Assembly: GCA_045110585.1 (NCBI GenBank) | Contig: JBGCGG010000063.1 | Span: forward strand, 11,732-75,731 | Origin: Phormidesmis sp. | GTDB taxonomy: Bacteria > Cyanobacteriota > Cyanobacteriia > Phormidesmidales > Phormidesmidaceae | Length of the DNA stretch: 64,000 nucleotides | Reading direction: 5' to 3' | Shown: in pieces, positions 1-64,000 of the stretch | Position numbering within the stretch: the stretch's first letter is position 1 | How the letters are laid out: the number at the start of each line of letters is the position of its first letter | Position numbers and translations under genes: made by a program | Notes under the pieces: generated by a model | The model's input: the letters and a program-made list of their open reading frames with translations, nothing else | The model's database searches: none | Told to the model about the DNA's origin: nothing

Positions 1-926
1 GAGGTGCTAGTTGCCAGACTCGTAATGGCAAAGCTAGTCGTATTGATCAGCAGTTTGAGGGTGTGTTGCTGACAGTGTTCAATCAGCGATCTCTGAATTT
101 CTTTATCTTTTAGAGAGGAGACATAAATGGGCACAGGGGTAAGACCCTGCTGCGCGATCGCCGCTGAAAGGGATTCGATGACCCGTGTATTCCCTGCTAG
201 GTAATGTGCTTTATAAAAGAGGATACCAACGGATAATGATGAGCGTTGTAATGGTTGTTTATGAAGTATCTGTTTATCAATTAATGTACTTAATAATTCA
301 TTTGAAGCATCTTTTCTTAATGTCTGAAACGATGACTTGGGAATAGAAGATGGGGACGTTTGAGATATTAAAAAATTAGGTGTGAAAACGCCGATGTTTG
401 GAATATTTTGTGGTGGCGGCGGGGCAAAGTTTGTTGCAAAATACTGGTCGCAAATATACATAAGTGCATGGCGCACGTTATCGACCCCGCCCGTACAAAA
501 ATAACGCCAAAGCTGATTAACAACGGCAAAAGGCACCGTAGAATGGCCCATCAAATCCAGGTCAGGGCGGTCATCGCCAGGCATTACGATCAGGGCAATT
601 TCTGCACTGGCGGCGAGTTCTTTGAGCACCTCTAATCCATAAGACCAGTAGGCTCTACCCCCCAGTACCCGCAAAATAATCAGCTTAGAGTGGCTTAAAA
701 CCTCATCTGCATACGTATCTATGGTGAGCTGCTGCTGGAGCTGAAGCAAATTGACGGCGCGGATGTCTGGAAAGGGCGTAGATTGCTGCGAAATAGCCTG
801 AGCGATCGCGGCAATATCTGTATCGGCAGCTGTGAGTAAAACAATGGGCGCGGGCGTTTGCTCGATGAAAACAACACCCTCCGTGTTACTATTCCACCCG
901 CCTGGTGTCGCTGCTAATCGATGCAT
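1..926 (-). CDS. cobN: Cobaltochelatase subunit CobN, 5' part only (runs off the window start; absent from the ORF track because it has no stop in the window)
   Basis: Manual translation from ATG at 926: MHRLAATPGGWNSNTEGVVFIEQTPAPIVLLTAADTDI...QLTIDTYADEVL...RVLGGRAYWSYGLEV...VGILFYKAHYLAGNT, the typical cyanobacterial CobN N-terminus. Frame traced codon by codon without a stop to about position 108; a translation of the remainder to the edge also looked open. Confidence 0.92.
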   Translation of the reverse strand, partial: MHRLAATPGGWNSNTEGVVFIEQTPAPIVLLTAADTDIAAIAQAISQQSTPFPDIRAVNLLQLQQQLTIDTYADEVLSHSKLIILRVLGGRAYWSYGLEVLKELAASAEIALIVMPGDDRPDLDLMGHSTVPFAVVNQLWRYFCTGGVDNVRHALMYICDQYFATNFAPPPPQNIPNIGVFTPNFLISQTSPSSIPKSSFQTLRKDASNELLSTLIDKQILHKQPLQRSSLSVGILFYKAHYLAGNTRVIESLSAAIAQQGLTPVPIYVSSLKDKEIQRSLIEHCQQHTLKLLINTTSFAITSLATST

Positions 927-1525
927 AAAATTGCCTAACAAATTGAATCGTATATTGAAATATAAAAGAACTGTTTGGATAACACTACCTGCTGTAAAAC
1001 CAGCGTTAGTATGATGGCCACAGATGATTCAGATTTAGACAAAAAAGAGAGCGTATATTCTCTCAATAAAATTATGTTTCTTGTCCTAAAAGCTAATAGT
1101 ATTTGACACTAATCGTTCGTGAAGCAATTCTATTTTCTTTTAGTACCTTTTCTTTATCCCCACTTTTCTTTATCTCCAGAGGCTATCTCTGGTTAGCCTG
1201 CTCGAAAGTCGTCAGATACCCATGATTTAGGAGCATTTTTAACGTTAAGCAGCATTTACGTGACATTCGCTGAGTGATATTAGCGGCAGGCGATATTTAG
1301 ATATCAGTTAGATATCCGCCGAACATATGAGCCGACAATATCTGCCGACAGTATCAGTCGATATCCAATGCTTCGAGGTTAAAAAGAGCGAAAAATCGCC
1401 AATCTTCAGATATTTCTTTTATATAAAGTCTTAATAAGCCTGGTTATTTATCTAAAGTGCTGCGTAGCAGTGTGTATTTCTCGTTCTTGTCACTAGGCCC
1501 TTTTTCGTTAGGTAAGCAAACTCAT

Positions 1526-4069
1526 ATGCAAACTTCTGAGCACATCATTGCTTATCAAACCGTCTCTCTAGGCGCCTATCAGCGTTTGCGAGAAACCTTG
1601 CTACAGCAGTCACACTCGTTTGATTCAGTTGATCAAGTAGAAGGCGCTGATCAGGCAGGCGGGTTCGTTTTAATGCGCTCAAGTGCGCTAAATGTTCTGC
1701 TGACGGCCGTAAAACTGACTGAAGACAAACGGGCGACAGGGGAGAAACTGGCGAATGTCTCGCCTGAAGACGCGGGGGCTGAGTATCGAGTGGGCTTGAC
1801 CTTTGATGATCAGGCGATCGCTGTGTTTACGCAGCACTCACGCCCAGACCAGATAAGGCCAGACCCGTTCAAATCAGACCAGTTTAGGCCAGACCAGTTC
1901 AGACCAGAGCAATTCAGCCCAGATCAGTTAAGGCAAGATCAATTTAGGCCAGAAGAACCCCATGCCACCAGTCATTCATCTCGTCGAGGACGTTCATCTA
2001 TTCATGGCAGCATGGCAGAGCATGGCGGCATGGCAGAGCATGGCGGCATGACAGAGCATCGCGCTGCTAACTCAGGGGCTGTTCATGCACGTTCCCAAGG
2101 GGCAATCTCGCAAGAAGACAGATTAATTGCTCAAAAGTCTTTTGTTTTAGGCTGGGCCAAAAACCTAGCCGTCTCTCCAGAAGGCGATAGTCAGCCCACC
2201 CAAACCGCGTTGGATCATCAGTTGCAGCAGAGCTTATTGCTCGACCAAGTGATTACCCGCATTCGCCACAGCTTAGATTTATCAGCGATTTTAGAAACGA
2301 CCGTTGCTCAAGTGAGAGAGTTCTTATCGGCGGATAGATTGGTTCTATATCAGTTCGATCAGTTTGAGCTGGTGGGAGAGACGCCGCAGCAGGCATCTAC
2401 CGATGCAGAAAATCTATCTTCAGCGCAAGCTGATAAGGTAGAAGTCGCCGCATCTGTACCTAAGGAACGCACCTCTCCTCATTCTCCTTCTAAGGTCGGC
2501 CGCTCTATTTACTCAGGTCATGTAACCTACGAATCCAGAGTGTCTGACGACATTCCAACGGTTCTGCATCTTTCTGAGAAAGAATGCTTTTCTCCGACGC
2601 AGGCAGGCCGCCATGCCCGTTATCTGATGGGGCAGCCGATTGCTGTTAATAATGTCGATGAAGGTTATCGAGATATTCCCTGTTTACTTAACTTTTTGCG
2701 TCAGGCCAACGTTAAGTCCAAAATTATTGCGCCTATTATTGTTCAAGACCAGCTCTGGGGATTGTTAATTGCCCATCAGTGCCATACCTACCGAACTTGG
2801 GAAAAGTCAGAAGCTGTCTTTCTGCAACACATTGCTGAACATTTGGCCGTTGCAATCAGCCAGGCGTCTTTATATCAGCAGCTTCGTCAGCAAACGGTGA
2901 GCCTAGAAAGCTGTGTGATAGAGCGTACGCAGAGTCTGCATGATGCACTGATAGCGGCTGAGTCGGCCAATATTACTAAGGACGAGTTTCTCTCGACCAT
3001 GAGTCATGAGTTAAGAACGCCGCTGACCTACATTATTGGGATGTCAGCGACGCTGTTGCGTTGGTCATTAGGAGAGCTAAATGATCGTCAGCGGAGCTAT
3101 CTGAAAACCATTAATCAAAGTGGTGAACAGTTACTGAAGGTAATCAATGACATTCTGGAATTTGCCAGTGTGGAGTCGGGGCGATCGCTGCTCGATGCCA
3201 GTACGCTCTCTTTAAGTCAGTTTATTGAGCGCGTGGTGACCAGCCATCAGCCTATGGCCAAGCAGCAAGAGGTGGCTCTGAATTTAAGTGTTGAGGTTTC
3301 GCCAGAGGAAGACTGGATAGAAGCCGATGATAAACGGCTACAGCAAATCGTCGATAACTTGATTCATAACGCGATTAAGTTTACGGGGGCAGGCGGTCAA
3401 GTCACGGTACGGGTGTGGCGAGAGTCTCAATCGGTTATTTTTCAGGTAAAAGATACGGGTATTGGCATTCCTGAATCCCAGCAGGACGAGCTTTTTCAGA
3501 AATTCAAGCAGCTAGAGTCCCCATTTCAGCGGCAGTACTCGGGCACTGGATTAGGGCTGGCGATGACCAAGCGCCTGGTGGAGCTGCACGGCGGTACGAT
3601 TCAGGTGCGCTCCAAAGTCGCAAAAGGCTCTACCTTTACAGTTCGGCTGCCCGCATATGGTGAGCTGGCCGCTGCACTTGAAAAGCGTCCTGATACTTTA
3701 GAGTCAACGCTGCTGCAAACCCATCCTAAGCGGGTGATCTTGCTAGAGGAAGATGAAAACAATGCTGCGATCGCCTGTGAAATGCTGACCGCTGCTGGGT
3801 ACGAAGTTATTTGGCTGATCGAATCTCATCAGCTCCCCGATCAGCTCAGTACCCTCAAGCCTGCGCTCCTGATTGCCGACCTCTCCTTACTAAGTCCTGA
3901 TCTTGGCAGCATAAAAACAATCCAACACACCATCACTGCGCTAAACACCAAGGTGCTCGCCATTTCCACAGAGCAAACGTTTAATCACTCAGCGATGGCC
4001 CATCACGATATTTTGCACAAGCCCCTCGATCCTAAAGCGTTGCTAGGCAAAGTAAAGCAGCTGGCATAG
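1526..4069 (+). CDS. cikA: GAF-containing hybrid histidine kinase, CikA-type (GAF-HisKA-HATPase-receiver)
   Basis: GAF (RIRHSLDL...DRLVLYQF...LWGLLIAHQC), H-box MSHELRTPLTYIIGMSATLLRW as in CikA, N/G boxes (NLIHNAIKFT, DTGIGI, GTGLGL), C-terminal receiver. ATG at 1526 preferred over the track's 1457 start. Confidence 0.85.
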   Translation: MQTSEHIIAYQTVSLGAYQRLRETLLQQSHSFDSVDQVEGADQAGGFVLMRSSALNVLLTAVKLTEDKRATGEKLANVSPEDAGAEYRVGLTFDDQAIAVFTQHSRPDQIRPDPFKSDQFRPDQFRPEQFSPDQLRQDQFRPEEPHATSHSSRRGRSSIHGSMAEHGGMAEHGGMTEHRAANSGAVHARSQGAISQEDRLIAQKSFVLGWAKNLAVSPEGDSQPTQTALDHQLQQSLLLDQVITRIRHSLDLSAILETTVAQVREFLSADRLVLYQFDQFELVGETPQQASTDAENLSSAQADKVEVAASVPKERTSPHSPSKVGRSIYSGHVTYESRVSDDIPTVLHLSEKECFSPTQAGRHARYLMGQPIAVNNVDEGYRDIPCLLNFLRQANVKSKIIAPIIVQDQLWGLLIAHQCHTYRTWEKSEAVFLQHIAEHLAVAISQASLYQQLRQQTVSLESCVIERTQSLHDALIAAESANITKDEFLSTMSHELRTPLTYIIGMSATLLRWSLGELNDRQRSYLKTINQSGEQLLKVINDILEFASVESGRSLLDASTLSLSQFIERVVTSHQPMAKQQEVALNLSVEVSPEEDWIEADDKRLQQIVDNLIHNAIKFTGAGGQVTVRVWRESQSVIFQVKDTGIGIPESQQDELFQKFKQLESPFQRQYSGTGLGLAMTKRLVELHGGTIQVRSKVAKGSTFTVRLPAYGELAAALEKRPDTLESTLLQTHPKRVILLEEDENNAAIACEMLTAAGYEVIWLIESHQLPDQLSTLKPALLIADLSLLSPDLGSIKTIQHTITALNTKVLAISTEQTFNHSAMAHHDILHKPLDPKALLGKVKQLA

Positions 4070-4275
4070 GGCTGAGCGGTGAGTTTAATCCAAGGCTGAT
4101 TCAAGGCTAATTTGTGCGAGGTTGGCGGCACTCAGGTTTGGCTGGCCTAACTGTGAATGGCTTCAATTCGGTGATCGTTCGGGAATTACGCCTCCGTGCC
4201 GAGTGTCCCGATTAGACTCCCTTGTTACGATATGTGGGAATAGACACATTACGTAACCCAAAATGGGGAAGACAT

Positions 4276-6165
4276 ATGCCCATTAAAAAGGATAAAAAGC
4301 CGCAGCAGCGAAAAGCGGCGAACTGGGTGCTTATTGCCATTAGCGCCGTTCTGCTGATCAGCACGTTTTTGCCCAATTCATTTAGTCAAAAGGCCGAGCG
4401 CGTTCCGTACAGCGCCTTTATCGATCAGGTCAAAGCGCATGATGTTTTGAATGCGAATGTTGGCGACAAGCAGATCCAGTATCAGCTCGAAGAAGGCGGT
4501 GCGGTGTACGAAACCATCCCCGTTTTTGATTTGAATTTGCCTACGCTCTTGCAAGATAACGGCGTAGAATTTTCAGCGCCTGCGCCATCTGGCAATGCTT
4601 GGTTTGGCAGCTTGCTGAGCTGGGTAATTCCGCCATTAATTTTTGTGGGTGTGTGGCAGTTCTTCCTCGCGCGCGGTCAGCGCGGTGGTCAAGGCGGCGT
4701 CTTTTCGATTGGCAAAAGCCGCGCCAAGGTTTACGTAGAAGATGAAGATACCAAGACAACCTTTGCCGATGTGGCGGGCGTTGATGAGGCCAAAACTGAG
4801 CTGGTTGAAATTGTAGACTTTTTGCAGAACTCTAAGCGATTTACAGACTTAGGGGCACGGATTCCGAAGGGCGTATTGCTTGTGGGGCCGCCCGGCACGG
4901 GTAAAACACTGCTGGCTAAAGCGGTGGCGGGTGAAGCAGGCGTGCCGTTCTTTAGTATCTCAGGGTCTGAGTTTATTGAGATGTTTGTGGGCGTTGGCTC
5001 TTCGCGGGTGCGCGATTTGTTTGAACAGGCCAAAAAACAAGCGCCCTGCATCATTTTTATTGATGAGCTAGACGCGATTGGTAAGTCTCGGGCATCGGGT
5101 GGTTTTTATGGCGGTAACGATGAGCGCGAGCAAACCTTAAATCAGCTCTTGGCTGAAATGGATGGCTTCGGCGCTGGGGAAGACACGATTATTGTGCTGG
5201 CTGCGACGAACAGACCAGAGACGTTAGATCCGGCTTTGCTAAGGCCCGGACGCTTTGATCGTCAGGTGCTGGTAGACAGACCCGATTTGAAAGGGCGTCA
5301 GGCGATCTTGAATATTCATGCAGCGGAAGTGAAGCTTGCAGCGGAAGTGGATTTGACTGCGATCGCCACTCGCACACCCGGATTTGCAGGTGCAGATTTG
5401 GCTAACCTTGTAAACGAAGCGGCGCTGCTGGCTGCCCGTAATCATCGGGAAGCCGTAGAGCAGCAAGACTTCGCCGAAGCGATTGAGCGGGTTGTCGCTG
5501 GTTTGGAAAAGCGCAGCCGCGTCCTCAACGATAAGGAAAAAGAAATCGTTGCTTATCACGAAGTCGGTCATGCTTTAGTGGGTGCTGCAATGCCTGGCTC
5601 CGACGAAGTCGAAAAGATTTCAATTGTGCCAAGAGGTATGGCCGCACTGGGTTACACCCTACAGCTACCAACCGAAGATCGATTCTTGCGTGACGAAGCT
5701 GAGCTGAAGGGGCAAATTGCCACGATGCTGGGTGGTCGCTCTGCGGAAGAAGTCGTATTCGGTTCTATTACAACGGGCGCGGCAAACGATTTGCAGCGAG
5801 CCACAGATGTGGCGGAACAAATGGTGACCAGCTACGGCATGAGCGAAGTGCTGGGGCCGTTGGCTTATGATCGCAGTAAGCAAAACACCTTCTTAGATAA
5901 TGGTTCTATGCCGAATGCTCGCCGTTTGGTGAGTGATGAAACGGCCAAGGCGATTGATGAAGAAGTCAAGTCGATTGTAGAATCTGCCCATCAGCGGGCG
6001 CTGAGTATCTTGCGAGATAACCGTGACTTACTAGCAGAAATTTCGCAGCTACTGCTCAAAGAAGAAGTGATTGAAGGCGATCGCCTGCGTGACATGCTAG
6101 CTAAAGTAAAGCTCAACGTACCTGATAGCGCTGTAGAAGATGCGCGACAGGCGGTAGAGGTATAG
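4276..6165 (+). CDS. ftsH: ATP-dependent zinc metalloprotease FtsH (FtsH4-like)
   Basis: Walker A GPPGTGKT, Walker B IIFIDE, SRH, HEVGH zinc motif, two N-terminal hydrophobic segments; ATG at 4276 (MPIKK). Confidence 0.95.
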
Positions 6166-6209
6166 GCTTCAAATTAGCCCAGCTGATATCTCCTCAATTT
6201 GATAAGTAA

Positions 6210-6255
6210 GTCAAAAGCAGCGGGTAACCTTTCACGGGAACTGGCTGCTTTTGAC
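6210..6255 (+). terminator. Stem-loop after ftsH, probable terminator
   Basis: 12-bp perfect arms gtcaaaagcagc / gctgcttttgac, 45 nt after the ftsH stop; a T-rich stretch follows at 6264-6268. Confidence 0.55.
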
Positions 6256-6269
6256 ATTAATCCTTTTTG

Positions 6270-6377
6270 AAATGAACCCTGCCACTAATGAAATCTATTT
6301 TCATTAGTGGCAGGGTTCATTTCATGCCTAATCTCTAATTCATAAGAGGTAATAGATATTAGAGATTAGGCATGAAA
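6270..6377. repeat. Two abutting perfect long inverted repeats (24 bp and 20 bp arms)
   Basis: 6270-6293 pairs with 6299-6322; 6320-6339 pairs with 6358-6377. Confidence 0.9.
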
Positions 6378-6700
6378 TATACAGCTCGAACCCTGCTGAT
6401 TCGTTATCTTGAAAGGTGAATCCGCTAAACCTTGAGCGCTCAAGCTTAAAGATACGTAAGTGAAAGATGTGCAAGTAATAAAAGACGGTTGATGAATAAA
6501 GACATCGTAATTACATGGGACGCAGAAACTGTTTTATGATCTTGAAGGCGACGGCATATTGCCCGTTACTGTTCCTACTCGCCTAATCTCTTGTCTTTTC
6601 AGGCTTTTGTCTTTTCAGGCCGTTTTCTTAGGCTGCCTTTTGTCTTTGCTGCCGCCATCTCGCACTGCTTCTGATTTGCCCACTTTTTATTTTCAACGTC

Positions 6701-7384
6701 ATGCAAACAAAAAGAGGGCACCTCAACTGCTCAGCGCCCCATACACCTGTTAGCACCCCGCGCCAAAAACAGGGCGCTATCAAGTCTAAGCGTCGTCGAG
6801 GGTTACCTGGCCCGGTTGAAGTATTTTTCTGGGCGATCGCGCTGATTGTGGTTGCGCCGGTCGCTGGTGTCGCTTATCTGCGCTACCAACAGCAGTTTCT
6901 AGATCCGCCCGTTGCGCTGGTTTTGGGGGGCGCGCCCGAGCGCGAACAGTTCGCAGCGCAGTTTGCCAAAGCTCATCCCCATGTCAGAATTTGGGTTTCT
7001 TCTGGCAGCAACCCCGAATATGCGCGCTGGGTATTTGATCAAGCGCAGGTGCCAAACGAACAGTGGGCGCTCGACTACCAGGCCGTCGATACGGTTACCA
7101 ATTTCACAACGCTGGTAGACAAACTAGAGTCTCGACAAATCGATCAGGTCTATCTCATTACGTCTGACTACCACATGCGTAGAGCCAGTGTGGTTGCTCA
7201 GATTGTATTAGGGAGCAGAGGCATTAACTTTAAGCCGGTGGCCATTCCTACTGAGCACGATCCGGAAAGGCCAGAGACCCTTGCTAGGGATGTTCGCGAT
7301 GGACTGCGATCGCTGCTTTGGGTCGTGACAGGCAAAACAGGCTCCGAATTGAAACAAAGCTTTAGTCGCAGCGCTCAGCCGTAG
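6701..7384 (+). CDS. YdcF/DUF218 family membrane-anchored protein
   Basis: One TM helix, then VLGG, IWVSSG, A-DTVTNF and LITSDYHMRRA motifs. Confidence 0.85.
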   Translation: MQTKRGHLNCSAPHTPVSTPRQKQGAIKSKRRRGLPGPVEVFFWAIALIVVAPVAGVAYLRYQQQFLDPPVALVLGGAPEREQFAAQFAKAHPHVRIWVSSGSNPEYARWVFDQAQVPNEQWALDYQAVDTVTNFTTLVDKLESRQIDQVYLITSDYHMRRASVVAQIVLGSRGINFKPVAIPTEHDPERPETLARDVRDGLRSLLWVVTGKTGSELKQSFSRSAQP

Positions 7385-7549
7385 TCGGCTTAGCTTGTGT
7401 TTTGCTTAGTTGGCATAACCTTTAGTCTTCTCAGTCAATGGTTCATGCAGAATGGTTCATGCAGAATGGTTTGCTTAGTTCATCGCTAGTTTAGCCCATA
7501 CTCTGCTTAACTAGCAGTTCGCTTAGCCAATAGTTCTAATCGTAAAAAA

Positions 7550-8344
7550 ATGACAGCGACAACGCCTTCAAATAGTCAAAACTCCACTTCTGACCCTTCT
7601 CCACAAGCTTCGCCCTACACGCAAACTCAACTTAAAGTATGGCTACGGGGTTTGCTGAGCATTGCTTGGGCCGATGGCCACTTTGAAGACGCTGAGAAAA
7701 AAATGATCCACATCATGGTGGAATCAGAATTTGCACCCGGTACAGACTTTGAGACCCTAGACCCTATTGAGCCAGCTGATCTGGCAAAAGAACTGCACCT
7801 AGATAATGCCGCTGCTCAGAACTTTCTACGAATGGCTGTGATGGTCGCTTTGGCGAACGGCATTTATTCTGAAGCGGAAGATAAAAAAATCATGGCCTTC
7901 GCCGAAGCACTTTCTATCGAAGAAGCGGCGCTGACCTCTATTCGGACAATGCTGCAAGGCTTAAGGACACTGGATGCTAAAGCGGCCGCCTCCACTCAAG
8001 CCGCCTCTACTCAATCCGCCTCCACTCAATCCGATAAACCTAGCTTAGGCAAAAAGGTTTCCACGCTAGGTAAGGCCGTCAGTGATGCAGAACCGCTGAA
8101 GCCAGCCCGTGATTGGCTCGATCAGCTCACCATAGAAGATCCGCGACTAGCCAGATTTGTCTGTAGACTGGTGCCCTCCCAATGCCCGTTTGAACGGGAC
8201 GTCACCATTTTCGGTCGCAAAGTCATACATATTCCCCTAATGTGCAAAATTAATCCCTTATACGAGCAATTAGTCGGACTCCGGTTTAGAGCGTTGAACT
8301 ACCTTGCAGACGATTGTGGTGAAGACGTAACGCCATACGTGTAG
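7550..8344 (+). CDS. TerB-like N-terminal domain plus 'Mo-dependent nitrogenase C-terminal' family domain (not a nitrogenase)
   Basis: WLRGLLSIAWADG...AVMVALANG.YSEAE N-terminus; C-terminal CPFERD...HIPLMCKINPLYEQLVGLRFRAL motif. Confidence 0.85.
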   Translation: MTATTPSNSQNSTSDPSPQASPYTQTQLKVWLRGLLSIAWADGHFEDAEKKMIHIMVESEFAPGTDFETLDPIEPADLAKELHLDNAAAQNFLRMAVMVALANGIYSEAEDKKIMAFAEALSIEEAALTSIRTMLQGLRTLDAKAAASTQAASTQSASTQSDKPSLGKKVSTLGKAVSDAEPLKPARDWLDQLTIEDPRLARFVCRLVPSQCPFERDVTIFGRKVIHIPLMCKINPLYEQLVGLRFRALNYLADDCGEDVTPYV

Positions 8345-8384
8345 CATCACTGATGTCAGGGCAGACGGGCTGTAATGTATCTGC

Positions 8385-10274
8385 ATGGAAACAAGTTCAG
8401 CTGATATTTTAGTCGCCGATATTTTAGTAGTCGGTGGGGGCGCGGGCGCTACGGCTGCGGCACTTCAGGCTGCCAGACGCAATGCTAATTTGCGTGTGAT
8501 ATTGGTTTCAGAGCTGCCTTGGCTAGGGGGCATGCTGACATCGGCTGGTGTGTCTGCGCCGGATGGAAATGAATTAGCCGCGTTTCAAACGGGCATTTGG
8601 GGGGCGTTTTTAAAGGCGCTGAGGCAACGGCATCCCGGCGGTTTAGATAACGGCTGGGTGAGCTTTTTTACATACTCTCCGGCAGTTGGCGCACAGATTT
8701 TTGCCGATTGGGTCGCGGCGCTGCCGAATTTGCAGTGGATTTCAGGGCAAAGGGCGAGGGCGGTGTTGCGATCGCCCGTAAATGCCATCATCGGTGTCCA
8801 GTTTGATACGGTTACCGTCAACGCCAAAATTACGCTCGATGGCACCGAACTCGGCGATTTATTGGCGTTAGGCGAGGTTCCTCACCGGTGGGGATGGGAA
8901 ACGCAATCCGCATGGCAAGAACCTAGCGCCCCAGTCTCTTTAACAGATCCTGCCGACCCGCTCTATGCCATTACCCAACGCTACCCTGTGCAGTCCCCCA
9001 CTTGGGTTGTGGTCATGCAAGACTACGGCACACAGAACGGCACGGAGACAGCGCCCATTATTCAAGCGCCGCCGGTGTGTACCCCCGATAGCGAATTTGA
9101 AGGGGCTTGGGCGAACTGCGGAGACGGTGAAGCCAGTTCCACAACCGCCAGTGGCGAAGTTTGTTTGAACTATGGCCGTTTGCCCAATGGTCAGCTGATG
9201 ATCAATTGGCCGCACCATGGCAATGACTATGGCGTAGGGTTGCAGCGGCTAATTGAATCTGATCAAGCCAGAGTAGAGTATGGCCAAGCAGCTCAGTGGC
9301 ATAGTCAATCGTTTGCCCGCTACATCCAGCGCCGGTTAGGTCGCCGCTATGGCTTGGCCCAAGCCCTTTTTCCCAGCTCTAAACACTCACCAGGCGGTGC
9401 CTTTGCGCTGATGCCTTACTACCGAGAGAGCCGGAGAGTCATTGGCCTGCAAACCGTGAGTGAACCAGATATTTTGCCAATGGCAGGGATGCAGGTGGCC
9501 GCATTGCCCATGAATAAGCAGGGTGAAATGAGTGCGATCGCCTACGGAAACTATCCCAACGATCACCATTATCCTGGCTACGAAATGCCCTTAGCGCCCA
9601 AATTTATTCGCTGGGGTGGGCGCATGACCGGAACCCCATTTACCATCCCTTACGAAGCGCTTGTTCCCAAGGCCGTAGATGGTCTGCTTATGTGCGAAAA
9701 AAATATTTCGGTTTCACACATCGCCAATGGTGCCACCCGGTTGCAGCCCGTGGTGTTAGGGGTAGGGCAAGCCGCAGGTATGGCCGCCGCTCTGTGCCTA
9801 GAGAATGGCTATCAGCCCAGAGAACTCAGCGAAAAGAAAGCAGTGCACACCCTGCAACAGGCTTTACTCTCGGATCCTGCTGCCCCTGCTGCGCTGATTC
9901 CCTTGTTTGATTTATCACCTGAACACCCTCAGTGGTATGCCGTTCAAAACCATTATCTTTCGCATCCAGAAACCTATCCTAGTAGCGGTTATTACGCAGC
10001 TACTAAAATGCGTTTTTCTACTGATCTATTTATTCAACCGCCCACTCAAAACGTTATCTCTGTTAAAGGCTGCTTTTTCTCAAATGGAGAAGGACAATAT
10101 GAAATCACACAAAAAACAGATGATAAACTTCCAAAAACCATACTTTTGGTAACAGTTAGATCGGAAATTACGGAGCTATTTGTGAAGATATTGAACGGGC
10201 AGCGAGTAGATATTCTAGGTGTATGGAACTCTGCTGGGAAATGGTTACTTTGCGAGCGAATAGAACTGCTGTAA
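8385..10274 (+). CDS. FAD-dependent oxidoreductase
   Basis: N-terminal VVGGGAGATAAA Rossmann motif, LGGMLTSAGV, DGTELGD, YYRESRR, ANGATRLQP. Confidence 0.85.
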   Translation: METSSADILVADILVVGGGAGATAAALQAARRNANLRVILVSELPWLGGMLTSAGVSAPDGNELAAFQTGIWGAFLKALRQRHPGGLDNGWVSFFTYSPAVGAQIFADWVAALPNLQWISGQRARAVLRSPVNAIIGVQFDTVTVNAKITLDGTELGDLLALGEVPHRWGWETQSAWQEPSAPVSLTDPADPLYAITQRYPVQSPTWVVVMQDYGTQNGTETAPIIQAPPVCTPDSEFEGAWANCGDGEASSTTASGEVCLNYGRLPNGQLMINWPHHGNDYGVGLQRLIESDQARVEYGQAAQWHSQSFARYIQRRLGRRYGLAQALFPSSKHSPGGAFALMPYYRESRRVIGLQTVSEPDILPMAGMQVAALPMNKQGEMSAIAYGNYPNDHHYPGYEMPLAPKFIRWGGRMTGTPFTIPYEALVPKAVDGLLMCEKNISVSHIANGATRLQPVVLGVGQAAGMAAALCLENGYQPRELSEKKAVHTLQQALLSDPAAPAALIPLFDLSPEHPQWYAVQNHYLSHPETYPSSGYYAATKMRFSTDLFIQPPTQNVISVKGCFFSNGEGQYEITQKTDDKLPKTILLVTVRSEITELFVKILNGQRVDILGVWNSAGKWLLCERIELL

Positions 10275-10300
10275 TTTGGGTCAATTCTTCACATATATCT

Positions 10301-10330
10301 TCCTGACTTTATAGAGAGTCAACGTAACAG
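10301..10330 (+). promoter_or_regulatory. Possible DIF1-like promoter of patX (TCCTGA-N17-GTA)
   Basis: TCCTGA at 10301-10306 is one mismatch from the TCCGGA DIF1 motif; GTAACAG starts at 10324; patX ATG at 10362. Confidence 0.35.
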
Positions 10331-10361
10331 TGAATAACGACTTGGAAATCACTTAGCAATC

Positions 10362-10613
10362 ATGCTGACCTCTTACCAACCCCTACTCGGCGTCCTCACC
10401 GCCGTCTTATGTGCCACCGGTATGGTTTCTCAGAACGATTCGAAAGGCTTCCCCTCGGCCCTAGACGAATCTTCTCAGCGCCAGCCGATGGAGATTGCCT
10501 ATCGAGGGAGTGGTCGTTTAGACGAGCAACCTGACAGTGGTGATTACGCTCAAAGCAAATCCGATCTCATTGCTCATCGAGGCAGCGGACGCATTCATCC
10601 CCAACGTTTGTAG
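10362..10613 (+). CDS. patX: PatX-like RGSGR peptide precursor with two RGSGR motifs
   Basis: Short hydrophobic leader; IAYRGSGR (RGSGR at 10503-10517) and IAHRGSGR (10578-10592); directly upstream of hetR. Confidence 0.85.
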   Translation: MLTSYQPLLGVLTAVLCATGMVSQNDSKGFPSALDESSQRQPMEIAYRGSGRLDEQPDSGDYAQSKSDLIAHRGSGRIHPQRL

Positions 10614-11070
10614 TTCGTATCCTTCCTCGTATCCAGTCGGGGCTGCCTGCTTGGCATGTTGCTTCTGGTATCTTCCCTAGCGCCCGCAAATCAACTGAGA
10701 ATAGCTTTTATTAATGAACATCCGCATACGGTGTAGAATAGGCGAAAGTAAAGACTTGTGAATATGAGCCTTTACCTGTGTAGCTGTCTGTGCACAGTTT
10801 TTAGCCTCTGTGAGGATTCACAAGGATTTGCAAATGCTGGTTTTGAATAGAAAACCGCGCTCTGAATATATTTTGAATTGAATATATTTTGAATATTTGG
10901 ATTTGAATACTCAGATTTAAATATCTAGAGCGATACTCTGACCGTTGCTGCCTTCCCACTAAGCTGTTTTTCTAAGCCCAGGTTTCTATCTGGTTAGCCC
11001 CCGCCGCTAAGACCTGTTTTTTACGATTTTTTCTGTGCATTCTATATATTGAGCATTTCCGCTTAATTGA

Positions 11071-12000
<930 letters not shown>

Positions 12001-12080
12001 CACCGAATGAATGACGCCGGATAAATGGCGCTGAGAAAAGGCGCTGAGAAATGGTACCGAGAAATGGTGCCGAACAAATT

Positions 12081-12136
12081 ATTGCAATACGATAATCCCC
12101 GTAGAGAGCAGTCTGCGGGGATTATCGTATTGCAAT
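12081..12136. terminator. Long stem-loop after hetR
   Basis: 20-bp perfect arms attgcaatacgataatcccc / ggggattatcgtattgcaat, plus 5 more pairs (one G.U) and a 6-nt loop. Confidence 0.6.
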
Positions 12137-12215
12137 ACAAATGGGTGAGCTGTGAAGAAAAAAAGGCATAGCTGTAGGGAATACTAGCGCTGGTTATTGG
12201 TCTAGTTATTTGGAT

Positions 12216-13379
12216 ATGTCTTTGCAAATTGCCTATCTCTCCCAGGGACGGCTGTTTCTTCATCAAGAAGATGCACCGTTGAAAGAAATTGAGAGTGACT
12301 TTGGCAAACAGCTTCAGCAGCGCCGGCTAAAAGTTAAGCGCAAGCAGGTGATGAGGAATCAAGGCATTCAGGCCATGAGTATGTCGCCGCAAATGCTCAA
12401 GCAAATGCAACAGCAAGCAGAAGCGACTAGTCCTGTGTTTATTACGAGCATCTGCGCATTGGATGATGGTCAGCTGGCCTATAGCTTAGAGTCAGAAGAT
12501 ATGGGCGGTCTGTTTCGTTTTGACCCTAAAACAGATCGAGAGACTCGACTGTTTCACAGCACTGATTTTCATGTCAGTTATTTAGACTTTGATCCACAGC
12601 AGAACCTTATTGCTTGCACCAAGGCTTATAAAACGGGCAGCATCAACCTGGCCACCCTACAGCCAGATGCGATTAGGCCGATGGATATTACAGAAGGAGA
12701 TTCTGTTGATATTGCGCCGAGATGGATTGGGCATAAGGCGCTGGTGTATCAGTCAGCAGGGGTAAGCCGCAACGAAGATGGATATGTGGGCGCTAGAGCC
12801 CCTTTCTCCATCGAGAAATTTGATCCGGTTCATCAGTCCATCAGCACCCTAGCGGAAGATCCCAAATCTGATTTGCTTGGCCCTCAAATGGATGAAAGCG
12901 GCCTACTTTACTACATTCGCCGACCTTATAAAGCTGGTTATGCTGCGTTAGGCGTGTTGCCAGCCCTAAAGGAAGTGCTGCTGGTGCCGTGGCGGTTGGT
13001 AATGGCGATATGGGGCTTTTTTAATTCGTTTACGGTGATGTTTACTGGGCGGCCTCTGATTACGGCTGACACTCAGCAAAAAATGACACCGCAAACAAAA
13101 CTCAAAGCTTGGGGAGAAGCGCTTTCTCCTCAAAACCAGCATAAGAAACATCAAAAAGAGGCAGATGCCCCTGCATTAGTGCCGAGTAGTTGGGAGCTGG
13201 TGCGACAAGGTGTACAGGGCGTTCCTGAAGTGTTGGCAACTGCTGTCCTCTCTTATGACTTGGCGGCGGATGGCCGCATTGTTTATACCAATGGGAGTGG
13301 TGTGTATTTGATTGAACCCAATGGCAAGTCGTCACGGGTGACGGTAGGTAAGCTTATTGAGTCTGTGAAATTTGTGTAG
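12216..13379 (+). CDS. Hypothetical protein, probable TolB/PD40-like beta-propeller with a hydrophobic insert
   Basis: Repeated short beta-strand segments (ITEGDSVDIAPRW, DLLGPQMDESGLLYYIRRP, YDLAADGRIVYTNG); hydrophobic stretch VLLVPWRLVMAIWGFFNSFTVMF; no signal peptide. Confidence 0.6.
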   Translation: MSLQIAYLSQGRLFLHQEDAPLKEIESDFGKQLQQRRLKVKRKQVMRNQGIQAMSMSPQMLKQMQQQAEATSPVFITSICALDDGQLAYSLESEDMGGLFRFDPKTDRETRLFHSTDFHVSYLDFDPQQNLIACTKAYKTGSINLATLQPDAIRPMDITEGDSVDIAPRWIGHKALVYQSAGVSRNEDGYVGARAPFSIEKFDPVHQSISTLAEDPKSDLLGPQMDESGLLYYIRRPYKAGYAALGVLPALKEVLLVPWRLVMAIWGFFNSFTVMFTGRPLITADTQQKMTPQTKLKAWGEALSPQNQHKKHQKEADAPALVPSSWELVRQGVQGVPEVLATAVLSYDLAADGRIVYTNGSGVYLIEPNGKSSRVTVGKLIESVKFV

Positions 13380-13461
13380 CACTGTCGAGCCTACTGTCGA
13401 GCCTGTGCGGGCAACGCGTGCGATCACCGGCTCGACATGGTAGATATGCATGAGAGATGGT

Positions 13462-13995
13462 TTATAGCAGTGGACTTAAGGTGCTGCCTGAAGCTACGAC
13501 ATCTTCTGCATGGATAATTCGCTTTCTCAAACGAGAAAGTGTTAATTCGTCTTGGACGAGTTGCTCTTTGTAACTGCGTTGCCACACAGGAGAGCCTGGC
13601 TGATTTCGAATCAGATTAATGCGCTTAGCAGTGGCTGCTTTGAACCTGGCTACAAATGAAGTGAGTAGGCGAGGTTTACTAGAGGTGGCATGGCCATCCG
13701 GATTCTGATGCTTTACGTGGATGAGCGCATGAAGACCGTCTGGGAAAATGACCCACTGGTCTACGTCAATATTTTGGTATTGGGAAATGAGCGAAAGCTC
13801 GTCTGCTGCGATTTGAGTGAGTGCAGAGGCTATGGCAGGCAGTGCATTTGTTGGTTGGATCTCTGCCTTCAGCCCGTTTTCTATCAGCCCATCTGCAGCT
13901 GAATCGAACAGAGCAATTCCGTTATGAGTTTGAAGGCGCACGTAGTAGAGCGCCGTCTGGATCGATGAAGATTGGAATCTGGATGCTTTTATCAA
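13462..13995 (-). CDS. REP-associated tyrosine transposase (RAYT/IS200-like Y1) homologue with a degenerate active site
   Basis: YYV, DQWVIFPDGLHAL (canonical MPNHxH), FKAATAKRIN, PGSPVWQRSYKEQ (canonical WQRxYxEH); no terminal YIxxNP. Confidence 0.75.
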   Translation of the reverse strand: MIKASRFQSSSIQTALYYVRLQTHNGIALFDSAADGLIENGLKAEIQPTNALPAIASALTQIAADELSLISQYQNIDVDQWVIFPDGLHALIHVKHQNPDGHATSSKPRLLTSFVARFKAATAKRINLIRNQPGSPVWQRSYKEQLVQDELTLSRLRKRIIHAEDVVASGSTLSPLL

Positions 13996-14138
13996 TGGAC
14001 GCCCTGAACCACTGCAAAGTGCCTGTCGTTAGACTGCCCAGCTGGTGTGTGAAAGTCGCGTGAAACGCGACAAGATGGGCGCAAATTAACCTGCTTGCCA
14101 AACTGCCTGTGTGTAGGGGCTGCGTGTAAGGGGAGTGC

Positions 14139-14492
14139 TTAAAGATGGCCCCTGAAGTGAATGTGTGCCTTTTTCTCCGATTCACGCGTGAGATGCATGC
14201 TTGAGATGCGTGAGTATGATGGGCGATCAGGCTGTGTATACAAACAAAAAGAGAGACCCATTTGGATTACTCCTGGGTCTCTCTTTACGGAAGGATTGTT
14301 TATGGAAAGATTGGTTGTGTTGTTTGGGTGTGTTGATGGTGGCTTGGCTGGGTTATTAATGCCTGCTTTTAGGCGCTGTCCTAGCCGCTTTTGCCTTTTC
14401 ATGTACTGGCGCTGTTTTGCAGAACCGCCTCGCCCTTTATGATTGCGTCCTTTGCGGCGTGGCGACTCCCAGCGCTTGAGCTGCTGAGCCAT
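14139..14492 (-). CDS. Small basic hypothetical protein downstream of tRNA-Leu(CAA)
   Basis: RWESPRRKGRNHKGRGGSAKQRQ resembles a recurrent small cyanobacterial protein (from memory); ATG start. Confidence 0.55.
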   Translation of the reverse strand: MAQQLKRWESPRRKGRNHKGRGGSAKQRQYMKRQKRLGQRLKAGINNPAKPPSTHPNNTTNLSINNPSVKRDPGVIQMGLSFCLYTQPDRPSYSRISSMHLTRESEKKAHIHFRGHL

Positions 14493-14566
14493 AGGAATGT
14501 TCCGTTTCTATCAATAGCTCCTTTATGTTAACAACCGCGATTGGCATTAACAACAGCTAGTAAAGA

Positions 14567-14648
14567 TGGGCAAGGAGAGACTCGAACTCTCACAACCGAA
14601 GTCGCCACATTTTGAGTGTGGTGCGTCTACCAATTCCGCCACTTGCCC
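14567..14648 (-). tRNA. trnL: tRNA-Leu(CAA)
   Basis: GGGCAAG...CTTGCCC-A acceptor stem, D-loop GGAATTGGTAGAC, anticodon arm CCACA-CTCAAAA-TGTGG, long variable arm, GTTCGA T-loop; no encoded CCA. Confidence 0.97.
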
Positions 14649-14767
14649 GGTAGGTTTTTTAGTATACAGAATTGAGTGCCTTTGTTGCAGGCAAATTTTG
14701 GGCTATGGGTAAGAAAAAGGACAGTGTTTTATCTTTTGGCCTCTACCCATTCAATCCTCTGGCGGTT

Positions 14768-15643
14768 CTACCAGTTTCTCCAGCCGCCTTTGGCCGTGTC
14801 TTTTTGGGTTTCTTCTGCCGTACGATGACTGCTAAGGAGGGATTGGTAGGCGGGTGTGCTGGCCCAGCGGTCTATTTCTCGTGCCCTTAGCACTGGGACA
14901 GGATGACTGAGATCGTCTGTTTTCATTCGTTTCAGCATTTCGCCTGTCTCACTTTCACTGATGGCATCGTAAGAGCGAGCTTGATCGATAAAGGCGTCTA
15001 GGTTGAGTTGAGCGGAGAGGGTGGGCGATCCACCAGAGAGCTTCATGAGCACAGAGGCCACGGTGCGAGCGTCTTGAGTGGCGAGGAGGGCTGCGCGATC
15101 GCATGTGAATTCAGCGCAGCGAACCCATTCCATAATTTGTGACTGCCAGGTTTGCATGAGTACGCCGCCGAAAGGAAGCTGACTGGTTGCCAAGCTGAGC
15201 AGATTAGCGAGGGTAAGGTATACGCCATGGTCGCACTTGAGATGACCTAGCTCATGGCCAATAACGGCTTGAACTTCAGCCGCATTTAGCAGCTCAATAA
15301 GTGAGGTGTGAACAACGATAAACGGTTGTTTCCCCCGCATGGCAAAGGTGTATGCGTTAGGGACAGGATGCTGTTTGATGTAGAGCTGGGGAACGTCGAG
15401 ATCAAGAATCTCGCAGGCTTCTGTCAGGGCGTGATGGAGATCGGGAAGTTGGTTTGGGCCAACGAGCACACTGGCGGCGATATTTTCTAAATAAAAAAAT
15501 TGCTCACCCATAGGGCCAAGCAGGCTACGAATCGCAACGTCGAGCCCTGGGAGACGTTTTAGGGCCTGTGTTGCTTGTTGATCTAAGGGATGGCGGAAGT
15601 GGTCGGCGTTGAGGCCCACGAGGTGTTGCTTCTGGGTGGCCAT
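14768..15643 (-). CDS. M48 family zinc metallopeptidase (HtpX/Ste24-like)
   Basis: PNAYT, HELGH, AEFTCDRAAL and SHP motifs. Confidence 0.92.
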   Translation of the reverse strand: MATQKQHLVGLNADHFRHPLDQQATQALKRLPGLDVAIRSLLGPMGEQFFYLENIAASVLVGPNQLPDLHHALTEACEILDLDVPQLYIKQHPVPNAYTFAMRGKQPFIVVHTSLIELLNAAEVQAVIGHELGHLKCDHGVYLTLANLLSLATSQLPFGGVLMQTWQSQIMEWVRCAEFTCDRAALLATQDARTVASVLMKLSGGSPTLSAQLNLDAFIDQARSYDAISESETGEMLKRMKTDDLSHPVPVLRAREIDRWASTPAYQSLLSSHRTAEETQKDTAKGGWRNW

Positions 15644-15823
15644 ACAAAAGAGGAGGGGGATTTCTCGTCAGTATAACGAGATCCCTCTCCTCTTTTTGCC
15701 TTATGCCTGTTGCCTGATCTAATCGAGCACTATCTCAAGCACCGTCTTAAGCACCGTCTCAAGCACCGTCAAGCACTGCTAAGAAAGCCCTAGATATATT
15801 TAGAACGCTTGAGTCAGAGGCTT

Positions 15824-17242
15824 TTATACGGCTTCAGCGACGGCCTTTGCTGCTGTTTCGACTGTAGGCTGCGCTGCGCTGTCAGCCTCACTTGCTGGAA
15901 TGCGGCGAAGCTTGGCTCCTACGTTCGTTAGCTTTTCCTCAAACTTCTCGTAGCCGCGATCTAGGTGGTGTAGACCATAGAGTGTGGTTTTACCTTTGGC
16001 AACAAGGCCCGCGATCGCTAAAGCGGCAGAGGCCCGCAAGTCACTTCCTGTAACTGGTGCACCTGAAAGGTGAGAAACTCCGCGAACAATGGCACAGTCA
16101 CCCTTGATGCGGATATCTGCGCCCATTCTGTTAAATTCAGCCACGTGCTGCAAACGGTTCTCAAATACAGTTTCAGTCACCATGCTGTTGCCCTCCGCTA
16201 GCGTTAGCAAGGACATGAACTGAGCCTGCATGTCTGTGGGGAAGCCTGGGTATGGCAAGGTTTGGATATCGGTTGCCTTGATTTTCTCACCTGGGGAAAT
16301 GCGAATGTTTTGATCTTCAATTTCTACAGAAGAGCCGGTTTCGCGAAGCTTGGTGAGTAGGGGGGTGAGATGGTCGGGATCAACTGGCCCTACCGTGATA
16401 TCTGATTGGGTTAAGGCACCTGCAACTAAGAATGTGCCTGCTTCAATGCGGTCTGGAATGATGGCGTAATCGGTGGAGTGGAGACTGGGAACGCCTGTAA
16501 TGGTAATAGCATTCGTCCCTGCGCCTTTGATCTTTGCGCCCATTGCCCGGCAGAAGTTTGCCAAATCTACGACTTCTGGTTCTTGAGCCGCGTTTTCAAT
16601 GATGGTTTCACCTTCCGCTAAGGTGGCTGCCATCATGAGCGTTTCAGTGGCTCCAACGCTGGGATAGTCCAAATATATTTTGGCGCCTTTTAGCTTGCCG
16701 CGAGCACCCGGTACATAGGCATGAACTACGCCGTGATCCATATGGACGTGTGCGCCCAGCGCTTGCAACCCTCGGATGTGAAGTTCGACGGGGCGGGCGC
16801 CAATGGCACAGCCGCCAGGGAGCGGTACTCTGGCAACGCCCAAGCGAGCGAGCAAAGGCCCAATTACAAAAAAGCTAGCGCGTAGCTTACTGACGATGTC
16901 ATAAGGCGCTTTGGAATGGCTAACATGGCTGGCGTCAATATCTAGTACGCTGCCGTCTCGGGAGACCTCTAGCCCCAATGCGGTGAGCACACTGGACATC
17001 CGGCCAATGTCCATCAAATCAGGAATATTGCGAATACGGCAGGTTTGTGAACACAGTAGCGTTCCGCCCAAGACCACCAGTGCTGAGTTTTTGGCGCCGC
17101 TGACAGGAATGTGTCCTTTCAGGGGTTGGCCGCCCCAGATTTCAATGACAGATTCGCCGGCAGAATCGGAAGGGGCCTGTGAGGTACTGCCGTTAGAACC
17201 GTTAGTGGAAGGTGTAGGAGTGATGATGGGAGTAGCCTCCAT
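15824..17242 (-). CDS. murA: UDP-N-acetylglucosamine 1-carboxyvinyltransferase
   Basis: [23 protein letters not shown] (catalytic Cys), [26 protein letters not shown]; ATG at 17242 preferred. Confidence 0.97.
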
Positions 17243-17773
17243 AAAAATGTTATTGAACGAAAAAGACGCTAACAGATTCCAATCTTTGCTAACTGTGCGT
17301 TGCGAAACACTCTGAAAACGATCTAAAGACGATGGCTTCAATCAAATTAGACCGTTAACTTTAGAGCGCGTAAATACCTTGAATGCCTTGAAATAAAGCC
17401 TTTCTGGGGTTCGCTGCCGGTTGTTTGCCAGATCTTTCGGAGGGCGTGAGTGGGGTTCCGGAGGTAATACAGGGCTTTTTCAAAGATTTAGGTTTAGAGC
17501 GAGTTTAAGATTCTGTTGGAATTTGGTATGGATTCTACCCGAAACTTCAGAGTTTCTCCCGGTTGATCTAAATAAAAAGGGCGCTAGTAACCCCATATTT
17601 CATTCTTTTCGTGGAGGAATTCACATAGAACGTGTACGTAACTGGCACGACTATGGAATAGAAATAACGCGTTCACTATTGACGAATTGGCCTTGTTGCT
17701 AGACTATTATTAATCGCAGCTCAGGGGTTGGCGTTTGAATGTTGCGCTTGAGCTTGTCTATCTGCTTCCTTAT

Positions 17774-17857
17774 GCGGGACTGGCGGAATTGGTAGACGCG
17801 CTAGATTCAGATTCTAGTGTTCGCAAGGACTTCCGGGTTCAAGTCCCGGGTTCCGCA
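17774..17857 (+). tRNA. trnL: tRNA-Leu(CAG)
   Basis: GCGGGAC/GTTCCGC-A acceptor stem, anticodon arm CTAGA-TTCAGAT-TCTAG, variable arm, GTTCAA T-loop. Confidence 0.95.
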
Positions 17858-18179
17858 TTTAGTGTTTTAAGTAAGGGCTCCTCGGTTTTTGTTAGCTGGG
17901 GAGCTTTTTATTGGGTCACTGTTTCCTAGACAGATGATGAGGTCTTACGTATTTGAAGTGAGATTTTATTCATTGGAACTTCTTATCGTTCTGTGGAAAT
18001 ACATACTTTTTTGAACATGTGTAACATATGTGTCGGAAAAATCGATTTATCTGCTCAATTTAAGAGCGCACTTCCCTTCTTTTTGTTCGACTGTATGTTG
18101 GCCATCAGTGCTAGCGTCCATTAGTACAGTCTTCAGTTCAATCTCTAGTGCAATATCCAGTGCAACTCCCCCTAACTGT

Positions 18180-18971
18180 ATGCTTACGAGCCTGAATAAC
18201 CCGACTATTAAGCAGTTGCGTAAGCTGCAGCAGCCAAAAGAGCGCCGCAAGCAGGGGCTGCTGCTGTTGGAAGGGACGCACTTGATAGAAGCGGCCTGTT
18301 CTGCGAACTACCCTTTGCAGGTGCTTTGCTATACGGAGGCTTGGCAGCAGCGATATGGCGAGATTTATCGGGCTGCGATCGCACAAGCAGACCAAATAGA
18401 GCTGGTTTCCGATGCGGTTCTGAAATCTATTGCGAGTACCGTGACCCCGGACGGTGTGGTGGCAACTGCGCCTCGGCGTAATGCTTGGCAAGAAGCGGCC
18501 AGTCGGCCCAGCGATCGCGTCAACTTAGGGATCATGCTAGAGACCCTGCAAGATCCTGGTAATTTAGGCACCATTATTCGAACCGCTGCTGCTACGGGCA
18601 GTGATGGCCTATGGCTGAGCCCAGACAGTGTGAATGTTGAAAATCCTAAGGTGCTCAGGGCTTCTGTGGGGCAGTGGTTTCGGTTGCCGATAGCCACTGT
18701 GGAAATAGCCCAGCAGGCGCAGCAGCTCAGAGACAACGGGGTTCAAGTGGTGGCGACAGCGGCGACGGCTGAGCTGAACTATTGGGACTTAGATTTGCGT
18801 CAGCCGACAGTGTTTGTGATGGGTAATGAGGGGGCGGGGCTATCGGCGGCACTGATGGATTGCGCTTCGGTGACAGTGAAAATCCCAGTGATGCCGGGCG
18901 TGGAGTCTTTGAACGTTGCGGTTTCGACGGCGCTGCTGCTGTACGAAGCCCGGCGACAGCGGGATACCTGA
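18180..18971 (+). CDS. TrmH/SpoU family RNA methyltransferase
   Basis: LTSLNNP, LEGTHL, QDPGNLGTIIRT, GNEGAGL, ESLNVAV; ATG at 18180. Confidence 0.92.
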   Translation: MLTSLNNPTIKQLRKLQQPKERRKQGLLLLEGTHLIEAACSANYPLQVLCYTEAWQQRYGEIYRAAIAQADQIELVSDAVLKSIASTVTPDGVVATAPRRNAWQEAASRPSDRVNLGIMLETLQDPGNLGTIIRTAAATGSDGLWLSPDSVNVENPKVLRASVGQWFRLPIATVEIAQQAQQLRDNGVQVVATAATAELNYWDLDLRQPTVFVMGNEGAGLSAALMDCASVTVKIPVMPGVESLNVAVSTALLLYEARRQRDT

Positions 18972-19148
18972 TTGCTTAAGAGACTGGTTTAAGAGATTGC
19001 AATTTAGACGGGCTATGGAGTTTGTCTGAATCTGCTGTGTTCGGTTTCGGGCGGATTCCTAGAACAGATTCCTTTATTTGTGCAAATCAACCGCGCTAGC
19101 TGAGAATGTAAACTATCTTTTACGGAATAGGCATAGAAGGAGAACCCC

Positions 19149-20588
19149 TTGGCAACAGATTCGGCATTTGATTACGACTTGGTGATTATCGGCGCGGGCG
19201 TCGGTGGTCATGGCGCAGCGCTTCATGCAGTGAAGCGAGGTCTCAAAACCGCGATTATTGAAGCGGGTGATATGGGGGGCACCTGCGTGAATCGAGGCTG
19301 CATTCCGTCTAAGGCTCTGTTGGCCGCTTCGGGTCGAGTTCGTGAAATGCGCGATGAACAGCATCTGAAGGCGATGGGTATCAGCCTTGCGGGCGTTGGT
19401 TTTGATCGAGCAGGCATTGCTGATCATGCGAAGAATTTGGTGAGTAAGATCCAGGGCGATTTGACGAATAGTCTGGAGCGTTTGGGCGTAGAGACCATTC
19501 GCGGCTGGGGCAAGATTGCTGGGAGTCAAAAGGTTTCTGTGCAGACGAACGAAGGCACTAAAACAATTACGGCTAAAGATATTATTTTGTCTCCAGGGTC
19601 GGTGCCGTTTGTGCCTCGCGGCATTGAGACTGATGGCAAAACGGTTTATACCAGCGATGAAGCGATTCGGTTGGATTGGCTGCCTGAGTGGGTGGCGATT
19701 ATTGGCAGCGGTTACATCGGCCTAGAGTTTTCAGATGTCTACACGGCGCTGGGATCGGAAGTGACCATGATTGAGGCCATGAATCAGCTCATGCCGACGT
19801 TTGATCCAGATATTGCGAAGCAGGCAGAGCGTGTGCTGATTAAGCCCCGTGATATTGAAACGAAGGTAGGGCTGTTGGCCAAGAAAATTACGCCAGGCTC
19901 CCCTGTGGTGATTGAGCTAGCCGATCCAAAGACGATGGAGACGGTTGAGACGCTTGAAGTGGATGCTTGTTTGGTGGCTACTGGGCGCATTCCAGCGACG
20001 AAGAATTTGGATTTGAACATGGTGGCGGTCGAGACGGATCGCCGTGGGTTTATTCCGGTGAGCGATCTCCTAGAAGTGATCCGCGATGGCAAACCCGTCC
20101 CTCATCTGTACGCCATTGGTGACGCCAACGGCAAAATGATGCTGGCGCACTCCGCATCTGCCCAAGGCATTGTGGCGGTCGATAATATTTGTGGCGAAGA
20201 GCGCACGGTAGACTACAACGCGATTCCGGCGGCGGCGTTTACGCATCCGGAGGTAAGCTTTGTCGGCATGACCGAGCCTGCCGCCAAGGAAAAAGCAAAG
20301 GCAGAAGGCTACGAGGTGGCCTCTGTGCGGAGCTATTTTAAGGCGAACTCTAAGGCGTTAGCTGAAGGTGAAACAGAAGGCTTGGCGAAAGTGATATATC
20401 GCAAAGATACGGGCGAAGTGATGGGAGCGCATATCATTGGCCTGCACGCAGCAGATCTAATTCAGGAAGCGGCGAATGCGATCGCCCAGAAGCAATCCGT
20501 CACTGAACTCTCCCAGTATGTGCATACGCATCCAACGCTATCTGAAGTGTTAGATGAAGCCTACAAGCGCGCCAAGGTGAGCGCTTAG
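19149..20588 (+). CDS. lpdA: Dihydrolipoyl dehydrogenase
   Basis: [19 protein letters not shown] redox disulfide, [14 protein letters not shown]; TTG start after an AAGGAG SD. Confidence 0.96.
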
Positions 20589-20595
20589 GATTGCC

Positions 20596-20769
20596 GTGCT
20601 CCGATAAGTTCTGAGCCCCGCCCTGCTGAGTACCCCCTCCCTCTTGCTGTCGCTTGAGTCAACGTCAAGAGGGAGAGAAAGGCTGTGACTTGAATGCAAA
20701 TCCTTCAGAGCCTTGTTACTCATAGCCAGCCATATCCCCCTCTTGGGAGAGGCTAGGGGTGCTCCGATA
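20596..20769. repeat. GC-rich structured dispersed repeat (REP/MITE-like) between lpdA and trpC, bracketed by an 11-bp direct repeat
   Basis: gtgctccgata at 20596-20606 and 20759-20769; near-inverted ends gagtacccc/ggggtgctc; internal ctccctcttg/caagagggag arms; head motif shared with 47718-47739. Confidence 0.55.
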
Positions 20770-20809
20770 TCTATGAAACTAGCCAATTCACAACAGAAAG
20801 ACGCCTCCC

Positions 20810-21706
20810 ATGCAAATTCGCCGCCGCCCCCCAAACCCTGCTATCTCTGTCGCTACCCTTGAATACAAAATTAAGGCTGATGACGCGGAACCGCGCAACA
20901 TTTTAGAAAAAATTGTGTGGCACAAAGAAACTGAGGTAGATCGGATGCGGGAGAAATTACCGCTGAGAGATTTGCAGCGGCAGGTACAGGATTTGCCTGC
21001 CACCAAAGGGTTTGTGAATGCGCTACGGGCACAAGCTAAACAACAGGCTCCAGCGATTATTACAGAAGTGAAGAAAGCGTCTCCGAGTAAGGGCGTGATT
21101 AGAGAAGACTTTGATCCGGTGGCGATCGCTCAAAGCTATCAGTCCGGTGGTGCAACCTGCCTTTCTGTTCTCACCGATAGCAAATTTTTTCAAGGCAGCT
21201 TCGAGTATCTCAGCCAAATCCGTCAGGCGGTGGCGCTGCCGCTGCTGTGCAAAGAATTTATTATCTACCCCTATCAAATTTATAAAGCTCGCGCGGCTGG
21301 CGCGGATGCAGTGCTGTTAATTGCGGCGCTTTTGAGCGACAAAGATCTGACTTATTTTGTCAAAATTGCCAAGGTATTAGGATTAGATGCGCTGGTAGAA
21401 ACCCATACGGCTGAAGAGTTTGAGCGTGTGATGGCCATTGACGGGGTTGATCTCGTGGGAATCAACAACCGGAATTTAGAAGACTTTACGGTGAGCTTGG
21501 CAACTACTGAGCAGCTGACGTCCGCGTATAAAGACAACATTGCTGAGAAACAGGTGATGATTGTCAGTGAGTCTGGTTTGCATACTCCAGAAGATGTACA
21601 GACTGTTATGGCTGCAGGTGCACAAGCTATCTTAGTAGGAGAATCTCTGGTGAAACAGCAAGATCCAGGGGGTGCGATCGCCCGTCTACTGAACAGAGCT
21701 ACTTAA
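20810..21706 (+). CDS. trpC: Indole-3-glycerol phosphate synthase
   Basis: [41 protein letters not shown]. Confidence 0.97.
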
Positions 21707-21812
21707 GCCAGACTGCTTAACAGGACGGCCTGATAGGTAACTGCTAATAGGTAACTGTTTAATTTCAGTAGACGCAATAAAAGGCTCATAAAACCTAACT
21801 CGTCTCTTAAGC

Positions 21813-22097
21813 ATGGCTCCTGCTCGCTCGCCTGTTCCGCTACCGTCTCATATTCACTACGAACTCCTGTTGCAGCTGTTAGAGCGTCAAACGGCAGAAG
21901 GTTTCCGCCAAGAACCCTCACAAAAAGAACAGCTGCAAATTTTGATTGGCACGCTGCGTAAGGCTTTTTCACAGCAAAAACAGCTCGAAGAAAGCTGTCT
22001 GCGATCTCGAATACCCGTTGAATATCACTGGTCGCTAAATCAAGGACAAAATGAGGTTTATACTAAGAAATCTATAGTTAGTGAAACTTCGGTATGA
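21813..22097 (+). CDS. DUF5340-like small cyanobacterial protein
   Basis: [19 protein letters not shown]...[13 protein letters not shown]...EYHWS; its stop overlaps the crtI start (ATGA). Confidence 0.75.
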
Positions 22098-23752
22098 GTC
22101 GCAAGAAAGCCATCATTATTGGTTCAGGGATCGGTGGATTGTCTTTGGGCATTCGGTTGCAAAGTTTAGGATTTGACACCACTATCTTTGAAAAATTAGA
22201 TGCGCCTGGCGGCCGAGCCTATGTTCGTAAAGTAGATGGGTTTGTTTTTGATATGGGGCCAACGGTGCTTACCGTGCCTCACTTCATTGAGGAGCTATTT
22301 GCGCTGGAAAGAGATGCGGCTGATTTAGGTAGCCCGGACTTTCCCACTGAAATTATGGATCCGGCTAACCGGGTTAAAAGCGGGGTGACCAGTGGGCCAA
22401 ACACCTCCAAATACGTCAAGATTATTCCTATCCTGCCGTTTTATCGTATCTACTTTGACGACGGCACTTACTTTGATTACGACGGCGATCCGGAGAGTAC
22501 TCGCCGTCAAATTGAAGCGATTGAACCGGATGATTTGGCCGGATACGAGAAGTTTCATGAAGCGGCAAAGGCCATCTTTGACAGAGGCTTTGTAGAGCTG
22601 GGCTATACCTACTTTGGTACGGTCATGGACATGCTCAAAGTGGCCCCAGACTTAATTAAATTGGATGCGCTGCGGCCTTTATTCTCTTTCGTCAAAGACT
22701 ATTTCAAGAGTCCTAAGCTTCAACAGGTATTTAGCTTTGAGCCTTTGCTGGTGGGCGGAAGTCCGCTGAGCGTGCCTGCTATCTACGCCATGATTCACTT
22801 CGTGGAGAAAACTTGGGGCATTCACTTTGCCATGGGCGGCACAGGTGCGTTGGTTAATGGCTTTGTGCGTAAGTTTGAAGAGCTGGGCGGCACGATTCAG
22901 TACAACAGTGAAGTTGCCAAAATTGATGTGGAAGGCTCTTTGTTTGGGAAAAAGCAGGCCAAGGGTATTGAGCTAAAGGACGGTAGCTACCATGCGGCTG
23001 ATTTAGTGGCTTCTAACGGCGACTATGCCAACACCTACATGAAGCTAATTGATTCAAAGTATCGCCTGATTAACCAAGATTTGAAGATTAAGCTGACGAA
23101 GCAATCTATGTCTGTGTTGGTGATTTACTTTGGCTTCAAAGCAGATGGTTTAGACGATTTGGATCTGCGGCATCACAACATTATTTTGGGGCCTCGCTAC
23201 GAAGAGTTGCTCAAAGAAATCTTTGATAAGAAGGTGCTCAGCCCTGACTTCTCACAGTATTTGCACATTCCTTCTCTCACCGATCCCAGCATGGCTCCGG
23301 CTGGTCATCATGCGGCCTACACGTTGGTGCCTGTGCCTAACAATGGCAGCAACATCGACTGGGATGTAGAAGGGCCTAAGCTCACCGATAAGGTGCTGAC
23401 ATTTTTGGAAGAACGTGGCTATATTCCTGGCCTGAAAGAGCGGTTGGTTTATCAGAGCCATATCACCCCTGACTACTTTGAAGGTACGCTCAACAGCTAT
23501 TTAGGAAATGCCTTTGGGGTAGAACCTGTGCTGGTTCAGAGTGCATTCTTCCGGCCGCACAACCGCAGCGAAGATATTGAAAACCTCTACTTGGTGGGGG
23601 CGAATACTCAGCCTGGGGGCGGTACGCCTTCTGTGATGATGTGCGCGAAGATGACGGCGCGTGAGGTTGCTAAGAACTTCAATATTTCATTGGATGTGGT
23701 GAATGGAAAGGGTGAGGCAGAAGCGCCTGAGCCAGAAGTTGCTGCGGTCTAA
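22094..23752 (+). CDS. crtI: Bacterial-type phytoene desaturase (CrtI family)
   Basis: [57 protein letters not shown]. Confidence 0.85.
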
Positions 23753-23838
23753 TGTATAGCGATTTCATAATGTATGACGGTCTAATCACGATCTAATGTA
23801 TGACGGTTTAATGACGGTCTAATTTAGGGTTTCTAACT

Positions 23839-24618
23839 ATGCTGCCTAAAGAGGCCATGCTGAAGGGTGCGGAGAACAAGGAAGCGCTCTCGCGCATTAT
23901 TGATAAAGCTGAGCAGGCGATTCGTACCTGGGAGCCAGTGGCGACAGATTTTTTGTCGCCGCCTGAGCTATTTGAAGCGCAAGCCGCGTTTGAGCGTTTG
24001 GCCGATGTACATACGCTTGCCAGTGGTGGTTATCCCCAGGCGGAGCGCCAGCGATTATTGATTGCGCGGTCCGAAATTCCTTTAGAGGAAATGCCGGTGC
24101 CGTTAGCTGCTTTGAGCATTGCGGGCAATTTTTTGTTTGATACCGCAACCCATCGAGATTTCTTGGGATCGCTGCTGGGTACGGGATTGGTTCGCGCTAA
24201 GGTCGGTGACATTATTGTGCTGGGTGAGCGCGGGGCGCAGGCGATTGTGGTGCCTGAGCTGGTGGAGTTTTTGACGGGCGCGCTGGTGCAGGTGCGGTCG
24301 GTGGCGGTGAAAACGACCCCCATGGAGATGGGTGAGCTGCGGATCCGGGCGCCGAAGAAAAAGGAGATGACGACGGTGGAGGCTTCAATGCGCTTGGATG
24401 CGATCGCCTCTGCTGGCTTTGGGATGTCGCGTAGCAAGATGGCGGACATGATTACCAAAGGGGATGTGCGGGTGAATTGGAAGCCGGTAACCCAATCGAG
24501 TAAGACTGTGGACACGGGTGATTTAGTCGCTATCCGAGGCAAAGGGCGGCTGGAAGTTGGGGATGTGGCGATTACGAAGAAGCAGCGCTATCGGGTTCAG
24601 CTAACGCGGCTTGTATAG
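23839..24618 (+). CDS. Photosystem II S4-domain protein (Sll1252/YlmH-like)
   Basis: TDFLSPPEL, GGYPQAER, HRDFLGSLL, SMRLDAIASAGFGMSRSK, GKGRLEV. Confidence 0.9.
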   Translation: MLPKEAMLKGAENKEALSRIIDKAEQAIRTWEPVATDFLSPPELFEAQAAFERLADVHTLASGGYPQAERQRLLIARSEIPLEEMPVPLAALSIAGNFLFDTATHRDFLGSLLGTGLVRAKVGDIIVLGERGAQAIVVPELVEFLTGALVQVRSVAVKTTPMEMGELRIRAPKKKEMTTVEASMRLDAIASAGFGMSRSKMADMITKGDVRVNWKPVTQSSKTVDTGDLVAIRGKGRLEVGDVAITKKQRYRVQLTRLV

Positions 24619-24877
24619 CCTGAATTAGCCTGAAGTTTAGCTAGCGCGCGGAATCTTATCATTATTTCTTAATCTATTTCTGATGGCTGCAAGCCGTCAG
24701 AGGTGCCGGTGTGCGCAGAAATGCGGAGACTGGGATGAAGCCTGCCGTAGCATACGCAGACGTTCGAGTTCGATTTTAAGTGCGTGTATGGCGGGTAGCT
24801 CAACTTGAAATAGAGGCATTGAGCTAATGATTTTATTAATTTGACTGGGTTTTTCGTGAATTTAGATTATTTTGTTG

Positions 24878-24918
24878 ACACGTGAATATACGGGTAAAAT
24901 ATCCGTGTATTCACGTGT
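24878..24918. promoter_or_regulatory. Palindrome overlapping a TTGACA hexamer upstream of the 25038 gene; possible operator
   Basis: 11-bp perfect arms acacgtgaata / tattcacgtgt; TTGACA at 24875-24880. Confidence 0.35.
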
Positions 24919-25037
24919 ATCCATGTAGATTTTATTTAGATGCTGTATTCTCCAGGCGAATTTGCCGGGGAGTTGCAAAATTTTTCTGTAGAAAGGGGTG
25001 TTGCTGTCTGTGAGAAAAATCTACCGAGTGTTTATAA

Positions 25038-26594
25038 ATGCCCCGTTTGAGCGATCGCGCTTTTCACATTGTTAAAACTGAAATTGAGCGCCGATATACT
25101 GACCATCCAGAAGATCAAATTGAGCGTGTTATCTTACTCGCGAGACTAGAAGCCCTTCGTGAAAAGAAAGGGGTGCCCATGACGCGAGTGCAGATTTGGG
25201 AAGTTCTCAGTGACGTAGCACCTAACTTTGACCAGAATGTACTCATGGATGCGGAAAGTGTAGAAACCGATTCTCCATTTTTGGGCGTTTCAATGGGGGT
25301 CGGTGCGGTAGCTGTGCTAGTGGCGACCGCTATTGGCATGGACTCTTTGACCCCTCGGCCCTCTATTGGCCAGTCGTCGCCGGCTAATCTCGCTCAGTCG
25401 GGAGATGATTCGTCGGATGTGGCGAAGCGATCAGCTAGTCAGTCTGCCAGTCAGTCGGCCAATCAAAAGGCCGCTACTGAGCAAGGGCTGGCACAAGGTG
25501 CCAAGCGAGCTGCCGGTACGACGCTTAATGTGACGCAAGCAGGGGGGGATGGCGAAGGCCGCGTAGCGAATACAGGCGCTTCTGAGCCAGCTGACGAAGA
25601 CCCCGAGCCGCTGTTTAGTAAAAATCGCCTACTCAAAAATCGTCTGCCGAAGTTTTCTCGCCACAGTGAAGGAGATGCTCGCAGAAACGCTTTTCACACT
25701 GCTAAGGATTTAGGCTGGCAGGCGGCACTAAAAAGCCAAGATCCGCCTCACAGCGTTCAGCACTGGAGAGAAACAGCAGCGCTTTGGGAAGATGCGCTGG
25801 CTGAACTTGACGAAGTGTCTCCCTTGTCGCGTCACTATATTCAAGCGCAGCTCAAGAAGTCGGTTTATCAGGACAACCTTAAAGAAATTAGAACTCGCCA
25901 AATCGCGGCAGAGCAGCTTGCCCAACAAGCCACCCGTGCTGCGGTTCAGGTAGCCAGTTCAGGGGCCAGTTCAGGAGTCAGCTCAGGGGCCAGCTCAGGG
26001 GCCAGCTCAGCGCTGGCGACGCCTACTGCGAAAGCGGCTCCTGAGTTTTCCGATCAGATTAACCGTTCTGCTGCTGGTCGTTCTGCGGGTAATAGCTCTT
26101 CTGCTCAGACCGTTGCGATGCAAGCCCAGGTGTCAGCGGCACCTGCTGCGGAAGATCCTATTCAGGTGGCGAAACGCTATGGCTGGCAGGCGGCTGTTGC
26201 GAGTCAGAACGCGCCCCATCCGCCAGAGAAATGGGCTGATATTTCGCGCTTGTGGCAAACCGCCCTTTCCAGTTTGAACAAGGTGGCCCCTGAAGATCCT
26301 CGCTACGCAGAAGCGCAGCGGGTAAAGGCTTCGTATCAGAAGAATTTGGCTGCAATCCGCGATCGCTATCAGCGTGAGCAAACCGCCACCCAGCGTCTTC
26401 AGTCTTTGCAGGCAAGCTTGAGCGAGCTCAACAACTCACTGACGCCCGATGCGGTGAAATATGGGCGGATGGAAGCCATCTTAGAAAAGCTAAGGACTAT
26501 TCCCTCAGGGACTGAAGCCCATGTGCAGGCTCAGCAGCTAATAGCCGAGACTACCACCGCGCTAAATGCGATCGCGATTACGCCTGAGCTCTGA
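25038..26594 (+). CDS. Hypothetical single-TM protein with two copies of a helical (TPR-like) domain
   Basis: TM FLGVSMGVGAVAVLVATAIG; repeats GWQAALKSQDPPH..W...A.LWEDAL and GWQAAVASQNAPH..W..I.RLWQTAL. Confidence 0.7.
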   Translation: MPRLSDRAFHIVKTEIERRYTDHPEDQIERVILLARLEALREKKGVPMTRVQIWEVLSDVAPNFDQNVLMDAESVETDSPFLGVSMGVGAVAVLVATAIGMDSLTPRPSIGQSSPANLAQSGDDSSDVAKRSASQSASQSANQKAATEQGLAQGAKRAAGTTLNVTQAGGDGEGRVANTGASEPADEDPEPLFSKNRLLKNRLPKFSRHSEGDARRNAFHTAKDLGWQAALKSQDPPHSVQHWRETAALWEDALAELDEVSPLSRHYIQAQLKKSVYQDNLKEIRTRQIAAEQLAQQATRAAVQVASSGASSGVSSGASSGASSALATPTAKAAPEFSDQINRSAAGRSAGNSSSAQTVAMQAQVSAAPAAEDPIQVAKRYGWQAAVASQNAPHPPEKWADISRLWQTALSSLNKVAPEDPRYAEAQRVKASYQKNLAAIRDRYQREQTATQRLQSLQASLSELNNSLTPDAVKYGRMEAILEKLRTIPSGTEAHVQAQQLIAETTTALNAIAITPEL

Positions 26595-26964
26595 GTGCGA
26601 TCGCGATTACGCCTGAGCGCTATTGAACCTAGTTGCATAGTGAATTTGGTTGCATAATGACTCTGGTGCTAGTAAATTTAACCGCTAGTGAATCCGACCG
26701 CTGGTGAATTTAACCGTTAGTGAATTCGACTGCTTGATAAGTGCTTAAGGTTGTGGGCTGAATGCATCACCGTTATAAGGAATTTCATTCTCTACAAAAT
26801 ATTTTTATTTGATTAAACTTGATGATTTCGTGCGCTCTCTTACTAAAGCGGCACAGCGAGGCGGACGAGGTATGTCAATATAAAAGCGGTTTGCCAATTC
26901 AGATAGATCAGACGGTAGTGCTGATCGCTTCACTAGAGAAAATTGGCAGGAAATGGAGTAATCA

Positions 26965-29037
26965 ATGGAATCCGCAGAGGCCATTTATCAATACGCTTGG
27001 CTCATACCCGTTCTGCCCCTCCTCGGCGCAGCGATTGTGGGCACAGGTCTTATCACTTATAACGAGGCGACGAACAAGCTTAGAAAGCTCGTCTCTACCT
27101 TCATCGTCAGCCTAATTGGCACGGCGATGGTTTTATCTATCCTGATTTTAGTTAGTCAGTTTCAGGGCCACGCGCCCTACACCTACTTGATCGAATGGGC
27201 CTCCGCCGGAGACTTTCAGATCGATATGGGCTTTACCATCGATCACATCACGTCGCTGATGTTGGTCATTGTCACCACTGTGGCCTTGTTGGTGATGATC
27301 TACACCGATGGCTACATGGCGCATGACCCTAGCTATGTTCGCTTTTATGCGTACCTGAGCTTATTTAGTTCATCCATGCTGGGTTTGGTGGTTAGCCCTA
27401 ACCTGTTGCAGGTGTACGTGTTCTGGGAGCTGGTAGGCATGTGTTCTTACCTGCTTATTGGCTACTGGTACGACCGCGATGGGGCTGCTGATGCCTGCCA
27501 GAAAGCTTTTGTGACCAACCGTGTGGGCGATTTTGGCCTATTGCTTGGGATGCTGGGCTTGTTTTGGGCCACCGGCACATTTGAATTTGATTTGATGGGC
27601 GAGCGGTTAACTGATTTGGTCTCTATGGGCACCATTTCAGGCGCACTGGCTGCGCTGTTTGCCATTTTGGTCTTTATGGGGCCGATGGCAAAATCTGCGC
27701 AGTTCCCGCTGCACGTATGGTTGCCTGATGCGATGGAAGGGCCAACCCCTATCTCGGCGCTGATTCATGCGGCAACAATGGTGGCCGCAGGCGTATTTTT
27801 GATCGCCCGGATGTACCCCGTCTTTGAAGAGATTCCGACGGTGATGACCGTGATTGCTTGGACAGGTACGATTACGGCCTTTTTAGGTGCGTCCATTGCC
27901 ATTACTCAAAACGATATTAAGAAGGGTCTTGCCTTCTCTACCATGTCTCAGCTTGGCTACATGGTCATGGCGATGGGCGTGGGGGCATACACTGCGGGCT
28001 TGTTTCACCTGATGACTCACGCTTACTTTAAGGCGATGCTGTTCTTAGGGTCCGGGTCTGTGATTCATGGCATGGAAGAAGTTGTCGGCCACGATCCTGT
28101 GCTGGCTCAAGACATGCGCTTGATGGGCGGTTTGCGGAAGTATATGCCTGTTACAGCGATTACGTTTCTCATCGGTACGCTGGCGATTTCGGGTTTGCCT
28201 CCGTTTGCAGGTTTCTGGTCTAAGGATGAGATTCTGGGGTCTGTGTTTGCGGTGAATCCGTTGATGTGGGCTATTGGCTGGCTAACGGCAGGGATAACGG
28301 CCTTCTACATGTTCCGCATGTACTTCTCCACATTTGAAGGTGAGTTTCGCGGCAATGATAAGGACTTGCGTAAGCAGGTGAAGGTTCAGTCTTTACAGCT
28401 GGCGGGTGCTTCTTTAGGCCCTGGTGCGATGAGCACTCAGGAGCTGACGGTAGAAGACGCTGGTCACGGTGACCATCACCATGCAGAAGAGCCGCATGAG
28501 TCTACCCTGACCATGATTTTGCCCTTGATGGTGCTGGCGGTGCCTTCTGTTTTAGTGGGCTTAGTGGGTACCCCGTTTGCGAACTACTTTGAGGCGTTTA
28601 TTCATCCTGCGGGTGAAGCGCTGACCGTGGCTGAAATTGCAGAAGAGGTTGACATTAGCGAATTTGTGCGGATGGCAGGCGCTTCTGTGGCTATTTCGGT
28701 GGCTGGTATTGTGCTGGCGGTGTTGATGTATCGGATGAAGAAGATTGATCCGAGTGCGATCGCTGCCAAGATTAAGCCTCTTTACAATCTCTCGCTCAAC
28801 AAGTGGTACATCGACGATATCTATCGCGAAGTGTTTATTAAAGGCACGCGTAACCTTGCTAAAGGTGTGTTGAATGTCGATGTCAAGATTGTGGACGGGA
28901 TTGTGAATCTCACAGGCTTTGTCACGCTGATCTCGGGTGAAGGGCTGAAGTACTTTGAGAATGGTCGTGCTCAGTTCTACGCGCTGATTGTGTTTGGTGC
29001 GGTGCTTGGCCTGGTGTTTCTGTCAGGTTTGACGTAG
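26965..29037 (+). CDS. ndhF1: NAD(P)H-quinone oxidoreductase subunit 5 (NdhF1)
   Basis: YAWLIPVLPL, YTDGYMAHD, FWELVGMCSYLLIG, KSAQFPLHVWLPDAMEGPTPISALIHAATMV, ENGRAQFY. Confidence 0.96.
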   Translation: MESAEAIYQYAWLIPVLPLLGAAIVGTGLITYNEATNKLRKLVSTFIVSLIGTAMVLSILILVSQFQGHAPYTYLIEWASAGDFQIDMGFTIDHITSLMLVIVTTVALLVMIYTDGYMAHDPSYVRFYAYLSLFSSSMLGLVVSPNLLQVYVFWELVGMCSYLLIGYWYDRDGAADACQKAFVTNRVGDFGLLLGMLGLFWATGTFEFDLMGERLTDLVSMGTISGALAALFAILVFMGPMAKSAQFPLHVWLPDAMEGPTPISALIHAATMVAAGVFLIARMYPVFEEIPTVMTVIAWTGTITAFLGASIAITQNDIKKGLAFSTMSQLGYMVMAMGVGAYTAGLFHLMTHAYFKAMLFLGSGSVIHGMEEVVGHDPVLAQDMRLMGGLRKYMPVTAITFLIGTLAISGLPPFAGFWSKDEILGSVFAVNPLMWAIGWLTAGITAFYMFRMYFSTFEGEFRGNDKDLRKQVKVQSLQLAGASLGPGAMSTQELTVEDAGHGDHHHAEEPHESTLTMILPLMVLAVPSVLVGLVGTPFANYFEAFIHPAGEALTVAEIAEEVDISEFVRMAGASVAISVAGIVLAVLMYRMKKIDPSAIAAKIKPLYNLSLNKWYIDDIYREVFIKGTRNLAKGVLNVDVKIVDGIVNLTGFVTLISGEGLKYFENGRAQFYALIVFGAVLGLVFLSGLT

Positions 29038-29088
29038 CGCATATTTGTTTTAGGAATTAAGTTCAGTCTTAATTCCTCCATTCACTCA

Positions 29089-29123
29089 AAAGGCGCTCTG
29101 ACTGTGAAAGTCAGAGCGCCTTT
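29089..29123. terminator. Probable bidirectional terminator between ndhF1 and the convergent HxlR gene
   Basis: 15-bp perfect stem aaaggcgctctgact / agtcagagcgccttt, 5-nt loop, T-rich tail. Confidence 0.8.
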
Positions 29124-29205
29124 GCTTTGTTTTTGGTTTTATCTTTGGTTTTATCTTTGGTTTTATCGTCGTGATCTTTGTGTAGTCACATCCTCTTTTT
29201 CTTCT

Positions 29206-29538
29206 TCACGTTTCTATATTCATTCTTTCAATGTGTTTTTCTCCCCAATTGCAGAGCGCCTGAAAGACGGGAACCAGCGTCTGACCGTATTCTGTGAAAC
29301 GGTATTCAATTTTGAGAGGTTTGTCAGAGAGTACTTCTCTGGCCACGATATCGTTTTCTTCTAAGTCTCGAAGCTTTTGGATGAGGACTTTCTCGCTCAC
29401 TTTTGGAATGAGCTGTCTGAGTTCACCGTAGCGTTTGGGGCCTAATCTTAAATGCCACAGAATTCTGACTGTCCATTTTCCCCCTAAAACACCGAGCGTT
29501 GCTCTGACGAGGGGAACGCCATCATCTTTTTCTGGCAT
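29206..29538 (-). CDS. HxlR family winged-helix transcriptional regulator
   Basis: LGGKWTVRILWHL...KRYGEL...SEKVLIQKLRDLE...EYRFTEYG. Confidence 0.9.
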   Translation of the reverse strand: MPEKDDGVPLVRATLGVLGGKWTVRILWHLRLGPKRYGELRQLIPKVSEKVLIQKLRDLEENDIVAREVLSDKPLKIEYRFTEYGQTLVPVFQALCNWGEKHIERMNIET

Positions 29539-29603
29539 GGTTAGAAGGACTCCTTTTTCCGCGTAAGTTGGCAGCTTAATGGCTATAAGTGAGAATAGCT
29601 GAG

Positions 29604-29705
29604 CCTTAAGCTGGAGGCTACCTCGAATTGGAGACGGCCTTAACTCGGGGACGACCTTAACTCGGGGACGACCTTAATTCGGGAACGACCTTAACTCGGG
29701 GACGG
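29604..29705. repeat. 17-bp tandem repeat, 6 units (4 conserved, 2 degenerate)
   Basis: Consensus ccttaactcggggacga at 29638, 29655, 29672, 29689; degenerate units at 29604 and 29621; no spacers. Confidence 0.9.
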
Positions 29706-29737
29706 TCTCAGCCGGTTTGCCTAAGCTTTGGCGACTT

Positions 29738-30478
29738 CTATGTGTTTGACACCATTTTGGCGATCGCCTTTTCAAGTGCTTTGGGGACCTTTCTCAACTG
29801 TTCCACCATTTCCTTTGCTTGCTCGCCAGGGTAAATATCTTCTTCTCCCTCAATGACACCCTGCAATGCGTCTTGTACCACTACTGCTGGCGATACCTTT
29901 GGCTCGGGCCAATGTGCGCTGCCTTTTGTATCTACGGTTCCTGGCATTACACCAACGACCAACGTTCCTTGCTGGGCGAGTTCTGTTCTAATCCCCTGCG
30001 TCATAGAAATGGCAGCGGCTTTGGATGCGCTGTATGAGGCATTCATCGGAAAATTTATTTTGCCTAAAATGCTCAGCATGTTGATAATTGCGCCGCCACC
30101 ATTTTGCTTGAGTATGGGGGCAAAGGCCCGGCACATAGACAATGTGCCGAGATAGTTAACCTCTATTTCAGTTCTGGCACCAGCGATATCTTCAGCGGCG
30201 ATGAATGTCCTCATCAGACCGATGCCAGCATTGTTGATCAGGAGCGTCACATCTTCGCATTGTTGCGCTGCGGATGCGACAGACTCGGGATTAGTAATGT
30301 CTAGTTCAATTGGAATAATCTTTTCTGGATCGGCATTGACTAAATCTGTAAGAGAGTCTCGTTTTCTGGCAGCGGCGTAGATTTTGCCAGCGTTCGCGCT
30401 GCTAAGCGCTTTGACGTAATACTTCCCAATGTCACCATTTGCGCCGGTAACAAGTACGGTTGCACCTTCAATTTGCAC
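29738..30478 (-). CDS. Short-chain dehydrogenase/reductase (SDR)
   Basis: TGANGDIG, NNAG, YSASK catalytic motif; GTG start with an AGGAG SD. Confidence 0.92.
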   Translation of the reverse strand: MQIEGATVLVTGANGDIGKYYVKALSSANAGKIYAAARKRDSLTDLVNADPEKIIPIELDITNPESVASAAQQCEDVTLLINNAGIGLMRTFIAAEDIAGARTEIEVNYLGTLSMCRAFAPILKQNGGGAIINMLSILGKINFPMNASYSASKAAAISMTQGIRTELAQQGTLVVGVMPGTVDTKGSAHWPEPKVSPAVVVQDALQGVIEGEEDIYPGEQAKEMVEQLRKVPKALEKAIAKMVSNT

Positions 30479-31008
30479 AGGTTTCTCCTTGCTGCGTGAG
30501 GCTGTTTTAGTTTGACTACTTCGATCTGTTTATTTCGGTCTGTCGGTATGGCCTGTCGGTATGGCCTGTCGGTATGATAGAGCGCTATCTCTGTCTCTGG
30601 AAGTACTTACAAAAAGGTAAGTATCTCAAGGCTGAGCTAGGGTTGGAGACGGCGCGTAGGTTTTTAAAAAAGGTGATTGTTGTGGAGAGACAAGTTTGTT
30701 GTTTAGCGAAGCAATCGCGCAGAAAATCGCTCAAGCCAAATCAGTGGTCAGGCATGTCATGGGTAGCTGCGTAGCAAAGTGACTTTTACGGCCTTATTGA
30801 TCTCATTAGAAACGCATATTACGCGTTTATCTGGCTTGGTATATCATTGTTTCAATGCCGAAATAAATAAAGATAGACTTTTATCTATCTTTTGGATGAG
30901 ATGGTTGCTTCGGCTTTGGGTGCTCATTGATGAGCATGGGTTTATGAACATGGGCTGCAAGATTAGCCGTGTTCAGTTAAGAACGAACATGATGGATGGT
31001 TTTTATTG

Positions 31009-31218
31009 ATGCTGTGGATATTGTCTTTGAGTGCTGCGTTGACGGGTTTGGTGATGGCCATGCGTCTCCAGTCTGAGGATGAAATCTATGCGATCGCTGC
31101 TTATGTTGCGGCTTGTCTGATGGCTTTATATGGTGTGGCGATCGCGCCACCTTTCATCAGAGTCATGCTGCCAATGGTGGCCTTAGCCTGGTTACATGCG
31201 AGTAAGCGCCGCATCTAA
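31009..31218 (+). CDS. Small hydrophobic membrane protein
   Basis: Hydrophobic segments around EDEI and AP motifs; resembles recurrent small cyanobacterial proteins. Confidence 0.6.
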   Translation: MLWILSLSAALTGLVMAMRLQSEDEIYAIAAYVAACLMALYGVAIAPPFIRVMLPMVALAWLHASKRRI

Positions 31219-31438
31219 GTTTGTTCATTTGTGGCTGTTTTTCCGCAGTTGTTCTGGAGCAGGCTCATCTTTTTTAACTGATTCGTTCTGCTTTTTATTC
31301 ATCCGGCCTTTTATCCATCCGGCCTTTTATCCGTTTTTATGGATTAAACCCGACTCAGATTTTGATTAGTTGAGTAGTTTAGAAAGGATCTTCAAAGTGT
31401 TGTTTAACCTCGAACTGAGTTCGCCACTGGCGAACCTG

Positions 31439-32827
31439 ATGGCAACGTTGCCACCTGTCTCTGCCCTGCTAGCCACCACTACCGAAGCCGCCACTGCCGA
31501 AGCTGACTATGGCTCTTTTGTGCTAGCAGCCGTTTTGATGACCCTAGTAGTGATTTATTTCACCAGTAAGCTAGGCGGAGAACTGTCTAAGCGCCTTAAC
31601 CTGCCGCCTGTGTTGGGTGAGCTGATTGGCGGTGTGGTGGTCGGTGTTTCGGCGCTGCATCTGTTGATGTTTCCTGAAAACAGCGCGGCGGCAACAGATT
31701 CTGTGATTATGAGCGCCTTGCAGAGCATCGGTAATTTGGATGCGGCTGCGGTGAGCCATATTTTTGAGAGCCAGAGTGAGGCGATTTCTGTTCTGGCTGA
31801 GCTGGGCGTAATTGTGTTGTTGTTTGAGATTGGTCTGGAATCGGACTTGCGTGAGCTGAGTAAGGTTGGTTATCAGGCTGCGGTCGTTGCAGTTATTGGG
31901 GTAACGGTGCCGTTTATTCTCGGTACGGTGGGCTTGATAGCGATCTTTCATTCGCCTGTGATTCCGGCTATTTTTGCAGGTGCAGCGCTGACGGCAACGA
32001 GCATTGGCATTACCTCTAAGGTTCTCTCGGAACTGGGTCAGCTTAAGTCAACTGAGGGGCAAATTATTGTTGGTGCGGCGGTGATTGATGATGTGCTTGG
32101 CATCATTGTGCTGGCAGTTGTGGCGAGTTTAGCGAAGACTGGCGAAGTCGATTTGTTGAATGTTGTTTATCTCATTGTGAGTGCAAGCACATTCTTGTTG
32201 GGGTCTATTTTCTTGGGTAAGTTTTTTAATTCTAGCTTTGTGGCTATTTCTGAAAAGCTACAGACGAGAGGAGCTTTGCTGATTCCTGCCTTTACGTTTG
32301 CGCTGGTGATGGCGCTGCTGGCGAATATTATTCACCTGGAAGCTATTTTGGGGGCATTTGCGGCGGGCCTAGTGCTAGATGAAACGGATCAGCGCAAGGA
32401 GCTAGACCAGCAGGTGATGCCGATTGCTGACATTTTGGTGCCTATCTTTTTTGTGACGGTGGGTGCAAAGGCTGACTTGGCAGTGTTGAATCCGATGGTG
32501 GTTGAGAACCGTGAGGGACTGATTATTGCGGCCTTTTTGATTGTGGCAGCGATTATTGGCAAGATGGTTTCGGGCTGGGCTGTGTTTGGTAAGCCGGGGA
32601 TTAACCGAATGGCCATTGGCGTGGGTATGATTCCGAGGGGGGAAGTGGGCCTTGTGTTTGCAGGTATTGGCTCTGCAAGTGGCGTTTTGGATAAGCCTTT
32701 GGAGGCGGCCATTATTGTAATGGTGATTTTAACGACGCTGTTGGCACCGCCTTTTTTGCAGTGGACGTTTAAGGGTGAGGCCGAAGGTGAGGTTAGTGAG
32801 GCTGCGATCGCTGAAACCTCCATTTAA
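31439..32827 (+). CDS. nhaS3: Na+/H+ antiporter, CPA2 family (NhaS3/NapA-like)
   Basis: LPPVLGEL, ELGVIVLLFEIGLESD, TATSIGIT, AAVIDD, GMIPRGEVGL; ATG at 31439. Confidence 0.85.
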   Translation: MATLPPVSALLATTTEAATAEADYGSFVLAAVLMTLVVIYFTSKLGGELSKRLNLPPVLGELIGGVVVGVSALHLLMFPENSAAATDSVIMSALQSIGNLDAAAVSHIFESQSEAISVLAELGVIVLLFEIGLESDLRELSKVGYQAAVVAVIGVTVPFILGTVGLIAIFHSPVIPAIFAGAALTATSIGITSKVLSELGQLKSTEGQIIVGAAVIDDVLGIIVLAVVASLAKTGEVDLLNVVYLIVSASTFLLGSIFLGKFFNSSFVAISEKLQTRGALLIPAFTFALVMALLANIIHLEAILGAFAAGLVLDETDQRKELDQQVMPIADILVPIFFVTVGAKADLAVLNPMVVENREGLIIAAFLIVAAIIGKMVSGWAVFGKPGINRMAIGVGMIPRGEVGLVFAGIGSASGVLDKPLEAAIIVMVILTTLLAPPFLQWTFKGEAEGEVSEAAIAETSI

Positions 32828-32871
32828 GATCTCTGATTTGGTATTTCTGATTTAAGGATTGTTATGTTCTG

Positions 32872-32904
32872 ATGCCACGGGTTAGTGCCTGTGGCATTTT
32901 TTTT
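32872..32904 (+). terminator. Rho-independent terminator after the antiporter
   Basis: atgccac...gtggcat stem followed by a T run. Confidence 0.7.
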
Positions 32905-33175
32905 AGAAAATGCCTTGCGTGAAAGCGATTGGAAATATTTTTGGGTGCTTACTACTGGTTAGTTTGCCTCTTAACCTTGTATACATCGTTATTGGTATAT
33001 ATTTACTATCTGAAAATCTTCGTTTTTGGTGCATTGGAACGCGTCGAGGCATGCCAGCTCAGCTGCGGTGAGCTGTAGAAACATGTTTTTTTGATGAAGC
33101 CTCATACTGCTTTTTTTGAAGTAGCATCTATCTCAGTTAGTCTGCCAGCAGGCCCTTCAATACTTTCAACGCGCT

Positions 33176-34018
33176 ATGTTGCCCAAGCCCTGTGTATTCG
33201 CTGCGCTTCCTTCTCAGATAGTAGTCAGGCAATCTGTGATTGCCTGTGCGAAGACAATGGTTCCTGCCGCGTGTACTGCGGTAGGTCTTTGTTTAGGTGC
33301 AATCATCTCTCCTGCTCAGGCCGTAACGTTTGTGGCTGAGCGCTCAGCGCTATCTGCCACTGACCAGGTTGACTGGTCGAGCGTCGGCTCTATTTTTAGT
33401 CCGTTCGGTCCCCCAGACCCATCAGTCTTTTTGCCGCCGTCTTTCTTCGTTACCTCTCAAGCTGGCCGCTCTGTTCGCGTAGACATTCCGCCGTCTACGA
33501 CCGCTGGCGTTCTGCCCCCGTTTGTTTTTCAAACAACACCAGAACCGGGCATCGCAACTAACTTTGACGATGGCGATTTTATATTGTTTACAGGGCTGAT
33601 TCCTGGCCCACCGCCTGCTATTGGGAATCCTGGCCCGATTACGCTCACGTTTGATGAGCCTGTTGCTGGAGCCGGAACCCAGCTTGCTGTAGATGACATC
33701 TTCGACTTTACGGGGACGCTGTCGGCCTTTGACCGTGATGACCAGTTACTGGGTCGTTTTTCTGCGCCGGGTACCTCATCTTTGGAATTAGATAACTCTG
33801 CTCTTTTTCTAGGCGTACTGAGTGACGAGTCCAATATTGCCAAACTAGAGTTCGAGTCCTCTATTCCAACGAGCGCGATTGGACTGAACCAGTTGAGTTT
33901 GCTTGGGAAACGGTTGCCTGATACTACAGCAGTACCTGAACCTTCGTCCTTGATCGCGTTGGGCGTGATGGTCGCGTTCGGCAAACGCTACAGGACAAAG
34001 TCGCTTAATCAGCACTGA
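33176..34018 (+). CDS. PEP-CTERM sorting-domain secreted protein
   Basis: Signal-like AQA motif; C-terminal VPEPSSLIALGVMVAFGKRYRTK. Confidence 0.85.
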   Translation: MLPKPCVFAALPSQIVVRQSVIACAKTMVPAACTAVGLCLGAIISPAQAVTFVAERSALSATDQVDWSSVGSIFSPFGPPDPSVFLPPSFFVTSQAGRSVRVDIPPSTTAGVLPPFVFQTTPEPGIATNFDDGDFILFTGLIPGPPPAIGNPGPITLTFDEPVAGAGTQLAVDDIFDFTGTLSAFDRDDQLLGRFSAPGTSSLELDNSALFLGVLSDESNIAKLEFESSIPTSAIGLNQLSLLGKRLPDTTAVPEPSSLIALGVMVAFGKRYRTKSLNQH

Positions 34019-34228
34019 TAAAGAGTTAGGCAGTCAGCGCTCTGTTTTTCATCGGGGTTACTCTTCAACAACATGTCCACTACAGATGATAGGGCAGTTA
34101 TCTTGAGTTGAAAGATGTGATCGCACAGTAGAGCGCAGACGATGCTCCAGTACCTGAGCAGTCTTCAAAGGCCAAATAAATGCAGTTGTTTGGAGTCAAA
34201 GCGCTGAATCCTCATGCTGCCAAAGTCC

Positions 34229-34597
34229 CTAAAACGGGCGTTGATTTAGTGCTTCATTCAATGCTTCTTGAATGATCTGCTCGTCAATACCACGACGTTT
34301 TAAGTTGTCTACGAAAGACGAAACCGTATCATTTTCTAGTCGCTTTACGGGCAGAAATAATGCGGATATAGTCGTTTTCGCGTTCTACAAAAACAACAAA
34401 TCCCATCGTTTATCTAAACTGATGACAGCACCTCTGGCCTTATCATTGCGACTAGCGTCAATGACGACCAAGAGCGGATACAAGAAAGCTTCAGCAGCTT
34501 GAGGAAACGTGACCCCATCATGTTTGATAGGGGTTGTCCGCGCTTTCTCTTCATCCCCAACGAAGGTAATGCCGCTGAAAGAGTAATGCACATCCGT
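34229..34597 (-). pseudogene. Decayed BrnT-type toxin fused by deletion to the C-terminal remnant of its antitoxin
   Basis: ACG in place of a start (34597), GITFVGDEEKAR...KHDGVTF...DASRND, frameshift into VVFVERENDYIRIISARKATRK, then DTVSSFVDNLKRRGIDEQIIQEAL* ending at 34229. Confidence 0.8.
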
Positions 34598-35022
34598 ATA
34601 ATCAGATGCCGTATAAAACGTATTTATATTGTAAATACGGTTTCAGCATAGCTCACCGTGAGGATTCGGTAGCAAGTTAGGGTCACTTGAATAGCGTTTG
34701 GATGGCATCCACTGAACACCCAGATGTAGTAATTTGAAGGATACGAGCTAGATACCAGAAGAGAGATTCTTAAGGTGGTGCTAAGGGGATCGCCTTCTGC
34801 CGAATAAGAGCAGTATCATTCGCGGGTAGTCGCGTTCTGCATAGGGCAGAACGTAAACCATCGTTGCGCACTTTTAAGAAAAGATAACACCCTCTTTCAC
34901 ACACCCAATTTTTCTCTCTACAGTGTGAAATAGCAAATTAGCGAGTGCTTATGCCGTTCACTCATCGTTTATTCTATCCACGCCCATAAACCCGCAAAAG
35001 GCCGAAAATTATTAGTTTCGTT

Positions 35023-36609
35023 ATGGATCAATTCCCCTGGCTGTCGTTCATTATCTTTTTCCCATTTTTGGCGGCGCTGCTCATTCCTTTCATTCCCGAT
35101 GAAGAAGGACGCACCGTAAAGTGGTACTCCCTCGTCGTCGGACTCATTGACTTTGCCGTCATCGTCTACGCCTTCGTCAATAACTACGACATCAATAGCT
35201 CAGGGATGCAGCTCTACGAAAGCTATGCCTGGGTGCCGCAAATTGATTTGCGCTGGTCTGTCGGTGTAGATGGACTATCCATGCCGCTGGTGTTGCTTAC
35301 AGGCTTCATCACTACCCTGGCCATCCTCGCCTCTTGGCCAGTCACCTTCAAACCCAAGCTGTTTTACTTCTTGCTGCTGAGCATGTACGCCGGTCAAATT
35401 GGCGTATTTGCCGTGCAAGATATGCTGCTGTTTTTCCTGATGTGGGAGCTGGAACTGCTGCCGGTTTACTTGCTGCTCTCAATTTGGGGTGGCAAAAAGA
35501 GACTGTACGCAGCCACTAAGTTCATTCTCTACACCGCTGGGGGATCGCTCTTTATTCTGCTTGCTGCGTTGGGCATGGCCTTCTACGGCGATACCGTCAG
35601 CTTCGATATGCAAACGCTGATGGCCAAAGAATTTCCGCTGCGGCTACAGCTATTTTTGTATTCAGGCTTCTTGATTGCCTACGCTGTGAAGCTGCCGATT
35701 ATTCCCTTCCACACTTGGCTTCCAGATGCTCACGGTGAGGCCACTGCGCCGGTTCATATGTTGCTGGCTGGCATTTTGCTGAAGATGGGCGGCTACGCGA
35801 TTATCCGCATGAATGTGGAAATGTTGCCCGATGCTCACGCAGTGATTGCCCCTGGTTTGGTGATCTTTGGTGTGGTGAATATTATTTACGCCGCGCTGAC
35901 TTCATTCGCACAAAACAACCTGAAGCGAAAAATTGCCTACTCATCTATTTCCCACATGGGCTTTGTGATGATTGGTATCGGCTCATTTACAAACCTTGGC
36001 CTCAGCGGCGCAGTGCTGCAAATGGTGTCCCACGGTTTGATTGGCGCTAGCTTGTTCTTCCTGGTGGGTGCCACTTATGACCGGACGCACACGCTGATTT
36101 TGGATGAAATGGGCGGTGTAGGCCGCAAGATGCCGAAGATCTTTGCGATGTTTACGACTTGCTCTATGGCGTCGTTGGCGTTGCCCGGTATGAGTGGCTT
36201 TGTTGCTGAGCTGATGGTGTTTGTAGGCTTTGCTAATAGCGATGCTTACGGCTTTAACTTCAAGCTGATTGTGGTGATGCTGATGGCCGTGGGTGTAATT
36301 CTCACACCGCTGTATTTGTTATCAATGCTGCGCGACATTTTCTATGGCCCTGAGAATAAGGAGCTGATTGAAAATGAGGTGCTGATTGATGCGGAACCAC
36401 GTGAGGTATTTGTGATTGCCTGCTTGCTGATTCCTATCATTGGCTTTGGCTTGTATCCTAAGGCGCTGACGCAGCTTTACGATGCCAAGACAATCCAAAT
36501 TACTGAGAAGATTCGCACAGAGATGTTTGCGATCGCTCAAGATAAAACCCCACCGCTCCCTATCGCCACCACCCCCCTGCTAAACGCACCTGAAATTCCA
36601 GGTTCGTAG
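35023..36609 (+). CDS. ndhD1: NAD(P)H-quinone oxidoreductase subunit 4 (NdhD1)
   Basis: [58 protein letters not shown]. Confidence 0.93.
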
Positions 36610-36859
36610 CGCCTCGCTGACAGGCTCGCGCCTCAGCGCATAATCAACCGAAATTCCTTTCTAGTTAAGTCTGGGAAGGAATTTCTCTATCAGGATTGAT
36701 AATTGCTTGGGCCAGCGCTTTCCGTGACGTTGCTTAATTGCCCTTGAAAATAACCACCAATGCCTTGCTGGTGGCACGCTCCGCGAGATCACGTAGGGCC
36801 TTGACACTCGGATACGTGATCCCTTATTGCTTTGAACACCTCTTATCTTTCTGTGCTGT

Positions 36860-38323
36860 ATGGGGCTTGCATCACCCACCCCGACTACAAAACCTGTCCC
36901 CAAAGTGCTGATTCCCGGTCAAAATGACCTTATGGGCAACATTATTCAACTCGTTCCGCGCTTGTTTTCCGTTCGTGGCTGGGCTTTAGAAGCCAGGTTG
37001 CTGCGATGGATGACGGTGCTGTGGCTGCTGGTTGGGTTAGTGGTGCTGTTCTCAGCGTCTTACCCGGTTGCTGAAGCTGCGTTTAATGACGGCGCTCGTT
37101 ATTTCAAAATTCAAATTGTATGGGTGGGAGTCGGGCTTTTTATTGCCCGCTGGATTGCTCGCCATCCCGTTCAAAGAACCATGCGGCTCTCCGGTTTCTT
37201 TTTGCTGGTGTGCATGCTTATGGTGATGGCCACGCACATTCCCGGTGTGGGCATTTCAGTCAACGGTGCGACCCGTTGGCTGCCGTTTGGCCCGTTTTTG
37301 ATTCAGCCTTCAGAGCTGATGAAACCCTTTTTGGTGATGCACAGTGCGCAGCTATTTGGAAAATGGCACAAGCTCACGAATAGAACGCGCGTTACTTGGC
37401 TGGGGATCTTTACCAGCGGGCTGCTGTTGATTTTGACGCAGCCTAACCTGAGTACGACAGCCGTATGCGGGATCACGATTTGGCTGATTGCTTTGGCTGC
37501 GGGGATTCCGTACCGGCAGTTGGCGCTGACGGCGGGTACCGGGGTGATGGCGGCAGTGCTGAGTGTAAGTGTGAAGGCGTATCAGCGCGATCGCATTATC
37601 TCTTTTATGAACCCCTGGGCCGATCCTAGCGATACGGGTTTCCAGCTCATCCAAAGCCTGCTGGCTATTGGCTCCGGCGGGGTGGGTGGCACAGGCTACG
37701 GGCTTTCTGCTCAAAAGCTCTACTTCTTACCCATTCAGTACACCGACTTCATTTTCTCTGTTTTCGCAGAAGAATTCGGCTTCATCGGTTGCATTATGCT
37801 GCTGCTATTTTTAGCGGTGTATAGCACCGTTGCCCTGATGGTGGCCATCCAAGCGAAGAAGACGGTGCATCGCTTAGTGGCCATTGGCTGTATGGTTCTG
37901 CTGATTGGTCAGTCTTTAGTGAATATTGGTGTCGCGACCGGGTCTTTGCCCACTACAGGGCTTCCCTTTCCCATGTTTAGCTACGGCGGTAGCTCCATGA
38001 TTGCCAGCCTGATTACGGCAGGTGTGCTGATTCGTGTGGCAAGAGAAGCTCGGGATGCAGAAGTGCTGACGCTGGATCGCATTGAGAATAACTTGCATCG
38101 AACGGTGCGACGGCGGGCAAGTTTGGGGCAAAAGCGAGATCGGCGCAAAAATGGCGGCCCAAAAAATAAAAACGCCGTGGCTCAGGCCAGTGAGCTACTC
38201 CAAAGCACCCTGGGCCAAGAGGCCAACAAAGCTTCTGTGGAGAAGGATTTGCAGACGGCTCAGAATTTGTTGCAGGAGGGCAACGCTACGGGCAGCGCGG
38301 AAAAAGATAATCCGACGGCCTAA
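36860..38323 (+). CDS. ftsW: SEDS family protein FtsW with a long C-terminal tail (start uncertain)
   Basis: LFSASY, GATRW, QPSELMKP, QPNLST, GFQLIQSLLAIGSGG, TDFIFSVFAEEFG, PMFSYGGSS. Confidence 0.88.
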   Translation: MGLASPTPTTKPVPKVLIPGQNDLMGNIIQLVPRLFSVRGWALEARLLRWMTVLWLLVGLVVLFSASYPVAEAAFNDGARYFKIQIVWVGVGLFIARWIARHPVQRTMRLSGFFLLVCMLMVMATHIPGVGISVNGATRWLPFGPFLIQPSELMKPFLVMHSAQLFGKWHKLTNRTRVTWLGIFTSGLLLILTQPNLSTTAVCGITIWLIALAAGIPYRQLALTAGTGVMAAVLSVSVKAYQRDRIISFMNPWADPSDTGFQLIQSLLAIGSGGVGGTGYGLSAQKLYFLPIQYTDFIFSVFAEEFGFIGCIMLLLFLAVYSTVALMVAIQAKKTVHRLVAIGCMVLLIGQSLVNIGVATGSLPTTGLPFPMFSYGGSSMIASLITAGVLIRVAREARDAEVLTLDRIENNLHRTVRRRASLGQKRDRRKNGGPKNKNAVAQASELLQSTLGQEANKASVEKDLQTAQNLLQEGNATGSAEKDNPTA

Positions 38324-38471
38324 GCGTGGCTTCTTGGATTGGGCCAGACTCAATGGCCGGAACCGTTACAGTTCGATACAATGAAGGGCGTAATCAAGGC
38401 TGTTAGTTATCTTTTGTTGTTGACGAACGACTGATTAGCGGTTTTGGTTAGGTTTTGGCTAGGGCACTCAT

Positions 38472-39236
38472 ATGGGCGGTTCTCTTTTAGAGACGTTGCA
38501 CGAAAATTTACAGCTTTCTCTTTATCATCTCTCTCAGCAGGCCAATGGCTGGGTAGAGGGGCAGCTGGGCCATTTAGGGTTTACGAGCCTTGGCATTATT
38601 GCTTTGGCCGGGCTGCTGACTAGCCTCACACCCTGCATGCTTTCAATGCTGCCGATTACGGTGGGCTACATGGGCAGCTACGAGCTGGAAAGCCGCTGGC
38701 AGGCGGTGAATCAGTCGGTGTGGTTTGCCACAGGGCTGGCGACAACGCTGGCGGCTTTGGGCCTAGTGGCGAGTAGTTTGGGCTGGGTGTACGGCCAAGT
38801 GGGCGTAGGTCTGCCGATTGTGGTGAGCGCGATCGCTATTCTGATGGGGCTAAATCTTCTCGAAGCACTGCCGTTGCCTCCATTGCCATCTTTTAATGGC
38901 ACAGACTTTTTAGACAAAAATATTCCCCGGTCGGTTAAGTCTTATTTATTGGGACTCACCTTTGGTTTGGTCGCATCGCCTTGCAGCACGCCCGTATTAG
39001 CTACGTTACTGGCTTGGGTGGGTGAAAAAGGCGATCCGGTACTGGGCGCTTCGCTGCTGTTAGCTTACACGGTAGGCTATGTTGCACCGCTGATGTTGGC
39101 AGGCATTTTTACCGCGTCGATTAAGCGTATTTTGGAACTACGTCGCTGGTCTGGATGGATTACGCCTGCGAGTGGTGTACTGCTGATTGGCTTTGGGCTG
39201 TTTTCCCTGATGACTCGCTTATTGCCAGTTGCTTAA
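38472..39236 (+). CDS. ccdA: Cytochrome c biogenesis thiol-disulfide transporter CcdA
   Basis: [11 protein letters not shown] and ASPCSTPVL cysteine motifs. Confidence 0.92.
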
Positions 39237-39322
39237 TTCAGGCGTGTGTTTCGCCTAGGCTGTGCTTGGGGCGGCCAAACCAAGGCGACAGAAGAAAAGA
39301 AAGAAAAAGAGAAAGAGATTTT

Positions 39323-40768
39323 ATGAGCAGTGTGGTGATCGCAACAAAACGGTACTTTCGCAAAGATCTAGTGCCCTTACTGGCCGATTTGCGACTGGCC
39401 ATTGGTCTTTTGTTGGCGATCGCCATCTTTAGCATCACCGGCACCGTTATCGAACAAGGCCAAGGGCTCTCTTTTTACCAAGAGAACTATCCGCTTGATC
39501 CCGCTTTGTTTGGCTTTATTTCCTGGAAATTTATTCTCATCGTTGGGCTAAACCATGTTTACAGCACTTGGTGGTTTCTCTCCATTATGATTTTGTTTGG
39601 GGCGAGCCTCACGGCCTGCACCTTCACGCGTCAAATTACAGCTTTGCGCTGGTTTTCTCGCACCTGGAATTTTTATAGTAAGCCGCGTCAGTTCGGCAAA
39701 ATGGCGCTCAGTACAGAGCTTGAAGGCGCTCATATCAGTGACATCAAAGATCAGCTCGCTGAACGTCGATACGAAACATTCGAAAAAGTAGACGACGACA
39801 CCCATAACTCAATGCTGTATGCCCATAAGGGTCTCAGCGGTCGGATTGGCCCGATTGTGGTTCATGCCAGCATGCTGCTCATTTTGGTTGGGGCGATTAT
39901 TGGCTCCATGACTGGCTTTTTTGCCCAAGAAATGGTGCCGAGCGGTCAAACCTTTAGAATCCAAAACATTTTTGAAGCCGGACCGTGGGCCGCCTCTCAA
40001 GTGCCCAAAGACTGGTCGGTCAAGGTCAATCGCTTTTGGATTGATTACTCCCCCGAAGGCCGAGTGGATCAGTTCTATTCAGATTTGTCCGTACTCGATA
40101 ATGATGGCGAAGAGGTAAAGCGCAAAACCATTTGGGTGAATGAGCCACTGCGCTACAAAAATGTCACTCTGTACCAGGCAGATTGGTCGGTGGGGCAGGT
40201 AAATGTACGGCTCAATAATAGTCCTACATTTGAATTGCCAATGGCGGCATTAAAGTCGCAGAGCAGCCGAATTTGGGGCACTTGGGTACCTACGAAGCCA
40301 GATATGAGCGAAGGGGTGTCATTAGTAGCGCAGGATTTGCAGGGGACGCTGCTGGTCTACGACATGAGCGGACAGCTTGTGTCTACGGTGCGAGCCGGCA
40401 GTTCGGTAGAGGTGAATGGCGTTACCTTGTTCGTCGATGAGCTGATTGGCAGCACGGGCTTGCAAATTAAGGCTGATCCAGGTATTCCGATTGTGTATTT
40501 GGGCTTCGGGCTGTTAATGATTGGCGTTGTAATGAGCTACATTTCGCACTCGCAGGTGTGGGCGCTAGAAGCCGATGGCATGCTCTATGTTGGTGGCCGT
40601 ACGAACCGGGCACAGGTTGCGTTTGAGCGGGAGCTATTGAGCGTATTAGATACTGTTACGCTCAGTGGGTCTTCTGCGGCTTCTGGGCCTGCCGGTGATG
40701 AGGCTGGCGATGACGGGGCAGATGATGGCGCAGCGGAGAATGCCTTAACGCTCGGTAGCGCAAAATAA
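39323..40768 (+). CDS. ccsB: Cytochrome c biogenesis protein CcsB/Ccs1 (ResB-like)
   Basis: [46 protein letters not shown]; ATG at 39323. Confidence 0.92.
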
Positions 40769-40914
40769 TCTTTCTGGCTGAGTCATTCCTTTAAGTTTCT
40801 GTGAATGTGTGTGGGTAGGTTGTATTTAATAACCGTGTAACCACTGAGATCACTGTCAAGCATGTGTAATGTGTGTAACGCTCAAGCCATCTTGTACGTT
40901 GCCTGCGCCTTTCT

Positions 40915-41475
40915 GTGTTGAAATTTATTCTCAAATCATCACTCTCAGCTTTGGCGATCGCCCCTCACATCCCAAGGCTACGCTCACCACAGTCCCCTTG
41001 CAAAATCCCTCGTAAAACAAGCTATCTGAGGTGGTTTTTCTCAGCTGCCATTGTCGCGCTGCCACTCCAAAGCTGCGCCACCAGCCGATTATCTGCCGAG
41101 TGTGAGCGCTTGCAGCAAGCTACTTACGTAGCGCCCTATTCCTCTTCAACGTTAATTAGCGAATCCTCAACTGACAAAGCGGCCTCCATATTTGCATCCA
41201 AACAGCAAACCGTACTCGCGAACCAGCTTGCAAGGATGCCTTTGTTGGATCAGACCCTCAGTCGTTATCGCAATGAGCTGGTCACGCTGTACCGCCACGA
41301 CAGTGACTTGGGCCTACAAATTACGGCATTTATGACAGATGCCGGAGATATTGCGGTGTCTGGCGGTAGTCGCACAGCTTACGAACAAGTCGCTGGACAG
41401 CGTCTTTCTATTAGTCAGCAGGTTCAAAATGTCAATAATCTCATTGTGGGCTACTGCGGCTCCAGCGAATTTTAG
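40915..41475 (+). CDS. Putative lipoprotein, paralogue 1 of 3 (start uncertain)
   Basis: Lipobox LQSC, second Cys 9 residues later, C-terminal YC. Confidence 0.7.
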   Translation: MLKFILKSSLSALAIAPHIPRLRSPQSPCKIPRKTSYLRWFFSAAIVALPLQSCATSRLSAECERLQQATYVAPYSSSTLISESSTDKAASIFASKQQTVLANQLARMPLLDQTLSRYRNELVTLYRHDSDLGLQITAFMTDAGDIAVSGGSRTAYEQVAGQRLSISQQVQNVNNLIVGYCGSSEF

Positions 41476-41664
41476 GATTGCTTTTTAGGACTGCTTTTTA
41501 GAATTGCTTCTTTGGATTGCCTTTTTGGATTGCCTCTTAGTGTCTTCAGGGTGAGATGGTTTTACGGCGAGGTGATTTCAACATGAGCATGGGAAAACCC
41601 CGAGTAAGGATGGGAAGGCTCAACGTGTAGCCATTCTAGGAGCCATCACGCCCTGACCTGCCGT

Positions 41665-42093
41665 ATGAAGAACGTCCTTTTGATGTGTACGTGGGCAGTG
41701 GCGATGCTGCTGCAAAGCTGCGGTGAAAATAAGGTCGCTACGGAGTGCTATCACTTGCAAGAAGCCTTGCTGGAAAACAGTTTCATTCCGGTCGGGACGG
41801 TGACTAAATCGACTGAAATCGCGCAGGCAAAGACGGCTCAGAGGCAAGCGGATGCGATCGCTCAAGTCGATCTCTCTGATGAAGACCTAACCACCCGCCG
41901 CGATGAAATGGTCACTTTGTTACAACAGCAAAGTGACCTGAGCCTTCAGGCCGCAGATGTCATGACAGAAGACGGTTTTTTAGGTGGGCGCAAATCAGCT
42001 GACTACGAGCGTATTTCGCAGCGCAGGCGTAAGTTGATTAAGCAGATGTATGCTGCGCAAAATGGGCTGCGAATCCATTGCAGCCTTCAGTAA
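41665..42093 (+). CDS. Putative lipoprotein, paralogue 2 of 3
   Basis: Lipobox LQSC, second Cys 9 residues later, C-terminal HC. Confidence 0.75.
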   Translation: MKNVLLMCTWAVAMLLQSCGENKVATECYHLQEALLENSFIPVGTVTKSTEIAQAKTAQRQADAIAQVDLSDEDLTTRRDEMVTLLQQQSDLSLQAADVMTEDGFLGGRKSADYERISQRRRKLIKQMYAAQNGLRIHCSLQ

Positions 42094-42169
42094 ATCGGTA
42101 ATGCTGGCTGAGTGCCGGGCACCTTTAACATATCAATCTAATTTGATATGCCGTTTAATGACTTAATCG

Positions 42170-42673
42170 ATGATGTTACCTGTAGCGCTGCCGGTCATGC
42201 ATAAGCTCAAGGCTCTCTCTTGTGTGAGTGGGTTCACTTTGCTGGCCCTTACTGCCTGCGGCGAGAGTCGCAGCGTCCAGTGTGAAAAAATTGGCAATGT
42301 GCTGAATGCCTCATCCTCACAGATGATGTCGGCAAGTAGTACCTCGCAAGGGTTTTCTCAGGGCGCTACCATTGCCAATCAGGCCGCTGATGATTTGGCG
42401 GCACTAGAGCTAGGGGATAAAAAATTAAGTAATTTGCGATCGCACTTAGTAGCTAGCTATCGCAAGTCAGCAGAAGCTTCTACAGCCATGAACAGCATTG
42501 CAGGCCCAGATGGTTCCGTAATTATAGATGCGAGCACACAGGCATCTTCTCAAGCCATCATGACCCAGTTTGAAACCGCAATGAAAGACGTTGGTTCTGT
42601 CACGAATGCCACCCAAACCTACTGCAATGGCGGCACGGTCGCGAGCAATCTAACCGATGCACCCGCTCAATAG
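42170..42673 (+). CDS. Putative lipoprotein, paralogue 3 of 3
   Basis: Lipobox LTAC, second Cys 8 residues later, near-terminal YC. Confidence 0.75.
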   Translation: MMLPVALPVMHKLKALSCVSGFTLLALTACGESRSVQCEKIGNVLNASSSQMMSASSTSQGFSQGATIANQAADDLAALELGDKKLSNLRSHLVASYRKSAEASTAMNSIAGPDGSVIIDASTQASSQAIMTQFETAMKDVGSVTNATQTYCNGGTVASNLTDAPAQ

Positions 42674-42817
42674 CTTGACGGGTATTGTCTTCGATTACTG
42701 ATGGGGTTATTTAAACGCTTAGCGGACGGCAAAAAATCGCCGCCCGCTAAGACTTACAGTGACTTTTCGACCTGATATTTTGCGGTTTAATATTTTGCAG
42801 TCTGCTGCTCTGTCGCT

Positions 42818-43477
42818 TTACCGACGTTTCACCGTTGCGCTCGTGATGCCTGCGATCGCGACCAGTCCTAACAAACCTAGTGGCTCAGGCGTTGACGCTG
42901 TCGGCGATACAGTCGTTTTCAAAATTTGTCCTCGAATCTCACCTGGAAAGCCCGTCGATGAATCGAAGCGGTTCGTATGCACCTGAACGTATAGATCACC
43001 CGCTTCCAAAGCTGTCAGAAAATTGCTGAGCGGCTTAGAATCATTGGGATCGCTAATGCCGTTGCCATTGAGGTCAGAGACATCGCCATCGTCCCATACT
43101 CCGCTGAGGGTATTAGCCGCGTAGTCTACAACCAAATCATCGTCGTCTTCCGCAGGCAGCCCAAAGATATTAAGCGTATGGGGGCCATTTTCGCCTGTTG
43201 GCGCAGCGTGGATGTGGATTTTGTTGATATCTGCTGGAGCTGTGCGATCGCCTGGCGTCAGATCAACGCCCTGGAAAGACAGCGTATAGCTTAACTCTGT
43301 GCCCGCTTCATTTAGCTCAAAACTAGCGGTACCGCTTGCTTCAGAGCCAGTGCCTGGCACAACCTGATCGCCCGTGATGTTGGCACTAAAGGTGGCTGCT
43401 TGGGCCATATCTGTACTACCCATTGTGAATGAAGTAGCGGCGCTGGCAATCCAGCTAAACGTTTTGATTAAGTTCAT
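42818..43477 (-). CDS. CHRD-domain protein with a PEP-CTERM anchor
   Basis: Signal AQAAT; VVP..GSEASG.A, IHIHAAPTGENGP, LYVQVHT..F..GEIRGQI; C-terminal TPEPLGLLGLVAIAG...KRR. Confidence 0.88.
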   Translation of the reverse strand: MNLIKTFSWIASAATSFTMGSTDMAQAATFSANITGDQVVPGTGSEASGTASFELNEAGTELSYTLSFQGVDLTPGDRTAPADINKIHIHAAPTGENGPHTLNIFGLPAEDDDDLVVDYAANTLSGVWDDGDVSDLNGNGISDPNDSKPLSNFLTALEAGDLYVQVHTNRFDSSTGFPGEIRGQILKTTVSPTASTPEPLGLLGLVAIAGITSATVKRR

Positions 43478-43749
43478 TTTCAGGAGGCTTAGATGAGGGG
43501 CATTTATTATCCAATCACTAAAGAATATTCATTTCAAAAGACGCCCCGTCTATGTCGTTGCTCGTGACTAGCCGTTTTGGCGTCTTCAGCTGACGTATTC
43601 TATAGGTCTCGCTTGCTATAGGTCTCTCTCTAGTTAAGAAAGCACCAAGGACAGGAGCGCATTAGAATGCGTCTAAACACAGCGCGTCTAAGAAGAACGC
43701 ATCTAAAGAAGAACGCATCTAAAGAAGAACGAGTCTAGTAGCATTTGCA

Positions 43750-44532
43750 ATGCGAATTTTATTAGTAGATGACGAAGTAGAACTGACAGAGCCGCTGAGC
43801 CGCTTATTGCAGCGTCAGGGGTATGACGTAGAAGTTGCCGCCGATGGTGCCATTGGGTGCGATATGGCAACCGATGCCCACTACGATTTGCTGATTCTGG
43901 ACTGGATGTTGCCCGGAAAAACCGGATTAGAGATTTGCCGAGAAGTGCGATCGCTTGGGCAAACCACACCTGTACTGTTTTTAACGGCCAAAGATACCCT
44001 AGACGACCGCGTAGATGGCTTAGATGCCGGGGCAGACGATTACTTAGTGAAGCCTTTTGAGCTACGTGAGCTACTGGCCCGGGTTCGCGCCCTGCTCAGA
44101 CGCCCCCCTGCCATGGATGCGAACAGAGCAGATGGCAGTAGCCGCGCATCCGGTAGCTCGACCAGTAGCTTGGCCGGTAGCTCGACTGATAGCTTGGCAA
44201 GTCGTGTCGGGCGCGCTGATGTAGACCGCGCCGTGCTGCAGTTTGAAGATCTGTCTTTAGATATTGCTAATCAGGTGGCGAGTCGAGGGGGGCGCACCAT
44301 CGAGCTATCTGAAAAGGAAGTGAATTTGCTGGCTTATTTAATGCGATCGCCCCATCAGCTCCTTACCCACGCTCAAATTTACGATGCCGTGTGGGGCAAA
44401 GGTGCGACCCCAAGCAGCAATGCCCTCGCTGCGCAAATGCGACTGCTGCGCAAAAAAGTTGAGCAGGCTAGTCAGCCCACACTGATTCATACCGTATATG
44501 GCAAGGGGTATCGTTTCGGCGCATCTTCTTAG
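43750..44532 (+). CDS. manR: OmpR-family response regulator, ManR-like
   Basis: LLVDDE..LTEPLS, DLLILDWMLP, PVLFLTAKDTLDDRV, SSNALAAQMRLLR, VYGKGY; closely resembles Synechocystis ManR as recalled. Confidence 0.7.
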   Translation: MRILLVDDEVELTEPLSRLLQRQGYDVEVAADGAIGCDMATDAHYDLLILDWMLPGKTGLEICREVRSLGQTTPVLFLTAKDTLDDRVDGLDAGADDYLVKPFELRELLARVRALLRRPPAMDANRADGSSRASGSSTSSLAGSSTDSLASRVGRADVDRAVLQFEDLSLDIANQVASRGGRTIELSEKEVNLLAYLMRSPHQLLTHAQIYDAVWGKGATPSSNALAAQMRLLRKKVEQASQPTLIHTVYGKGYRFGASS

Positions 44533-44923
44533 GTGCCAGCGAGTTAGGTGCCAACGAGTTAGGTGCCAACGAGAAACGGGGTAAGGTCAGCAGCAAACTG
44601 GGTACACAAATATGGCAGCAATCCGCCTTTTTATCACCTGCTTTTTTTAGCAGGCGTGCACCTTTAACGGTGGCCCAGCTGCCGCATACGAGTAAATACG
44701 GTTGTTCTGTATCAAATAATTTATGCTGACTTCATGATACCTCAGTATATTTACTTAAGTTTTGTGCAATTCTGATAAAGCAGGGAGAAAACAAGGATGA
44801 GTGACGTCTTTGTTTTTATAGATAACCTGCAACTCGACGACTTGCCTAGTCTGCTGACCTTGTGCCATTCGCAACGCCGCAGAGAACTTTAATACGGCTC
44901 GCGCCACCCAGCTAGCAACATAA

Positions 44924-46408
44924 ATGAGCAAAAAAAGGAACAGTGTTTTCTCAGGTGTGGTTCCGGTATTAGGAGCCTCCCAAACGACTGCGCCTATTTC
45001 ATTAGGGGCGGCGGCGATCGCTCGCTACACTCAAAACGCCGGTCAGAACTTTGTCGATTCTGACCCCACCGTTCGCTACTCGACCGGCAGCACCCTCCTC
45101 GATTCCTTTGTTCAAGCCGCTGAATACGATGCCTTTGCGCTACAGAGTGAACTAACCGCCCTCAGCTTTGAACTTAAGCGCATCGCCAATCCTCGGCTCA
45201 AGCCAAGACCCGAGCAAAATGGAACAGCCGCTGTACCTAACGAGGCTGTTCGCGCCAAGCGCCAAGCCATTATGCAGGCGCGTCAAAAAGCCCAACGGCA
45301 GGCTCAAAAAGCGCTACAGCAGGTTAAAGCCCAACGTGCAGCTCAGTCGGGTACTCATGCACAGGGCGGCGTAACTGTAGCACGCAACGAAGCTGTACCA
45401 GCCGAAGCTACACGCAATGGTTCCCTTTCCAACAGAGCCGCCAGCAGAGTTGTCCGTAACAGAACTGTTCCGAACGGTTCCGGCGCAAATGGTGCTATCC
45501 CCAAAGGGATCGCAGCTAAGCTACAGCGTCAAGTGCACGGTAATCAAGTGCACGGTAATCAAGTGCACAGTAAGTCTGAGCAGCGTCGTGTAGGCCAATC
45601 TCCTCAGCAAAGACCTCCCTTGGCCGCAGCCCCGTCGCCTTCTTCCCCCCAAGCCGCACCTGCCCAATCACCTGTGGTGAAGGTGTATGGTGGCGCTGAC
45701 TATAAGGCGATGCAGGCCCGCGCTCAAGCTGGAGGCTTAGTAAATTTAGACGATTCTTTGCTGTTTGGTGGCGCTGAGAACTCCGCTGCTAAAAAGGATC
45801 GAAAAGCAGCGTCTATCTCGCTCGATCAAACGTTCTTAGTTTCCTTCAGCGAGCCGCTTGAGGATTTTACAGCCTCCCCAATTCCTGGTGGTTGGCATCC
45901 TACGGCTCATTTAGATGCCTCTGAGCTAGCGGCTGACGCTTGGCAGCAAACGGTGTTGGATATTGACAGCTTTAAGCTTAATGACCTCTCTGAAGATCTG
46001 GCTGAAGATGTCGCTGATCCTGCTACTGAGGAAAACCACGACTTAGTCGTCAAGAGTGCGGATTTGGCTGATTCTGATTTGGCTGAGTCCGATTCGGCTG
46101 ATGGCCACGCCTACGCAGCGCAGATGGAGACCCAAGAGATAGTCGATAGTGCTGAAGAAATGGCCGCATTGAATGCGCTGGGTAAGCAGGTGAGCTACCT
46201 TAATCGGCGGATAGAGTTCTTGAGTAAAAAGCTTGCAGAGATAACGACGGCTGAAACGGATGTGGCCCAAGCCTCTGGCAATAGAACCTTAGCGGGACAG
46301 GAGGGGCGTAGTTCCGTCGTTTTAGCCTTGGATGCGTTTGAGCTGAGCGAGGGGCGTACTGCGGAAAAGCGATTAGCTACGTTGGAGCCTTTGGTTAAGG
46401 CGATATAG
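44924..46408 (+). CDS. Hypothetical low-complexity/coiled-coil protein
   Basis: 494-codon ORF with Ala/Gln-rich middle, acidic region and C-terminal coiled coil; no recognised domain. Confidence 0.6.
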   Translation: MSKKRNSVFSGVVPVLGASQTTAPISLGAAAIARYTQNAGQNFVDSDPTVRYSTGSTLLDSFVQAAEYDAFALQSELTALSFELKRIANPRLKPRPEQNGTAAVPNEAVRAKRQAIMQARQKAQRQAQKALQQVKAQRAAQSGTHAQGGVTVARNEAVPAEATRNGSLSNRAASRVVRNRTVPNGSGANGAIPKGIAAKLQRQVHGNQVHGNQVHSKSEQRRVGQSPQQRPPLAAAPSPSSPQAAPAQSPVVKVYGGADYKAMQARAQAGGLVNLDDSLLFGGAENSAAKKDRKAASISLDQTFLVSFSEPLEDFTASPIPGGWHPTAHLDASELAADAWQQTVLDIDSFKLNDLSEDLAEDVADPATEENHDLVVKSADLADSDLAESDSADGHAYAAQMETQEIVDSAEEMAALNALGKQVSYLNRRIEFLSKKLAEITTAETDVAQASGNRTLAGQEGRSSVVLALDAFELSEGRTAEKRLATLEPLVKAI

Positions 46409-46599
46409 CTATTGGCACGGATAGCTGCTGTGACGGGCTGAGCATTGCCATTGAGTTTATTGCTAACTTCTGTTCGCTGAGTGCGTGATATCTCGCTTAA
46501 GTAAACAGCTAAGCAAACAGCCGCTGACAAGGTTAACTTGGTCGGCGGCTGTTTGTTGTTGATGGCTTTTATGTTGGTTTCTTTGGGCGTGCGAGCATT

Positions 46600-47661
46600 T
46601 TAGCGATCGCCATACAGATTTTCGTAATATCCCTTGTACTCTTCAGAGAGGAGTGCTTGCCACCATTCGCGATTGTTTAAGTACCACTCCACCGTTTGTT
46701 TGAGGCCGGTTTCAAAGTTATAAGCTGGTGTCCAACCCAGATCTCGCTCAATTTTGGAAATATCCATTGCGTAACGGCGATCGTGGCCAGGGCGGTCGGT
46801 GACAAATGTAATCAGATCGCGCGGTGCGGTGGGCAAATCACCTGCTAGCTCGCCCATTAAGTCGCAGAGCTGATGCACGATGTCGAGGTTTTTGACCTGA
46901 TTGTTGCCTCCGATGTTGTACACATCGCCAGGGTTGGCCTTTTGTAATACGGTGTCGATTGCGGAGCAGTGATCGCTGACATGCAGCCAGTCACGTACAT
47001 TCTGGCCATCGCCATACACTGGCAAAGGCTTACCCAACAGAATGTTGAGGCACATGAGCGGAATCAATTTTTCGGGGAATTGGTATGGCCCGTAGTTATT
47101 GGAGCAATTGGTGATTAGGGTGGGCATGCCGTAGGTGTGGAAGTAGGCGCGAGCGAGGTGGTCGCTGCCTGCTTTTGAAGCGGAATAGGGGCTGTTGGGT
47201 GCGTAGGGTGTGGTTTCAGTAAAGGCTGGATCGTCTGCTTCTAGGCTGCCGTATACTTCATCGGTAGAGACATGGAGGAAGCGGTAGTCTTCAGGTTTGC
47301 CTTTGTCCTGCCAACGGTTGCGGAAGGCTTCGAGCAGGGTAAAGGTGCCGACGACGTTAGTTTGAACGAAGGCTGCGGGGCCAAGTATGGACCTATCAAC
47401 ATGGGATTCGGCGGCGAAGTGAATCACAGTGTCAATGTCTTCTTCGGCCAGAATGTCAGTGACGAGTTTGCCATCGCAAATGTCACCTTTAATAAGGCGA
47501 AAGCGGTCTTGCTCGATGAGGTCAGAGAGGTTTTCTTTATTTCCTGCGTAGCCAAGAATATCGAGGACAACGACTCGGCCGTCGTGATTTTGGCACCAGT
47601 GGTGTACGAAGTTGGAGCCGATGAACCCGGCCCCGCCGGTAATAAGAACGCGTTTTGACAT
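46600..47661 (-). CDS. rfbB: dTDP-glucose 4,6-dehydratase
   Basis: TGGAGFIG, HFAAESHVDRSI, STDEVYG, YSASK, CSNNYGPYQFPEK, DRPGHDRRY; ATG at 47661. Confidence 0.97.
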   Translation of the reverse strand: MSKRVLITGGAGFIGSNFVHHWCQNHDGRVVVLDILGYAGNKENLSDLIEQDRFRLIKGDICDGKLVTDILAEEDIDTVIHFAAESHVDRSILGPAAFVQTNVVGTFTLLEAFRNRWQDKGKPEDYRFLHVSTDEVYGSLEADDPAFTETTPYAPNSPYSASKAGSDHLARAYFHTYGMPTLITNCSNNYGPYQFPEKLIPLMCLNILLGKPLPVYGDGQNVRDWLHVSDHCSAIDTVLQKANPGDVYNIGGNNQVKNLDIVHQLCDLMGELAGDLPTAPRDLITFVTDRPGHDRRYAMDISKIERDLGWTPAYNFETGLKQTVEWYLNNREWWQALLSEEYKGYYENLYGDR

Positions 47662-47717
47662 GGTTTGTTTGAAGTCTAGGGGAAAGTGATTGTGTTTGGG
47701 GTTGAGCTGGTAAGCTC

Positions 47718-47751
47718 GCCCCGCCCTACCGGGCACCCCGCCAGAGGGGAT
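47718..47751. repeat. Short/truncated copy of the dispersed repeat at 20615
   Basis: gccccgccctaccgggcacccc versus gccccgccctgctgagtacccc. Confidence 0.45.
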
Positions 47752-47960
47752 TTATTTTAGGCAGTGGCGTTGACTGTGATAGCGATTTCTGTACCCTACA
47801 GAAACAAGCTGATATAACTCCTTTGGGCGCTGGGGTGCCTTTGTCTGAAGGTGCGCCACTAGGGAATGCATCTTCAGGCAAAGGCCGTAAGGACTGGCTT
47901 TAACGTTTAGGCCACTTAGTCTGTTGCTAAAAGGTCTGTTGCTAAAAGTCAGTTCAATTG

Positions 47961-49037
47961 TTAAGTCAGCTCAATTTTAGAGTCATCACCGACCATGAAC
48001 CGCAATGCTTTGGGGCGATGATCCGTAATCGTCAGCTTGGCTCTTTCACCGATCAGGCTATCTACAATGCGGCGCTGAATGCCCGAAATAGTCGCACCTT
48101 CGAGTACAACGCTGTGGTCAATTTCAATGTTGCTCATGCTAACGCCGTTGGCGATGCTGGTGTAGGAGCCAACGAAGCAGTTTTCGAGGATGCAGTTTTC
48201 ACCAATGACAACGGGGCCGCGAATGGTGCAGTTGGTGAGGCGAGACCCTCTGCCGATGATAGCGCGCCCTTTTACTTTGCTCTGTTCATCCACATCGCCA
48301 TGGACTACTGCTTTGGTGAGGTACTCATCGAGGATGATGCTGTTGGCTTCTAGCAAGTCGTCTTTTTTCCCAGTGTCTAGCCACCAGCCTGTTAGCTCTT
48401 TGGCTTCGACGGTTTCGCCTGTGCTGATGAGCTGCTGAATGGCGTCAGTGATTTCGAGTTCGCCGCGTGGGGAGGGTTTGATCTGGGCGATGGCCTCATG
48501 AATTTTGGGTGAGAACAAGTACACGCCCACCAAAGCCAAGTTAGACGGTGGATCTTTCGGCTTTTCGACCAGTTTCATAACGCTGCCATCTGCCGCGATT
48601 TGAGCGACCCCGAAGGCGGTGGGATTTTCTACCTGTTTGAGCATGATGATGGCACCGACCGACTTTTGTTTAAAGTCTTCGACGAAGCCGCCAAGCTGAT
48701 CTTGAATGAGGTTGTCACCGAGATACATCACAAATGGAGAATTGCCTAAAAAGGGCTGGGCAATTTTGACCGCATGGGCAAGACCGTCTGGACTGTTTTG
48801 GTGAATGTAGGTGATTTTGGCGCCAAAGCGATCGCCTGTGCCCGTTTTCTCTTCAATCTCAGGGCCTGTTTCGGGGCTGACGATAATGCCAATTTCGGTG
48901 ATGCCAGCGGCGACTAGGCTCTCAATGCCGTACCAAAGGATAGGTTTGTTGGCGACGGGAACCAGCTGTTTCGCGCCCGTGTAGGTTAGAGGGCGCAGGC
49001 GAGTGCCTTTACCACCGGAGAGAATCAGTGCTTTCAT
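47961..49037 (-). CDS. rfbA: Glucose-1-phosphate thymidylyltransferase (long form)
   Basis: GGKGTRLRPLT, KQLVPVANKP, YLGDN, EKP, RGELEITD, WLDTG. Confidence 0.95.
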   Translation of the reverse strand: MKALILSGGKGTRLRPLTYTGAKQLVPVANKPILWYGIESLVAAGITEIGIIVSPETGPEIEEKTGTGDRFGAKITYIHQNSPDGLAHAVKIAQPFLGNSPFVMYLGDNLIQDQLGGFVEDFKQKSVGAIIMLKQVENPTAFGVAQIAADGSVMKLVEKPKDPPSNLALVGVYLFSPKIHEAIAQIKPSPRGELEITDAIQQLISTGETVEAKELTGWWLDTGKKDDLLEANSIILDEYLTKAVVHGDVDEQSKVKGRAIIGRGSRLTNCTIRGPVVIGENCILENCFVGSYTSIANGVSMSNIEIDHSVVLEGATISGIQRRIVDSLIGERAKLTITDHRPKALRFMVGDDSKIELT

Positions 49038-49191
49038 GTGAATTCTTATTAGGAGTAAGGGTGGGATTGAAAATGAACAGAGACAGGCTGCAATTCCGTT
49101 TTTAGGGAGTTGGCCTGTATGAAATTGGCCTGTACGAAGTTTTCCCGGATGGAATCTCTCCGTATGGAAGAGCCATAAAGATGATGAGGTG

Positions 49192-50178
49192 CTAAGAGGC
49201 GATCGCTTGTGGTTGTTCGGATTCGATATAGTCGCTTAGCATGGCGCGGAGGCTGTCTCGCCAGTAGGGCGGCGGGGCTGCTAGCACGGCAGAAATTTTC
49301 TGGCAGCTCAGCACGGAATAGGGAGGGCGCTGCGCAGGGGTTGGGTAGTCCGCTGTTGTGAGCGGATTAACGGTTTGAGTTTTGAGGGGTACGCCTAGCG
49401 CTTGAGCTTCTTCAAAAATGGCAAGGGCAAAGTCATACCAGCTCGCCACGCCGCTGTTTGTAAAGTGATAAGTGCCTGCCAGGGTGCTGTCTTTTGTAAG
49501 GCGCGTGCTCAGCTGATAAATTGCGTCGGCAATGTCTTTTGCCCAGGTCGGTGACCCGATTTGGTCGGCTACGATGCCCAACGTGTCTCGCTTTTTGGCG
49601 AGTCGTAGCATTGTTTTGCAAAAGTTGCCTTTGCCGTAGGTGCCGTACACCCAAGCTGTGCGCAAAATGATGTGATTATCTAGGGCTGTGCGGATAGCTT
49701 CTTCGCCTGCTAGCTTGCTTTTGCCATAGACACTAATGGGGCCTGTGGTGTCTGTTTCGGTGCGGGGGGAGCCTTCTGTGCCTGGAAAAACATAGTCTGT
49801 AGAGATATGGATGAGGGCCGCGCCGCACGTTGCTGCCGATTCTGCCATGACTTGAGTGGCTTCAGCATTAATGCGGTGGGCCAGCTCAGGCTCGCTTTCC
49901 GCTTGATCGACGGCGGTATAAGCGGCGGCGTTGATGATTAGGCTGGGGCTAAGCGCGGTGATTTTTTGGGCGATCGCCTCCAAATCTGTGAGGTCTAGCT
50001 CGTCTCTGCCCACAGCGGTGACAGGGCCTAGCGTAGAGTCGCTTTGGCTAAGTACCTGCAACAGTTCTTGACCGACCTGGCCGTTTGCGCCAATTAGGAG
50101 TACGGAGGCGGCTTGGGTTGAGTCTGTTTGGGTTGAGTCTGGTTGAGTAGAGGCTATTTGGGTTGGTTGGTTGCTCAT
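49192..50178 (-). CDS. rfbD: dTDP-4-dehydrorhamnose reductase
   Basis: GANGQVG, NAAAYTAVD, STDYVF, YGKSK, DQIGSPT, RPPYS. Confidence 0.95.
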   Translation of the reverse strand: MSNQPTQIASTQPDSTQTDSTQAASVLLIGANGQVGQELLQVLSQSDSTLGPVTAVGRDELDLTDLEAIAQKITALSPSLIINAAAYTAVDQAESEPELAHRINAEATQVMAESAATCGAALIHISTDYVFPGTEGSPRTETDTTGPISVYGKSKLAGEEAIRTALDNHIILRTAWVYGTYGKGNFCKTMLRLAKKRDTLGIVADQIGSPTWAKDIADAIYQLSTRLTKDSTLAGTYHFTNSGVASWYDFALAIFEEAQALGVPLKTQTVNPLTTADYPTPAQRPPYSVLSCQKISAVLAAPPPYWRDSLRAMLSDYIESEQPQAIAS

Positions 50179-50753
50179 TTGGAGCGTCCCTCCGAAAAAT
50201 CGGCGTAGTCTACCAAGTCCGCTTTATCTAGCGTTGCACCCTCAGCGTCTTTTTGAGAAACGATGGGTTCTTTGCCTGCTGTTGGCCATTGAATATTGAG
50301 GGTGGGGTCGTTCCAGACAAGGCTACGCTCATATTGCGGGCTGTAGAAATCGGTGGCTTTGTACAGCACATCTGCCGTCTCAGACAGAACGTAAAACCCG
50401 TGGGCAAAACCTGGTGGAATCCAGAGCTGCTTTTTATTTTCGGCACTTAAAATTTTGCCGACTGATTTACCAAAGGTGGGTGAACCTTGGCGAATATCGA
50501 CCGCGACGTCATAGATGCTACCGATAGCGACACGCACAAGCTTGCCCTGGGCGTTTTGCAGTTGATAGTGCAGCCCACGCAAGATATTGCTGGTTGAGGA
50601 AGAATGGTTGTCTTGCACAAAGGTGTAGTGGTGACCAATCGCCTCGTCAAAAGCTTTTTGGTTGAAGCTCTCTAGGAAGAACCCGCGTTCATCTTGAAAT
50701 ACCCGAGGTTCGATAACGACAACCTCAGGAATTTTAGTTTGCGTGATCTGCAT
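50175..50753 (-). CDS. rfbC: dTDP-4-dehydrorhamnose 3,5-epimerase
   Basis: DERGFF, QDNHS, LRGLHYQ, DVAVDIR, PPGFAHGF. Confidence 0.96.
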   Translation of the reverse strand: MQITQTKIPEVVVIEPRVFQDERGFFLESFNQKAFDEAIGHHYTFVQDNHSSSTSNILRGLHYQLQNAQGKLVRVAIGSIYDVAVDIRQGSPTFGKSVGKILSAENKKQLWIPPGFAHGFYVLSETADVLYKATDFYSPQYERSLVWNDPTLNIQWPTAGKEPIVSQKDAEGATLDKADLVDYADFSEGRSK

Positions 50754-51185
50754 ATTGAATCCCAATGATGTTGAATCTTGTTTGGCTGAGATAGCGGTGT
50801 CTGTTTGGCGATTGGACTGTGAGAAGTCCTTGCCTTAAGAAGCCCTTGAGAAGGCCCTGAGAAGGCCCTGAGAAGGCCTTGAGGAAACCGCTTCTGGAGA
50901 TATTTCGGCTACAAAAGGCAGGCTCAGGAAAACGGATAGGAAAAACTAAGCCTGTAAAGCTACTTACACAACGAATAAATCTCAGCCTGAGTGGCCCGAT
51001 TAGGCCAGTGTAATTGGCTAAACTTTTTAACAATATTTACCGTATTTCCTGCTTATCGTCTCAATTAAGCGGAAAAAAAGCCACAGCTTATGCTGATGCT
51101 CACCAGCCTGTAAATGTTTTGACAAGAAGACAATCCTTCCCGGCTAGGCATGTTTATGGCAGGTGCTTTTTGTGCTAGGGCCATC

Positions 51186-51231
51186 ACCGTAGGCCCTGCA
51201 TACTCTGCGAAGAGGCAAGGGCCTACGGTGA
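51186..51231 (-). terminator. Stem-loop between the GT4 gene and rfbC
   Basis: caccgtaggccct...agggcctacggtg, 13-bp arms. Confidence 0.55.
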
Positions 51232-51268
51232 TCGCTAGGCGAGTAGAGCTTAGCTAGTGGCGTGTGTT

Positions 51269-52420
51269 CTAAACAAATGGCTGAAGTACTTCAACCGTCG
51301 CTTGTCCAGTTTTTTCCCAGCTAAATGCTCTGACCCGTTGAAGTCCAGCTTTGCGTAGCTGCTGTTGGGTCGTATTATCGGTGGCGATCGCGCTCATAGC
51401 GCCAACCATTGTTTGCATATTTCCGGGATCGATAAGATACGCCGCATCACCAGTGACTTCTGGTAGAGAGGCGACTTTGGACGCGATGACAGGCGTGCCG
51501 CAAGCCATTGCTTCCAGAACCGGTAGGCCGAAGCCTTCCCAGAGGCTAGGGAACACAAGTGCGATCGCGTGACTTAAGAGCGCAGGCAATTGGCTGTAGG
51601 GTACGTAGCTTAGGAACTTAACGCGCGATCGCACGCCCTTTTCCACGGCGAGCTTTTCTAACTCAGGTGTGTAGCGTGGATCTATGGGCCCTGCGATGAC
51701 AAGCTGACAGTCTGGTACCTGCGCCAACGCCGTAATGACGGCACCAATGTTTTTGTAGGGGGCCTGTCGGCCTAGGGTTAGAAAATAGGGCGTGTTAGTG
51801 AGCGATAGGGCCTGTGGAAAATTAGGGCGGGCGCTTACTGGGCGAAAGTGTTTGGCATCGTAGGCCAGCGGGATAGGAACGAGCTTATGGGCGGGGATGC
51901 CGTAGAAGTCTGTGACGTCTCGGGCAGTGGCTTCGCTGTTGCAGATGACTTTTTTCGCTTGTGCCAGAACCTGTGGAACGTAGTAGCGATAATAGTGTTT
52001 GATGGCCCCAAACTCGTGGGGAAAACGGAGGGGAATGAGATCGTGAAAGGTCACGATAGAGCGAAAAGATGGCCTGGATTCAAAGAACGACAGCGGCGCT
52101 TCAGGGATGGGCGTGAATAAGAGAGATGACTGGGACGTGCGCTTAGGGGTGATTAATTTGGGTAGCTGAAACTGTGTCCATAGCAGGCGGCGCAGGTGCC
52201 CGGCAGTGCCGTTCTCTGCGGTCATATTGGTCGGGACAGAACGGTAGTTAGCGCGATTGCTCGGAGCACTGGCTAACCCATCTGGTAATCTCTCCGCTAA
52301 TCCGCTGGCAGGTGTCGCTAAATAAACGGGCGATAGCGCTTCTATGTAGGGAAGTAGGTTCAGCGCATAGCTCGTTGTCCCGGTTGGACGTTTTAATAGA
52401 TAGGCCAGGTTAACAAACAT
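51269..52420 (-). CDS. Glycosyltransferase family 4 (GT-B)
   Basis: HDLIP, NSEAT, YKN, PSLWEGFGLPVLEAMACG; ATG at 52420 preferred. Confidence 0.92.
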   Translation of the reverse strand: MFVNLAYLLKRPTGTTSYALNLLPYIEALSPVYLATPASGLAERLPDGLASAPSNRANYRSVPTNMTAENGTAGHLRRLLWTQFQLPKLITPKRTSQSSLLFTPIPEAPLSFFESRPSFRSIVTFHDLIPLRFPHEFGAIKHYYRYYVPQVLAQAKKVICNSEATARDVTDFYGIPAHKLVPIPLAYDAKHFRPVSARPNFPQALSLTNTPYFLTLGRQAPYKNIGAVITALAQVPDCQLVIAGPIDPRYTPELEKLAVEKGVRSRVKFLSYVPYSQLPALLSHAIALVFPSLWEGFGLPVLEAMACGTPVIASKVASLPEVTGDAAYLIDPGNMQTMVGAMSAIATDNTTQQQLRKAGLQRVRAFSWEKTGQATVEVLQPFV

Positions 52421-52452
52421 ATATCGACCCTGTACTCTACGACCCGTGTACT

Positions 52453-53616
52453 CTACGACCCGTTTAGAAAGTGTTTGATGCCTATCCAACGGCCTTGGGC
52501 AACGGTGGGCTTAATGAAGCGCAGCAGGACAGATTGGGCAAATAGATAGATAAGGTTGAGCCAGAGGGCAAGTGAGGTGGCGTGCCGATGCAAGAAAGTC
52601 AGCTTACTGAAGGTGGCGTAAATGTATTTGGGACTGGGATAGCGGCTCGTGATACTAGAGACGGCATGAACCACGAGAGGCACCGGCGCGATCGCAATCA
52701 TGCGCCCTTGCTGAAGGTAGCGCTCACATAGATCGCAGTCTTCGTAATACAAAAAATAGGTGTCATCAAATTGGGGGCAATGCCCAAGTTCACCCAAATT
52801 CAATATCATGCTACAGCCGCTGACCCACTGGGTTGGCGTGGGCTGAGTGGCTGCTGGTTTCCCTCGAGCGGTGCGGATTGCTTTGGCGCTAACGGAGCCT
52901 GTCCATCGGTTGAATTTGCCTGATCCAAACCATATTTTCCCGTCTGAATCGAGAACGGGGGTGCCTAGAATGGCAATGTTTTGATCTTGAACCTGCTGTT
53001 GAAAGCATTGGCGAATGGTGCTGACAGCGTTGGGCATCAGGCAGGTATCGGGGTTGATGAGCCATACCAATGCGTTGGGCGATCGCGCATAAATCCACTG
53101 CAAGCCCAAATTACAGCCGGAGCCAAATCCGTCGTTTTCAGGTGCGTCTAGTACGGTGACTTGGCCGCCGCCGTAGGTTTGCTCGGTTAGACCATGCACC
53201 ATGCGATCAGCGGGCGAGTTATTGACAATGACGATGCCCTGATTGGTTTCTAGGGTGTGCATCAAGTCGCTCAGTAGGGCCGCGCTGTAGTAGTTTACGC
53301 TGAGAAAGTACAGCGGTGGCTCATGGCGCGTGCTGTTTTCTGTGGCGTTTGCTTCTGATGGGGGAGCGTCTTCGGGGGGATTACCTGTGGGCGTGTTGCT
53401 TGTGGGCGTATCGCTTGTGGGCGTGTTGCTTGTGGGCGTATTGCTTGTGGGCGTATTGCTTATAGGCGTATCGCTGACGGATGGATTTGCTGCTTCTGGG
53501 GTTGTGTTGCTGTACTCAATATCTATTTTGAGGCCGTGGCTACTCGGGGCATTGCCTTGTTCTGTAGCGCTCTGCGGGTTAGACGGTATACGGGAAGAAG
53601 CCTGTTCAGACGTCAT
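52453..53616 (-). CDS. Glycosyltransferase family 2 (WbbL/rhamnosyltransferase-like) with a Ser/Thr/Pro repeat N-terminus
   Basis: SVNYYS, IVNNS, NDGFGSGCNLG, LINPD, WVSGCSM, FLYYEDCD. Confidence 0.88.
   Translation of the reverse strand: MTSEQASSRIPSNPQSATEQGNAPSSHGLKIDIEYSNTTPEAANPSVSDTPISNTPTSNTPTSNTPTSDTPTSNTPTGNPPEDAPPSEANATENSTRHEPPLYFLSVNYYSAALLSDLMHTLETNQGIVIVNNSPADRMVHGLTEQTYGGGQVTVLDAPENDGFGSGCNLGLQWIYARSPNALVWLINPDTCLMPNAVSTIRQCFQQQVQDQNIAILGTPVLDSDGKIWFGSGKFNRWTGSVSAKAIRTARGKPAATQPTPTQWVSGCSMILNLGELGHCPQFDDTYFLYYEDCDLCERYLQQGRMIAIAPVPLVVHAVSSITSRYPSPKYIYATFSKLTFLHRHATSLALWLNLIYLFAQSVLLRFIKPTVAQGRWIGIKHFLNGS
53387..53476. repeat. In-frame 15-bp tandem repeat, 6 units (PTSNT/PTSDT)
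   Basis: gtgggcgtrtygctt units starting at 53387. Confidence 0.9.
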
Positions 53617-54590
53617 GAAACCTGGCTCCTATTGGCGATCGTATTGGCCGGGTTGTTGGTTTGTGTGTGGGCTTGTGTGTTTGACGGTGTGATCGCCTTA
53701 AAAGTGGCATAAACACGGCTAAACCACTGCCTGGGCTTTTGGCGTTGGAGCATGGGATGCTGCAGGTATTTTTGCCAAACATGGGGGGGGGCAAAGGTAT
53801 AGCGATCTTGTCTGAGCACGTTTTTGGGGAGCTGCTGTGGATTGACAATGCCTTGGTCAATTTGGGTGAGGAGAGACGGGCGCACCCAGCCGCGTTCAAT
53901 ATGATCTTGCACGGTTTCACGAGCGATCGCGCCATCTGCAATGGCCTGGAGTAGTTCGTTGCACCAAAGCGCAGCGAGCGGATTGGTTGTAGCCAGCCAG
54001 GGTTGGTCAGGCATATCTGTGTAGTGCAGGAGCGCAGTACGCGCAGGCTCGTAGCATTCCAGATCGTTCCAGCCTAGAGGAAGGTCGGCTCTTTTGATGG
54101 CGGCGGGCGACATATCCAACACAAATTCTTTGTATGTCCAGGTTCCCCGCTCTAGTGATTCTACTAACTGCGCTGCTTCCCATGTTAGCTGGGCGCAGTT
54201 TAATAGCATGACGCTATATTGAGGCGATCGGCCCGATTCTGGCGGTTCTGGTACCGATAGAAGGCCGGCAGTGGGTTCTCCGGGCTGCTCAAAAGGCTGT
54301 TGCCATAGCTCATAAATGTCTCGCAACACCAGCATGTCTGAGTCAAGATAAATGGCTTTGCCTTGGTATTGACAGAGGGCGGGAATGGCAAAGCGTTGGA
54401 AGGTAAAAGGTGTGCGCGGTTTAAGGGCTGGATCTGCTGGCGTGGGGATAGGGATATTGGCAGCGGCAACCGCTTCGTAGAGGGGGGTGATTTGAACCGG
54501 GTGTGCGGTGCGTTTGCAGATGGAATAGGTGAGCACTTCTACGGCTAGACTTTGCTCAATTTGGGTGCCGAGATAGATACGGATGCTCAC
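53613..54590 (-). CDS. GT-A fold glycosyltransferase (GT8-like)
   Basis: IRIYLG, RTPFTFQRF, YLDSDM (DxD), SVMLLNC, WN, LHYT..QPW. Confidence 0.75.
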   Translation of the reverse strand: MSIRIYLGTQIEQSLAVEVLTYSICKRTAHPVQITPLYEAVAAANIPIPTPADPALKPRTPFTFQRFAIPALCQYQGKAIYLDSDMLVLRDIYELWQQPFEQPGEPTAGLLSVPEPPESGRSPQYSVMLLNCAQLTWEAAQLVESLERGTWTYKEFVLDMSPAAIKRADLPLGWNDLECYEPARTALLHYTDMPDQPWLATTNPLAALWCNELLQAIADGAIARETVQDHIERGWVRPSLLTQIDQGIVNPQQLPKNVLRQDRYTFAPPHVWQKYLQHPMLQRQKPRQWFSRVYATFKAITPSNTQAHTQTNNPANTIANRSQVS

Positions 54591-54749
54591 GGGAGGTGCC
54601 TGTTTGAATTTGCCTATTTGAATTTGCCTGCTTGGATGTGATTATTTGCGCTTGTCTACGTTTACCTGCCTATGATTTGACGAGTTAAAAGTTTGGCTAG
54701 TTATAAAGTTTGACGAGTTAAAAGTTTGGCTAGTTAAAAGTTTGACGAG

Positions 54750-55268
54750 TTAAAGCGATGGCGTTTGGGCGGTGATAATGTAGTCGCTGACTTCACGAAC
54801 TGCGCCTTGGCCGCCGCCTTTGCTGGTTACGAATCGGGCGTGGGCGATGTTGGTGGGCATGGCGTCGGCAACGGTCATAGGATATCCGACGGCTTGCATA
54901 ACGGGGAGGTCGCTGAGGTCATCTCCCATACTGGCCACTTGGCTAAGCGATATTTGTAGGCGATCGCATAGCTCTTTTAGCACCTTCAGCTTGTCTTTTA
55001 CATTAATAAAGACGTGCTCTACATTGAGCCGCTTGGCTCGATGCAGCGTTGCTTCAGAAGAATTGGCGGAGATAATCGCTACTGCAACGCCGTGATTAAT
55101 GAGGCGCTTAATGCCAAGACCGTCTTTAACGTTGAACTTTTTGAGAATTTCGCCCGATTCGGTGTAGTAAAGTCCGCCATCTGTCATGATGCCGTCCACA
55201 TCTAATACGAGCAGCTTAATGGCTGCAAAGTCGCTGGCAGAGAGGGTCGGCGGGTAGAAATTACTCAT
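54750..55268 (-). CDS. kdsC: KdsC/YrbI-family HAD phosphatase (Kdo-8-P or nonulosonate-9-P phosphatase)
   Basis: LDVDGIMTDG, FNVKDGLG, GDDLSD, GGQGAVRE. Confidence 0.8.
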   Translation of the reverse strand: MSNFYPPTLSASDFAAIKLLVLDVDGIMTDGGLYYTESGEILKKFNVKDGLGIKRLINHGVAVAIISANSSEATLHRAKRLNVEHVFINVKDKLKVLKELCDRLQISLSQVASMGDDLSDLPVMQAVGYPMTVADAMPTNIAHARFVTSKGGGQGAVREVSDYIITAQTPSL

Positions 55269-55575
55269 AAATTTGTGGATTCTGTCGTCTGAAAGTACGT
55301 CGGAACTAAAGCGTAGGTAGGGGCTAAAGCTAGATGGCCCAAAGATACGTAGCGCAGGTGGGGTGGGTTGTGTGTGGCGGATTCTTTAAGATGCCTAGCA
55401 TTGCCTTTTTTCTTTTAGAGATATCTATTTTAGAGATGCCTATTTTAGAGATGTCTTTCTTTTCAGCGTAGAGGATGATGGTGCGTGCCACATCTTAATG
55501 AGGACATCTTATGATGGGCGCTATATACTGTTTGCGGTTCCACTGTTGTCCTCCTTTGGCGAACGGTTACGCGTT

Positions 55576-56523
55576 ATGGTCTCGTCTCCTTCCCCTACCG
55601 GTAGTGTCTCTGCACCGGCACTGACTCAATACGTTGAAGTCCCTGCGATTAAAACGCTTGATTTATCCGCAGCAGGCACCGAACGGCTAATTAGCTTTGG
55701 TGCAGGTCAGCGCCAGAAGTACTTAAATAACTCGCCGTTTCCTCACATTGTTATCAACAACTTGTTTGATAATGCGCTACTGGAAGATGTGCTGGAAGAT
55801 GTGATTAACCTAGAGCATCCCATTGCCAAGAATTTTTATGGTTCGGTTAAAAAATTTGCTACTCCAGATCCGCAAGTTATGGGGCCGACCGCACAACGCT
55901 TTTTGTTAGATTTGTGCTCAGCGAGATTCTGTTTGTTTTTGGAAGCGCTGACAGGGATTGACGGGGTGATTTCTGATCCTCATTTTGAAGGAGGTGGCGT
56001 CCATGAAATGACCCGAGAAGGCTTTTTAAAAATGCACACCGACTTCAACTGGAATGACAAGCTGAAGTTGGATCGACGGCTCAATATGCTGATTTATCTC
56101 AATCATGATTGGCAAGATTGCTGGGGTGGTCATTTGGAACTGTGGGATAGCCAGATGAAAAATCAGTTTATGAAAGTGCCCCCTGTTTTCAATACCACCG
56201 TTATTTTTTCAACCACAGATTATTCGTATCATGGCCTGCCGAATCCGTTGGACTGCCCTGAAGATCGGCGTAGGCGATCGCTGGCTCTGTACTACTACAG
56301 TAATGGGCGGCCCCAAAGTGAAATTCAGTTTCACCAAAGCACGGGCACTAACTACCAAGAGCGCCCTGGCGAATATTTTTATGCGCCTGGTGTAGCTGGG
56401 CGAGGCCCCCAAAGACTTCCTAAAACGAAACTGGAAAAAGTCACCCACAAGCTCAAGTCAACAATTAAAAAGAGAATCAAGAAAGTGGCCCCCAAGCCTA
56501 CTAAAAAGATGCCAAAACGCTGA
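55576..56523 (+). CDS. 2OG-Fe(II) oxygenase family protein
   Basis: PFPHIVI, HTD facial-triad start, distal HG, RRSLALYYY; ATG at 55576 preferred. Confidence 0.88.
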   Translation: MVSSPSPTGSVSAPALTQYVEVPAIKTLDLSAAGTERLISFGAGQRQKYLNNSPFPHIVINNLFDNALLEDVLEDVINLEHPIAKNFYGSVKKFATPDPQVMGPTAQRFLLDLCSARFCLFLEALTGIDGVISDPHFEGGGVHEMTREGFLKMHTDFNWNDKLKLDRRLNMLIYLNHDWQDCWGGHLELWDSQMKNQFMKVPPVFNTTVIFSTTDYSYHGLPNPLDCPEDRRRRSLALYYYSNGRPQSEIQFHQSTGTNYQERPGEYFYAPGVAGRGPQRLPKTKLEKVTHKLKSTIKKRIKKVAPKPTKKMPKR

Positions 56524-56618
56524 GTCCTAACTCTCTTTGAATTTCTTTCTCATACTTTTTTTAATTCATTTAGCTACCGTTTTAATTCGTTTAACTACCG
56601 CGCCCCAGCAACGTTTTT

Positions 56619-57485
56619 ATGACTTCTCAACCGACCCTATCCAAACCATCCTCTAGCAAGTTGGCTTCTGAACAGACGCCTGCGCTCTCTACCTGCTTTG
56701 ACCAAGGCTACATGGATGCCTTTGATCGTAGCGAGTTTATCTCTAATCAGCCCTATCCTTGGGCAAACTTTAAGGCATTGTTGACCCCGCAAGCATTTGC
56801 GGCCCTCTATCAAGAATTTCCTGCGCTTGATTTTTTTGAAAAGCACGAGGGCATGGCGCGAAAATATGATCAAAAGCCCCATGATCGCTATTATCTTGCC
56901 TACGAAGAGAAAATTGACGCGTACAAAAAACTAGATTCTGAGCAAGAAGCGATGCAAGGAAAGGGCGTGATTCGACATAGTCAGCTTTCACCCACGTGGC
57001 AAACCTTCATTTCAGAAATTACTTCGGATTCTGGCTACCGTCGGTTCATCGGTAAACTGCTGGGTACAGATGAATTCATCACACGCTTTGCGTGGCATGT
57101 GGCCACCGCAGGCCATTCTGTTTCGCCTCACTCAGATGCGCGGAACAAACTGGGCACCCATATTTTTTACTTTAATACGACTGAAGATTGGCAAGCTGAT
57201 TGGGGTGGCGCTACTTTGGTGCTGGATGAGAAAAACTATGAGGGGATGAATCCTACCGTTTCTGATTTTGGCAAAGTAACGGCGGTAGAAGTGATGAACA
57301 ATCGCAGCTTTTTGTTCAAAAACCAGGTGGAAGGATGGCACGCTGTCGATACGCTAAAGTGCCCGGTGGGCGTACATCGGCGGATTTTTAATGTCATTGT
57401 TGAAATCCCTAAGCAAAAGAACGTAGAGAAGGTAAAAGCAACGGTGAAGACAACCCTACGTGAGAAATTGCTGGGTTGGCTTTGA
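56619..57485 (+). CDS. 2OG-Fe(II) oxygenase family protein (divergent)
   Basis: PYPW, HSD, WGGAT, WHAV, RRIFNV. Confidence 0.8.
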   Translation: MTSQPTLSKPSSSKLASEQTPALSTCFDQGYMDAFDRSEFISNQPYPWANFKALLTPQAFAALYQEFPALDFFEKHEGMARKYDQKPHDRYYLAYEEKIDAYKKLDSEQEAMQGKGVIRHSQLSPTWQTFISEITSDSGYRRFIGKLLGTDEFITRFAWHVATAGHSVSPHSDARNKLGTHIFYFNTTEDWQADWGGATLVLDEKNYEGMNPTVSDFGKVTAVEVMNNRSFLFKNQVEGWHAVDTLKCPVGVHRRIFNVIVEIPKQKNVEKVKATVKTTLREKLLGWL

Positions 57486-57593
57486 ATGCCTGAGTCTTTG
57501 AATGCCTAGTCTTTGAATGCCTGGTCTGTGAATGCCTGGTCTGTGACTAACTTAGCTCTGACTAACTTGGCTCTGACTAACTTGACTCTAAAC

Positions 57594-57630
57594 AGAGATG
57601 AGGGCGTACGGTAAGTACGCCCTCATCTCT
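57594..57630. terminator. Probable bidirectional terminator between convergent genes
   Basis: 16-bp perfect stem agagatgagggcgtac / gtacgccctcatctct, 5-nt loop. Confidence 0.75.
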
Positions 57631-57659
57631 CAAATGCAACCTGATCGCATCAGAACGTT

Positions 57660-60191
57660 TTAATCTTTCTGAATCCAGAACTGAGCGCTCTCGTCGTAGA
57701 TGCTGCTATCTGATGTGCTAGTGAAGCGTAAGTGGTAGTTTCGGCTGGTGTCTAAATAGGTCGGAATATTCCACTGGTAGCTGCCGTCGCTGCTGGTTGA
57801 GCCGGTAATGGTGCGGTGGTACGAACCCTCTTTGTACAGCTCAATTCTTATGGTTTCTCTGATGTTGTCACTCCAAGTTAGCTCGAACTGAGTACCTGTG
57901 CGCAAAGGGGAGTTGTCGCTGGGGGTGTCAATGTTAATGAATGGATTGGCTTCTACTTGAAAGGGCTGATCGCTGACGTTGAAGATATTTGCGTCTTCAG
58001 CGCTGCTGATTCTGAGGTAGAAGAATTTATCTCCGGCCAAGTTAGAAGGGACGCGCCAATTGAATTCGCCGTCGCTAGGCGTTGAATTCACAATGGTGCT
58101 GACGAAGCGATTGCCTTCGTACAGATCAATTTTTACGTTTTCTGCAAGGTTATCTTCCCAGCGGATGGTGTATTCATTGTCGGTGCGAAGTTTGGTGGTG
58201 CTGAGATCGCCATTGCGAATGGACAGGACTTCAATGTCGGGCAAGGGCTGTAGGGTTGAATAGTCTACGCTGTAGCCAATATCATCCAGTAGGGCCACGT
58301 CTAGGAGGGTCAGTAGTTTGCGGGTACCTTTAGCGATATTGGGATCTAGCGAATTCTCTCCGAGTCCTGCAATTTCAAAGTCATCTTCAATATGGGAGCC
58401 TCTGCTGTCTAGCGGAATGGCTTCGCCGTTGTTGAGGGCTGTGGAGGCTTCTCCTGTGAACTTGCCGTCTTGAATTAGTGCGCTAAAGGCATCAATGCCA
58501 CTAGAAATACCTAGAATATGGCCGAGTTCGTGAACGGCGACAGAGAGCATATCCGCTTGAAAGTTCGCAATGTTGGGCGTGGTGCTGGTGTCTGGATTGA
58601 TGTACCAAGATTCTCTATCGTTGAAGACGATTTCACCGAGCCAAGGTTGGAAGACGGTGCTGGTGTTGCGATCTCCTTGATACGTGGTTGCGCCTGCTTC
58701 TGCTAGTGACCGATTGCTGCTGAGATCTTGGGCGAATGCGAACACTCTAATGTCATCAATTTCAGACTCTAATTCAAAGGAGGTGAGGCCGTTACCGTTA
58801 GGATCTGTGGCATGTACTGTGGTGCCTACAGCGATATTTTCAAATTCATCTAAGATAATATCTTCCCAGATGTCAGCGGCCTTTTCTAGGACGGCTCGCT
58901 TTTCACTGTCAAACCAGTTGTTCGTATCAAAGCGGTAGTCAAACTCGATGTTGAAACCGTCGTCTAAATTATCGTCTGAGCTGTTGCCTGAGTTGTTCTC
59001 TAGGGTGTTTTCTGGGCTGTTCTCTGGGCTGCCGTTAAGGCTGTTGTTTGAGTTATCTGCTGGGGTACTTTCTGGGTTATCTGTTGGGGTGCTTTCTGGG
59101 TTATCTGTTGGGGTACTTTCTGGGCGATCGCTTAAGTTATTGCCTGCGTTATATTCAGACCCATTCCCGTTATCTGAACCGTTGTCAGAAGCGCTATCTA
59201 AGCTATTGTCAGAACCGTTATCTGAGCCGTTGTTAGATGGGCTGTCGTTTACGGTTTCATCCGTCGGCGATTCAGACGAGGGTTGATTAGATTCATTCGG
59301 CAGTGTATCTAGTGCTGCACCGTTTACAACCGGAATCCAAGAGCCATTTTTTCCAGAAAAACGAACGCGATTCTCGAGTTTGTTGTTTTTCTGACCTCCT
59401 AGCTGCCAGATTTCATTCGTGCCAGACTCTTTTTCGTGCCACAAAAGATCCGGCGCACCATCTTGGTTAAAATCTCCTACCCCGTGGAGTTCCCAGTCGT
59501 TGCTTCTGAATGTTTCGACGCGTTCAGAATCTTTATAGTCAGTGCCTTTGTTTCCTCTCATATACCAAATGAGATTCTCGCCAGAGCCTTGATCTCTCCA
59601 CAGCACATCGGTGTAGCCGTCTCTGTCAAAGTCTCCAACACCTTTGGCTTTCCACTGGCGACCCGGAGACATCAGGGATGAGCGCTCACGGATAGAAGCC
59701 CCTGTATCGCCTTCCATGTACCAAATGACATTCTCGCCTGTTCTGTTGTTGTGCCAGAGAATGTCGGCGTGCTCGTCATTATCAAAATCGCTGACGCCTT
59801 GAACTTCCCAGTCTGCGCCAATGCCTGTAATGCCATCTCTGCCGATGTAATCACCGCCCAGATCGCTTCCTCTAAACAAGGCCGCATTATCCCCTGTTCG
59901 TTCATTGCGGACGAGCAAATCCGAATAACCATCTTGGTTAAAGTCGGCTATCCCCTCTACTTTCCACCCTTCTCCGATTGATCGGATATCGAGGCTTTCA
60001 CTGACCTGATTCCCATGCTCTCCTTCTGTGAGCCAAAGCTCATTGCTGCCAGATGTGGGGTTATGCCAAAGCACGTCGGAGCGCCCATCACTGTTAAAGT
60101 CTAGCCCATAGGGATCTTGCAGCGCAGCAGAATCTTTGCCAACCACAGGAACTGCTGCGTTAGCATCAAAGTCTAAGTTGTTGTTAAACAT
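57660..60191 (-). CDS. Multidomain extracellular protein: 5 FG-GAP/VCBS-like repeats, Asn/Ser/Asp linker, zincin metalloprotease, two C-terminal Ig-like (Kre9/KNH-like) domains
   Basis: DFNxDGxxDLLW x5; VHELGHILGI; IRWEDNLAENVKIDLY and LTWSDNIRETIRIELY duplicated domains. Confidence 0.8.
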   Translation of the reverse strand: MFNNNLDFDANAAVPVVGKDSAALQDPYGLDFNSDGRSDVLWHNPTSGSNELWLTEGEHGNQVSESLDIRSIGEGWKVEGIADFNQDGYSDLLVRNERTGDNAALFRGSDLGGDYIGRDGITGIGADWEVQGVSDFDNDEHADILWHNNRTGENVIWYMEGDTGASIRERSSLMSPGRQWKAKGVGDFDRDGYTDVLWRDQGSGENLIWYMRGNKGTDYKDSERVETFRSNDWELHGVGDFNQDGAPDLLWHEKESGTNEIWQLGGQKNNKLENRVRFSGKNGSWIPVVNGAALDTLPNESNQPSSESPTDETVNDSPSNNGSDNGSDNSLDSASDNGSDNGNGSEYNAGNNLSDRPESTPTDNPESTPTDNPESTPADNSNNSLNGSPENSPENTLENNSGNSSDDNLDDGFNIEFDYRFDTNNWFDSEKRAVLEKAADIWEDIILDEFENIAVGTTVHATDPNGNGLTSFELESEIDDIRVFAFAQDLSSNRSLAEAGATTYQGDRNTSTVFQPWLGEIVFNDRESWYINPDTSTTPNIANFQADMLSVAVHELGHILGISSGIDAFSALIQDGKFTGEASTALNNGEAIPLDSRGSHIEDDFEIAGLGENSLDPNIAKGTRKLLTLLDVALLDDIGYSVDYSTLQPLPDIEVLSIRNGDLSTTKLRTDNEYTIRWEDNLAENVKIDLYEGNRFVSTIVNSTPSDGEFNWRVPSNLAGDKFFYLRISSAEDANIFNVSDQPFQVEANPFINIDTPSDNSPLRTGTQFELTWSDNIRETIRIELYKEGSYHRTITGSTSSDGSYQWNIPTYLDTSRNYHLRFTSTSDSSIYDESAQFWIQKD

Positions 60192-60823
60192 AAACGGAGT
60201 CTGTATCTAGCTTTTCTAAAGTTGAAGAGAAATAAACAACAGCAAGGCACCTTTTTTTTACCCCAGCGCTTGATGAACAAGCTTTAGGGCAGACGGCTCA
60301 CCTGCTGCTGCGGAAGACGCATGAACAGAAAACTGAAATAGATGTGAGTGCTGAAAGATATTTTTACGATCTGGGCGAATGCACTGGTTTGGCTGATGCA
60401 CTGGCCTTCGCTAATGCATGTAATCGTTGTTCTTGTTAGAGGGATTTCATTTGTCCGTCGATATCTTTCTGCACTGCAAAGTCACATTAATGAAAGAATG
60501 CCCAAGGGTTTATGGAAAGCACATGGAAATGCCCATAAAAATGCTGATTTCATTGGTAAGTTCTTTTCATAGCTGACTGTATGGGCGTGAAGATACGTAC
60601 GCTACTGAAAAAATTAATATCAGTTGATGGGTTGGGACGTCTTAGACGGCAATTTCTCGGTGCTGTTACGCATTTTTGGATACAGCAATACGGAGGCGAC
60701 TAAGTAGCCGCCTCCAAACACGTTAAAACGCTGGTTCTTAGCTCTATGACCTGCGTTTTAAAGCGGCCTCTGGAAGCGTTTGCTCGTAGGGCTTGAGATG
60801 TATTTAGACGTGCTGATGTGTCT

Positions 60824-60988
60824 TTAGAAAAGCGTATAGATGAAGGGCGCGATCGCGCTACCTTGCGTAAATACAATCAGCCCACCCATTACCACTAAGG
60901 TGATAATCAGCGGTGCAAGCCAATACTTTTTTCGTTTGTTGAGGAAACCCCAGAGGTCTTGGAGAGAGTCGAAGAAGGCTTGTAACAT
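60824..60988 (-). CDS. SxtK/DUF5989-family small membrane protein
   Basis: DLWGFLNKRKKYWLAPLII...GSAIAPFIYTLF; ATG at 60988. Confidence 0.88.
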   Translation of the reverse strand: MLQAFFDSLQDLWGFLNKRKKYWLAPLIITLVVMGGLIVFTQGSAIAPFIYTLF

Positions 60989-61127
60989 ATGCAGTAGGGC
61001 TTGGGCTATGGTTTGCCCACAGGTAGAAAACAAAAAGAGTTGATGCAGGACGCGTTTATACGGAAGCGGTGGAGTTGCATGAGGCTTGAGAAAAGCAGCC
61101 TTAATAAGTAGCTTTAAAAAAGGAGCC

Positions 61128-61544
61128 TTAATAAGGTGTCGTCATGCTGTCTTCAGTGGGTGGGGTGCTGGGGATACGATAGGAGGCTTTATCTCGCTCT
61201 AGCTTACGTTGCATGGGGTCTTTGCCGAGTAATCGCATGATCAGAGCCATGGGCGTGAGCACCAGTAAAAAAATGATCCCCAGGATGATGCGGCTGTTGA
61301 GCCAACCCAACACTAAGGCAATGCGCATCCATACGGCATAAAAAGGCGCGAGCGATCGCGGTGCAACTAGCGCCACGCTGCATAATATTCCGCCCGCCAC
61401 GATGGGCCAACGATGAATCCCCGCGCCCCACACAAACGGTAGAACCAGGCCAAATAACACCGCGAAGATGATTCCGGTCGTGAGGCCGAACTTGCGTAGC
61501 CCTTGCTTATCAAGTTTTGGAATCTCAGAGAAATTGATGCCCAT
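61128..61544 (-). CDS. SxtJ-family membrane protein
   Basis: LRKFGL, P..L.PFYAVWMRIA..LGWLNSRIIL..IF..VLTP...G.DPM.R. Confidence 0.88.
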   Translation of the reverse strand: MGINFSEIPKLDKQGLRKFGLTTGIIFAVLFGLVLPFVWGAGIHRWPIVAGGILCSVALVAPRSLAPFYAVWMRIALVLGWLNSRIILGIIFLLVLTPMALIMRLLGKDPMQRKLERDKASYRIPSTPPTEDSMTTPY

Positions 61545-61730
61545 ACGTTCTGTAATCTGCCTGCATATCTTTCATTAATCTGTGTTGGGTTGAGCCACTG
61601 TTAGGCTGAGTGACTGGCTTGAGAACTGGCTTGAGAACTGGCTTGAGTGACTGGCTTGAGTCACCGTGACTCGGCTGCATGAAGTGGTTGGCTGGTCGCT
61701 TGCTTGAAGCGTAGCCTCATGAAGCGTAGC

Positions 61731-64000: not shown

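Follow-up and report, generated by a model that had tools for sequence, protein, structure and literature searches.

A CrtI phytoene desaturase of the Gloeobacter lineage as the predicted sole route from phytoene to lycopene in a filamentous crown cyanobacterium

Conversion of phytoene to all-trans-lycopene is known to occur by two routes that achieve the same net reaction. The plant-type route, comprised of CrtP, CrtQ and CrtH, takes three or four enzymes by way of poly-cis intermediates, whereas CrtI is one enzyme that works through trans intermediates; both are fed by the same upstream gene, crtB, and lead into the same downstream cyanobacterial genes, for example crtD. Among oxygenic phototrophs CrtI has been ascribed to Gloeobacter only, with other cyanobacteria assigned CrtP/CrtQ/CrtH (PMC11857680), and for Gloeobacter CrtI, published activity goes back to Steiger 2005 and Tsuchiya 2005, as cited in PMC11857680. 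Gloeobacter has likewise been termed "an exception" (Fournié and Truan 2020, PMC7713294), and no more than a "few" sequences, from cyanobacteria and Chloroflexi, have been placed on an intermediate branch (Santana-Molina et al. 2022, PMC9907078). Rahmatpour et al. (bioRxiv 10.1101/2021.02.18.431691) attribute the plant-type route to "all Cyanobacteria (except Gloeobacter)" and consider the swap in Gloeobacter to be secondary, since Anthocerotibacter and Aurora have crtP, crtQ and crtH. Our search of the literature for CrtI-only Phormidesmis, Nodosilinea or Leptolyngbya found no report. The CrtI of Deinococcus radiodurans (DR0861) is said to have been treated by Xu and colleagues in 2007.

The gene described here lies in a 64,000-nucleotide stretch of a Phormidesmis sp. 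assembly (GCA_045110585.1, contig JBGCGG010000063.1, positions 11,732 to 75,731), which we refer to as the window. It occupies positions 22094..23752 of the forward strand and encodes 552 amino acids, exactly as given in an earlier reading made from the letters of the window (hereafter the sequence-only reading). The protein matches the crtI_fam model TIGR02734 at 518.7 bits against a curated cut-off of 238.1 and is the sole match above that cut-off in a profile search of the whole genome. Its best match among solved structures by phmmer is the Pantoea ananatis CrtI (4DGK, E=1.3e-133), and an AF2 model built with a 60-sequence alignment as input (pLDDT 89.5, pTM 0.91) has 4REP (E=2e-38) and 4DGK (E=2e-36) as its top Foldseek matches, which is the three-domain flavoprotein fold of CrtI and CrtD. 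The FAD-binding Rossmann motif GxGxxG is found at residues 7-17, with G10, G12, G14 and G15 invariant in the 60-sequence alignment, and PF13450 matches at 49.7 bits. The C-terminal CrtI block, FRPHN.SEDI..LYLVGA...PG.G.P, is also kept and lines up with its Pantoea-type counterpart, with a few subclade-wide substitutions. Additional motifs quoted in the sequence-only reading are all present in the open reading frame, where they coincide with columns that are invariant, or nearly so, across the subclade.

Models of related enzymes do not accommodate this protein. Scores are far below cut-off for CrtH/CRTISO (TIGR02730, 113.8 versus 586.9 bits), for the cyanobacterial C-3',4' desaturase CrtD (TIGR02733, 57.7 versus 549.7 bits) and for the CrtO beta-carotene ketolase (NF045689, 81.1 bits versus a cut-off of 1000), and the CrtP/PDS model TIGR02731 is absent among its profile matches. 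The profile scores and motifs identify the gene product as a genuine CrtI by family and not a CrtH, CrtD or CrtO, and database records already name it "phytoene desaturase CrtI". The CrtI identity that had been proposed from the letters of the window holds.

Pantoea ananatis CrtI shares family, fold, FAD motif and C-terminal block with the window protein, but is without a 28-residue insert that follows the FIEELFAL helix. An insert of roughly 30 residues at this place, missing in Pantoea-type CrtI, had been noticed before, and the alignments bear it out. The phmmer alignment with 4DGK is interrupted from query residue 72 to 101, where the Pantoea chain passes directly from 70 to 71, and in a 137-sequence alignment every Pantoea-type row has a gap opposite residues 72-99 (coding positions 22307..22390, forward strand). 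All 76 non-redundant insert-type rows fill this gap, with a partly conserved core, L..pDfP....ri..G.sGGp.TS.YV, and the AF2 model predicts the insert to be ordered (pLDDT about 80-95) with one short helix at 85-88. When 1.84 billion cluster representatives were searched, just two full-length representatives (66% and 60% identity), each standing for a 50%-identity cluster, aligned across the insert in one stretch; the remaining representatives are at most 47% identical to the window CrtI and aligned in two stretches. The insert marks a CrtI subclade of Deinococcota, Chloroflexota and Gloeobacter type that includes many crown cyanobacteria.

As had been suggested for examination, we looked in the source genome (assembly completeness 98.4%) for the plant-type genes, and crtP, crtQ and also crtH are absent. 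The best scores in the genome are 118.9 bits for crtP (TIGR02731, curated cut-off 569.4), 87.9 bits for crtQ (TIGR02732, cut-off 622) and 299 bits for crtH (TIGR02730, cut-off 587). The best match to the crtP model is an HpnE/PDS-like flavoprotein (contig C2, 165351-166694) that matches the crtP and HpnE models weakly over its full length, and two CrtISO-like paralogues give the highest crtH scores. The genome has a true cyanobacterial crtD elsewhere (contig C64, 14573-16042, 776.7 bits), and crtB is located on contig C45, unlinked to crtI. Five members of the family with crtP have glyA on the minus strand followed by crtP and crtB on the plus strand, and in them glyA and crtB are separated by 1860-2190 bp. 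In the source genome the orthologous glyA (78-81% identity) and crtB (69-73%) are just 461 bp apart, and no crtP remnant was found in the glyA-crtB spacer or elsewhere in the genome. This crtP-less glyA-crtB junction is common to all CrtI-bearing genera tested (g1, g158, g161, g171 and g166 in our numbering of genera). As read from the gene order, crtP has been cleanly deleted from a conserved glyA-crtP-crtB locus, and this scar shows the loss of the plant-type route to be secondary.

The same pattern extends throughout the family. Many of the genomes compared are metagenome-assembled genomes (MAGs). Of 121 genomes of this GTDB family, 74 have an insert-type CrtI and 43 have crtP, with crtP missing in 72 of the 74 CrtI genomes. 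The two genomes that have CrtI together with crtP and crtH are fragmented MAGs, 5% contaminated and both of genus g165, and may be either composites or real intermediates. In the family's crtP genomes crtQ is seen as a second match of about 305 bits, and the genera with crtP are also those with crtH. CrtI is present in each of the 24 genomes of the window genus, and crtP, crtQ and crtH in none of them, while 13 other genera of the family have all three plant-type genes in conserved synteny. Beyond the family, crtP was found in none of 15 further cyanobacterial genomes with an insert-type CrtI, the completeness of which is unreported. This CrtI type occurs in 2 of 401 genomes sampled evenly across the phylum, namely the source genome and genome G268. 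Xanthorhodopsin was considered as a gene transferred or occurring together with CrtI and was rejected; its PF01036 matches are patchy, occur also in crtP genera and number none in the source genome.

A true CrtI, the lack of crtP, crtQ and crtH and the deletion scar make a horizontally gained one-enzyme route the best reading of the locus, and we consider it likely that an old horizontal gain of insert-type CrtI was followed by loss of crtP, crtQ and crtH, leaving CrtI as the sole phytoene-to-lycopene route. The ancestor would have had a normal cyanobacterial glyA-crtP-crtB locus, would have acquired an insert-type CrtI by horizontal transfer and would have lost crtP, crtQ and crtH after that gain. 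The CrtI resident today in the Phormidesmis priestleyi group is of the same lineage as Gloeobacter CrtI and occupies a genus-specific site between trpC/DUF5340 and sll1252. As an FAD-dependent enzyme it is predicted to carry out four desaturations together with cis-to-trans isomerisation, taking 15-cis-phytoene, provided by the crtB product, to all-trans-lycopene. We infer this catalytic activity because the characterised Gloeobacter CrtI is 74-75% identical and the genome offers no other candidate. A horizontally acquired one-enzyme route had been foreseen in the sequence-only reading, and the absences and the scar back that part of it; however, the trait reaches well beyond one genome, to the entire genus and to many further crown cyanobacteria that are CrtI-only. 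Both GC content and codon usage of crtI are typical of the genome, so that a compositional test for recent transfer is negative, a result that speaks against a recent event and is compatible with an old one. The transfer would therefore be old, and typical codon usage together with conserved synteny in the genus points to a long residence.

Identity levels give a first indication of where this CrtI belongs. The closest proteins, 85-94% identical, are from Phormidesmis priestleyi, cf. Phormidesmis LEGE 11477 and marine "Cyanobacteria bacterium" MAGs, followed by a protein from ES-bin-313 (80%), by Gloeobacter morelensis and G. violaceus (74-75%) and by Rhizonema (73-74%). ES-bin-313 is labelled Gloeobacterales, which is a database name only, and the same contig is also labelled Anaerolineae. 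Meiothermus, Trueperaceae and Nodosilinea are among the sequences of the subclade that lie farther away. Using Meiothermus taiwanensis CrtI as a query against one genome per GTDB species, we found a relative in at least 514 genomes, and the best 80 of these are 72-100% identical to the query. Those 80 include Deinococcota (Meiothermus, Calidithermus, Trueperaceae and Deinococcales MAGs), Chloroflexota (Roseiflexus, Chloroflexaceae, Anaerolineae, Thermoflexus and Ktedonobacteria) and cyanobacteria (Nodosilinea, Leptothoe, Leptolyngbya PCC 7375, Adonisia turfae, Tildeniella, a Spirulina MAG and Aphanocapsa lilacina), and the window CrtI is 65-73% identical to these groups. The CrtI of D. radiodurans itself is not among the best 80 loci, so the Deinococcota comparison is one with Meiothermus, Calidithermus, Trueperaceae and Deinococcales MAGs. 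Pantoea-type CrtIs are 42-47% identical.

Maximum likelihood trees (LG+C20+F+G4), rooted on Pantoea-type CrtIs, provide the phylogeny that had been called for. All insert-type sequences form one clade with 100/100 support, and the window CrtI is inside it while Pantoea ananatis CrtI is outside. Within the insert-type clade, the window genus falls in clade A (100/98) along with one g165 sequence, ES-bin-313, Gloeobacter with Aphanocapsa lilacina, and Rhizonema. Clade B (100/99) contains Nodosilinea, Adonisia/Leptothoe, the same-family genera g158, g161, g166 and g171, and G268, and groups with Meiothermus, Calidithermus and one Trueperaceae sequence (support 91 in one tree and 84/90 in another). 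The sister of clade A is a loosely ordered mix of Trueperaceae, Deinococcales, Roseiflexus and Aggregatilineales. None of 200 bootstrap trees recovers the cyanobacteria as monophyletic. When they are constrained to a single group, one that was defined after the tree had been seen, the AU test rejects the constraint (delta lnL 53, p=0.004); that test excluded L077 and L106, two rows with non-cyanobacterial labels that are nested in clade B and are confounding when included. The branches that part clades A and B have support of just 82-90. The direction and number of transfers are inferences.

The sequence-only reading had called the gene Deinococcus-like and horizontally transferred, which as an explanation would mean direct transfer from a Deinococcus-Thermus donor into the window genus. 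The likeness itself is real, as Deinococcus-Thermus CrtIs (D. radiodurans DR0861, Meiothermus) are of the same subclade as the window CrtI, share the insert core and the 65-73% identity and have the same predicted four-step role, although the host pathways differ (deinoxanthin in Deinococcus-Thermus versus beta-carotene, myxol and other cyanobacterial carotenoids). This donor would also fit with the grouping of clade B, itself cyanobacterial, with Meiothermus-type and Trueperaceae sequences, and with a report that cyanobacterial xanthorhodopsins are nested in Deinococcota (PMC12779958). However, rhodopsin genes do not follow CrtI in the family and the source genome has none. The window genus also falls with Gloeobacter-type sequences in a clade whose sister is mixed, its identity to Gloeobacterales-labelled proteins (74-80%) exceeds that to any Deinococcota sequence compared, and the Deinococcota CrtIs are spread over several other parts of the subclade tree. 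Because Gloeobacter-type CrtIs are the closest and Deinococcota are no closer than Chloroflexota, "Deinococcus-like" fits the subclade but not the donor. We consider a direct Deinococcus-Thermus origin improbable; the donor was probably not Deinococcus, and the event is old and genus-wide.

Another close comparison is with Gloeobacter violaceus CrtI (glr0867). It belongs to the same lineage, carries the same 28-residue insert and is of similar length (545-552 amino acids), and in both hosts CrtI stands, by prediction for the window host, as the sole phytoene desaturase without crtP, crtQ or crtH. The window host differs from Gloeobacter in being a thylakoid-bearing filamentous crown cyanobacterium, in that its family otherwise uses the plant-type route, in its visible crtP scar, and in the context of crtI (trpC/DUF5340-crtI-sll1252). 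The grouping of the two CrtIs, along with the native composition of crtI, could suggest a vertical relic, that is, a CrtI present in the cyanobacterial ancestor ("Gloeobacter is primitive"), kept here and lost in most lineages. We consider this reading very improbable, as it is opposed by the 13 genera of the family that keep crtP, crtQ and crtH in synteny together with a deletion scar at that exact locus here, by the rarity of this CrtI type in the phylum sample, by the plant-type route of the Gloeobacter relatives Anthocerotibacter and Aurora (bioRxiv 10.1101/2021.02.18.431691) and by CrtI-free, crtP-bearing genomes seen branching between the window genus and Gloeobacterales. Additionally, within clade A the window genus is nearer to ES-bin-313 than Gloeobacter is, with CrtI 80% identical to the ES-bin-313 protein versus 52-66% for housekeeping proteins on the ES-bin-313 contig. 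An organismal tree from two genes (GlyA and a neighbouring 354-amino-acid protein, 779 columns), weakly supported overall, further places the window genus with g158 and g161 (91/99), both of which have a clade-B CrtI, unlike the window genus. The positions of g171 and g166 are not fixed in that tree, so the CrtI genera may go back to one single loss of the plant-type route.

It is most improbable that the window CrtI performs another desaturation (CrtD-like or zeta-carotene desaturase-like) with an unrecognised enzyme such as the C2 flavoprotein desaturating phytoene, for although step number and substrate vary in the CrtI family (PMC7713294) and the C2 frame matches the crtP and HpnE models weakly over its full length, that frame reaches 119 bits against a crtP cut-off of 569, the window protein scores high with crtI_fam and low with CrtD, CrtH and CrtO and is 74-75% identical to an experimentally characterised Gloeobacter enzyme, and the genome has a separate true cyanobacterial CrtD.

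Returning to an old horizontal gain with loss of the plant-type genes, the window genus may have taken its CrtI from a Gloeobacterales-like donor, given it to one, or swapped out an earlier clade-B CrtI. By gene content, whole genera of thylakoid-bearing cyanobacteria are CrtI-only among the genomes examined, which contradicts the literature to 2025. We lean toward the broader view that replacement of the plant-type route by CrtI has been recurrent and lineage-wide in crown cyanobacteria, with Deinococcota and Chloroflexota as partners in the exchange of at least two CrtI lineages; with similar reserve, we would count Phormidesmis, Nodosilinea, the Leptothoe/Adonisia/Leptolyngbya PCC 7375 group, Tildeniella, Rhizonema and others among the lineages concerned. 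If so, Gloeobacter CrtI would be part of the clade A exchange network and not an ancestral relic, and one CrtI lineage may have displaced another within one family after loss of the plant-type route. The kind of enzyme is known, and what is new here is the unrecognised breadth and repetition of the pathway replacement. It bears on whether the plant-type route is the ancestral one, on how frequently that route has been displaced and on the treatment of Gloeobacter traits as primitive, which its CrtI may turn out not to be. In physiological terms, CrtI does without Z-ISO, CrtH and light-driven isomerisation and is coupled differently to the quinone pool. CrtI-only cyanobacteria are also predicted to be naturally insensitive to bleaching herbicides that target PDS, for example norflurazon, a prediction that is directly testable as cultured strains exist (Leptolyngbya sp. 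PCC 7375, Nodosilinea LEGE strains and Phormidesmis).

The genes around crtI are of kinds usual in cyanobacteria, and their arrangement is a feature of the genus. Upstream on the forward strand are lpdA for dihydrolipoyl dehydrogenase (19149..20588, TIGR01350, 426.9 bits), trpC for indole-3-glycerol phosphate synthase (20810..21706, NF001372, 475 bits, syntenic in loci L031-L052) and a DUF5340 gene (21813..22097, PF17275, 109 bits), and downstream is a gene for an sll1252-family photosystem II S4-domain protein (23839..24618, forward strand, TIGR03069, 358.6 bits). Farther on, an open reading frame from 26965 is a candidate ndhF by resemblance. The sequence contains, as previously described, an ATGA at 22094-22097 where the DUF5340 stop overlaps the crtI start behind trpC, and crtI would be co-transcribed with the upstream genes. 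The sequencing runs in which the stretch was found are all DNA runs. Predicted promoter and terminator sites across 19000-25100 are fewer than in shuffled sequence and are no guide to transcription here. The order lpdA-trpC-(DUF5340)-crtI-sll1252 is fixed across the window genus, but roughly half of the genus loci have trpC and crtI with no DUF5340 gene in between, so that the coupling to DUF5340 taken from the overlap does not extend to the genus as a general trait. In other genera of the family sll1252 is not beside trpC, lpdA or crtI, and in 11 genomes of other genera no trpC, lpdA or DUF5340 was found within 6 kb of sll1252. Since the trpC-sll1252 arrangement is specific to the window genus, no empty site for crtI insertion can be defined, and none was found. 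A synteny comparison of the crtI loci of ES-bin-313, Gloeobacter-like genomes, Nodosilinea, Meiothermus and Roseiflexus indicates that crtI alone is common to them.

Within the GTDB family to which the window belongs, genera g165 and g166 each include both CrtI and plant-type genes. In genus g165, two metagenome-assembled genomes (MAGs), G424 and G409, have a CrtI of the clade that includes the window's own genus (clade A, 77% identity) alongside an intact crtP-crtB pair and crtH, with the loci concerned lying at 1482-3101 of contig C379 (L053) and 18077-20596 of contig C277 in G424 and at 369-2898 of contig C1328 in G409. Besides the crtB of that pair, G424 carries a divergent second copy (52%). 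The two MAGs show 5% contamination and comprise 650-1840 contigs, and they represent either composite bins or a genuine transitional state with both pathways. The single genus g166 is instead split between genomes (G410 versus G425; L181), with a CrtI of the Nodosilinea-containing clade B in one and crtP, crtQ and crtH without CrtI in the other. The CrtI-bearing g166 genome has the glyA-crtB junction lacking crtP, and its 965 bp spacer is the longest among those seen. This split may reflect a replacement of more recent date.

In the window's own genome, the sole PDS-like sequence is a flavoprotein of 503-517 aa on contig C2 (165351-166694; L001 1435-2988) that matches the HpnE, CrtP and CrtQ profiles over their full length yet weakly (140, 119 and 111 bits, respectively), with each score under its cut-off. 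Despite loss of crtH itself, two CrtISO-like paralogues are kept (contig C27, 46220-47695; contig C210, 2845-4347), which score ~300 bits to carot_isom against a cut-off of 587.

The sequence-only reading described crtI as coupled by an ATGA overlap to a DUF5340 gene behind trpC. This overlap is present in the window, where DUF5340 occupies 21813-22097, but a DUF5340 gene fills the trpC-crtI interval in only about half of the genus (loci L031-L052) and the coupling is therefore not a fixed feature; at the remaining loci 70-130 bp separate the end of trpC from crtI. Unlike all other crtI loci compared, the ES-bin-313 MAG contig (L145, 7955-11641) has a DUF2854 gene immediately preceding crtI and crtB ~1.2 kb upstream on the opposite strand. 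Some CrtI sequences are also at odds with their labels: L077 (labelled Chloroflexaceae MAG) and L106 (labelled uncultured bacterium) fall inside cyanobacterial clade B, and L126 (labelled Roseobacter MAG) is placed among Chloroflexota. These mismatches are either binning errors or further transfers.

A family-wide search of 121 genomes for PF01036 microbial rhodopsin genes found none in the window's own genome and recovered them in 32, including 11 of the 24 from its genus (for example, G416, contig C84, 4754-5407; G430, contig C87, 6056-6715). Their distribution is independent of both CrtI and crtP.

Elsewhere in the window, between sll1252 and an ndhF-like ORF (26965-29037), a 518-aa ORF (25038-26594) abounds in Ser/Ala/Gln low-complexity repeats and carries two similar C-terminal-type modules (…GWQAA…QNAPHPPEKW…).
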